Shown here: in pieces, positions 1-64,000 of the stretch | How positions within the stretch are numbered: the stretch's first letter is position 1 | How the letters are laid out: each line of letters starts with the position of its first letter | NCBI GenBank assembly: GCA_964016885.1 | Contig: OZ024755.1 | Location: 38,130,001 to 38,194,000, forward strand | DNA: 64,000 nucleotides | From: Eledone cirrhosa | Taxonomy: Eukaryota | Reading direction: 5' to 3' | Made by a program: the position numbers and the translations under genes | The notes under the pieces: generated by a model | Databases searched by the model: none | Told to the model about the DNA's origin: nothing | Seen by the model: the letters and a program-made list of their open reading frames with translations, nothing else

Positions 1-280
1 GACATTCTAACCACATGTCCATAGTATCAGAGCTGTGATCTCTCAATTCAGAGAAGTAGCGACTCTACCTGGAGTGACTCTCTGAGGAATCCCATTTCGA
101 CCGCTTGTATTCGCGATCATATTCTTTTGGTCATTAACCAAGATTCGTGACATAGGTAAGGGTTGGCGTGAAAACCGAATTGAAGGCAGTGAGTTTTGTT
201 TTTACACCTCCCTCCCTTCTGATTACTGAGCGCTGAAGCTGGTGCATTGCTGCACCAGCTTTTGCAATTCTTGTCTTTTA
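1..280 (-). mobile_element. Decayed RTE-clade (Expander-like) LINE fragment, post-RT region
   Basis: The minus strand encodes ...HESWLMTKRI*SRIQAVEMGFL...SLQVESLLL*IERSQL*YYGHVVRM, typical of the RTE C-terminal region. It is homologous to 4860-5565 and 37849-38595, has stops, and runs off the window edge. Confidence 0.8.
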
Positions 281-916
281 ATCTTAATTTGAAAAAAGCC
301 CCCAAAACTGCGAATATACTAAAAAGTGAAAGCACACTTTATAGTGGTTAGGTTGTTTGTTTCATGATTGTAAGTTTGTGGGTTCTGTCTCCTGACCAAG
401 CTGCATGTTGTGTACTTGAGAAAGGAACTTCATTTCATAGAGCATCATTCTACTCAACTGAAGACCAACTGTAGCTGTGGGTTAACTTTCTAATAGATCG
501 GCATCTTACCTTGTACTCTCAGTTACTTAACACCACATAAAACCTGGATAAACTCCTGCCTATTGTCTCTCAAAGCTGACTTTAACTTTTGTTAACTCCT
601 AAGAACATTTTTTATTTTGTCAAGAAAATGTACATTTCAATGTTAATTTCCTTGTAATTTTCTTATACAAATTTACCCAAATCTAAATAATAACACACAA
701 TGATGGAGTGCTGTGGGTGATGTTGTTATTGTTGTTGTTTGCCCCCAGGTTAACTGTGGTCATACAGGACTTATGATGAATGTTATCCTGTCTTTTTATA
801 TATCAAGGACGTACCTTCTCCAATGTGTCCTTTTAATAAAGATGGTATGGTGTGGTTTGAGATTTGGCTTGCTCTCATGTTAACACATGCAGTAACATTT
901 AACTACATTGGTTTAA

Positions 917-1121
917 CCCTTTAGCATTTAAACTGGCTGTATCCGACCAGAATTATCTCACCTCTTTCTGTTGAAACCGGCCATAACTGGCTGCTCACAC
1001 TTATGTTAAGGTATTGTTCTCAAAATAAATATCAAAATCTCACAGATTCGATATTATGTGAGGTAAAGTGTTTACAATGAAAATACAATAGTATATATAG
1101 AGTAATGTAAATGGTAAAGGG
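917..1121. mobile_element. piggyBac-type MITE (TTAA target), copy 1
   Basis: TTAA|CCCTTTA...TAAAGGG|TTAA; TTAA at 913-916 and 1122-1125; about 205-220 bp, non-coding, several homologous copies in the window. Confidence 0.85.
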
Positions 1122-1125
1122 TTAA

Positions 1126-1336
1126 CCCTTTAGTGTTTACATTACTCTATATATACTATTGTATTTTCACAGTAAAGGCTTTATCTTACACAATTATCTC
1201 ACACAATATCGAATCTATGAAATTTTGATAATAATCATTTTGAGAACAATACCTTAACATCAATATGAGTGGCCGGTTTTGGCTGGTTTAAGCAGAAAGA
1301 GGTGAGAGAATTCTAGCCGGTTTAAATGCTAAAGGG
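1126..1336. mobile_element. piggyBac-type MITE, copy 2 (inverted relative to copy 1)
   Basis: Same termini; shares TTAA 1122-1125 with copy 1; right TTAA at 1337-1340. Confidence 0.85.
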
Positions 1337-1371
1337 TTAAGGGAGATTTGAATCACTATTATTTCTTAAAG

Positions 1372-1970
1372 ATTGGCAGAATTGGTAGAGCATTGGATAA
1401 AATGGCATTGCAGTTTTTGTTCAGGCTATTATTATTATTATTGGACTGGCAGAGTCGGTATAGTGTCAGACAACATGCTTTTCAACATAGAGTTATGGCC
1501 CTTTACGATCTGAGTTCATATCGTGCTGAGGTTAGCTTTGCTTTTCATCCTTACGGGTCAATAAAATAAGTACCAGTAATGCACTGGGGTAAATTTAATC
1601 AACTTTCCCCTCCCCCCAAATTGCTGGCCTATATAAGAAACCATTATTATTGGGTCGGACGCCATGCTTTGACGCATAGAGTTGCGGCCCTTTACATTCT
1701 GAGTTCAAATCCCACTGAGGTTAACTTTGCCTTTCATCCTTACGGGGTCGATAAAATAAAGTACCAGTAATACACTGGGGTAATTGCTGGCCTTGTGCCA
1801 AAAGTAGAAACAATTATTATTATTAGTTCAAATCCCACCAAAGTCAACTTCTCCTCGCATCATTTGGGGGGTCGATAAAATAAAGTACCAGTCAAATACT
1901 GGAGTGGATTCAATCAACGTTGCCCTTCCTCCAAATTTCCTGGCTTTGTACCTAAATTTAAAGCCATTAT
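1372..1970 (+). mobile_element. Cluster of 3-4 head-to-tail tRNA-derived SINE-B copies (octopus-type SINE)
   Basis: Repeated TGGCAG..TCGGTA (A-box), GAGTTCAAATCC (B-box), the conserved core GCCTTTCATCCTTACGGGGTCGATAAAATAAAGTACCAG and (ATT)n tails. Confidence 0.85.
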
Positions 1971-2439
1971 TTCTAACAGGTGTTGCAGCCCTGGATTAAC
2001 CATATATACAAAATAAACAGGTTTAGGGCCTCAAGTAAAGATGAGCCATGTTTTTTTAATTTTTTTATGTCCAATTGGATTTATATAGGACCATGGTGTA
2101 ATATTGCAACTGAACCAGTGTCCATAAAAAGGGGACCTCCACAATCATTTCAATGTTTAGGGTCTCTAGAGACCATAGTCATGCTCTGGGCTTTGTTGAA
2201 ACTGTGTAGATTCTCCCTTGTTTACTTTTTATGTGGTAAAGATGTGTGCCTCTGTGGACATTTAACTAGGTTATCAACAATTATCTCACACACTACACAT
2301 TCTTAAACTACTGGCTTCCAAACAAACAAACCATTGCTATGTCCTTCAACAGAATCTTTCAAATAAAACCACACACTGTCTCACTTCTACTTTACATTGA
2401 TTTCTGGTTTGTCTCTCTGTTCTCTTATCTTAGCCAATA

Positions 2440-4055
2440 CACACCACTGCTACCATCACAGCCAACACCACCACCACCACCATCACAGCCAACACCACCA
2501 CCACCATCATCACAGCCAACACCACCACCACCATCATCACAGCCAACACCACCACCACCACCACAGCCAACACCACCACCACCATCATCACAGCCAACAC
2601 CACCGTCGCCATCATCACCATCACAGCCAACACCACCACCACCATGATCTCAGTCAATACACACCACCACCACCATCATCACAGCCAACACCACCACCAC
2701 CATCACCACAGCCAACACCACCACCATCATCACCACCACAGCCAACACCACCACCACCACCACCATCACAGCCAACACCACCACCACCATCACCACAGCC
2801 AACACCACCACCATCATCACAGCCAACACCACCACCACCATCATCACAGCCAACACCACCACCACCATCATCACAGCCAACACCACCACCATCATCACAG
2901 CCAACACCACCACCACCACCATCATCACAGCCAACACCACCGTCGCCATCATCACCATCACAGCCAACACCACCATCATCACAGCCAACACCACCGTCGC
3001 CATCATCACCATCACAGCCAACACCACCACCACCATCACAACCACCACCACCACCATCATCACCATCATAACCAACCACCACCACCACCTCCATCACAGC
3101 CAATACCACCACCACCACCACCATCACAGCCAACATCACCACCACCATCATCACCATCACAGCCAACACCACCACCACCATCACAACCACCACCACCACC
3201 ATCATCACCATCATAACCAACCACCACCATCATCACCATCATAACCAACCACCACCACCACCTCCATCACAGCCAACATCACCACCACCATCATCACCAT
3301 CACAACCAACACCACCACCATCATCACCATCACAACCAACACCACCACCATCACAATCACAACCAACCACCACCACCACCATCACAACCAACACCACCAT
3401 CACCACCATCACAGCCAACACCACCACCACCATCACAACCAACCACCACTATCATCACAACCAACACCACCACCACCATCACACCCAACACCACCACCAT
3501 CATCACAGCCAATGCCACCGCCACCATTATCACAACCAACACCACCACCACCAACACTACCACCATCATCATCACCCCCACCCCCACCCCCACCACCACC
3601 ACAACCATCACCTCCAACACCACCCCCACCACCACAACCATCACAACAACCACCACACCCCCTACCACCAATACTACCACCATCAATACCACAACTCCAC
3701 CACCATCACAACCAACCACCACTATCACCACACCCAACAGCACCACCATCACACGCAACACCACCACCATCATCACAACCAACACCACCACCACCAACAT
3801 TACCACCATAATCATCACCCCCACCCCACCCCCACCACCTCCAACACCACCCCCACCACCACAACCATCACAACTACCACCACACCCACTACCACCAATA
3901 CTACCACCATCAATACCACAACCCCACCACCACAACCATCACAACTACCACCACACCCACTACCACCATCAATACCACAACCCCACCACCACCACCATCA
4001 CTACCACCACCACTATAACCATTATCATCAACACCACCATCATCACCCCCACCAG
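2440..4055. repeat. Compound (CAC/CAT)n minisatellite, unit approx. CAGCCAACACCACCACCACCATCATCA
   Basis: Directly visible; it explains the Pro/His/Val/Gly-rich ORFs in all frames. Confidence 0.95.
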
Positions 4056-4483
4056 CTGTAACAGTAGGTTTTACTAGTAGTGTACTAGATAAGTTTAGTT
4101 GAAGCTACATCAGATACAGAGAAGCCATTGTTCAAATCTCCCCCTTCTTCCACGTGTTCTGTTCTTTAGATATTTACTACCTGCTGATTGAAAAGGAGGA
4201 ATAGAAGATGAGGAGGCATGGGTGGCTGGGGACAATGTACTGAGTTAAGATACAAGACCCATAGAAAACATTCTATAGAAGTTGGCCCACTTCTCTGGAT
4301 ATTAACAACAAATGGAATATGTCTCCTACTCTTTATTTCTGATTTCTAGACTTTCAACTGTCATCATCATCTGATGTCTGCTGTCCCCGTTAGCCTGGGT
4401 TGGACATGTCTACATAGACCACTGGGGAGCAATTTGAATATTTAGGGGGTTTTACTTTATTACTTTTACACCAAGGCAACTTT

Positions 4484-4626
4484 GGTACACATTACTGTCA
4501 GAAACTCCTGTCTCACCTCCACCATATGTTATTGTACATTTGGCACCACCTATATGGTACACATTACTGTCAGAAACTCCTGCCTCACCTCCACCATATG
4601 TTATTGTACATCTGGCACCTCCTATA
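4484..4626. repeat. 72-bp tandem duplication (2 copies)
   Basis: GGTACACATTACTGTCAGAAACTCCTG... at 4484 and 4556. Confidence 0.9.
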
Positions 4627-4859
4627 CACCAATTTCTTTACACTTTGCAGTTGATCATTGCATGTGAAAGGGGGAAATAACAATTATTGAGGTAGGGCAT
4701 GGTCCATAAAAGGTTTGGAACCAGACATAGATCAAATCAATAGTGAAGCTGGGCTTCCCATGTCCCAGACTTGCTGAGGAGGTCTGTATCCTGCTTATGT
4801 ATGGTTGTGGTGGTGGTGTTGTTGGTAGTGGTGGTGGTGGTGGTGGTGGTCATCGTGGT

Positions 4860-5565
4860 TTTCTTCTCCTCCTCCTTTCTTGAGATGGTCACAGGAGCAG
4901 ACTCCTCAGACACTCCTTCCAGCAGGTCCCGTCATAAGCAACCATCTCCAACTGATCCAGCTGGATCCCCAAGTGAGGCCAGCCAAGTTCATGGATGTTA
5001 TCCAACCATCTTGCTCGGGGTCAACCCCTGGGTCTCCTGCCTGTTGGTTTTGCCAGTAAAATTTGTCCAGCAATTCTTTCCTGAGACATCCTAACCACCT
5101 GGCCATAGTATCAGAGCTGTGATCTCTCAATTCAGAGAGGTAGCAGCTCTACCTGGAGTGACTCTCCAGTGATTCTTTCCTGAGACATTCTAACCACATG
5201 GCCATAGTATCAGAGCTGTGATCTCTCAATTCAGAGAGGTAGCAGCTCTACCTGGAGTGACTCTCCAGTGATTCTTTCCTGAGACATCCTAACCACATGG
5301 CCATAGTATCAGAGCTGTGATCTCTCAATTCAGAGAAGTAGCGGCTCTACCTGGAGTGACTCTCCAGTGATTCGTTCCACATGCCTATAGTATCGGATTC
5401 TAACCATATGTCTATAGTATCGGAAAGGTGATCTCTCTATTCTGAGAAGTAGCGGCTCTACCTGGAGTGACTCTCTCAACTTTGAGCTACACACTTTATT
5501 GAATAACGTTACTCCAAAATCCCTTTGGAGGAAACCATTTTGGCCGCTTGTGTCAATTTCAGAAA
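4860..5565 (-). mobile_element. 3' end of Expander-like RTE LINE with internal 99-bp tandem amplification
   Basis: The minus strand encodes ..KVCSSKLRESLQVEPLLLRIERS..YYRHMVR.. and a GRRPRG-like motif; 99-bp units start at about 5074, 5173, 5272 and 5371. Confidence 0.85.
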
Positions 5566-5580
5566 CCATTATTATTATCA

Positions 5581-5775
5581 AGGGCGGTGGATTGGCAGTA
5601 TCGGTAGAGGGTCAGGCATGCTTTGACGCATAGAGTTATGGCCCTTGCCATTCTGAGTTCAAATCCCGCCGAGGTTAACTTTGCCTTTCATCCTTACGGG
5701 GTCGATAAAATAAAGTACCAGTAATGTACTGGGGTAATTGCTGGCCTTGTGCCAAAAGTAGAAACCATTATTATT
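5581..5775 (+). mobile_element. SINE-B, full length (short subfamily)
   Basis: GGCGGTGGATTGGCAGTATCGG head, B-box GAGTTCAAATCC, conserved core, ATT tail. Confidence 0.9.
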
Positions 5776-5993
5776 ATCATGTGCAGTATTTATCAGGGCT
5801 CTCTATGATCTGAGTTCAAACCCAGGGAAGATTAACTTTGTTTTTCACCGTTAGACGGTCAATAATACAAAGAGCCAGTCAAGCACTGGGGTCTCTTTAA
5901 TCACCAGCACTGCTGGCCAGGTAGCAATCTATATATAAACTTCTGTGATTCTCTCAGATGTAAAGAAAGAGGGGTAGTTTGCCTACCTTGTGT

Positions 5994-6325
5994 TATCATC
6001 ATTTTACGTCTGCTTTTCCCTGCTTGCAAGGGTGGGACGGGAACTGATTCTGGCTTGATTTCTACAGCTGGATGCCCTTCCTAACACCAACCTCATTTAC
6101 AGTGAGTGCTGGGTGCTTTTTTTTCTGTGGCACCTCCACGACCACTTTGCAGTGGAATGATATGGACCCCGTCCCTATCATCTCATTTCTACAGCTGAGT
6201 AAACTGGAGCAATGTGAAATAAAGTGTCTTGCTCAAGGAAACAACACATCACCCAGTCTGAGAATTGAATTCACAACCTTTCGATTGCGAGGCCAATGAT
6301 CTAACCACTAAGCCATGTGCCTCCA
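5994..6325 (-). mobile_element. SINE-A (tRNA head + CORE-like domain + RTE-LINE 3' tail)
   Basis: Reverse complement of 6575-6913; (TGA)n tail. Confidence 0.9.
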
Positions 6326-6574
6326 TTAAGCCATGTGCCTCCATACTAAGCCATGTGCCTCCATACTAAGCCATGTGCCTCCATACTAAGCCATGTGCCT
6401 CCATACTAAGCCATGTGCCTCAATTCAAAGTAGCAGCTCTCTTTGGAGTGACTCTCATACATATATTACTAATTATAGAGTTAGTTACCTGTAAGAGTTG
6501 TGTTGCAATGTCTCATTGATAAACAGATGTTATCAGGTAAGAACACTCTGTCAGCCATGTATATCCAGCATTAT

Positions 6575-6913
6575 GGAGGCACATGGCTTAGTGGTTAGAG
6601 CATTGGCCTTGCAATCGAAAGGTTGTGAGTTCAATTCTCAGACCGGGTGATGTGTTGTTTCCTTGAGCAAGTCACTTTATTTCACATTGCTCCAGTTTAC
6701 TCAGCTAGAGAAATGAGATGATAGGGACTGGGGTCCCTATCATTCCACTGCAAAGTGGTCGTGGAGGTGCCACGGCAAAAAAGCACCCAGCACTCACTGT
6801 AAATGAGGTTGGTGTTAGGAAGGGCATCCAGCTGTAGAAATCAAGCCAGAATCAGTTCCCGTCCCACCCTTGCAAGCAGGGAGAAGCGGACGTAAAATGA
6901 AATGATGATGATA
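6575..6913 (+). mobile_element. SINE-A, full length
   Basis: A-box TGGCTTAGTGG, B-box GAGTTCAATTC, CORE-like TTCCTTGAGCAAG.CACTTTATTTCACATTGCTCCAG, a 3' half homologous to LINE UTR 10180-10395, and a (TGA)n tail. Confidence 0.9.
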
Positions 6914-7010
6914 GTGAGAAACGCAACAGAGTTTCTATGAATTAACTCTAAGACAGATGTTACATCATCTTATTTATTGCATATGTAACATCTGTCTTAA
7001 CATTAATTCA

Positions 7011-7048
<38 letters not shown>

Positions 7049-7091
7049 TTGCTAGGTTTTTGATATGAAATCGTGTATCGAAACAAATATT

Positions 7092-7748
7092 GTTATACTT
7101 GGGGACAGTCATATTGTTGTAATAATATTGCCAGAAATAATAACAAAACACACTCACTGTTTGGTTGGTTTTCGCTTCTGTATCTTTTATATCTCCACAG
7201 TTAATTTATTTGGCAATCAATGTTTATCATTGACTGACCAACGGTTAAAAATACAGATATAAATATATATATATACATAGTCTAACAAAGTTCTTTTGTT
7301 GCACATCTGCAACATCATCAGTGGTACTATTATGTTTCCTCCTGTTGTATTGTATGTCTACGCCATTTTTATTTTATTTATTTATTTATTTATATATGTA
7401 TTTTTAACCGTTGGTCAATCAATGATAAACATTGACTGCCAAATAAATTAACTATGGAGATATAAAAGATACAGAAGTGAAAACCCACCAAACAGTGAGT
7501 GTGTTCTGTTATTATTTCTGGCAATATTATTACAGATTGGCAGTATCAGTAGAGGGTCGGACGCTATGCTTTGATGCATAGAGTTACGGCCCTTGCCATT
7601 CTGAGTTAGAATCCCGCCGAGGTTAACTTTGCCTTTCATCCTTACGGGGTCGATAAAATAAAGTACCAGTAATGCACTGGGTAATTGCTGGCCTTGTGCC
7701 AAACGTAGAAACAATTATTACAACAATATGACCCTCCCCAAGTATAAC
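7092..7748. mobile_element. Long-TIR MITE (approx. 170-bp inverted arms) interrupted by a SINE-B
   Basis: 7092-7260 is the reverse complement of 7395-7534 plus 7723-7748; terminus GTTATACTTGGGGA; a related end sequence lies near 35265-35287. Confidence 0.8.
7535..7713 (+). mobile_element. SINE-B inserted in MITE arm
   Basis: SINE-B consensus; TSD ATTATTACA at 7526-7534 and 7714-7722. Confidence 0.9.
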
Positions 7749-7771
7749 CATATATATATATTATTATATTT

Positions 7772-10149
7772 CTCACAAAAGCCTTCCCTAGTGAGGAATG
7801 TACATCCCAACATAGCTTAGTTGTCAGCGACCTCACAGTCAGAACTAGACGAACCTGGAAACAGAGGCCAACCTGGAGAAGAAAGATCTGGAAGCTGAAA
7901 GACCCCTCAACCAGTATCAGATTTAGAGATATTTTACTCAACGCCTACGACAGTAAAGAAGAACAGATAGAGACATTCAATGTAGAAGAGCACTGGGAGT
8001 TCCTAAAAAATAACTTACTAGAGGCGACGGATGAGGTCTGTGGCTGGAGTAAGACCACAAGCAGGAGGAGAGTGACTTGGTGGTGGAACAATAAGGTAGA
8101 TGAGGCAGTTAAGGCCAAGAGACAGGCATGGAAAGAATGGAAGAACGGGGGGAGCAGGGTACATTACATAGATACCAAGAGGGAAGCTAGGCGACAAGCA
8201 TACATAGCTAGGAGGGAAGCAGAGGATAGAAAATTCAAGCATGTTTTGCAATGTGAGGACCAGAAACAGGAGGTGTTCAAGATTGCGAGGCAGTGTGTCA
8301 GAGAGAATTGTGATGTCATTGGAGAGAAGTGTATCCGGAATGATAAAGGTGAGCTTGCCCTCACAAGTGCTGAGAAGAAAGATGCATGGAAGAGTCATTA
8401 TGATAGATTACTAAATGAGGAGAATGCATGGGAAGAAGAGACCCTACCCCAAGTAGACCCTATAGAGGGGCCAGCAGTACAAGTCAGCAGCAGCGTAGTA
8501 AGTAAGGCAATCAAAGATATGAAGACAGGGAAGGCAACCGGTCCACCGGGTATAGCTGCCGAGATGCTGAAGGCATCTGGGTCTGTAGGTCACACTATAA
8601 CCACACGCATTGTTAACCAGATAATACTAGAAGGTGTCATACCAAAAGATTGGTGCAGTAGCATCATTGTCAACTGCTACAAAGGTAAAGGTGATGCACT
8701 AGATAGAGGAAACTACAGAGGTATAAAGCTGATGGACCAGGTCATGAAAGTAACAGAAAGAGTTATAGCACAGTTGATTAGGGACCGGGTGAAACTAGAT
8801 GAGATGCAATTTGGGTTTGTACCAGGAAGAGGCACCACTGATGCCCTCTTCCTTGTGAGGCAGTTACAGGAAAAGTACCTAGCTAAAAGTAAGCCACTCT
8901 ACCTAGCATTCGTCGATCTCGAGAAAGCCTTTGGCAGAGTTCCACGTGCTGTAATCTGGTGGGCTCTTAGAAAACTAGGAGTAGATGAATAGTTTGTGAA
9001 AGCGGTACAAGCCATGTATAGGGGAGCAGTCAGCAAAGCTAGGATTAGCAATGAGTATAGCGAGGAATTTAGCATACAGGTTGGGGTCCACTAGGGCTCT
9101 GTTCTTAGCCCCCTCCTGTTCATCATAGTCCTGCAGGCAATAACGCAGGAGTTTAAGACCGGATGCCCATGGGAACTCCTGTATGCTGATGACCTCACAC
9201 TCATAGCTGAATCTATGGTAGAACTAGAGAATAAATTCCAAACTTGGAAGCAGGGACTAGAAAGAAAGGGTCTCAAAGTCAACATGACAGAGACTAAGGT
9301 CCTTGTAAGTAGACGAGAAAACAGAACCCAGATCCCCTCAGGGAAATGGCCTTGCTCAGTATGTAGGAAAGGTGTAGGTAGGAACTCCATTCTCTGCCCC
9401 AAATGCAAACAATGGGTGCACAAGAGATGTAGTGGGATCTCAGGAAGCTTAATTAAGAATGTAGGCTTCACATGCAGCAGCTGTACTGGGACAGCAAGCA
9501 GCAAACAGTCACAGGAAACAAGTACCACCAATCTCTGGGAGGGCTCTGTAGAAACAGTAGACAGCTTCTGCTACCTAGGTGACCAAATTAGCAGCGGAGG
9601 TGGGTGTTCAGAAAGTACAATAACTAGGGTAAGAACGGGATGGAAGAAGTTTAGGGAACTACTACCACTGCTAGCTGCAAAAGGCTTCTCCCTCAAAATG
9701 AAAGGCAGACTGTAAGATGCGTGTATCCGAACAGCGATGTTGCATGGTAGTGAGACCTGGGCGCTGAAGGTGGAAGACTTACGTAGATTAGAGAGAAACG
9801 AAGCCTGCATGCCCTGATGGATGTGTAATAGTGATATACGCGACCGACAAAGCATAAATGAATTGAGAGAGAGAGACTGAGCATAAGAGGAATCAAATGC
9901 TGTGTGCAGGAGAGGCGGTTGCGTTGGTATGGACATGTGATGCGTATGAAGGATGACAGCTGCATAAAAAGGTGCAGAGCACTAGAAGTCGATGGAAACC
10001 GCGGAGTGGGCAGACCCAAGATGACCTGGGATGAGGTGATAAAAGCCGACCTTACCCAATTACACCTCTCAAAGGCGATGACACATGACCGTGACCTCTG
10101 GCGTCACGCAGTAATACAGAGTACCCGACCTCCCATGGGTACAAGCTGA
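7772..10149 (+). pseudogene. Disabled LINE pol ORF (reverse transcriptase)
   Basis: In-frame stops at 8990 (TAG), 9092 (TAG), 9713 (TAA) and about 9815 (TGA), a frameshift near the (GA)n run at about 9866-9877, and most of the endonuclease missing. Confidence 0.9.
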
Positions 10150-10395
10150 AACATATAGACAATATGCCCCCACACCCACCACTGCAAGGTGGTCGTGCCA
10201 CGGCAAAAAAGCACCCAGCCCACTCTGTAAATGAGGTTGGTGTTACGAAGGGCATCCAGCTGTAGAAATCAAGCCAAATCAGTTCCTGTATGAGCAAGGC
10301 ATGGTCAGCCGACCAGACACTGCCCACAACAGGACAACCCGTCTAACCCATGCTAGTGTGGAAGAACGGACGTAAAACAGTGATGATGATGATAA
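7772..10395 (+). mobile_element. 5'-truncated RTE-clade non-LTR retrotransposon (end of APE endonuclease, RT, PHD-like finger, 3' UTR, (TGA)n tail)
   Basis: One frame from 7772: ..PSEECTSQHSLVVSD.. (APE C-terminus), TWWWN, KGKGDALDRGNYRGIKLM, QFGFVPGRGTTDA, FVDLEKAF, GSVLSPLLF, YADD at 9182-9193, FCYLG, RRLRWYGHVMR; stop at 10147-10149. Confidence 0.95.
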
Positions 10396-10397
10396 TA

Positions 10398-10590
10398 ATA
10401 ATTGTTTCTACTTTTGGCACAAGACCAGGAATTATCCCAGTGTATTACTGGTACTTTATTTTATCGACCCCGCAAGGATGAAAGGCTAAGTTAACCTCGG
10501 CGGGATTTGAACTCAGACCATAAAGGGCCGTAACTCTTTTCTGAAAAGCATGGCGTCCGACCCTCTACCGATACTGCCAATCCACCGCCA
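10398..10590 (-). mobile_element. SINE-B
   Basis: Reverse complement of the SINE-B consensus, abutting the LINE tail. Confidence 0.9.
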
Positions 10591-10614
10591 TATTATTATA
10601 ATAATAATAGTATA

Positions 10615-10996
10615 CGGGATGTTTACGAAAAACATTTTGAAGGCCTATCGCTATGAAGTTTAGGTTATCTGAACTTCACAAACCTAGCTTCAGCAATAAC
10701 CATCCTGTATAGCATGAACATCCTGTATATTTTCTAAATACAATACGTACTATTTCGGAACACCAATATAAATTTAATTTATGCCAGGCCGGCTATAGCT
10801 ACGTATACAAATGAGTTTCATCAGCTCAATATCCATAAGCAGAATTCTATAAGAATCCAGCTTAGTTTAGCTTCAACAAAGGCAAGGAGATATGTAGTTT
10901 TGAACGACTAATAAGTGAGAAATGGTGACATTGTTGATTACTTCCCCTGCTTTTGCTAGCGAAAGGCCTTCAAAATGTTTTTTCAGAAACATCCTG
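10615..10996. mobile_element. Tc1/mariner-type MITE (TA target)
   Basis: TA|CGGGATGTTTACGAAAAACATTTTGAAGGCCTATCGCTA ... TAGCGAAAGGCCTTCAAAATGTTTTTCAGAAACATCCTG|TA; about 39-bp imperfect TIRs. Confidence 0.8.
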
Positions 10997-11089
10997 TATA
11001 TTATTAAATATGCAATATGTATGTTGCTATTTCAGAGCACCTATACAAATATAAAAAAGAAAATTTCGCTCTACATGCCTGAATACAAT

Positions 11090-11409
11090 AAATGTAATCT
11101 GAGTTTTTTGAATATTAATAATAACATTCGATTCGTTTGCAATTATGCAGGCATGTCTTAATTTTATAGCCATATCAGTAGAATGAAAACTTCATTCTTG
11201 CTCTTGTGTTGGCATGCGAACAGAACTGCAGACACTAATGATTCTGGGTATCACCCTTCATCAGTACAGCTCACTGTTCACCTGCCAAACTGTCAGAGCA
11301 AGAATGAAGTGTTCATTCTACTGACATGGCTATAAAATTGAGGCTTGTTTGCATAAGTGCAAACAAACAGAATGTTATTATTAATATTCGAAAAACACAG
11401 ATTTCATTT
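11090..11409. repeat. Approx. 320-bp fold-back element with a degenerate hammerhead-like centre
   Basis: Imperfect inverted arms extend almost to the centre, whose minus strand reads CTGATGA-A-GGGT-GAT-ACCC-A-GAATC. A half copy lies at about 40271-40357. Confidence 0.75.
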
Positions 11410-11427
11410 CTACAAATATATATGTAT

Positions 11428-11753
11428 GGAGGCACATGGCTTAGTGGTTAGAGCATTGGCCTTGCAATCGAAAGGTTGTGAGTTCAATTCTCAGACCGGG
11501 TGATGTGTTGTTTCCTTGAGCAAGACACTTTATTTCACATTGCTCCAGTTTACTCAGCTGTAGAAATGAGATGATAGGGACTGGGGCCCATATCATTCCA
11601 CTGCAAAGTGGACGTGGAGGTGCCACGGCAAAAAAGCACCCAGTACTCACTGTAAATGAGGTTGGTGTTAGGAAGGGCATCCAGCTGTAGAAATCAAGCC
11701 AGAATCAGTTCCTGTTCCACCCTTGCAAGCAGGGAAAAAGTGGACGTAAAATG
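11428..11753 (+). mobile_element. SINE-A, full length
   Basis: Near-identical to 6575-6913. Confidence 0.9.
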
Positions 11754-11764
11754 AATATATATAT

Positions 11765-11960
11765 AACGAAGGAATTGTGGTAAGGAACCAGATGGACCAT
11801 AACGCACCAAAGTACTCAATACTTAGGGTAGTAGAGTGGATAATAGGAACAAGTATGACCCCCAACGGCAGAGCTCAAGCCGTTTCGACGGCTATTTCTG
11901 GAGTCCAGAAATAGCTGTCGAAATGGCTTGAACTCTGCCGTCGGGGTCATATTGTTCCTA
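11765..11960 (-). mobile_element. (TA)n-embedded hairpin-plus-tail element (family H1)
   Basis: Palindrome 11844-11960 plus a unique tail of about 80 bp; homologous to 41405-41598 (opposite orientation) and 21551-21681; TA repeats on both sides. Confidence 0.8.
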
Positions 11961-12744
11961 TATATATATATATAAAGTTGTAGTACCTGTCTGTCTGTTT
12001 GTTTGTTCACGAACTCCTCCTATGGTTTTGGAGATAGACCCACCATAACCATATATATTCTGAAACTACATTGCCCAGGGTACTTGGATAAGTATATTTC
12101 ATTTTAATCAAAGGGTTCCCTGGGGGCACAAACCCCCCGCTGAAAATGTTTTCCCTTTGATTCATATGAAATTTAAACCATAGGCAAATGACAAGATATG
12201 ATGCCTATTCACAAAATTTCAGCAAATTTCAATAATATTAAGACAACCTAATAGGTGAACATTTTGGAATAATAAAATAATGTTTTACACACAAATGAAA
12301 TAATTAAGTTTTGAATTGATATTTTGAAAAAAGATTATTTACAAGAAACAAAATAAGAATAAGATTTAATAATGTAATTTTAATTTGATATATTACAAAA
12401 AATAATTGTTTCTACTTTTGGCACAAGGCCAGCAATTACCCAGTGTATTACTGATACTTTATTTTATCGACCCCGTAAAGATGAAAGGCAAAGTTAACCT
12501 GGGCGGGATTTGAACTCAGAATGGCAAGGGCCGTAACTGTGCTGCAAAGCAGGGCGTCCGACCCTCTACCGATACCTATTACAAAAAATAATCTTTTCCA
12601 ATGTTTCATGCATTACATTTTACATTGAGTAATATTGAAATGCAGAGTTTTTCTCCATAAATTATATCACTGATTTAAAATCAATCATCATTTTCTTACA
12701 AAAAAAATGTGTGAAACGCAGCAAGGTGCGGGTAATTTGGCTAG
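11961..12744 (+). mobile_element. Non-autonomous Helitron-like element containing a SINE-B
   Basis: 5' TATATATAAAG...(TGTC/TGTT)n; 3' hairpin CGCA-GCAAGG-TGCG, a 10-nt spacer, then CTAG|T at 12741-12745. Confidence 0.6.
12407..12576 (-). mobile_element. SINE-B with 16-bp TSD
   Basis: TSD TATTACAAAAAATAAT at 12391-12406 and 12577-12592. Confidence 0.9.
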
Positions 12745-12926
12745 TATTTATATAATTTAGTATATAGAGAAGAATGAAGAATAACATGGTCGGCTGTACA
12801 ATAGGTTTTATTTACAGTATTAATAATTGTTTCTTTAATCAGGTGAGTTTAAAAGTTGCTGATTGTTAGCAGTTATGTCACTCAACCTTAATTACAGTCT
12901 ATACCTGATCAAATCTTCAGAATACT

Positions 12927-13905
<979 letters not shown>

Positions 13906-13909
<4 letters not shown>

Positions 13910-14325
13910 ACTGGACTGAGACCTTTGGCGGTACTCAGTAATAGAGAAGACCCGCCTTACCTAAATACAAAGTAAAACCTACTACAGTCAGTAGGCATCT
14001 CTAACAAAATACACCCCCGTGCCACCACCCCCACCCCATCCATACTGCCCCTTTCAATGTAAAGTTATGTTGGTGCCACAACAAATGAGATCGTGTAGGT
14101 GTCACGTAAAAAAAAACACACAGTTCACACTGTAATGTGGCCGTGTAGGCAACACGGTAAAAACCTCCCAGCCCCACACTGTAAATGTGGTTGGTGTTAG
14201 GAAGGGCATCCAGCTGTAGAAAACCCGCCAGATAGTCCTATGCGAGCAAGATAATCACTCTTGCCTCAAGTGGGAAAACCCCTGTCCAAACACGGACGCT
14301 AAACCTTGATGATAATGATGATGAT
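13906..14325 (+). mobile_element. 3' end of RTE LINE family (last codons + 3' UTR)
   Basis: Homologous to 45377-45883 and LINE 10080-10395; GGTGTTAGGAAGGGCATCCAGCTGTAGAAA; (TGA)n tail. Confidence 0.85.
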
Positions 14326-14359
14326 ATATATATATAAAGTGTGTGTGTGTGTGTGCAAT

Positions 14360-15370
14360 TTCATTATGTGTGAATGATAAAGCATGGATGTGCTGAGAGG
14401 AAAGCTAGGTATAAGAAGAATCAGATGTAGTGTGCAAGGGAGAAGACTGCTCTGGTATGGACATGTTTTCCATTGGATGAGGATAGTTGGGTGAAGAAGT
14501 ACCAAGGAAGCTGTTGTAGAAGAAGACCTGGGCAGAAGTGGTGAGAGGTGATGTTAAATCACTGAAAAGGTGGTAGAGGACTGTAATGTGTGGAGAGGTG
14601 GTGTGCTGGCTAACAGCTCTCCAATCCAGGCATGGAAAAGGTGGTAGAGGACTGTAATGTGTGGAGAGGTGGTGTGCTGGCTAACAGCTCTCCAATCAAG
14701 GCATGGAAAAGGTGGTAGAGGACTGTAATGTGTGGAGAGGTGGTGTGCTGGCTAACAGCTCTCCAATCCAGGCATGGAAAAGGTGGTAGAGGACTGTAAT
14801 GTGTGGAGAGGTGGTGTGCTGGCTAACAGCTCTCCAATCCAGGCATAGAAAAGGTGGTAGAGGACTGTAATGTGTGGAGAGGTGGTGTGCTGGCTAACAG
14901 CTCTCCAATCCAGGCATGGAAAAGGTGGTAGAGGACTGTAATGTGTGGAGAGGTGGTGTGCTGGCTAACAGCTCTCCAATCCAGGCATGGAAAAGGTGGT
15001 AGAGGACTGTAATGTGTGGAGAGGTGGTGTGCTGGCTAACAGCTCTCCAATCCAGGCATGGAAAAGGTGGTAGAGGACTGTAATGTGTGGAGAGGTGGTG
15101 TGCTGGCTAACAGCTCTCCAATCCAGGCATGGAAAAGGTGGTAGAGGACTGTAATGTGTGGAGAGGTGGTGTGCTGGCTAACAGCTCTCCAATCCAGGCA
15201 TGGAAAAGGTGGTAGAGGACTGTAATGTGTGGAGAGGTGGTGTGCTGGCTAACAGCTCTCCAATCCAGGCATGGAAAAGGTGGTAGAGGACTGTAATGTG
15301 TGGAGAGGTGGTGTGCTGGCTAACAGCTCTCCAATCCAGGCATGGAAAAGCAACGTAAAATGATGATAAT
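14360..15370 (+). mobile_element. Old RTE 3' remnant whose end is amplified as a 71-bp x11 tandem array
   Basis: 14390-14560 encodes LRGKLGIRRIRCSVQGRRLLWYGHV; 71-bp units run from 14564 to about 15345; ends with the RTE-type tail CATGGAAAAGCAACGTAAAATGATGAT. Confidence 0.85.
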
Positions 15371-15644
15371 AATTGCATTACACACACACACTTACACACA
15401 CTTACACACACTCACACACACACTCACACACACACTTACACACACTCACACACACTCTCACACACACACTCTCACACACACTTACACACACACACTTACA
15501 CACACTCACACACACGCTCACACACTTACATACACACACACTCTCTCACACACTCTGAATCTCTCTCCCTCCCTCTCTCTCTCACATACAGTGTCCTGTA
15601 AGTCTGTCCCATAACTGTCTTTTTAAGATATCTGAGTTTAATAA

Positions 15645-18460
15645 GAAGGTATTGTAAGGAGCTGTGTGTGTGTGTGTTATAAGGTATGTGTGTGTGTGTG
15701 TTATAAGGTATGTGTGTGTGTGTGTTATAAGGTATGTGTGTGTGTGTGTTATATGGTATGTGTGTGTGTGTTATAAGGAGATGTGTGTGTGTGTGTTATA
15801 AGGAGATGTGTGTGTGTGTATTGTAAGGAGCTGTGTGTGTGTGTGTTATAAGGTATGTGTGTGTGTGTGTTATATGGTATGTGTGTGTGTGTGTTATAAG
15901 GTATGTGTGTGTGTATGTTATAAGATGTGTGTGTATGTTATAAGGTATGTGTGTGTGTGTTATAAGGTATGTGTGTGTGTGTTATAAGGTATGTGTGTGT
16001 ATTATAAGGTATGTGTGTGTGTGTGTTATAAGGTATGTGTGTGTGTATTATATGGTATGTGTGTGTGTGTTATAAGGAGATGTGTGTGTGTGTGTTATAA
16101 GGTATGTGTGTGTGTGTTATAAAGAGATGTGTGTGTGTGTTATAAGGTGTGTGTGTGTGTATTATATGGTATGTGTGTGTGTGTTATAAGGAGATGTGTG
16201 TGTGTGTTATAAGGTATGTGTGTGTGTATTATATGGTATGTGTGTGTGTGTTATCAGGAGATGTGTGTGTGTGTTATAAGGTATGTGTGTGTGTGTATTA
16301 TATGGTATGTGTGTGTGTGTTATAAGGAGCTATGTATGTGTATTATAAGATATGTGTGTGTATTATAAGGAGCTATGTGTGTGTGTATTATAAGATGTGT
16401 GTGTATTATAAGGAGCTATGTGTGTGTGTATTATAAGATATGTGTGTGTATTATAAGGAGCTATATGTGTGTGTGTATTATAAGATATGTGTGTGTATTA
16501 TAAGGAGCTATGTGTGTGTGTATTATAAGATATGTGTGTGTATTATAAGGAGCTATGTATGTGTGTATTATAAGATATGTGTGTGTATTATAAGGAGCTA
16601 TGTGTGTGTGTATTATAAGATATGTGTGTGTATTATAAGGAGCTATGTGTGTGTGTATTATAAGATATGTGTGTGTATTATAAGGAGCTATGTGTGTGTG
16701 TATTATAAGATATGTGTGTGTATTATAAGGAGCTATGTGTGTTGTGTGTATTATAAGATGTGTGTGTGTATTATAAGGAGCTATGTGTGTGTGTATTATA
16801 AGGAGCTATGTGTGTGTGTATTATAAGATATGTGTGTGTATGTTTATAAGATATATGTGTGTATGTTTATAAGATATGTGTGTGTGTATTATAAGGAGCT
16901 ATGTGTGTGTGTATTATAAGATATGTGTGTGTATTATAAGGAGCTATGTGTGTGTGTATTATAAGATATGTGTGTGTATTATAAGGAGCTATGTGTGTGT
17001 GTATTATAAGATATGTGTGTGTATTATAAGGAGCTATGTGTGTGTGTATTATAAGGAGCTATGTGTGTGTGTATTATAAGATATGTGTGTGTATTATAAG
17101 GAGCTATGTGTGTGTATTATAAGGAGCTATGTGTGTGTGTATTATAAGATATGTGTGTGTATTATAAGGAGCTATGTGTGTGTGTATTATAAGATGTGTG
17201 TGTGTATTATAAGATATGTGTGTGTATTATAAGGAGCTGTGTGTGTGTATTATAAGATGTGTGTGTATTATAATATATGTGTGTGTATTATAAGGAGCTA
17301 TGTGTGTGTGTATTATAAGGAGCTATGTGTGTGTGTATTATAAGATATGTGTGTGTATTATAAGGAGCTATGTGTGTGTATTATAAGGAGCTATGTGTGT
17401 GTGTATTATAAGATATGTGTGTGTATTATAAGGAGCTATGTGTGTGTGTATTATAAGATATGTGTGTGTATTATAAGGAGCTATGTATGTGTGTTTTATA
17501 AGATGTGTGTGTGTATTATAAGGAGCTATGTGTGTGTGTATTATAAGATATGTGTGTGTATTATAAGGAGCTATGTGTGTGTGTATTATAAGGAGCTATG
17601 TGTGTGTGTATTATAAGATATGTGTGTGTATTATAAGGAGCTGTGTGTGTGTATTATAAGATGTGTGTGTATTATAATATATGTGTGTGTATTATAAGGA
17701 GCTATGTGTGTGTATTATAAGGAGCTATGTGTGTGTGTATTATAAGATATGTGTGTGTATTATAAGGAGCTATGTGTGTGTGTATTATAAGATATGTGTG
17801 TGTATTATAAGGAGCTATGTGTGTGTGTATTATAAGATATGTGTGTGTATTATAAGGAGCTATGTGTGTGTGTATTATAAGATATGTGTGTGTATTATAA
17901 GGAGCTATGTGTGTGTGTATTATAAGATATGTGTGTGTATTATAAGGAGCTATGTGTGTGTGTATTATAAGATGTATGTGTCTATTATAAGATATGTGTG
18001 TGTATTATAAGGAGCTATGTGTGTGTGTATTATAAGATATGTGTGTGTATTATAAGGAGCTATGTGTGTGTGTATTATAAGATATGTGTATGTATTATAA
18101 GGAGCTATGTGTGTGTGTATTATAAGATATGTGTGTGTATTATAAGGAGCTATGTGTGTGTGTATTATAAGATATGTGTGTGTATTATAAGGAGCTATGT
18201 GTGTGTGTATTATAAGATATGTGTGTGTATTATAAGGAGCTATGTGTGTGTGTATTATAAGATATGTGTGTGTATTATAAGGAGCTATGTGTGTGTGTAT
18301 TATAAGATGTGTGTGTGTATTATAAGGAGCTATGTGTGTGTGTATTATAAGGAGCTATGTGTGTTGTGTGTATTATAAGGAGCTATGTGTGTGTGTATTA
18401 TAAGATATGTGTGTGTATTATAAGAAGCTATGTGTGTGTGTATTATAAGGAGCTATGTAT
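15645..18460. repeat. (TG)n-based minisatellite maturing into a 45-bp dimeric unit
   Basis: TATTATAAGGAGCTATGTGTGTGTG and TATTATAAGATATGTGTGTG alternate. Confidence 0.95.
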
Positions 18461-18524
18461 TGGGGGTTATTGATTAGAAATCTTGCTTATTTTATTCCAC
18501 TAACACCTGACTACCAGCATCTCC

Positions 18525-18548
18525 ACCATCATCTCAACTACTACCTTG

Positions 18549-18580
<32 letters not shown>

Positions 18581-18772
18581 CAGTACTACTTCTACTACCA
18601 CTACTACTAATACCACCACCAATACTACCTTGACCACTACGACTACTACTACTACTACCTTGACTACCACCACCAGTACTACTACCACCACCAGTACTAC
18701 TACTTCTACCACCACCACTACTACTACCACTACCACCACCACTACTACCACTACCACCATTACCACTACTAT
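18525..18772. repeat. (CTA/CCA)n microsatellite
   Basis: Directly visible. Confidence 0.9.
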
Positions 18773-18981
18773 CAGGATGTGTTGAGACTGGAAAGTTTGT
18801 ATTTGTTTAGCTGAAATAGTGATTTGGGATAGAGACACCCAGGTGTGTGTGTGGGTGGGTGTCTGTGGGTGTGTGTGGGTGTGTGTCTGTGTGTCTGTGG
18901 GTGTGTTTCTGTGTGTGTGTGTGTGTGTGTCTGTGTGTGTATGTCTGTGTGTGTGAACCTGGGGTAGAGATGATGAAATAG

Positions 18982-20180
18982 TGTTTAGATGGTGGTGGTG
19001 GTGGTGGTGGTAAGATGTTTAGATGGTGGTGGTGGTGGTAAGATGTTTAGATGGTGGTGGTGGTGGTAGTAAGATGTTTAGATGGTGGTGGTGGTGGTAG
19101 TAAGATGTTTAGATGGTGGTGGTGGTGGTAGTAAGATGTTTAGATGGTGGTGGTGGTGGTAGTAAGATGTTTAGATGGTGGTGGTGGTGGTAGTAAGATG
19201 TTTAGATGGTGGTGGTGGTGGTAGTAAGATGTTTAGATGGTGGTGGTGGTGGTAGTAAGATGTTTAGATGGTGGTGGTGGTGGTAGTAAGATGTTTAGAT
19301 GGTGGTGGTGGTGGTAGTAAGATGTTTAGATGGTGGTGGTGGTGGTTGTAAGGTGTTTAGATGGTGGTGGTGGTGGTAGTAAGATGTTTAGATGGTGGTG
19401 GTGGTGGTAGTAAGATGTTTAGATGGTGGTGGTGGTGGTAGTAAGATGTTTAGATGGTGGTGGTGGTGGTAGTAAGATGTTTAGATGGTGGTGGTGGTGG
19501 TAGTAAGATGTTTAGATGGTGGTGGTGGTGGTAGTAAGATGTTTAGATGGTGGTGGTGGTGGTAGTAAGATGTTTAGATGGTGGTGGTGGTGGTAGTAAG
19601 ATGTTTAGATGGTGGTGGTGGTGGTAGTAAGATGTTTAGATGGTGGTGGTGGTGGTAGTAAGATGTTTAGATGGTGGTGGTGGTGGTGGTAGTAAGATGT
19701 TTAGATGGTGGTGGTGGTGGTGGTAGTAAGATGTTTAGATGGTGGTGGTGGTGGTAGTAAGATGTTTAGATGGTGGTGGTGGTGGTGGTAAGATGTTTAG
19801 ATGGTGGTGGTGGTGGTGGTAGTAAGATGTTTAGATGGTGGTGGTGGTGGTAGTAAGATGTTTAGATGGTGGTGGTGGTGGTAGTAAGATGTTTAGATGG
19901 TGGTGGTGGTGGTAGTAAGATGTTTAGATGGTGGTGGTGGTGGTTGTAAGGTGTTTAGGTGGTGGTGGTGGTAGTAAGGTGTTTAGGTGATGGCGGTGGT
20001 AAGGTGTGTAGGTGATGGTGGTGGTGGTGGTAAGGTGTTTAGGTGGTGGTGGTGGTGGTAAGGTGTTTAGGTGATGGTGAGGTGTTTAGGTGATGGTGGT
20101 GGTGAGGTGTTTAGGTGATGGTGGTAGTGGTGGTGGCAGTGGAGGTGGCAGTAAAGTGTTTAGGTGGTGGTGGTGGTAAG
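18982..20180. repeat. 31-bp minisatellite GTAAGATGTTTAGAT(GGT)5A
   Basis: Period 31 (e.g. 19101 and 19132), degenerating at the right end. Confidence 0.95.
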
Positions 20181-20606
20181 ACGTTATCTGACCTTGGATT
20201 TATCAGCTTCTTGTTATTATTTATGTTAGTAGTTTTTAATATTTATTTGGTAATTAATAAATGCAGGTAGCCTGCTTCCTTTGTTGTTCCACCATGATTG
20301 GTGTACAGCTAGTCACTGATGTCTTATCTGTCACTCCCATTTGGTAAGTCATACACATATATACACATATATATATATACACATATATATATATACACAT
20401 ATATATACACATATCATCATCATCATCATTGTTTAACGTCCATCTTCCACGATAGCATGGGTTAGACGGGAGTTGTCCCACTTGATATATATATACATAT
20501 ATACACGCACACACACATATACACATACATATATATATATATACATACATACACACATATATATATACATACGCATATATATATATATACACGCACACAC
20601 ACATAT

Positions 20607-20641
<35 letters not shown>

Positions 20642-20687
20642 CGTACATACACACATATATATATATATATACATACACATATATATA

Positions 20688-21296
20688 TGGTGGCTGCCAA
20701 CTCGTCTTCGAGTACGGCCACTACTTTATATCCATGTAGGAGAACCCCTACCGATGCGCTGAACGAGTGTGACTTTTTAGTCCAGCCAGCGACTTGAAAA
20801 CTCTGGTACAAACACTACACTTGTGACGATTATTGACACATAGTGCTGGGCCCATGGTACCCTGTGACGACAAGTGCAGAGAGATCTCCAGATATAAAGC
20901 AATGCCTGTGCCGTGAAGTTTTTATAGTGAGCAAAGGCACTGCACAAAGCCAGTCCCACTCTCTTAACCAAGATGATATTTACCAAAAAGAAGAACAAGT
21001 CAACATCATTGGATACCATCAGGGTTGGAGGTGTTATATCAGAGTTTTCCTTCTCCTAGAATTCTGCCTTCACAAAGGCTAAGGGGTCATCTCTCCCGGT
21101 GATTTTGGATGGCCATTGACTCTTAAGAGCTCCTTTGCCCTTTGACAGGTTTTGTTTTTAGTCCTGCAGGATGTCCAAAGTCGCCCTCCTCACCAAGAAA
21201 CCTTGGTGGGGTTGCCAGTTTAGTCGCCAACGACCCGACCATGAGACAGGTTGTACTGGGATACATGTTACCAGTAGCACCAACTGGTGACCTGAC
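20688..21296 (-). mobile_element. Non-coding interspersed element resembling an RTE 5' UTR
   Basis: The minus strand contains TCTAGGAGAAGGAAAACTCTGAT, which I recall from RTE 5' UTRs. A diverged homolog lies at about 34948-35245; both sides are flanked by TA/CA repeats. Confidence 0.5.
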
Positions 21297-21550
21297 ATAT
21301 ACATATATATATATATATATACACGCACACATACATATACACACACACATATATATATATACATACATACACATATATATATATATACATACACATATAT
21401 ATATATATACACGCACACACACACACATATATACATACATACACACATATATATACATACATACACACATACACATATGTATGCATACATACACACATAT
21501 ATATGTATATACATATACATACATGCATATATATATATATATATATATAT

Positions 21551-21681
21551 AACGAAGCAGGTGTGGTAAGGAACCAGAAGGACCATAACGCAGCAGAGTA
21601 CTCAATACTTAGGGTAGTAGTACAGTCCAGAAATAGCCGTCGAAACAGCTTGAGCTCTGCCATCGGGTTAAACATTTTCCT
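21551..21681 (-). mobile_element. Internally deleted family H1 element
   Basis: Same tail (AACGAAG...GTACTCAATACTTAGGGTAG) joined to only one hairpin arm; lies in (TA)n. Confidence 0.8.
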
Positions 21682-21705
21682 ATATATATATATGTATATA
21701 TATGT

Positions 21706-21739
<34 letters not shown>

Positions 21740-21808
21740 ATGTATATGTATATATATATGTATATATATATGTATATATATATGTATATATATATGTATA
21801 TGTATATA

Positions 21809-21843
<35 letters not shown>

Positions 21844-21844
21844 A

Positions 21845-21912
<68 letters not shown>

Positions 21913-21928
21913 GATATATATGTATATG

Positions 21929-21959
<31 letters not shown>

Positions 21960-21965
21960 GTATAT

Positions 21966-21997
<32 letters not shown>

Positions 21998-21998
21998 G

Positions 21999-22029
<31 letters not shown>

Positions 22030-22042
22030 GTATATGTATATA

Positions 22043-22097
<55 letters not shown>

Positions 22098-22110
22098 GTA
22101 TATGTATATG

Positions 22111-22141
<31 letters not shown>

Positions 22142-22320
22142 GTATATATATATGTATACATATATATGTATATATATATATGTATATTTATATGTATATA
22201 TATATATGTATATGTATATATATGAATATGTATATATATGTATATGTATATATATGTATATATATATATATATGTATATATGTATATATATATATACATA
22301 TATATATATATGTATATATG

Positions 22321-22373
<53 letters not shown>

Positions 22374-22531
22374 GTATATATGTATATATATATATATATG
22401 TATATGTATATATATATATGTATATGTATATATGTATATGTATATATATATATGTATATGTGTATATGTATATGTATATATATATGTATATGTGTATATG
22501 TATATGTATATATATATGTATATGTATATGT

Positions 22532-22563
<32 letters not shown>

Positions 22564-22573
22564 GTATATGTAT
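21682..22573. repeat. (TA)n/(TATG)n microsatellite
   Basis: Directly visible. Confidence 0.95.
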
Positions 22574-23416
22574 ATCATCATCATCATCATCATCAGGTTT
22601 AGCGTCCATATTCCACGCTTGCATGGGTTTGGACGGGGGTTTTCCCACTTGAAGCAAGAGTGGTTGTCTTGCTCGCATAGGACTGTCTGGCGGGTTTTCT
22701 ACAGTTGGATGCCCTTCCTAACACCAACCACATTTACAGTGTGGGGCTGGGAGGTTTTTACCGTGTTGCCTACACGGCCACATTACAGCGTGGACTGTCT
22801 GGCGGGTTTTCTACAGCTGGATGCCCTTCCTAACACCAACCACATTTACAGTGTGGGGCTGGGAGGTTTTTACCGTGTTGCCTACACGGCCACATTACAG
22901 CGTGGACTGTCTGGCGGGTTTTCTACAGCTGGATGCCCTTCCTAACACCAACCACATTTACAGTGTGGGGCTGGGAGGTTTTTACCGTGTTGCCTACACG
23001 GCCACATTACAGCGTGGACTGTCTGGCGGGTTTTCTACAGCTGGATGCCCTTCCTAACACCAACCACATTTACAGTGTGGGGCTGGGAGGTTTTTACCGT
23101 GTTGCCTACACGGCCACATTTACAGCGTGGACTGTGTGTTTTTTGTCGTGACACCTACACGATCTCATTTGTTTCGGCCTGGATGTTGTGGGACCAACAT
23201 AACTTTACATTGAAAGGGGCGGTGTGGGTGGGGTGGAGGTGGTGGGACGGGGGTGTGTTTTGATAGAGATGCCTACTGACTGTAGTAGGTTTTTACTTTG
23301 TATTTAGGTAAGGCGGGTCTTCTCTATTACTGAGTACCGCCAAAGGTCTCGGTCCAGTGACATTGTCTTGGAGAGGTGTAAGTGTGTGAGGTCGGAATTT
23401 ATCAGCTCGTCCCATG
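22574..23416 (-). mobile_element. RTE LINE 3'-end element with internal 112-bp x4 tandem repeat
   Basis: Reverse complement of 45377-45883; units start at 22681, 22793, 22905 and 23017. Confidence 0.9.
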
Positions 23417-25290
<1,874 letters not shown>

Positions 25291-25634
25291 TGATATGTAT
25301 TATCTCTTGTGGATTTCCTGTTATACTTTAGGTAAGGCCAGATTTATTTTGAAAATGTTATCTTTTAAACTCTTCTCTTGGTTCTATGATAGAAAATTAC
25401 TTATTTTAAAGTGTTGCTACCACAGTGAATTACTGGTATTGCTACCAAATCAAGCACTCTATGCACAGGCAGAGTGTATATAGAAAAACATGAGGAAGTC
25501 TTGTTTACATATAAAAGATGTTTATTGTGTATCAACCTGTTGTGCATGTTTTGCAGAGGTTTGGCGCCAGGGGACCCATAAGAGTTATGGACCAGACTCC
25601 ACTATCGATCTGCTCCTAAGACTGGTGATGTGAC

Positions 25635-26060
25635 ATCATCATCATCATTATCATCATCGTATCGTTTAATGTCCATCTTCCACGCTAGCATGGGTTAGAC
25701 GGGAGTTGTCCCACTTGAGGCAAGGTAGGTCGGGTGACCACGTCTCGCTCGTATAGGACTATCTGGCAGGTTTTCTACGGCTGGATGCCCTTCCTAACAC
25801 CAACCACAGTTACAGTGGAACTGGGAACTTTGTACCGTGTTACCTACACGGCCACTTTACAGCGTGGACTGTGTGTGTGGTTTTTTTTGTGTTTTTTTGT
25901 CGTGACACCTACACGACATCGATCTCATTTATCTCATTTATTTGGACTGGATGTTGTGGTACCAACTTTACAGAGAGAGGGTGGTGTTGGTGGGAGTGGG
26001 ATGATAGGGTCGGGGTAGTGGATTGGGGTGTATATTTGGTTAAGAAGTACCTACTGACAA
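25635..26060 (-). mobile_element. RTE LINE 3' UTR fragment
   Basis: (TCA)n followed by ...CCACGCTAGCATGGGTTAGACGG... and GGATGCCCTTCCTAACACC. Confidence 0.85.
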
Positions 26061-26300
26061 TATATATATATACCATCATCATCATCATTTTACGTCCGCT
26101 TTTCTCTGCTTGCAAGGGTGGGACGGGTCCTATTCAGCACAGCATCTCTCCACTTGTCACGGTCCTTCGTCATCTCCTCCGTGAGCTTCAGCAATCTGAG
26201 GTCTGCTCTCACCATGTATATATGTATATATATTAAATCTAAGCCCTTTTATCATAATTTTATGAAAGAACCTTTTGTTAAGTTCTAAGCACTGGATTAA

Positions 26301-26513
26301 CCCTTTACTCCCTCTATATTTACTATTGTGTTTTTGTGGTAAACACTTTATCTTACATAATTATCTCACATATTATCGAATCTACAAGATTTTGATGTTA
26401 TTTATTTTGAGAACAATACCTTAATGTCAGTATGAGCAGCCGGTTATGGCTCGTTTGAACAGAAAGAGATGAAAGAATTCTGGCCAGATACAGTTGGTTT
26501 AAATGCTAAAGGG
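26301..26513. mobile_element. piggyBac-type MITE
   Basis: TTAA|CCCTTTA...TAAAGGG|TTAA. Confidence 0.85.
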
Positions 26514-26784
26514 TTAATCCTTTTGATGCCAAACCACTTGAAATTGTCCTACATTCTATGGAACAATAATATACTTGCATATTTGCTTATGCATATGTAC
26601 GCATGTATGTTTATATGTAAGTTTATACGTATGTTTATATATATATTTATATTATGTATGTAGGTAAAATTTATATATTTATCTAAAAACCTTCCATAAT
26701 AATTATATGTAAGAATCAATATGAAGGTATATTGCAAACACCAGCTTGATAATGATAAAGTTAGTTATATTATTTAATCTATTG

Positions 26785-26952
26785 GTGGATTGGCAGTATC
26801 GCTAGAACATCAGACAACATGCTTTGCAGCATTGAGTTATGGCCCTTTATGGTCTGAGTTCAAATCCCTTTGCCTTACGAGGTCAATGAAATAAAGTACC
26901 AGTAATGCACTGGGGTAATTGCTGGTCTTGTGCCAAAAGTAGAAACAATTAT
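26785..26952 (+). mobile_element. SINE-B with small internal deletion
   Basis: Head, B-box and tail match the family. Confidence 0.85.
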
Positions 26953-27205
26953 TTAATCTGTCTAAATTCTTGACTATTTTCAAAGGGATTTATTTGAAAA
27001 TCTCAGGCAGTGTCTTTTGTTAGAAATATTGTAATGAAATGGTTAAAAATGGAGAAGTTAAAAATATTTTATAAAATCCATAAAATATTTTTATTTAAAA
27101 AGAAAATGAATTGCAATGTGCTGACTGTATTTCCTTAGTAATATGATCACAAAAGTGCTCAACTCAAAATAAAAAAAAAAGAATGGAAATGTTGTTGCTG
27201 TTTAA

Positions 27206-28061
27206 CCCTTTAACATTTACATTACTCTATATATACTATTGTATTTTCACAGTAAAGGCTTTACCTCACATAATATCTCACATAACATTTACATTACTCT
27301 ATATATACTATTGTATTTTCATGGTAAAGGCTTTATCTCACATAATATCTCACATAACATTTACATTACTCTATATATACTATTGTATTTTCATGGTAAA
27401 GGCTTTACCTCACATAATATCTCACATAACATTTACATTACTCTATATATACTATTGTATTTTCATGGTAAAGGCTTTATCTCACATAATATCTCACATA
27501 ACATTTACATTACTCTATATATACTATTGTATTTTCACAGTAAAGTCTTTACCTCACATAATATCTCACATAACATTTACATTACTCTATATATACTATT
27601 GTATTTTCACAGTAAAGTCTTTACCTCACATAATATCTCACATAACATTTACATTACTCTATATATACTATTATAGTTTCATAGTAAAGGCTTTACCTAA
27701 CATAATATCTCACATAACATTTACATTACTCTATATATACTATTATATTTTCATGGTAAAGGCTTTATCTCACATAATATCTCACATAACATTTACATTA
27801 CTCTATATATACTATTATATTTTCATTGTAAAGACTTTATCTCACATAACATTTACATTACTCTATATATACTTTGTATTTTCATGGTAAAGGCTTTACC
27901 TCACATAATTATTTCACGTAAAATGAAATCTACGAGATTTTGATGTTATTTATTTTGAGAACAATACCTTAACGTCAGTATGAGCAGCCAGTTATGGTCA
28001 GTTTGAACAGAAAGGAGTGAGAGAATTCTGGCCAGTTACAGCCAGTTTAAATTCTAAAGAG
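27206..28061. mobile_element. piggyBac-type MITE expanded by approx. 10 tandem copies of a 72-bp sub-terminal unit
   Basis: TTAA at 27202-27205 and 28062-28065; 72-bp period from 27213, giving the 24-aa repeat ORF at 27183. Confidence 0.9.
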
Positions 28062-28290
28062 TTAAGCCTTTACTTGTCATATTTCTAATGAACAACACTG
28101 CCTATGATCTTCAATTTATTTTGTAAGTAATCAGGAAATTTGGAGGGGATTTAGTAACATAACTAACATATCTATGTACATAATATGTATATAAACATCC
28201 TGTCTTGGACTTTATGAAGTGCTGAAGAGATAATACAAGCTGTTGTCTAGTATCTCCACATAAACACATCATTCTTTATAATACATATAG

Positions 28291-28941
28291 CAGTCCCAGC
28301 ATTCAGGGAATTTTCCTTAGAACCTAACTAATAATTGTTCATGGATACTACTGCATCATCATCATCATCATCATCACTTTACGTCCGCTTTTCCCTGCTT
28401 GCAAGGGTGGGACGGGAACTGATTCTGGCTTGATGTCTACAGCTGGATGCCCTTCCTAACACCAACCTCATTTACAGTGAGTGCTGGGTGCTTTTTTGCC
28501 GTGGCACCTCCACGACCACTTTACAGTGGAATGATAGGGACCCCAGTCCCTATCATCTCATTTCTACAGCTGAGTAAACTGGAGCAATGTGAAATAAAGT
28601 GTCTTGCTCAAGGACACAACACATCACCCGGTCTGAGAATTGAACTCACAACCTTTCAATTGCAAGGCAAATGCCCTAACCACTAATCCATGTGCCTCCA
28701 TATTCGTGAAATTGTGAATATCTACTGCGATTTTTCATGGCTTTTTTCGTAGCAATATATATTTTTTCACGCTTTTAAACGCTAACTTAATAACGAAAAT
28801 ATACCGTATTTGCTGGCCTATATCTAATGTTAGGTCTTGATGTTTGTAGGCATTTTTGTGGACCAGGTCCAATATTCACTGTTTTTCATTCTTCACAAGT
28901 GCTCTAGGAACATAACGCCCGTGGATAACAAGGGGCAACTG
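28291..28941. mobile_element. pogo/Tigger-like MITE remnant interrupted by SINE-A
   Basis: Homologous to 43190-43549 on both sides of the SINE; ends ...GGATAACAAGGGGCAACTG|TA. The left boundary is approximate. Confidence 0.65.
28355..28700 (-). mobile_element. SINE-A, full length
   Basis: Reverse complement of the family consensus with (TCA)n tail. Confidence 0.9.
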
Positions 28942-29019
28942 TATTTAATATAGTATGCAAATATGTGTTTTTGTTGAATTCCTGGAGATCAAACATGCGG
29001 ATTTGTCCTGATTAACAAA

Positions 29020-29500
29020 AAAAGGCTGCGCCTCATTGACGCTCACCTCGCGCTCTTCCTCTTGAGGAACTGTTTCACCCTCCCCAAACTCACATTCATG
29101 CTATGCGGTGCACCTTGCCACCTCCACGCAGATCTTCTTGGGGAATTTGATGCCACCATTTAACGCTGTGCGGAACTCACCTGCAATGTCAGTTTCGATA
29201 GTGCAGGCTGGCAACTGGCAACACTCCCAGCAAGGTTCGGTGGCCTCCAATCAGCTTCAGACCTAGCTTTACCTGCCTACTCTATCTCCTCTTGTCGCGC
29301 TCTCGTCAGCGAGGTTCTCAGCCAGATGGCCGAACCTGACCTGACCTCTGAGATGGAACAGGCTCTGGCCTACTGGACAGGCAAAGGCCTCTCTATCCTC
29401 GGTCCAATGTAACTTGGGATGACATCAATTGCAGGTCCTCTGTCGGGCAGATCAAGTCTGGCTTGGACCAACACCACCTCGCCTGCCTCCGTTCCGCTTG
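29020..29500 (+). mobile_element. Decayed fragment of a CRE-clade-like non-LTR retrotransposon
   Basis: GC-richer island translating to LRLIDAHLALFLLRNCFTLPKLTFML..APC..LLGEFD..CNV..WQLATLPARFGGL, resembling the post-RT region of CRE-like elements (recognised from memory). Confidence 0.65.
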
Positions 29501-30298
29501 ACTGATGAGATGCTAAGAGGATCGGGAGAAGTAGGAGCCAAACTAGTAACTCACATGGTCATTCAGGTAATACAGGACGGTGTCTTACCCAATGACTGAT
29601 GTAGCAGTACAATCATAAATGCCTACAAGGGCAAAGGTGAGGCCTTAGATAGGAGCAACTACAGAGGAATAAAACTAATGGACCAAATTATGAAAGTGAT
29701 GGAAAGCGTCAAATTAGATGAGATACAGTTTGGTTTCATGCTTGGGAAAAGTACAACGGACGCCCTCTTTTTAGTGAGGCAACTACAAGAGAAGTTCTTA
29801 GCAAAAAATAAGCCACTATATTTGGCTTTCTTTGACCTAGAAAAAGTGTTTGACAAAGTATCCCAATCTATTATCTGGGGGTCTTTAAAGAAATTAGGTG
29901 CAGAAGAATGGTTGGTGAGAGCAGTGCAAGTCATGTACAGAGGAGCTGTCAGTAAAGTGAGAGTAGGAAATGAGTTTAGTGAGGGGTTCAGGGTACAAGT
30001 AGGAGATTATCAAGGTTCGGTTCTTAGCCCACTCCTATTCATTATAGACCTCCAGGCCATAACAGAGGAGTTTAAGACCAGCTGCCCATGGGAACTTCTC
30101 TATGCAGATGAACTGGTCCTTATAAATGAATCCATTAAAGACTTAGAAAATAAGTTCCGATTATGGAAACACTTAGAATTAAAAAGCCTCAGAGTAAACT
30201 TAGCCACAACTAAAGTGTTAGTGGGTAGGAAAGAAGATAGGACCCAGATTCTCTTAGGGAAGTGGCCCTGCTCAATATGTAGAAAAGGAGTAGGAGTG
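29501..30298 (+). mobile_element. Decayed RTE LINE RT fragment, same family as 7772
   Basis: YKGKGEALDRSNYRGIKLMDQ, QFGF, DLEKVFD, QGSVLSPLLF, YADE; ends inside the Cys finger (KWPCSICRKGVG). Confidence 0.9.
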
Positions 30299-30461
30299 GA
30301 TAAAATAAACAACCAGTAATACACTAGTGTCAATTTATTCAACTTTCTCCTCCCAAATTGTTGGTCTTGTGCCTAAATCAGAAACCATTATCATCTAAAA
30401 TAAATAAAATGCCATGAATTCCTCCTAGAATAGATACAATAGTTAAACGAGGCTTACAATC

Positions 30462-30770
30462 ATCAGTTTGTCTTTACCGGTTTCATTCATTAAACTGCAG
30501 CCATGCTGGGACTCTGCCTTAAAAGGATTAGTCAATTGTATCAACTCCAGTACTTATTTTTTTCAACTCTAGTACTTATACTATTGATCTCTTTTTTTGT
30601 TGAACAGTTAAGCTACTCTATAAACAGACAGATACCGGCTCAAACGTAAACATAAACACATATACACACATATACATATACACACATATACATATACACA
30701 CATATACATACACACACATATATATACACAATGGCCTTCTGCAGTTTCTGTCTATCAAATTCTACTCAAA
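30462..30770 (-). mobile_element. Old octopus-type SINE with internal (CA/TA)n (third family)
   Basis: ACTGCAGCCATGCTGG...CCAGTACTTAT...CAGTTTCTGTCTATCAAAT resembles a common octopus SINE as I recall it; strongly decayed. Confidence 0.55.
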
Positions 30771-31133
30771 TAGTTTGCAGATTTATTAAGATTTTTTAGT
30801 ATGAGTCTCTTATCAGCCATACATAACCCACAACAGCTAGTTCCATTTCTGTGTGGTCTATATTTTGGGGGAATCTTTTATATACTAAAATCAGTAACAT
30901 CTATTTTGAAACTCCAGACATAATTGCATAACTGTGTTCTATTCTTTTTTCCTATAAATTTCAATGAAGAAGTAGGGTTAAAGTATCTTTGTTAAAATGT
31001 ACCTTCCATCATATATTAAGAAAACTCTGTTCTTTGACACAAATTCTGCCAGGGTTAAAAAAAAATGACCTTGTGTTTATTCACCATCAGCATGGGTCTG
31101 TTTGAAAATCTTGTTGGCTTATATACCCTAGAT

Positions 31134-31318
31134 CCGGCATGTCAAATTGAGAGTCACATAACTGTTATCTGAGGGCCACACATGACAACTAATTGCACAC
31201 ATTACAACTTTTTTTAATTTTTTATTTCATATTACAAAGATAAAACATGATCGTGCTGTAAAAACGTTTGTGCAGGCTGCAGGTGTGCTGCTAAAGGGCC
31301 ACATGTTTGACATACCTG
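31134..31318. mobile_element. hAT (Charlie-like) MITE
   Basis: Perfect 8-bp TSD CCCTAGAT at 31126-31133 and 31319-31326; TIRs CCGGCATGTCAAA / TTTGACATACCTG. Confidence 0.85.
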
Positions 31319-31533
31319 CCCTAGATACACTCAGTAAGAAATTTATCACATTAAATATTGACTCAGAGATGATGATTTGGCTATTTCCTAACACGACAAT
31401 GAACATATATTAGATAATTGAAATAGAAAAATTTGCTGTAATTGTTTTTTACAAAATAAAATAGTCTAATGATAAAGGTGTATAAACCCATCGAATGGGA
31501 AAAGATGTCCATCTTTTTCTATTCAGTGGGTTT

Positions 31534-31718
31534 TCATCATCACCGTTTTACATCCGTTCTTCCACGCTAGCATGGGTTAGACGGGTTGTCCTGTTGTGGG
31601 CAGTGTCTGGTTGGCTGACAATGTCTAGCTCATACAGGAACTGATTTGGCTTGATTTCTACAGCTGGATGCCCTTCCTAACACCAACCTCATTTACAGTG
31701 AGTGCTGGGTGCTTTTTC
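31534..31718 (-). mobile_element. 3' UTR fragment of the 7772 LINE subfamily
   Basis: Closely matches the reverse complement of about 10205-10390. Confidence 0.9.
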
Positions 31719-32379
31719 GTGCTATTTCAATTTTCAAACTCCACTCACTTTCTAAATATACTTCCTTTATATATTAGATAGTTTTTAGAAATACTTTTAG
31801 GTCTTAGTATATAAACACTTTTATTTCTTTGAAGCATTTTTGGAGTATTACTTAACAGAGATTCTTACAATTATAATAAAATGTTTTTAGATAAATATAA
31901 AGAATTTAAAATAAACAGTTTTGTAATGTAAAACTAGGATTGGTTTAGGTGATTTTGTGTTGAAAGGGTTAAACAAATAGAATGTGAAATATTTGTGATT
32001 GTTATCAAGTTTGAAGAAGCTACTACTAGATCATAACACAACTTATGATATTTCATGTCAAGGGTTAAAACACTGCTCCTTCACTTGAATATATTTTCAA
32101 AGAGTAAAGTTTTCCTTGGATATAAAGTTACTGAAGATAAGAGAAGCAACACTGTCACATGAATGTATTTCTATAATTATTCATACAAGGACATCCCATA
32201 TCTTTGTAACTGAGATCTTATCATCATGTTTTTTATTTCTACCTCTCCATGCTGTCATGAGTTGCATAAACTGACTTCCTTGCTCAATAAATTTTTTGCA
32301 GCTGGACACCCTTACTAATGTCACTCATACTTTACAGGGTTTGCTGGGTGCATTTTATCATGGTTAAGGAATTTGACTC

Positions 32380-32668
32380 ACTATAGTAAGGTTATGAGGT
32401 CAATTCCCCCCGGCAGCGCATTGTGTTCTTGAGCAAGACACTTTATTTTACATTGCTCCAGTCCACTCAGCTGGCAAAAATGAGTTGTACCTCTAGTTTG
32501 AAGTTGTCAGCCTTGTCACATTCTGTGTCATGCTGAATCTCCCTGAGAACTACATTAAGGGTATGCGTGTTTGTGGAATACGCAGCCACTTGTACGTTAA
32601 TTTCATAAGCAGGCTGTTCCATTGGTCAGATCAACTGGAACACTCGTCAATATAACCGACAGAGTGCC
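32380..32668 (+). mobile_element. CORE-like SINE with a different 3' half (SINE-A relative)
   Basis: TTCTTGAGCAAGACACTTTATT..ACATTGCTCCAG followed by a non-RTE tail; decayed homologs near 49440-49590 and 53690-53860 on the minus strand. Confidence 0.7.
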
Positions 32669-32672
32669 TTAA

Positions 32673-32894
32673 CCCTTTACCATTTACATTACTCTATATA
32701 CACTATTGTATTTTTGTGGTAAACACTTTACCTCACATAATTATCTCACATAATATCGAACCTATGAGTAGTTTTTATGTTATTTCTTTGAGTACAACAC
32801 CTTAACAGCAGTATGAGTGGCTGGTTATGGCCAGTTTGAACAGAAAGAGGTGAGAGGCTTCTGGCCGGATATGGCCGGTTTAAATGCTAAAGGG
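32673..32894. mobile_element. piggyBac-type MITE
   Basis: TTAA at 32669-32672 and 32895-32898. Confidence 0.85.
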
Positions 32895-33096
32895 TTAAAA
32901 GCTCTAATGAAATATTGTTAAAATTAAGCATGAAACAAATTGGGCAACATAAATAAAGAACGTTTCTTTTTTAAAGATGAGTGCAAAGATTTGGCTGTTA
33001 TTTTTAACAAGTTAAATGACCTCATTGCCTCATGTTGTTATTGTAGTTGTTAGTAATGATGATGTTGTTATTGGTGGTGATAGCTTTAACAGTTGT

Positions 33097-33340
33097 TTAA
33101 CCCCAGGTCAGCCAGGAACAGGCAAACCTATGGTTAAAGATGTCTTTAACCCCAGGTCAGCCAGGAACAAGCAGACCTATGGTTAAAGATGTCTTTAACC
33201 CCAGGCAAGCCAGGAACAAGCAGACCTATGGTTAAAGATGTCTTTAACCCCAGGCAAGCCAGGAACAGGCAGACATATGATTAAAGATGTCTTTAACCCC
33301 AAGCCAACCAGGAACAGGTAGACCTGGGATTAAAGATGTC
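33097..33340. repeat. 49-bp tandem repeat (approx. 5 copies) within an old interspersed repeat
   Basis: TTAACCCCAGG.CAGCCAGGAACA.GCAGACCTATGGTTAAAGATGTCT. Confidence 0.85.
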
Positions 33341-33464
33341 CCAATCATACAGTTCAGGCTTTATTTCATTTTTTATTGTTCTTATTCATCATCATGATCA
33401 TCACCACCACCATCACCACCACCATCAACATCACCATCATCACCACCACCATCACCATCACCAT

Positions 33465-33965
33465 CACCATCATCATCGTTTAACGTCCATTTTCCACGCT
33501 AGTATGGGTTGGACGTGTTTGTCTCACTTGAGACAAGATTGGTCAGGTGACCGTGTCTCACTCGTATAGGACTGTATCTGCCAGGTTTTCTATGTCTGGA
33601 TGCCCTTCCTACCACCAACTACCTTTACAGTGTTGACTGGGAGCCTTTTTACCGTGTTACCTATACGGCCACATCACAGTGTGGACTGGATTTTTTTTTC
33701 TGTGACGCCTCCACAACCTCTTTAGTTTGGACTGGATGCTGTGGTACCAACATAACTTTACAGAGAAAGGGATGATGTTGGTGGGAGTGTGAGGATGGAG
33801 TAGGGGTAGTGGGTTGGGGTGTATATTTGGTTAAGAGGGGCTTACTGACTGTAGGTTTAACTTTGTATGTAGGGGAAGGCGGGTTTTCTGTATTACTGCG
33901 TGGCGTCAAAGATCTTAGAGAGGTGTAAGTGTGCAAGGTCTGATTTTATCACCTCATCCCAGGTT
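33465..33965 (-). mobile_element. RTE LINE 3'-end element
   Basis: The minus strand starts ACCTGGGATGAGGTGATAAAA (cf. LINE 10025) and ends in a (TGA/TGG)n tail. Confidence 0.85.
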
Positions 33966-34235
33966 ATTGTTGTTATTGAGACAGTAAATCTAGAACTACA
34001 TTACTTAACATATCTTCTCGGGGTTTATAACAGTAGCATTTGGTTTTACAGAGATGTGACTGCTATTCCTAGCATGTAAAGTAACCATGTAGTAGCTACC
34101 TCTTTGAGACAATGATTTTATTTACCTCTTTTGATACAAAGTTGTTCAAAACCTTTCCTGGTTCTACGATACATTTTATAGAGTCTATATTTACCTATAA
34201 ACCCTCCACCTTAATCTTATGTAGATGCTTATGTC

Positions 34236-34515
34236 ATCATCCAGCAGCCTCAGCCAAAATAGACTCAACAATTGATTTCCACGTGGGTCTGTTGTTCATT
34301 GCCGTTGCCAGGTCCTGGATTTCAATACCAAAATCTCTGGAGATGACATCGTGATAGGAGAGCTTGCGCCCCCTGTTATTAGTGACTGCTTGTGGTTTCC
34401 AAGCACTAATGGGGACACAGCCACGTAGGTGGCACGATGTCAGTGGCCAGCAAATCTTACTCTCCTTTTATGTACAATGACAAATATGCATGGGAGGCGA
34501 GCATATATCTCTCTC
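34236..34515 (-). mobile_element. 3' end of another decayed LINE ORF (RTE/RTEX-like)
   Basis: Minus strand: ..RRVRFAGH*HRA..WKPQAVTNNRGRKLSYHDVISRDFGIEIQDLATAMNNRPTWKSIV..**, with a frameshift. Confidence 0.75.
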
Positions 34516-34597
34516 AAATGTCAGATGTTGTCAGCTTATGTTCTGAATGCGTTAAATATGTAATGATATATTTGTATTTATTTATATATATATATAT

Positions 34598-34935
34598 GGA
34601 GGCACATGGCTTAGTGGTTAGAGCATTGGCCTTGCAATCGAAAAGTTGTGAGTTCAATTCTCAGACCGGGTGATGTGTTGTTTCCTTGAGCAAGACACTT
34701 TATTTTACATTGCTCCAGTTTACTCAGCTGTAGAAATGAGATGATAGGGACTGGGGTCCATATCATTCCACTGTAAAGTGGTCGTGTAGGTGCCACGGAA
34801 AACAAGCACCCAACACTCACTGTAAATGAGGTTGGTGTTAGGAAGGGCATCCAGCTGTAGAAATCAAGCCAGAATCAGTTCCTGTCCCACCCTTGCAAGC
34901 AGGGAAAAGCGGACGTAAAATGATGATGATGATGA
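34598..34935 (+). mobile_element. SINE-A, full length
   Basis: Matches the family consensus. Confidence 0.9.
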
Positions 34936-35295
34936 TATATATACATGATGGCTGCAAAGTCTGATAAGAGTACTGCAATTGCTTGGAGGATTATAGAGTT
35001 TGGTGCAATTTTAGGCTACGGCCAGTCACGCAAACCTGTAACATATCCTGAACAAGCAATGCCTGTGCTTTGAAGGTTTTTAAAGTGGGGAAAGGCCTTG
35101 CACTTGACCAATCCCACTTTCTGAGCATTGAAAACACTACCCAGAGGTCAACAGCATCAGATGCTTCCGAAGCCACAGGTTGTTTTTCAGTTTCCCTCTC
35201 CTAGAAAGGTGTCGTGACAACAACTGGGGGCCTTTCACTCACAGGTGAAAAAATATATCATTTTATGACCCTCCCAAAGTATAACAATAAATATT

Positions 35296-35328
<33 letters not shown>

Positions 35329-35359
35329 GTACATACATATATATATATATATATAGTTC

Positions 35360-35523
35360 AATCCTTTTGTCACAATATTTCTAATGAAAGACACTGCCTA
35401 AAATATTTAAATAATTTGGAAAATAATCATTATTAAATCCAAACAAATTCTTTATTATTTTCAAAATTATTTGAAAATCATAAACAGTGTTTTACATTAG
35501 AAATATTGTAAGAAAAGGTTTAA
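35360..35523. mobile_element. Second TTAA-type hairpin MITE family
   Basis: CCTTTTGTCACAATATTTCTAATGAAAGACACTG ... CAGTGTTTTACATTAGAAATATTGTAAGAAAAGG; related ends near 27005-27047, 28066 and 36036. Confidence 0.65.
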
Positions 35524-36438
35524 TTATTCACACATCTGAAGCTGTTCTTGGTTCTATACAAATATGTTTGTTTTAGAATGTTTATATTTATCTAAAAACC
35601 TTCCATCATAATTTTATGTAATAATTGTTTCTACTTTAGGCACAAGGCCAGCAATTACCCAGTGCATTACTGGTGTAATAATCTTCATCAAATTATATTC
35701 CAAACACCATGTCCAATGTCTCCTCTTTAAAGATGAATGGGGAGATTGGCTGCTATTTCTAGCATGTCAATCGACCACAGAAAAGCTCCTTCTGTGATAC
35801 AATAATTTTATTTAATGTTAAATACCAAATAGTTAAAATTAAAAAGAAAATGTTTAAAATGTTTAATTATTTTCTTGTTTTCAGAATACCGCCTACAACC
35901 CACCAGTGGAAAAGCCTGGAGATTACAGTGCATAGTAAGAATCTTTTAAACTTATAAAAAAAAAAATTATTTTTAAATATTTTATTTTTAATTTTCATGT
36001 ATAACATATTTATATTCTCATGTATAAGATAACACCATTTTGTTACAATATTTTTAATGAAAGACACTGTCCATGACTTTCAGATATATATCATTTCATT
36101 AAGGCATAACCGTCAACATAATATTACAAATAGAAAGAGAAAATAAAAGAAGATAATATACACATGTAGGACCACATTCAACAAAAGGCAGGTGAAAGGG
36201 GGGGGGGCGACAAACGAACCGCTGCCAGAGCAAAAGATAACGATATCCCAAAGAGCACTGGGAAACCTCTCTAATAACACCAGATTTTTTTTTGTTTTTT
36301 TTTTTGTTTTTACATAGTAAAAATACTGATTTCTTTTGATAGAGCATGTATATAGTAGATAGTTTGATCAATACTGGTAGGACTATCGTTGGGGGACATT
36401 TCAGTATTGGTTAAGATATTAGTGGGCCCCCATATCAA

Positions 36439-37002
36439 TCTATATACTACTACAACTCTGTGATTGTGTCTTGTCTGTAATTTAATTCAACCAAAAGGGT
36501 GCATAATGGGAAAATACTTTGAAAGGAAGTTGACCATGAAATGGGAATACAAATGGAATAAAACAAGTTTTGTGTAAATCTGAGCACGGGTTCCCGAGAT
36601 ATGGGGTTTTTCCTTCATAAACAGAGAGAGAGAGAGATAGTGGTTGTGAGAGAGGGAGAGAGATAGTGGTTGTGAGGGAGGGAGAGAGAGAGAGAGATAG
36701 TGGTTGTGAAAGAGGGAGAGAGATAGTGGTTGTGAGGGAGAGAGATAGTGGTTGTGAGAGAGAGAGAGATAGTGGTTGTGAGAGAGAGAGAGAGAGATAG
36801 TGGTTGTGAGAGAGGGAGAGAGATAGTGGTTGTGAGGGAGGGAGAGAGAGAGATAGTGGTTGTGAGGGAGGGAGAGAGAGAGAGATAGTGGTTCTGAGGG
36901 AGTAGATTGAAAGAGAGAGACGTCTGTATATTTTAATTATTTAAAAAATTATTTTTAAGTGAACATGACTCAACAGGTCATGGGTGGTTTAGTATTGGCT
37001 AG
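36439..37002 (+). mobile_element. Helitron-like element carrying a GA-rich minisatellite
   Basis: A|TCTATATACTAC 5' end; 3' hairpin CATGAC-7nt-GTCATG followed by TTAGT/CTAGT; internal GAGAGATAGTGGTTGT repeats at 36624-36900. Confidence 0.5.
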
Positions 37003-37405
37003 TGGGACATTTTAGTATTGGCTATGATCTTAGTGGGACATTTTAGTATTGGCTATGATCTTAGTGGGACATTTTAGTTTTGGCTATGATCTTAGTGGGA
37101 CATTTTAGTATTGGCTATGATCTTAGTGGGACATTCTAGTATTGGCTATGATCTTAGTGGGACATTTTAGTATTGGCTATGATCTTAGTGGGACATTTTA
37201 GTTTTGGCTATGATCTTAGTGGGACATTTTAGTATTGGCTATGATCTTAGTGGGACATTCTAGTATTGGCTATGATCTTAGTGGGACATTCTAGTTTTGG
37301 CTATGATCTTAGTGGGACATTTTAGTTTTGGCTATGATCTTAGTGGGACATTTTAGTATTGGCTATGATCTTAGTAGGACATTTTAGTTTTGGCTAAGAT
37401 CTTAG
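37000..37405. repeat. 31-bp tandem repeat (approx. 13 copies)
   Basis: TAGTGGGACATTTTAGTATTGGCTATGATCT. Confidence 0.95.
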
Positions 37406-37848
37406 ATGTATTTTTAGCCAATATCAGTAATTACCAAAATCTCTGACTAAATATTTTCAGCTGTGCAATAGCCTCCATGTTTTTTGTACATATTTTATTT
37501 ATTATTATTGATTGACCGACAACATCCCAGACCTCATTCACCTACCAAGTGGAGTGGAACTCATCAAATTGGACAAAAGAACAATGTTTCTATTGGTCTT
37601 TCCATTGCTAGTACTATCTTTTGGCGACCACCCCAAAATATTGAGAAAAATTTCTTAAAATCCCATGAAGAACCTGAGAAAGAAAAACTATCGTATTTAA
37701 GTAGCTTATATTGTGAACGATATTTTCTACACATAGAAATAGAGAGAAAGAATCTAGGCTACAGGATGTAGACCAAAAGAAATTACTATTATTCTTTCTC
37801 AAATCTGAATATTTATTTCCTGAGGAGACTTTTGAAATATAATAGCCA

Positions 37849-38595
37849 TGTTTGATAGGTTTGATGCCGAGGGCTGCATGGCTGGAATGAAAGTCAGTGC
37901 TGCGAAAACTGAGACATTCGTCCTCTCAAGGAAGCCTGCACAGTGCTCTCTACATGTAAATGGAGTTCCACTGAAGCAGGTAGAGAAGTTAAAGTATCTT
38001 GGGGCTGAGTTCATGAGTGATGGAAGACAAGAAGCTGAATTAAGTACAAGAATTGCAAAAGCTGGTGCAGTAATGCGCCAGTTTCAGTAATCAGAATGGA
38101 GGTAGGCTTAAAAGCCAAACTTGCTGTCTTCAATTCGGTTTTCGTGCCAACTGTTACCTATGGTTTTGAATCTTGGGTAATGACCAAAAGGATACGATCG
38201 CGAATACAAGTGGCTGAAATGGGATTCCTCTGAAGGGTTTTGGAGTAACATTACTTCATAAAGTATGTAGCTCAGAGATGAGAGTCACTCCAGGCAGAGC
38301 CACTACTTCTCTGAATTGAGAGATCACAGCTCAGATACTATGGACATGTGGTTAGAATGTCTTTGGAAAGAATGGCTGGACAGATTTTATGGGTAAAACC
38401 AACAGGTAGGAGACCCAGGGGTAGACCCCAAGCAAGATGGTTGGATCATATCCATGATCTTTGCTGGTCACATTTGGGGATCCAGCCGGATCAGTTGGAG
38501 ATTGTTGATTCTGACAGGATCCGCTGGAGAGAGTCTTGAGGACTCTGCCACTACGACTTTCTCAGGAATAAGTGGGCAAAGAAGATGAAGAAGAA
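37849..38595 (+). mobile_element. Expander-like RTE LINE 3' fragment
   Basis: GMKVSAAKTE..LKQVEKLKYLGAEFMSDG..RIAKAGAVM..ESWVMTKRIRSRIQ..KPTGRRPRGRPQARW; stops and frameshifts present. Confidence 0.9.
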
Positions 38596-39239
38596 GGCAT
38601 GGGTTGGACAGGTCATCACAGTCTAAAAGTAGACTGGTCGAAGAACTATGTCTTGACCTAATGTTCCATGTTTGGTTTTGTTTTTAGGGCTGGAAGCCCT
38701 TCTTAACAGCCACCAAAGACTGCTGGATATATTTTATCATGGCACTAGTACTATTATTTTACAGAGTGTACTGGGTGCATGATATTGTGGTACTAGCACT
38801 TCCACTTTACAGAATGTACTGTGTTCATTTTGATGTGGTTTCAGTACTACCATCTTACAGAGCGTACTGGGTGCGTTTTAATATGGCACCAGGGCTACAC
38901 TCCAGTATTATCTTTTGTGATAAAAAAAATAGCTGCTTTCCAAAGTGAACATGGCTCAGCTGAACATGTTTGTGTAAAATTGTAATATAATCAACTAGGT
39001 AGAGTTTGACAGTTTGTTGTATATCTTCCTGTCTGTACCAACATTACTGTGTTGTGTTTTAATTTGTTATTCTAATCACATACTCTCAGCTCCCAAATAA
39101 CAGGTGGGGTTGGAATAAGTGGGAGGGTGGACATTTGCTTAAATTCTTGAGGGTGGGGGAAATCAGTAATTGTATAGTGTAATATGGGATTTCTTGTAAT
39201 GTTCTTCTTTTGTCATATATAATATTTTTAATGTAAAAT

Positions 39240-39718
39240 GGTTTCTTATATCGGCACAAGGCCAGCAATTTTGAGGGAGGGGAAAGTCGATTAAATCAAC
39301 TCCAGTGTGTGACTGGTGAGAAGGTACATGGCTTAGTGGTTAGAGCAGCAGGCTTGCAATCGAAAGGTTGTGAGTTCAATTCTCGGACCGGGTGATATGT
39401 TGTTTCCTTGAGCAAGACACTTTATTTCATGTTGCCCCAGTTTATTCAGCTGTAGAAATGAGATGATAGGGACTGGGTTCCCTATCATTAAGTTACCCAA
39501 GACCCCTCCAATGATATATACCTCGGGGGAGGCCAGCTAAACCTGCATAGGTGTGAGCTGTCTCACACACAGTGTGTGACTCGTACTTTATCAACCCCGT
39601 AAGGATGAAAGGTAAAGTTAACCTCGGCGGGATTTGAACTCAGATCATAAAGGGCTGTAACTCTATGCTACAAAGCATGGTGTCTGACCCTCTACTAATA
39701 CTGCCAATCCACCGCCCT
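39240..39718 (-). mobile_element. SINE-B (long form) with a nested plus-strand SINE-A variant at 39318-39569
   Basis: The two SINE-B halves flank the insert; TSD CAGTGTGTGACT(G/C)GT at 39303 and 39570. Confidence 0.85.
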
Positions 39719-40146
39719 TGTTTTGCTTTTTTTATGTAAAATAAAATTATTATAAGATTCTCCAGCTGCTGTATCAATATGAATCATTTACATTAAAATT
39801 TCGCCGGAGATAGATTAGCAAAATTTAATAAGCAGGTGGTGGTGGGGTCTGAAAAATTAATAAATGGGTTGCAGGTTGGGGAGGGTACCTGTTTATGAAT
39901 CTAAACAGGTACCTGAGAGTACCTGTTTATGAATCTAAAACTGCTTGTTTAACAAAACCTCCCTGCTGCTCTATTTCACATGGTTTATCTCATTTGTATT
40001 TTTGTTTTCTTTTCAATCCAACCCTTCACCCTGGGCTGGACTTCCACCTGCTCAGGCCCTAATCTTTATGAAATTTGAGTCCCTTCTCTAAAAAAATATA
40101 ATTATTATATCTTATATTAATGTTAATTATAAAGAATAATTAATAT

Positions 40147-40197
<51 letters not shown>

Positions 40198-40401
40198 CAT
40201 ATCATCATTTTACGTCCGCTTTTCCCTGTTTGCAAGGGTGGGAGATATATATATATATATATGTATATATATGTAATCTGAGTTTTTCGAATATTAATAA
40301 TAATATTCGATTCGTTTACAATTATGCAAACAACCCTCTTTTTTTAAAGCCATGTCATATGTACATACATATATACATACATATATATATCTATATATAT
40401 A

Positions 40402-40440
<39 letters not shown>

Positions 40441-40444
<4 letters not shown>

Positions 40445-40640
40445 TTAATATAGATGAGATTCTACAGGACTAGAACTGTTTCATTCTTTAGAAATCATCA
40501 GGATTTCCTGATGATTTCTAAAGAATGAAACAGTTCTAGTCCTGTAGAATCTCATCTATATTAAAACTTTTATACTCTGCAATGTATTGAGTACCTTACT
40601 TACTGTGGTTACCTCCGATTCAACCCGGAATAACGTACGT
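40441..40640 (+). mobile_element. (TA)n-embedded perfect-palindrome-plus-tail element (family H2)
   Basis: Perfect 63-bp arms at 40441-40503 and 40506-40568, followed by a tail of about 70 bp containing GTATTGAGTAC; (TA)n on both sides. Confidence 0.8.
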
Positions 40641-40656
40641 ATATATATATATATAT

Positions 40657-40845
40657 AATTGTTTCTACTTTTGGCACAAGGCCAGCAAATACCCAGTGCA
40701 TTACTGGTACTTTATTTTATCGACCCCGCAAGGATGAAAGGCAAAGTTAATCTCGGCGGGATTTTAACTCAGAATGGAAAGGGCCATAACTCTGTGTCAA
40801 AGCATGGTGTCCGACCCTCTACCAATACTGCCAATCCACCACCCT
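40657..40845 (-). mobile_element. SINE-B
   Basis: Reverse complement of the family consensus. Confidence 0.9.
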
Positions 40846-41092
40846 TATATTTATATTTATATATATATATATAATATAAGTCGCATGAATACAACAATTT
40901 CACAGTTAAAGGACATTGTTATATTAATGTCACTTATATTATATATAAACACTCCTTGAATTACCTCCATTATACCCACGGTTCATCACCATGGAAACAC
41001 TTGATAAGTGATTCACTTGTTGAGTTAAAAACCACTCCATGTTTGTTGACACAGTCTTCGATTTCCCCTAATGAAATCTGATTACTACTGTA

Positions 41093-41404
<312 letters not shown>

Positions 41405-41598
41405 TAGGAACGAGTAGGACCCCGACGGCTGAGCTCAAGCCATTTCGACGGTTAATTCTGGACTCAGAATTAGCCGTCGAAACGGCTTGATCTCTACCGT
41501 CGGGGTCCTACTCGTTCCTATTACCCACTCTACTACCCTAAGTATTGAGTACTTTGGTGCGTTATGGTCCATCTGGTTCTGTACCACATTTCCTTCAT
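41405..41598 (+). mobile_element. Family H1 hairpin-plus-tail element
   Basis: Palindrome 41405-41520 (loop GACT); tail with GTATTGAGTAC at 41542; (TA)n flanks. Confidence 0.8.
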
Positions 41599-42327
41599 TA
41601 TATATATATATATATATATATATATTTCACTATTTTATACTCAACATATGAATTGTGGTAACTTTTCATCACAAAAGCAGATAGTTTATTTACCTAACTG
41701 CTGTTCTGTCTCTGTGCTACATGTTACTTCACACTGACTGCCAAGTATAGGTCAGTACTTAAGCTTTTTAAATCCTGACTGATATGATTGATTTAGTAGG
41801 GTATTTTTATAACAACAGCATATCTTGACTTATTGATTCTAGATAGATCAACAAAATGAAATACATCTACCAGAAACAGAATCTAAACAACTTTCAGTTC
41901 TGCTACTTCAGAGAAAATGTTGTTACATCTAACTGGCTGATCTATCTATACTGATGGGGATGGGGGACACACACATACATAAACACACAGTGTTGTCATT
42001 AGGGTATTGGGCTACTGACTTGGGTGAGAGTGGAGAACTCATATACAGCCTCCTATGTCTTGCTGTGTCTCTGGCCTAGATACTTAGCTATCAAACAGCT
42101 CTGTCTACAATGATGTAGAACAGTGAATCCCAACCTAACAGGGACCCTATTTATGTAAATTAATTTTACGATGTACCCCAGGCTTTTTAAAGGTCTGTAC
42201 ACTGAAATCCTGCTGTGATATGTTTATGTAGTAGACTTAACCTGACATCCAGTAAAGCACCTTGCTCTAGGATGCCCTTAGCAGAGTTACTTTGTTGTAA
42301 GGAGACAGGTCACAAATACCAATTTAA

Positions 42328-42512
42328 CCCTTTAGCATTTAAACTGGTCGTATCTGGCCAGAGTTCTCTTGCCTCTTTCTATTCAAACCAGCTGCTCATA
42401 CTTATGTTAAGGTATTGTTCTCAAAATAAATATCAGAATCTCATTCGATATTATATGAGCTAAAGCCTTTACCGTGAAAATATGATAGAAAATATAGAGT
42501 AATGGTAAAAGG
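42328..42512. mobile_element. piggyBac-type MITE, decayed
   Basis: TTAA|CCCTTTAGCATTTAAACTGG start; degenerate right end. Confidence 0.75.
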
Positions 42513-42575
42513 TTGAGACTGGAAGGGGCAGCTAACTTAGTTCTAGACTTGAACCATGTAGCTGTCATTAGTAAT

Positions 42576-42755
42576 AATTGTTTCTATTTTTGGCACAAGG
42601 CCAGCAATTATCCCAGTGCATTACTGGTACTTTATTTTATCAACCCTGTAAGGATGAAAGGCAAAGTTAACCTGAACTTAGACCGTAAAGGGACGTAACT
42701 CTATGCTGCAAAGCCTGGTGTCGGACCCTCTACCGATACTGCCAGTCCACCACCC
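42576..42755 (-). mobile_element. SINE-B
   Basis: Family consensus. Confidence 0.85.
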
Positions 42756-43189
42756 TCCTCACTAGTAATATGTCACTAGTAAGAATGTCTCATATCATTA
42801 CATGTTGAAAATCTGATCATGTCAATAGTTTATGATAAACTATGTTGATAAGTGTATATTATAACAAAAGTATTGGTCTTTATAAAGAACTTATATCTAA
42901 AGTCATACTGTCGGGGGTGATATGCTGATAGAGGTGGGGGATGGGGTTTTAATATAAATTGAAATATTGAAAACATTAAAGATTTTAACTACTTATGAAC
43001 ATTTTTGTTCTAATACTTGTCAGGCAAAAATGTTTTGCAGTATTTAGTTCGGCCTTTCTGTATTCTGAGTCCCAATCCCATCAAAGTTAGCTTTACCTTT
43101 CATCCTTTCAGAGTTGATAAAATAAAGTATCAGTAATGCACTAGGGTCAATTTAAACGCCTTTCCCTTCTCCCCAAATTGTTGGCATTA

Positions 43190-43549
43190 CAGTTTACCTC
43201 CACCATTCGCGGTCTCGGTTATTCGCAAAATTTTCCATAGAACCTAACTAATAACTGTTCGTGGAAACCACCTCATATTCGTGAAATCGTAAATATCTTT
43301 CGTGATTTTTTAATGGCTTTTTTCGTGGCAATATATATTTTTAACACTAAATTATTAATAACAATATGCCGTATTTGCTGGCCTATTGGATGCGCCTTTG
43401 CATAAGATGCTCCCTCTTTTTTATTATATTTTACATTATATTTTTTTACATTTATAGGCATTTTTATGGACCATGTCCAATATTCATGGTTTTTCACTCT
43501 TCATGGGTGCTCTAGGGACGTAACCCCCGTTAATACCAGGCATCTACTG
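43190..43549. mobile_element. pogo/Tigger-like MITE
   Basis: TA|CAGT...ACTG|TA with imperfect TIRs; homologs at 28291-28941 and an end fragment near 44660-44710. Confidence 0.7.
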
Positions 43550-43877
43550 TATTGCCAGCGAGCTACTTATTCTTTTGACAGAGAATTTGATCTGTTACAT
43601 ATATATTTTCTTTGTTAAAATGTCCTTTGTATTCGATTTCCTCTCTGCCCGCCCTTTCAATAATCATCTTAAACTGTTGAGCAGATTTACAGGTAGTGGG
43701 GGACTAGCAGAACAGGTTGCAGTGTGGAGCAGAAGTTCCTTATTCCCTTTTATAGTAGAGGGCAGGTGCCAATCTGATGTGGTAATGACAGTAATACAAC
43801 TCTGAACATACCTGTGTACAGGTTTTATTGTGAAACTAAAGCTGTGTATTTCTGATTAGGTCGGCATTGTCTCCCTT

Positions 43878-44290
43878 TGTGTGTAGATTGCGTGTGTTGT
43901 TATGTCTGTGTTGTTATGTGTGTGTGTGTGTGTGTGTGTTATGTGTGTGTGTGTACGTCTGTGTTGTTATGTGTCTGTGTACGTCTGTGTTGTTATGTGT
44001 CTGTGTGTGTGTGTGTGTGTGTGTTATGTGTGTGTGTACGTCTGTGTTGTTATGTGTGTGTGTGTGTGTGTGTGTGTTATATCTGTGTGTACGTCTGTGT
44101 TATGTGTGTGTGTGTGTTGTAATACCTGTGTGTACGTCTGTGTTGTTATGTGTGTGTGTGTGTTGTAATACCTGTGTGTACGTCTGCGGTGTTATGTGTG
44201 TGTGTGTGTGTCTTGTTATGTGTCTGTGTGTCTGTTGTTATGTCTGTGTGTCTGTTGTTATGTGTCTGTGTGTCTGTTGTTATGTCTGTG
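43878..44290. repeat. (TG)n compound microsatellite
   Basis: Directly visible. Confidence 0.95.
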
Positions 44291-44625
44291 TAAGTCTTTA
44301 TCTTTCTGTCTGTTTATTTCCTGTAACTTACCTGTTCGACAAAAAATACATCAATAATATACATATATCATCATCATCATCATTTAACGCCCATTTTCCA
44401 CGTTAGCATGGGTTAGATCAAATTTCCTGTTTGTAAGACAAGTCAGATCATGTGACTGTATCTTGCCCATACAGAACTGTTTATATATATATATATATTT
44501 ATGTAATAAACAACATAAGATAATTATTGCATTTACCAGTGGTTTCTTGAAATCAAACAAATCTGCTTTCAGTCATCAGAATGAAAAAATCCTGGTGTTT
44601 TTATTGAATGTGGATTTTGAAAACC

Positions 44626-44657
<32 letters not shown>

Positions 44658-44926
44658 CACTGTTGTCCCCCAGTATTGGCAGGGGTTATATACCTCGAGC
44701 ACCCATGAGGTAACTCCTTTACCGCAAAACTACAATAGTAAATATAGAGTAATGCAAATGCTAAAGGGTTAAAGCAGTTTTCTCTGCCAAAGCCCATCTT
44801 AGCCCTGTGTACTCTATGACAGGCTTCATACTCATCATGAGGTCCTTTTTGGGGGCAATATTTTATGGCCCTGTACATTTCCTGATACACCTATTGTAGA
44901 AATTATGAATGAATATATTAATTTTG

Positions 44927-45093
44927 GTGGATTGGAAGTATTGGTAGAGGGTTGGACGCCATGCTCTGCAGCAAAGAGTTACAGCCCTTTATGGTCTGAT
45001 TTTTTTTTGCCTTTCATCCTTATGGGGTCGATAAAATAAAGTACCAGTAATACACTGGGTAATTGCTGGCCTTGTGCCAAAAGTAGAAACAAT
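44927..45093 (+). mobile_element. SINE-B with B-box region replaced by a T-run
   Basis: Head, core and tail match the family. Confidence 0.85.
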
Positions 45094-45359
45094 TAATTTC
45101 TAAACATGAACAAAATTTAATTTACATGACTATGAAATCTGTAAGGGCTCTCAATACCAACCCTATTAAAACTTATCAAAATCTTCCTCTAAGTTCCACA
45201 CAATACAATTGGTTTAGAGTTATATCTGTAAAGGTTAACTGTATACTTATCAAAAGGGACCCACTGAGACTGATAAAGGGGATAGGATTGGGTGGGGGGC
45301 AACTAGGGGTTAAAATTAAAATAGCCAAAATATATATTAACATGAAAAATCAGTATTAA

Positions 45360-46087
45360 CCCTTTAGCATTTACATGGGACGAGCTGATAAACTCCGACC
45401 TCACACACTTACACCTCTCCAAGACAATGTCACTGGACCGAGACCTTTGGCGGTACTCAGTAATAGAGAAGACCCGCCTTACCTAAATACATAGTAAAAC
45501 CTACTACAGTCAGTAGGCATCTCTAACAAAATACACCCCCATCCCACCACCCCCACCCCATCCACACCACCCCCTTCTATGTAAAGTTATGTTGGTGCCA
45601 CACCATCCAGGCCGAAACAAATGATATCGTGTAGGTGTCACGACAAAAAAACACACAGTCCACGCTGTAATGTGGCCGTGTAGGCAACACGGTAAAAACC
45701 TCCCAGCCCCACACTGTAAATGTGGTTGGTGTTAGGAAGGGCATCCAACTGTAGAAAACCCGCCAGATAGTCCTATGCGAGCAAGACAATCACTCTTGCC
45801 TCAAGTGAGAAAACTCCCGTCCAAACCCATGCAAGCGTGGAACACGGACGTTAAACGCTGATGATGATGATGATGATGATGATTGCTCTATATTTACCGT
45901 AGTATTTTCATGGTAAAGATTTTACCTTACATAATTATCTCACATAATATCGAATCTATAGGATTTTGATATTATTTATTTTGAGAACAATACCTTAACA
46001 TCAGTATGAGTGTCCAGTTACGGCTGGTTTGAACAGAAAGAGGTGAGAGAATTATCACCGGATATGGCTGGTTTAAATGCTAAAGGG
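45360..46087. mobile_element. piggyBac-type MITE split by an RTE 3'-end insertion (45377-45883, plus strand)
   Basis: TTAA at 45356-45359 and 46088-46091. The insert encodes [36 protein letters not shown] (cf. LINE WDEVIKADLTQLHLSKAMTHDRDLWRHAV) plus UTR and (TGA)n. Confidence 0.9.
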
Positions 46088-46097
46088 TTAAAACAAA

Positions 46098-46135
46098 TGT
46101 ATATATTTGTATGTGTCTGTGGATGTATATATATG

Positions 46136-46185
<50 letters not shown>

Positions 46186-47375
46186 ATGTGTGTGTCTGTG
46201 TATGTATATAGTTGAGTGTGTGTGTTTGGATGTATATAGTTGTATGTGTGTCTGGATGTATATAGTTGTATGTGTGTCTGTGTATGTATATATTTGTATG
46301 TGTGTCTGTGTATGTATATATTTGTATGTGTGTCTGTGTATGTATATATATATGTATGTGTATGTCTGTGATTATATATATATATGTATGTGTATCTGTG
46401 TATGTATATATATATATGTGTGTATGTATATATATGTGTATCTGTGTATGTATATATATGGAGGTGTATCTGTGTATGTATATATATGGAGGTGCGTATG
46501 TGTATGTATATATATATGTATGTGTGTGTCTGTGTATGTATATATATGTATATGTGTGTCTGTGTATGTATATATATGTATGTGTGTGTCTGTGTATGTA
46601 TATATATGTATGTATGGCTGTGTATGTATATGTATGTATATGTGTCTGTGGATGTATATATATGTATGTGCGTCTGCGTATGTATATATATATATGTATA
46701 TGTGTATGTCTGTATGTATATATATGTATGTGTGTCTATAGATGTATCTATCTGTATGTACGGCTGTGTATGTATATATATGTATGTGTATCTGTGTATG
46801 TATATATATGGAGGTGTATATGTGTATGTATATATATATATGTATGTCTGTGTATGTATATATATATATGTGTATCTATAGATATATATATATGTATGTA
46901 CGGCTGTGTATGTATATATATGTATGTGTATATATGTATGTATATATCTGTATGTACGGCTGTGTATGTATATATATGTATGTGTATCTATAGATGTATA
47001 TATCTGTATGTACAGCTGTGTATGTATATATATGTATGTGTATATATAGATGTATATATCTGTATGTACGGCTGTGTATGTATATATGTATATATATGTA
47101 TGTGTATCTATAGATGTATATATCTATGTACGGCTGTGTATGTATATATATGTATGTGTATATATAGATGTATATATCTGTATGTACAGCTGTGTATGTA
47201 TATATATGTATGTGTGTCTATAGATGTATATATCTGTATGTACGGCTGTGTATGTATATATATGTATGTGTATATATGTATGTATATATCTGTATGTACG
47301 GCTGTGTATGTATATATATGTATGTGTATATATAGGTGTATATATCTGTATGTACAGCTGTGTATGTATGTGAGT
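46098..47375. repeat. TA/TG compound micro/minisatellite
   Basis: Directly visible. Confidence 0.95.
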
Positions 47376-47377
47376 GT

Positions 47378-47555
47378 GTGGAATTTCACATATATAAAGA
47401 CATATGGTATGTTTAATAAATAAACATTTTGAAAGGCTGACAGCCAGTGCCATCTAGTGGATTACATCAGAATCAGCCTTTCAATATTCATAGCTGGGCT
47501 TTTAGAATGTTTATTTATTAAATATAGCGTACATTGTTAGATATACAAAATTCAC
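47378..47555. mobile_element. Small inverted-repeat element (MITE-like); partial second copy at approx. 47835-47915
   Basis: Imperfect inverted arms (TTTAATAAATAAACATT / AATGTTTATTTATTAAA) and an inner TTGAAAGGCTGA / TCAGCCTTTCAA pair. Confidence 0.6.
47446..47460 (-). promoter_or_regulatory. CTCF-like core motif CCACTAGATGGCACT
   Basis: Matches the CCAC[C/T]AG[A/G][G/T]GGC[A/G]C consensus; motif match only, no binding evidence. Confidence 0.45.
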
Positions 47556-47950
47556 GTCTAACCCATGCTAGCGTGGAAAATAGACGTTAAATGATGATGA
47601 TGATGATGATGATAATGATGATGATGTATGGATACAGCCATGCTGAAGCTAAATTTTAATTCTACTTTTTAAGTTGAGCCAACTTATACAGCTTCATATG
47701 CAAATGAGGTTAATCAGCCCATCTACACAGTGGAAAATACTATATACTATTTCAAATTCCAGCAGGGAGGTGCTGTCCCAATGAGGGCCATTAGTTCTAA
47801 ATGTGTGTAGGTAGTTATCCTTTGCTGCTTCTGCTTGAATCTACTAGACAGCGCTGGCTGTCAGCCTTTCAATATTCATAGCAATTTGTATATCTTTAGA
47901 TATACGAAATTCACATACATACAAACACACACACATATATATATATATAT

Positions 47951-48185
47951 ATTCACATTGCTCCAGTTTACTCAGCTGTAGAAATGAGATGATAGGGACT
48001 GGGGTCCATATCATTCCACTGCAAAGTGGTCGTGGAGGTGCCACGGCAAAAAAGCACCCAGCACTCACTGTAAAATGAGGTTGGTGTTAGGAAGGGCATA
48101 TAGCTGTAGAAATCAAGCCAGAATCAGTTCCCGTCCCACCCTTGCAAGCAGGGAAAAGCAGACTTAAAATGATGATGATGATGAT
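47951..48185 (+). mobile_element. 5'-truncated SINE-A
   Basis: Starts in the CORE-like domain; full RTE-type tail. Confidence 0.9.
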
Positions 48186-48402
48186 ATATATATATAATAA
48201 TAATAGCAATAAACGAAAGATATATACTTTATATCATCACTATTTTTTTTATTATATATATTTCGGGGATGCAAAAATTTGTGTAACATAAATCAGAACA
48301 TGCCCTCATCAGATAAAATACATATGAGATGTATAATTTTTCATGATATACCAGCATCATCGATTTTGATTCATCAGTGACAGGCAAGTATATATATATA
48401 TA

Positions 48403-48780
48403 TTGTAAATGTGGTTGGTGTTAGGAAGGGCATCCAGCCGTAGAAAACCTGCCAGACAGTCCTATACGAGAGACACGGTCACCCGACCAATCTTGTCTCA
48501 AGTGGGACAATTCCCATCTAAACCCATGCTAGCGTGGAAGATAGGTGTTAAACGATGATGATGATAATGATATCATTTGATTTGATTTCATTTCATTTTA
48601 CGTCTGCTTTCTACAGCTGAGTAAAGTGTGTAAACATCTCATTTCTACAGCTGAGTAAACTGGAGCAATGTGAAATAAAGTGTCTTGTTCAAGGAAACAA
48701 CACATCACCCGGTCTGAGAATTGAACTCACAATCTTTCGAATGCAAAGCCAATGCTCTAACCACTAAGCCATGTGCCTCT
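48403..48780. mobile_element. RTE 3' UTR fragment (+, 48403-48570) tail-to-tail with an internally deleted SINE-A (-, 48590-48780)
   Basis: Both match families defined above. Confidence 0.85.
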
Positions 48781-50089
48781 ATATATATATATAAGGACCC
48801 TGAAGCACAAAACTCCTGACCCTCAAGTCACTGGTATAGCTTCACTGCAATGATAAAATATATATCACCAATCTATGTATGGATGCATGTATGAGTGTAT
48901 GTATAAATATGTTTGTTTGTGTGTGTGTGTAAGGGGACAGATGCACGTGCATGCTCCTGTATCGAGATGTGGGGTGTACATAAGAAACACACTAAAAGGA
49001 ATCAAAAATAATCCAACCATAGAAGCCATATGTTCTTCATCTCCATCAATAATTTGGTCACATCTGTTTAGTTGTAAATTATAAATATTTCACCCCCCTT
49101 AGTTCTTGACAAATGGGGATAACAAAGTTCTGCTATATTTTCTCCATATAGTTTTAAACTATCAGCACCTGATATAACATATTTGTTTTGTATATTAAGT
49201 ACATTAATTCTCTGTATGCTGCTACAGAAATTAGAGTGGCATATGGACTATTGAGATTTGTGAAAGGATTAACATAAGACCCTTCTGGGGTCCCTACTTT
49301 CTATTCCAGTTTTGTTGTTGTTTAGCCTGATGTCACAGCTGATCCAGTATATTCATGATTTAAAGGGTTTTCTGGTAATAACCACCCACTCTTTCTTTTA
49401 CTGAAACATGAAATAAATGGACCTTTGTTGCTTCTGACATTGTGTCTTCCAGTTGGTTGGTTGGTCAATGGAATGACTTACTGACTTACATGTGAAATTA
49501 ATGTACAAGTGGCTGAGTATTCCACGGACACATGTAGCAGATTGAGTGTAAGACAATATGGAACTCAACTTTTGAATTACTGGTACTGCCCATCTGAGAG
49601 GTTTCTAAACAGTTTCTATCTAACCATAGCATGTGTCTACCCAAGACTGTGGTAAAAGACACCTACCCCAAGATGCCACATAGCATAAAAGGGTTTGCTT
49701 AACCATTCATGGTGTTATTTCTACAGCTGGATGCCCTTCCTAATGCTAGCCACTTTACAGAGTGTACTGGGAGTATTTTATCATAGTATCAACACCACAG
49801 AGATTAGGTTGATTTGACTGATGAGTTTTCTCAACCCTATATTATTGTTGTTGTTGTTAACAGTTGAATGTCAACTACTTTACAAAGTGTATTGAGTGCA
49901 ATTTATAGTGGCACTAGCACTAAAGCGGTTGTTGTGTCCTTGACACAACTGAAATGTCCTCTTAACCCTTTTTTGGGCATGGGTTCTACAGCTGGATGCC
50001 TTTCCTAATGCCAACCTCTTAAGAGTATCAAATATATATGTTATCAAGGCACCAACACTAGGAAGGGTGTCATGTTCTAAGTTGAACAG

Positions 50090-50570
50090 GACCGATACTC
50101 CCCCTACACCACCCTTACTCTGTAAAGTTATGTTGATGTCACAAAACAACCAGCCCATACTGTAAAGTGGTCATGTAGGAGACAACAAAAAGCACCTAGT
50201 ACACACTGTAAAGTGGTCATGTAGGTGTCACAGCAAAAAGCATCCAGTACACACTGTAAAGTGGTCAAGTAGGAGACACAACAAAAAGCACCTAGTACAC
50301 ACTGTAAATGTGGTCGTGTAAGAAACATGACAAAAAAGCACCCTGCACATACTGTAATATGGTCATGTAGGTGTTACGACAAAAAGCACCCAGTCCAAAC
50401 AGTAAAGTGGTTGGTATTAGGAAGGGCATCCAGCCATAGAAAACCAGCTAGAAACAGTCCTATATGAGCGAGACATGGTCACCCAACCCAACTTCCCTCC
50501 AATGGGACAAAACAGTCCAACCCATGCTAGCGTGGAAGATAGATGTTAAATGATGATGATGATGATGATA
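50090..50570 (+). mobile_element. RTE 3' UTR with approx. 48-50-bp internal tandem repeats
   Basis: ACTGTAAAGTGGTCATGTAGG...AAAAAGCA units, followed by the conserved UTR end and (TGA)n. Confidence 0.85.
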
Positions 50571-50826
50571 TTAATTTGTAAACAAACCATCAGAATAAAA
50601 CTAAACAACAGCAAAAACTGGAGATAAACAGAGAAATTAGAAACAATGGGGCAAAAGTGAAATGGGAAGCTTCTCTATATGTAGTGCTCATCAAATATGG
50701 ACATTAACGTCTCTACTTCCATACTAATTAACTAATTAACTAATTAACTAAATTAATTATATAAATCTCTCCCTACTTTATTATTATCCTTTACTTCATT
50801 GTCCTACTGTCTTGTTTGGGTTTTGG

Positions 50827-50928
50827 CTGCTACTACTACTACTGTTGCTACCACTACTGGTGCTACTACTACTACTGTTGCTACCACTACTACTGTTGCT
50901 ACCACTACTACTACTTTTGCTACTGTTG

Positions 50929-50981
<53 letters not shown>

Positions 50982-51219
50982 GCTACTACTACTACTGTTG
51001 TTACCACTACTACTACTGGTGCTACTACTACTACTACAACTGTTGTTACTACTACTACAACTGGTGCTACTACTACTGTTGTTACTACTACTACAACTGG
51101 TGCTACTACTACTACTACTGGTGCTACTACTACTACTGTTACTACTATAACTGTTACTACTACTACTACTGTTGTTACCACTACTACTACTATGACTACT
51201 ACTGCTACTGTTGCTACTA

Positions 51220-51257
<38 letters not shown>

Positions 51258-51261
51258 GATG

Positions 51262-51293
<32 letters not shown>

Positions 51294-51322
51294 GTTATTA
51301 CTACTACCACCACCACTACTAC
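50827..51322. repeat. (CTA)n-type trinucleotide array
   Basis: Directly visible. Confidence 0.95.
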
Positions 51323-51482
51323 AAACAAAATAAGCTGTCATAGTCATTCTCTTGATCCTTTCTCCCCCTCCTCCCCCTCTCCTTGTCACCATCATCACCC
51401 TCCCCTTACCCCACCCTCCCCTTCTCCTCTCCTACATTTATTTAATTTTCTACTCAATATTATTTGAAAACATCAAAAGCTG

Positions 51483-51900
51483 TGGATTGGCAGGATCAGT
51501 AGATCGTCTCACAGCATGTTTAGTGGCATAGAGTTACGACCCTTTACATTCTTAATTCAAATCCCACCGAGGTTAACTTTGCCTTTCATCCTTACGTGGG
51601 GGGTCTATAAAATAAAGTACCAGTAATGCACTGGGGTTGATTTAATTGACTTCCCCTCCCCCCAAAATTGCTGGCCTTGTGCCTAAAGTAGAAACAATTA
51701 ATTTATATGTAATTGTTTTTACTTTTGGCACAAGGCCAGCAATTAATCCCAGTACATTACTGGTACTTTATGTTATGGACCTCGTAAGGATGAAAGGCAA
51801 AGTTAACCACGGTGGGATTTGAACTCAGACCGTAAAGGGCCATAACTCTATGCTACATAGCATGGTGTCTGACGCTCTACTGATTCTGCCGATCCACCGC
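51483..51900. mobile_element. Two SINE-B copies tail-to-tail (+ 51483-51700; - 51712-51900)
   Basis: Family consensus in both orientations, about 10 bp apart. Confidence 0.9.
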
Positions 51901-52761
51901 TCTTCTAATATAATAAATAATCTAATATATACTATGTATAAATAAATATATATTTTTTATTTTACTATATATATAATATGTATCATTTGATATTTAATAT
52001 ACTATTATATAATCTCTACTGTACCTCTTAGGGCCCCAGCACCCCCTGGACAATCTCATACTTTCCCTTCGGAGCAGTAGCACCCACTTTGAGAACTTCT
52101 GACCTAAAATAACAAAGAACAGTCAAACCTAGTTGTAATTATATATGTCTGGGGCAGCTTTCCAAGATAGCAAAGGGGACGCAATTGTGTTTTGTCATTG
52201 TTATCAATATCATCATTGTTGAACCAACAGGAGAGCCTTTCTATGGTGTTTATTTCAACCTGCTAGAAATAGCAGCTAAATATCTACATACCGAGGTTAA
52301 CTTTGCCTTTCATCCTTACTGGGTAGATAAAATAAAGTACCAGTAATACACTGGGGGTAAATTGCTGGCCTTCTGCCAAAAGTAGAAACAATTATTACAC
52401 AGCTATAGCAACATAATGGAAATAATGAGGCCTCTACTATATGAAGTATATAGCCTCCAGATGAAAGAGAGAGACAAGAACAATCATCATTGTCATTATA
52501 TCTGTTTTCCATGGTAGCAAGGGTTGGATGGGTTGTCATGGTCCCAGACTAGACAGGTTGAGGAATCACATCTTGCCCTTACTGCTCACATCTATGCAAG
52601 TTTATCTGGTCTTCTACAAGTTGGCATCCCACAGAGGTTTCTCAAGTGTTTTAATGATAGGGGCCCCCTGCAGTCTTATCTTACCACAGGCCTTCCCTAT
52701 AGAGAAAAAAGATTCAATATTATCAATCTGATGATATTGAATCTTCTTTCTCTATAGGGAA

Positions 52762-52938
52762 TTGGCAGTATCGGTAGAGGGTCGGACGCCATGCTTTGAC
52801 GCATAGAGTTACGGCCCTTGCCATTCTGAGTTCAAATCCCGCCGAGGTTAACTTTGCCTTTCATCCTTACGGGGTCGATAAAATAAAGTACCAGTAATAC
52901 ACTGGGTAATTGCTGGCCTTGTGCCTAACGTAGAAACA
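52762..52938 (+). mobile_element. SINE-B with 19-bp TSD and an inverted flank duplication at its 5' junction
   Basis: TSD ATTATCAATCTGATGATAT at 52719-52737 and 52939-52957. Confidence 0.9.
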
Positions 52939-53084
52939 ATTATCAATCTGATGATATCTAAGACCCACCCAATCTTTATTTATGGATGATGATGATGATG
53001 ATGAGCATGCTAGAAAGATCCTCTTCAGTGCACAAGTGTGGCCAAAGTGTTGTGAAAGACTAAGGTAGGAAGGATTGTGTTTAA

Positions 53085-53304
53085 CCCTTTAGTGTTCAAA
53101 CCGGCCAAAACCGACCAGAATTCTCTACCTCTTTCTGTTGAAACTGGCTGTAACTGGTCGCTCAAACTGATGTTAAGGTATTGTTCTCAAAATAAATACT
53201 TTTAAAATCTCATAGATTCGATATTATGAGATAATTATGTGAGGTAAAACCTTTACTATGAAAATATAATTGCATATATATAAAGTAATGTGAATGGTAA
53301 AGGG
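53085..53304. mobile_element. piggyBac-type MITE
   Basis: TTAA at 53081-53084 and 53305-53308. Confidence 0.85.
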
Positions 53305-53471
53305 TTAAGGAGGTACCTGGAAGATGTGGCAGAATAATTGGTGAGGAAATATTTGACCAATGGGTTTAGATGAGGGAATATCTAAGACTAGTTTTATAGC
53401 TATAACCTCCTCCTCCTCACTTGTAAATCTCTTGGTTTCAGTATGTTAACTGCCAACTTGTCTGCCTCTGT

Positions 53472-53535
<64 letters not shown>

Positions 53536-53970
53536 ATGTGTGTCTGCCTGTCTGTCTGTCTATATGTCTGTGTGTCTGTGTCTGTCTGTCTGTGCCTGTC
53601 TGTCTGTGTGTCTGTGCCTGTCTGTCTGTGTGCCTGTGTCTGTCTGTGTGTATGTGTCTGTCTGTCTGTGCGTGTGTACATGCATAGAATGGACCTCCAT
53701 TAGTCTCAACAGTGGAATAGCCTGATCATGAAATTAACTGGCAACGTGGCTGAGCATTCTATAGATACATGTACCCTTAATGTAATTCTCAGGAAGATTC
53801 AGCATGACGGTGTATGTCAAGGCTGATGGTGCTTTGAACTTCAGCTACACTCTAGCCGACAGGCATCCAAACAGTCTCTGACTACCCAATGTCATTCACA
53901 AGTGATGGGTCAAATGACACAAGGTTCTCTAACTCTAGACCTTATGATTGTTAAGTGAAGTTGTTAACCA

Positions 53971-54578
53971 GCCAGCCATGACACATGTGAAGAAGACAGC
54001 CATGACACATGTGAAGAAGCCAGCCATGACACATGTGAAGAAGACAGCCATGACACATGTGAAAAAGCCAGCCATGACACATGTGAAGAAGCCAGCCATG
54101 ACACATGTGAAGAAGACAGCCATGACACATGTGAAGAAGACAGCCATGACACATGTGAAGAAGACAGCCATGACACATGTGAAGAAGCCAGCCATGACAC
54201 TTGTGAAGAAGACAGCCATGACACATGTGAAGAAGCCAGCCATGACACATGTGAAGAAGCCAGCCATGACACATGTGAAGAAGACAGCCATGACACATGT
54301 GAAGAAGCCAGCCATGACACATGTGAAGAAGACAGCCATGACACATGTGAAGAAGCCAGCCATGACACATGTGAAGAAGCCAGCCATGACACATGTGAAG
54401 AAGACAGCCATGACACATGTGGAGGAGCCAGCCATGACACATGTGAAGAAGCCAGCCATGACACATGTGAAGAAGCCAGCCATGACACATGTGAAGAAGC
54501 CAGCCATGACACATGTGAAGAAGACAGCCATGACACATGTGAAGAAGCCAGCCATGACACATGTGAAGAAGACAGCCA
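53971..54578. repeat. 24-bp tandem repeat (approx. 25 copies, two main variants)
   Basis: G(C/A)CAGCCATGACACATGTGAAGAA. Confidence 0.95.
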
Positions 54579-54781
54579 TAGATGGTTGTGTGTGATGTCT
54601 GCAGGTTATGTAAATTAAGTTGCTTAATTAATTAATATATAACTGCTGACAGCTAATTAGCTGCTCAATTTTTATTGTATGTTTACTTTGTCTGTTGCTG
54701 CTGCTACTACTACTACTGCTACTACTACTATTACTATTGATAATAATAATAATAATTATTATTATTATTATTATTATTATT

Positions 54782-54968
54782 ATTTCTACTTTTGGCACAA
54801 GGCCGGCAATTATCCCAGTGCATTACTGGTACTTTATTTTATCGACCCCGTAAGGATGAAAGACAAAGTCAACCTCGGCGGGATTTGAACTCGGACCATA
54901 AAGGGACGTAACTCTTTGCTGCAAAGAATGGCGTCCGACCCTCTACCGATACTGCCAATCCACCGCCC
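54782..54968 (-). mobile_element. SINE-B
   Basis: Family consensus. Confidence 0.9.
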
Positions 54969-54999
54969 TAATAATAATAATAATAATAATAGTAATGAT

Positions 55000-55848
55000 T
55001 TCTTTATTGGCCACAAGGGCTGACATCAAGAAAAACATTACAGACGGCACAGGACGGTACAATGTAAAGATTTTTATTATTTATATAAGAAATGAAAAAG
55101 AAAAAAAAAAAGACATAGAAACATGAAAATTCAAACAATGAAAAATTCCCCAATAGCGGGGAAACCTCTGAGGGTTACTCGTGGCGAAAACCACACAAAA
55201 GACAACAGCCATCCGGACCACCAGGGCAAGTGCCCTCTCTCAATTTTTCCATTCCTCAATATTCAGAGCGGTCCCGTTCACTCGGACCATTCTCGCTACA
55301 TTCACCCACCTTTCAACAAACTTGCTAGAAGGCAGCACTTGCCTCTCCACCCTGATTTTCCTCTTCAAGTGAAACTTGAAAAAGTTAATCAGGGATTCGC
55401 CGAAGAGGAAAGTGTCTGTCTTTAACTCTTTCAACCTTGTCCACCACACAATCTCTTTCGTCATGGCCACCAGGCAGATGAAGACTGCCTGCACTTCCTC
55501 CTCTTTAATGGAGGATGGTGGGCTATCTGCACAATGGACTCAGTCGATAACCGGATCGGTCCTACACGCGACAGCAATGCTCGGGCACTGAACGAGTGCG
55601 TGCACGACGGTCTCGTCACTCTACGCGCATCTTGGACAGGCTTGGCTGATGGCACTTCCGTGCCTGTAGAGCTTATCTCAAACCGGCAATGCTCTCCGGT
55701 AGCACTGCCAGGCCAGGGATTTCTGGAAGTTATCCATAGGCCCTGGGCTGAAAGTTCTCCGGAAGAGAGCAAACAGCTGATTTTCTTCGACGCCCAGGAT
55801 CTCTCCGAGAACGTCGGCTCTCTTCCCCTTCACTAGTCCTCTATAGAA
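55000..55848 (-). mobile_element. 3' end of an L1/Tx1-like LINE ORF2 plus UTR
   Basis: Minus strand: ALPV*DKLYRHG..ACPRCA*SDETVVHALVQC (CCHC knuckle), then LVAMTKEIVWWTRLK..FVERW; a homologous UTR remnant lies at about 60233-60538. Confidence 0.8.
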
Positions 55849-55849
55849 C

Positions 55850-56148
55850 ACCAGCAATTATCCCAGTGCATTACTGGTACTTTATTTAATCGACCTCGTA
55901 AGGATGAAAGGCAAAGTTAACCTCGGCGGGATTTGAACTCAGACCTTAAGGGACCATAACTCTATGCGTCAAAGCTTGGCATCCGACCCTCTACCGATAC
56001 TGTCAATCCACTGCCCTAATAATAATAATAATGGTTTCTAGTATAGGCACAAGGCCAGCAATTTTGGGGGAGGGGCAAGTCGATTAAATCAACCCCAGTG
56101 CGTGACTAGTACTTTATTTTATCAACCCCGTAAGGATGAAAGGCAAAG
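55850..56148 (-). mobile_element. Two SINE-B copies (one partial)
   Basis: Family consensus. Confidence 0.85.
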
Positions 56149-56782
56149 CAAATCCAGCATGGTTTGAACAGAGAACATACAGGGTCGTGAGTACAGCTAC
56201 AACTCCTGAAGAAGACCAAAACTAAATAGAAGGCTGTAGAGGTCAGCCAAGGAAGGGTTCCTCCATCAGGAGTGAGAAGGTCTTCCATTGAATATACACA
56301 CACACTTATAGATTCTGTTTTTTGATGGTGGCAGTGCTGGTGGTGGTGGTGATGGCAGTGATGGTAGCAGTGGTGGTGGTGGCAGTGATGGTGGTGGTGG
56401 TGGCAGTGCTGGTGGTGGTTGTGGTGGTGGTGGCAGTGCCGGTGGTGGTGGGAGCAGTGCTGGTGGTGGTGGTGGCAGCAATGCTGGTGGTGGTGGTGGT
56501 GGTAGTGCTGGTAGTGGTGGTGATGGTATTGTAGGCAGTGCTGGTGACAGGTGAGAGATTTACATAATTCAATGCAGGAAGGTGGGGTGGTGTAATATAA
56601 CACTTTAGTGTACTCTTTGTTGTTGTTTGAGAGCAGGGACCCTCTCTCGCTACCCCGGCCCCCCTTTATTCAGGTTATTTATTATGTCTGCTGGAGACCC
56701 AGACCTTAACTATTGGACAGTTTCATGTCATAGGTAATATATTCTTTGACTTGTGTCTTGGAAAGTAACATAACACATATGT

Positions 56783-58100
56783 ATAACACCACACAGTAAA
56801 TGTGTAACACTACACAGTAGATGTGTAACACCACAAAGTAGATGTGTAACATCACACAGTAGATGTGTAACACTACACAGTAGATGTGTAACACCACACA
56901 GTAGATGTGTAACACCAAACAGTAGATGTGTAACACCAAACAGTAGATGTGTAACACCACACAGTAGATGTGTAACACCACACAGTAGATGTGTAACACT
57001 ACTCTGTAGATGTGTAACACCACACAGTAGATGTGTAACACCACACAGATGTGTAACACTACACAGTAGATGTGTAACATTACACAGTAGATGTGTAACA
57101 CTACACAGTGGGTGTGTAACACCACACAGTAGATGTGTAACACCACACAGTACATGTCTAACACCACCCAGTACATCTGTAACACCACACAGTAGATGTG
57201 TAACACCACACAGTAGATGTGTAACACCACACAGTAGATGTGTAACACTACACAGTAGATGTGTAACACCACACAGTAGATGTGTAACACCACACAGTAG
57301 ATGTGTAACACTACACAGTAGATGTGTAACATTACACAGTAGATGTGTAACACTACACAGTGGGTGTGTAACACCACACAGTAGATGTGTAACACCACAC
57401 AGTAGATGTGTAACACCACACAGTAGATGTGTAACACCACACAGTACATGTGTAACACCACACAGTAGATGTGTAACACCACACAGTAGATGTGTAACAC
57501 CACACAGTAGATGTGTAACACCACACAGTAGATGTGTAACACTACACAGTAGATGTGTAACACCACACAGTAGATGTGTAACACCACACAGTAGATGTAT
57601 AACACCACACAGTAGATGTGTAACACCACACAGTAGATGTGTAACACCACACAGTAGATGTGTAACACCACACAGTAGATGTGTAACACCACACAGTAGA
57701 TGTGTAACACTACACAGTAGATGTGTAACACCACACAGTAGATGTGTAACACCACACAGTAGATGTATAACACCACAAAGTAGATGTGTAACACCACACA
57801 GTAGATGTGTAACACCACACAGTAGATGTGTAACACCACACAGTAGATGTGTAACACCACACAGTAGATGTGTAACACTACACAGTAGATGTGTAACATC
57901 ACACAGTAGATGTGTAACACCACACAGTAGATGTATAACACCACAAAGTAGATGTGTAACACCACACAGTAGATGTGTAACACCACACAGTAGATGTGTA
58001 ACACCACAAAGTAGATGTGTAACACCACACAGTAGATGTGTAACATGTAACGCTACAGAGTAGATATGTAATATGTAACACTACACAGTAGATGTGTAAC
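56783..58100. repeat. 21-bp tandem repeat (approx. 60 copies)
   Basis: AACACCACACAGTAGATGTGT; explains the 446-aa VVLHIYC ORF. Confidence 0.95.
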
Positions 58101-58122
58101 ACTTCACACAGAGTATGTGTAA

Positions 58123-59220
58123 CCCCCCCCCCCCCCCCCCCCCTCTCACACACAGTCACCCCACCACCACCACACACAGTCCCCCCAACACACAGTCTCC
58201 CCACCCACCACCACCACCACACACAGTGCCCCCACACCACACTCTCCCCACACCACCACCACACAGTCCCACCACCACACACAGTCCCCCCACCACCGCC
58301 ACACACAGTCCACCACCACCACCACAGACAGTCTCCCCCCCAACACCACACACAGCCCCCTCCCCACCAAACACAGTCCCCACCACCACCACCACCACAG
58401 ACAGTCCCTCCACCACCACACACAGTCTCCCCCCCAACACCATACACAGCCCCCCACCACCAAACACAGTCCACGCCACCACCAAACACAGTCCCCTACC
58501 ACCACACACTTCCCCCACCACCACACACAATCCCCCTTGCACCAAACACAGTCCCCCACCACCATACACAGTCCCCCACCAATATACACAATCCCCCCAC
58601 CACCACACAGTCTCCCTTACACCAAACACAGTCCCCCACCACCACCACCACCACCACCACACACTGGTTTCTCCTAGGGTAGACATGAAGGACTGTATAT
58701 AAGGAAGATATGTGTGTGTGTGTATATATATATATGTGTGTGTGTATGAATGTGTGTGTGTATGTATGAATGTATGTGTATGAATGTGTGTGTGTATGTA
58801 TGAATGTGTATCTGTCTGTGTGTATATATGTATGTCCGAATGTGTATATGTATGTATGAATATGTGTGTGTGTGTATATATATATGTATGGATGGATATG
58901 CGTGTGTGTGTATATATGTTTGTATGAATGTGTGTGTGTATACTTATGTATGAATGTGTGTGTGTGTGTACATGTATGTATGAATGTGTGTAGGTGTGTG
59001 TGTGTGAATATATGTATGTACGAATGTGTATGTGTGTGTGTGTATGTACGAATGTGTATGTATGTGTGTGTGTATGAATGAATGTGTGTGTACGAATGTG
59101 TATGTGTGTGTGTGTGTATATATGTACGAATGTGTATGTGTGTGTGTATATATGTATGTACGAATGTGTATGTGTGTGTATATGTATGAATGTGTGTGTG
59201 TGTATATATGTATGTATGAA

Positions 59221-59290
<70 letters not shown>

Positions 59291-59635
59291 AATGTATATG
59301 TGCGTGTGTGTATGTATGAATGTATATGTGCGTGTGTGTATATATGTATGTACGAATGTGTGTGTGTGTGTATATATGTATGTACGAATGTGTATGTGTG
59401 TGTGTATATATGTATGTATGAATGTGTGTGTATGTATGAATGTGTGTGTGTGTGTGTATGTACGAATGTGTATGTGTGTGTGTGTATATATATGTATGTA
59501 CGAATGTGTTTGTGTATATATGTATGTATGAATGTATGTGTGTTTGTGTATATATGTATGAATGTGTGTGCGTGTGTGTGTGTGTATGAATGTGTGTGTG
59601 TGTATGTGTGTATATGAATGTGTGTGTGTGTGTGT
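58123..59635. repeat. C/A-rich degenerate repeat (to 58662) and TG/TA microsatellite (58710-59635)
   Basis: Directly visible. Confidence 0.9.
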
Positions 59636-59744
59636 TTGAGATTAAAATGTGGTTGTAACAAAGTTAAGTATATTTGCTCCCATGTGCAACTACTTTAGTC
59701 AGACATGGTCGACACACCCATCTATCTTGACTCCTTACAATAAT

Positions 59745-60225
59745 AATTGTTTCTACTGTAAGCACAAGGCCAGCAATGAGCCCCAGTACATTACTGGTAC
59801 TTTATTTTATCGACCTCGTAAGGATGAAAGGCAAAGTTAACCTCGACGGGATTTTAACTCAGACTGTAAAGGGACGTAACTATGCTAGAAAGCATGGTGT
59901 CTGACGCTCTATGGTTTCTTATATAGGCACAAGGCCAGCAACTACACCAGTGTATTACTGGTACATTATTTTATTGACCCCCCCCCCCCACTGGTAAGGA
60001 TGATGGCAAAGTTAACCTCGGCGAAAATAATAATAATAATTGTTTCTACTTTTGGCACAAGGCCAGCAACTACCCCAGTGTATTACTGGTACTTTATTTT
60101 ATCGACCCCCGTAAGGATGAAAGGCAAAGTTAACCTCGGCGGGATTTGAACTCAGATTGTAAAGGGCCGTAACTCTATGCAGCAAAGCATGTTTGACACT
60201 CTGCCGAGTCTGCTAATCTACCACA
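59745..60225 (-). mobile_element. Three tandem SINE-B copies
   Basis: Three successive GCACAAGGCCAGCAA...GGATGAAAGGCAAAGTTAACCTCGG blocks. Confidence 0.9.
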
Positions 60226-60726
60226 ATGGAATGTTTTCTTTATTGACCACAAAGGGTTTACATAAATAATACATTAGGGACAGTACAGGAGGGTGCAATG
60301 TGGGTTTCTGTGTGTAAAAATGAGTATAAAACAAAAGAAAGAATGTAACAAAAAAGTAGAAACACAATAAAATTCCCCAATTGGAGAGGGGGAGAGTTCC
60401 GAGGGTTTCTCGTGGAGAAAGCCCACAAAAGTCACATCACCCTGACCACCAGGGCAAGTGCCCTCTTTCAGGTGTCCTCCCTTAATCTACAGCACATTCA
60501 CTCAGGTCATTCTTGCCTATTTTATCCATCTTTCAACAATTACCACCACCACCACCACCATCATCACCTCACCATTATCATTATCATCATCATCATCAAT
60601 AATACCACCACCTCCAACATCATCATCATCATCATCACTACCTCCATCATAGTTGTTGAAAGAGGAAGGTTAAGCTGTGCTATGATAGAGAAAATCCTGT
60701 TGGTGAAAAATTTATATCTTTTGAAA

Positions 60727-61340
60727 CCAACCCACCCAGAACTGGGCCTCTTTCTATGTAACAAAACCACCCATTATGAAGGGTTCTACCAACCCACCCA
60801 GAACTGGGCCTCTTTCTATGTAACAAAACCACCCATTGTGAGGGTTATACCAACCCACCCAGAACTGGGCCTCTTTCTATGTAACAAAACCACCCATTAT
60901 GAAGGGTTATACCAACCCACCCAAAACTGGGCCTCTTTCTACATAACAAAACCACCCATTGTGAGGGTTATACCAACCCACCCAGAACTGGGCCTCTTTC
61001 TATATAACAAAACCACCCATTATGAAGGGTTATACCAACCCACCCAGAACTGGGCCTCTTTCTATGTAACAAAACCACCCATTGTGAAGGGTTATACCAA
61101 CCCACCCAGAACTGGGCCTCTTTCTATATAACAAAACCACCCATTGTGAGGGTTATACCAACCCACCCAGAACTGGGCCTCTTTCTATATAACAAAACCA
61201 CCCATTGTGAGGGTTATACCAACCCACCCAGAACTGGGCCCCTTTCTATGTAACAAAACCACCCATTATGAAGGGTTCTACCAACCCACCCAGAACTGGG
61301 CCTCTTTCTATGTAACAAAACCACCCATTGTAAAAGGTTA
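60727..61340. repeat. 61/62-bp tandem repeat (10 copies)
   Basis: AACCCACCCAGAACTGGGCCTCTTTCTAT.TAACAAAACCACCCATT.TG(A)AGGGTT.TACC. Confidence 0.95.
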
Positions 61341-61572
61341 CTATTTAAATTAAAATATTCCAAGGGACTAGCTGGTCACTGGTTCCAATCTTTAATAAAT
61401 CCAGTAATTTTTTAGGGTCCAGTCTGCTCCCCCACCTTCTTTTTTCCATACACTGTTCACTTTCCTGATATTTGTACATTATTCTATGTACTATACATAC
61501 ACCTTTGATGAGTTGTAGTGCACCTTAGCACTGTACACAATAATTTTCATTCATTATTATTATTATAAACAA

Positions 61573-62030
61573 AGGCGGTGGATTGGCAGTATTGGTAGAG
61601 GGTCGGACACCATGATTGGCAGTATCGGTAGAGGGTCGGACACCATGATTGGCAGTATTGGTAGAGGGTCGGACGCGATGATTGGCAGTATCGGTAGAGG
61701 GTCGGACACCATGATTGGCAGTATCGGTAGAGGGTCGGACGCGATGATTGGCAGTATCGGTAGAGGGTCGGACACCATAATTGGCAGTATCGGTAGAGGG
61801 TCGGACACCATGATTGGCAGTATCGGTAGAGGGTCGGACCCTATGATTGACAGTATCGGTAGAGGGTCAGACACCATGCTTTGCTGCATAGAGTTACAGC
61901 CCCTTGCCATTCTGAGTTCAAATCCTGTCGAGGTTAACTTTACCTTTCATCCTTACGGGGTCAATAAAATAAAGTACCAGTAATACACTGGTTGATTGCT
62001 GGCCTTGTGCCAAAAGTAGAAACAATTATT
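61573..62030 (+). mobile_element. SINE-B with its 33-bp head amplified 9 times
   Basis: GATTGGCAGTATCGGTAGAGGGTCGGACACCAT units from 61581 to 61877, followed by a normal body. Confidence 0.92.
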
Positions 62031-62584
62031 ATTATTACAATATCATCTAAGGATCATAAGTGAAGTTCTGTGGCAAATACAACTTTGATAGGGAAGGAGT
62101 TTTAACAAATTCCTGCCAAGTTCTTCATTAATTGAAATACAGTGTATGGTTATATATGGGGAAGGTAGATATGATTGGTAGTGACCCCCTTCTGGACAGA
62201 TGGAGTGAAGGGGTACATGAGGAGAGGTGGAGGGGGTACATGAAGAGATCTGGAGGGGGAGTACATGAAGAGAGGTGGAGGGAGTACAGGAAGATAGGTG
62301 GAGGGAGGTGTTCGTGAAGAGAGATGGAGGGAGGGGTACATGAAGAGAGGTGGGGGAGGTGTTTGTGAAGGGAGGTGTACATGAAGAGAGGAGGGGAGGT
62401 GTTCGTGAAGAGAGGTGGAGGAGGTGTTCATGAAGAGAGGTGAGATGGGGTGGGGGTTCATGGAGAGGGGTGGTGGGCTGTACATGGAGAAGGGGGGAGG
62501 AGGCTATTTTCAAAATAACAAAGGTTTCATGAAATACTCCCTTGTTTAACAGCTGGATTTGGGTTAAAATGGAAAGTAGTGAGG

Positions 62585-62908
62585 AATAGGGGTTAGTTTT
62601 GTCTGACAGGGTGTAGGGCAGTGAAATAGGGGTTAGTTTTGCCTGACTCAATGCAAGGCAGTGAAATAGGGGTTAGTTTTGCCTGACTCAATGCAAGGCA
62701 GTGAAATAGGGGTTAGTTTTGTCTGACTCAATGCAAGGCAGTGAAATAGGGGTTAGTTTTGTCTGACTCAATGCAAGGCAGTGAAATAGGGGTTAGTTTT
62801 GTCTGACACAGTGTAGGGCAGTGAAATAGGGGTTAGTTTTGTCTGACTCAATGCAAGGCAGTGAAATAGGGGTTAGTTTTGTCTGACTCAATGCAAGGCA
62901 GTGAAATA
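62585..62908. repeat. 40-bp tandem repeat (approx. 8 copies)
   Basis: GGCAGTGAAATAGGGGTTAGTTTTGTCTGACTCAATGCAA. Confidence 0.95.
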
Positions 62909-63453
62909 AAAAAAGAAAGAAAAAGTCCCCCTCAACACTTGTGTGTACAGTAGAGAGTTTTTAGGGGTTTTTATTATATTGTTGTTGTATGTAATATCAA
63001 AAGAATGTTTATAGTCAGGCTGTAGAAGTGAAGATATTTTTATTGACCAGATGGCTGGCTGTTATTTACAGAGTCTCTCTACTGTCTGGCAGTAGATGGG
63101 GGAGGGGAGAGTGTTGTCTTAGTGTGTGGGTGTGTGAGAGAGAGAGAGAAAGAGTGTGCCTGTGTGTGTGTGAGAGAGAGTGTGTGTCTGTGTGAGAGAT
63201 TGTGTGTCTGTGTGTGTGTGTGAAAGAGAGAGTGTGTATGTGTGTGTGAGAGAGAGAGTGTGTATGTGAGAGAGTGTGTCTGTGTGTGTGTGTGAGAGAG
63301 AGAGTGTGTCTGTGTGAGAGAGAGAGAGTGTGTGAGAGAGATAGTGTGTGTGTGAATGTGTCTGTGTGTATCCTGAACAATAGAAATTGACTGAATTGTC
63401 AAGATGAGGAAAGAGTGGGAAATACTGGGGCCTGAATGACCACTTCCTCTTTG

Positions 63454-63832
63454 CACTGGCTGTCTCTCTAGATTGGTCCCCACCCCACTGGCTGTCTCTC
63501 TAGATTGGTCCCCACCCCACTGGCTGTCCCTCTAGATTGGTCCCCACCCCACTGGTTGTCCCTCTAGATTGGTCCCCACCCCACTGGCTGTCCCTCTAGA
63601 TTGGTCCCCACCCCACTGGTTGTCTCTCTAGACCTCTGTTGTCTTTGGTCCCCACCCCAGTGGCTGCTTCTCTAGACCTCTGTTGTCTTTGGTCCCCACC
63701 CCACTGGCTGCCTCTTTAGACCTCTGTTGTCCTTGGTCCCCACCCCACTGGCTGCCTCTTTAGACCTCTGTTGTCCTTGGTCCCCACCCCACTGGCTGTC
63801 TCTCTAGACTTGTTGTCCTTGGTCCCCACCCC
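63454..63832. repeat. 32-bp then approx. 44-bp tandem repeat
   Basis: CACTGGCTGTCTCTCTAGATTGGTCCCCACCC; later units carry an extra CCTCTGTTGTC segment. Confidence 0.9.
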
Positions 63833-64000
63833 CTGCACTGCTGGGCCTGCTTGAGGAGGGCTCCCGTTGAGGTGGTGGTGGCTGTTGCAGCAGGTGTCTC
63901 TGTGGCACCACTCAGACTGGGGTATAGGGGCTGTCCTTTTGCCTCTCCCTTTCTTTCATTGCTTGATCCTTTCTTCTTTCTTTTCTCTTCCCTTTAGCCC

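Follow-up and report, generated by a model that had tools for sequence, protein, structure and literature searches.

A hairpin with 63-bp arms (40441-40503 and 40506-40568) lies in the window, the whole stretch of 64,000 nucleotides of Eledone cirrhosa DNA analysed here; its arms match with zero mismatches about a 2-nt loop, as a preliminary description of this DNA had reported, and that description was also right about CTGATGA at 40508-40514, GAAAC at 40527-40531, a tail reaching 40635-40638 and (TA)n flanks. The target is (TA)n on the left (40357..40440) and on the right (40640..40657). Numbering from the A of AGATTCC (+1) in the parent element described below, the left arm (40441..40503, minus strand) is an inverted, tail-less copy of parent leader +5..+67, with 95% identity to parent copy L179, and the right arm (40505..40568, plus strand), which holds the hammerhead, is leader +4..+67. 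At the tip joint (40504..40505), 40505 is parental +4 and 40504 is non-parental; the inferred transcription start, +1, would fall at 40502, the first 3-4 nt being trimmed in this copy. Next comes the ‘tail’ (40569..40638, plus strand; +68..+134/137), lying between two inferred reverse transcriptase (RT) start sites; in full-length copies this segment continues to an ATG at +182. Right arm and tail together (40505-40638) are 96% identical to the parent leader. Within the tail, at 40584..40594 (plus strand, +83), is the 11-mer GTATTGAGTAC, which has a potential 3-bp stem with a 5-nt loop and a putative function as a signal. Directly to the right of the insertion, window positions 40660-40850 hold a very high-copy repeat with a read depth tens of times higher.

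Three stub palindromes of a second family, H1, are also present: two with tails (41404..41604, plus strand, and 11760..11947, minus strand) and one in which an arm is internally shortened (21546..21683, minus strand). The exact 11-mer was confirmed at all four places where it had been reported, namely 40584, 41542, 11812 (minus strand) and 21598 (minus strand). Three further imperfect hairpins lie at 1053-1194, 51666-51744 and 52693-52761; the last, with CTGATGA at its tip, is a possible stub of another family.

Judged on sequence, the window hairpin belongs to an autonomous Penelope-like element (PLE) of the Hydra clade, of which it is a stub insertion, and not to a separate non-autonomous family. 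We found the parent by walking out from loci picked by the tail motif, many of which hold copies that extend upstream without folding back. In one such locus (L133) the order is 3′UTR, pseudo-LTR (pLTR), arm and tail, then an ATG with an intact ORF of 713 amino acids. The preliminary description had invoked PLE-type machinery and proposed looking for the same tail at PLE ORFs; both ideas proved sound, as the window element matches the leader of this intact Hydra-type ORF at 96% identity, and the 11-mer lies 98-99 nt before the ATG in 27 of the 30 closest ORF loci. The hammerhead core is present in 23 of these 30, the remaining loci being cut shorter. The same 758-codon open frame occurs in 18 of 150 scored places, and the family is apparently young, with intact ORFs; a direct test could take from it both the protein and a template of 140 nt.

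The 713-aa ORF carries the RT motifs QLD and YRDD. Its predicted structure, built from 105 homologues (pLDDT 93), has telomerase RTs (TERT) as its top six PDB fold matches (E 5e-9 to 7e-8, TM about 0.33), and the model points to a single-ORF telomerase-like RT, as in PLEs. PDB sequence and profile searches with the protein gave nothing significant, and a Pfam search of the ORF gave no RT match. A weak GIY-YIG match (PF01541, residues 597-623, E 0.005) lies below the curated cut-off; the YxG, R, E and N of this domain are invariant across the 105 homologues, PF01541 is found in 29-50% of members among atlas neighbours of the protein, and the ORF ends in a C-terminal GIY-YIG endonuclease, as in EN+ PLEs. 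The Hydra clade is defined, in the available text of PMC8557442, by RWK, DKT, a CxCX5C linker and CxxC plus CxH. The corresponding motifs here are IRWR (with K at that position in 71% of homologues), SDKT, CNCLNKEAC, CDLC and CPNCMH; by eye, there is no CCHH, in that no cysteine pair lies inside the GIY-YIG core. These motifs, together with a (TA)n insertion preference evident from copy flanks, indicate assignment to the Hydra clade, and domain order and motifs exclude the Naiad, Neptune and Nematis clades. Other PLE features are a pLTR, derived from partial tandems (L133), and inverted 5′-truncated copies with a tail on one side (L091, L093, L126-L132, L138, L139). The 11-mer and arm words were absent from the PMC8557442 supplement text searched, beyond which consensus sequences may lie. 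We regard the element as probably a new family of a known clade, and its insertion as of a known kind.

Several observations were made around these loci. TATTGAGTAC recurs in the parent 3′UTR shortly after the stop codon (L133:7921-7930). Other PLE ORFs lie nearby (L095:1785-4214, L127:4622-6511 and L138:2-2437), two of them Hydra-like (36-41% identity); the third has a CxxxxCxxC linker, which we take to be Neptune-like. PLEs nest within one another's (TA)n.

H1 stems, again on sequence grounds, from a second PLE family of Hydra type, whose geometry is the same: in L223 and L224 the H1 tail leads into the start of a related ORF, and in L208 the sequence upstream holds an endonuclease end. The earlier suggestion of several non-autonomous families was not supported: the window element and H1 are both leaders of ORF-bearing Hydra-type PLEs, with tips that vary per copy. 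The H1 tip falls inside loop II, so that the first catalytic box, UUGA(A/C)AA in the H1 parent, is omitted from H1 stubs; this box matches a U3-A8 hammerhead variant described in PMC4209133. The site at which H1 tips end, TT-A-GTCC or TC-A-GTCC, is initiator-like and lies 31 nt past TATTTATT. The shared motif GTATTGAGTAC, which had been said to occupy the same place in both families, does so, at +83 in the window family and +82 in the H1 parent, with variants in three other contexts. It may act as a cis signal, as had been proposed. GTATYGAGYAC contexts of the motif occur in L032, L137, L263 and L234, one of them 137 nt before another Hydra-type ORF start, and further families likely share this motif.

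The hammerhead motif itself is genuine, as had been proposed. In the parent, a 6-bp helix I (AGATTC/GAATCT), CUGAUGA, a 3-bp helix II with a variable loop, helix III (ACAG/CTGT) and an NUH triplet, with a predicted cut after GUA, make up a predicted type I hammerhead ribozyme. Over 14 distinct unfolded parent copies 97.8% of cells are paired; helix II is invariant, and two helix I pairs change on both sides, a covariation that represents few events, as the 14 copies fall into about three subfamilies. In the window the predicted hammerhead spans 40505..40552 (plus strand), with the layout of the Hydra hammerhead table in PMC8557442 File S2: a remnant of the 5′ strand of helix I (40505-07), the CUGAUGA box (40508-14), helix II (40516-18/40523-25), the GAA box (40527-29), helix III (40530-33/40542-45), the predicted cut site after A40546 and the 3′ strand of helix I (40547-52). 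The preliminary description had called stem I unclear. This is true of the window copy alone, where the joint removed the first 3 nt and 3 of 6 helix I pairs are kept; the parent has the full helix. The cleavage triplet given earlier, GTC, lies in loop III (40539-41), and the predicted triplet is GTA at 40544-46. The Infernal-type scan that had been proposed gave no Rfam hammerhead match at gathering score; the sole hammerhead-type match, RAGATH-1 on the minus strand, reached 22.9 bits (threshold 56.3, E=1).

This ribozyme appears to be a passenger that is copied through. For +1..+51 the predicted hammerhead fold is within 0.3 kcal/mol of the minimum free energy (P=0.03), and in +1..+125 it is negligible; the whole window-copy transcript is predicted to fold into a long hairpin, so that the window copy would lack the ribozyme fold while the 63-bp hairpin forms. 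Nor is the hammerhead supported as the cause of the fold-back: the H1 tip is inside loop II, and in the window family only 1-2 of 80 5′ ends lie at the predicted cut site. Elsewhere, L358 (G000:C28:30588000-30597000, with matches from 30.50 to 30.85 Mb) is a 78-bp tandem satellite whose unit is essentially the window family's hammerhead without the tail, with 113 units matched in 9 kb; its sequence suggests a retrozyme-like or satellite derivative.

A first look at the 3.0-Gb genome gave 643 dispersed candidates. Genome-wide, the tail 14-mer TATGTATTGAGTAC has 14,870 matches, a few of them H1 or chance, against 27 for a reversed control. In all, 4,867 palindromes fold within 25 nt at the same spot, and the unfolded junction has 5,768 matches, a count inflated by a satellite. 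Tips differ between the palindromes, as expected for independent insertions. In raw reads, from runs with the same species label, we saw strand-change joints at the tip and left-to-right-arm joints; these are joints of family copies, which library fold-back may give too, and no read spans the window locus, so that the palindrome was recovered from raw reads for the family and not for this copy. An assembly artefact was rejected in view of the thousands of palindromes with varied tips together with the raw-read joints. A miRNA precursor was rejected, as Rfam hits reflect the hairpin only and are all under gathering scores, and so was a MITE or DNA transposon, as the asymmetric tail, variable centre and retroelement parent do not make a constant TIR structure. 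Thousands of hairpins that annotation would call MITEs or miRNA precursors are thereby reclassified. No excess of A>G editing marks was found among private arm differences (8 A>G of 75).

On the side of the target, the arms end mostly at two sites. Among 265 arm ends, from partly overlapping loci, 107 lie at +60..+72 and 117 at +126..+140, while 23 run on toward the ORF; the span between the two end sites is the tail (67-70 bp). Arm lengths form a continuum up to kilobases, and multi-kb head-to-head inverted pairs share these two ends, only one of their sides bearing the tail. This layout agrees with the inverted copy plus tail already known from PLEs and with a pair of internal RT starts demonstrated in vitro (PMC11167929). 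In L015/L016 and the first copy in L362 the tail is on both arms, i.e. both ends were primed at the +134 site.

The 5′ end, at the tip, is sharp. Of 91 tail-picked matches in 90 loci (two or three rows being misclassed by TA runs), 41 start at -20..+12, 31 of these with an inverted arm and 10 joined to host DNA; a further 18 extend beyond the TATA box, 21 have their start at a more downstream position, and the other 11 belong to another family or are too short. A non-parental base occurs at -1 in 1,554 matches and at -4 in 82; by eye, 54 of the latter come from one satellite and 17 are point variants, which leaves 11 real joints. Position +1 lies 30 nt after a TATA box, TATAAATA, and 84 after CCAAT, and the TATA spacing is kept in divergent subfamilies, including L314/L352. 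Its context fits what we take to be the initiator consensus. We propose that the leader RNA starts at +1 and is capped. D. virilis Penelope has a TATA-less internal promoter (PMC2377424, in the available text), so this promoter layout is not general.

These ends lead us to the reading that we favour, at a probability of roughly 0.7: the stub would have been made by two cDNAs on a capped sense RNA, each running off at its 5′ end, with the tips joined in (TA)n. Transcription from the pseudo-LTR promoter would yield a capped RNA that begins with the first base of helix I of the hammerhead; the RT-endonuclease would bind the leader, possibly at the GTATTGAGTAC stem-loop, and cut both (TA)n strands; one end would prime at about +134, giving the tailed copy, and the other at about +67, giving the tail-less copy. 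Both cDNAs would end at the cap, in many cases with a C added across from it, and end-joining, with trimming or short fill-ins, would unite the tips. Use of the same start sites in the downstream pseudo-LTR of a read-through RNA would give the multi-kb inverted copies. More generally, we see about an even chance that PLE mirror-image ends arise from twin priming on one capped sense RNA, that stubs record the transcription start and two RT starts, and that the GTATTGAGTAC stem-loop at +82/83 is an RT-binding signal common to Hydra families. If this is true, stub palindromes are a record of each family's transcription start and of its two RT start sites.

It is conceivable that the tip is instead set by RNA structure or processing, either through RT stalling at helix I or through a splice acceptor (T-rich CAG before +2). 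In the window family the tip falls at the outer end of helix I, TTTTTTGATACCCAG looks like an acceptor, and in D. virilis Penelope an intron end maps to helix I (PMC4209133, in the available text). However, the H1 tip lies inside loop II; no constant upstream exon was seen, only one G; the L314/L352 subfamily without the AG keeps the TATA spacing; and stalling leaves the non-parental G unexplained. We therefore give this explanation a very slight chance.

The stubs could also belong to a self-propagating non-autonomous hairpin family, with the whole palindrome transcribed and recopied by PLE proteins. Some tips do recur exactly (8 of 30 loci share a deletion tip, and a single H1 tip is found in the majority of 30 loci picked by similarity), and ORF-less pLTR arrays exist that could be sources. 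However, stubs have no TATA box; their tips vary greatly, and the recurring one sits on several variants of loop II, which is what microhomology would give; and the stub is 96% identical to the leader of intact elements, with arm lengths continuous to kilobases. Such a family seems to us improbable. One of these arrays, L357 (G000:C1:83678500-83687500), has eight head-to-tail ORF-less units of about 1.08 kb, each with a 3′UTR end, promoter, hammerhead, tail and (TA)n, and is a possible non-coding source locus.

Returning to run-off on a capped RNA, the base at -1 is informative. Of the first 100 listed matches, all on one contig, 80 have a G there, 12 an A and 8 a T (by eye; the first 30 by script), with C excluded by the design of the pattern; 7 of the non-G rows are parent-type variants. 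The left arm (CATCAG) could supply a G in many inverted copies, so the clean cases are only the copies joined directly to a microsatellite, of which 15 of 17 have G at -1, and those with G on both arms, found in eight palindromes from seven places, with a single intervening base in most. The window copy, being trimmed, shows no G. In 100 H1 matches the base is C in 50, G in 46 and A in 4, and we attribute the frequent C to a TCAGT subfamily and to microhomology. RTs copy the cap as an extra base, and we read the extra G as a cap copied by RT; no paper on a cap-derived extra base was found in the literature searched.

The arms of each palindrome also agree with one another. In a sample of 55 palindromes, 22 of them still perfect, we compared the two arms at polymorphic sites. 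They match in 52-53 of 53-54 copies, where independent arms would be expected to do so in 30-41; both arms thus came from one source at insertion, and the preliminary description was right that the arms are made then, for they share subfamily variants. The perfect symmetry of the window copy probably reflects its youth. Concordance requires that both cDNAs come from one RNA or one source locus; later homogenisation of the arms or snap-back would give it too. In snap-back self-priming, one cDNA, or a copy of antisense RNA, folds back and copies itself, and antisense self-priming has been proposed for PLE head-to-head junctions (PMC3846280, in the available text). It explains arm identity directly, and one locus (L072) is built as a fold-back through helix I would make it. 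However, snap-back leaves terminal bases unduplicated, yet in the eight palindromes each arm includes +1 and the extra G; the end of the tail-less arm is fixed, even where copies are several kilobases long; single-arm copies share the same 5′ end and G; and with an antisense template a sharp end at a sense promoter would go unexplained. The cap signature thus conflicts with the published antisense explanation, and we consider snap-back unlikely. The sharp end at the promoter and the cap-like G on both arms argue that the template was sense RNA and that it was primed twice.

Published work already covers inverted copies, tails, hammerheads and (TA)n targeting, while no description of stub palindromes ending at a transcription start was found in the literature searched, and the text examined of an O. 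vulgaris repeat paper (PMC13282606) contains neither ‘palindrom’ nor ‘hairpin’. With the EN+ Hydra clade, as given in the available text of PMC8557442, the window family shares the RWK-type, DKT, CxCX5C, CxxC and CxH motifs, a single ORF with C-terminal GIY-YIG, the canonical hammerhead layout (ctgatgat...tgaa acag..ctgt a) and the (TA)n target, and one Repbase Hydra member has a 5′-truncated inverted copy. It differs in a hammerhead unlike that of Hydra-1_Obim, the sole cephalopod family listed there, in RWR instead of RWK, in a 3′UTR swollen by microsatellites, so that copies exceed 3 kb, and in a tail of about 67-70 bp against 30-40; stub palindromes with a fixed 5′ end are not described for the clade in that text.

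The metazoan non-LTR retrozymes (bioRxiv 10.64898/2026.07.22.740005, in the available text) are non-coding, bear type I hammerheads and are related to PLE pLTRs. They are head-to-tail arrays with at least two complete hammerheads, whereas the window copy is a single head-to-head stub with a damaged one; a retrozyme was therefore rejected for the window copy, tandem derivatives occurring elsewhere.

As to mechanism, the Poseidon PLE of Anolis provides a close likeness in vitro (PMC11167929, in the available text): it cuts and extends both strands of its target, its tail lies between two internal RT start sites, the target is AT-rich and hammerhead cleavage is dispensable. Its RT starts lie inside the ORF, whereas those of the window family lie in the 5′ leader, and the formation of inverted copies is not a subject of that text. 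Adineta vaga Penelope (PMC3846280) has a head-to-head inverted pLTR, an optional tail, junction palindromes and TATA/Inr-like motifs in the pLTR; antisense self-priming was proposed there, whereas the both-arm extra G seen here points to a capped sense template. The formation of tandem and inverted PLE structures is named an open problem in PMC8557442, and the template strand was left open in PMC3846280. 

The proposed process also has likenesses outside PLEs. Run-off cDNA from an internal start to a capped 5′ end resembles retroviral minus-strand strong-stop DNA, which differs in its tRNA primer and strand transfer, both absent here. The priming of both target ends resembles L1 twin priming, which inverts without duplicating, whereas the stubs carry two copies of one segment. 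What seems to us worth following up is the case that the sequence makes for a capped sense template and for twin priming in a Hydra-clade PLE.
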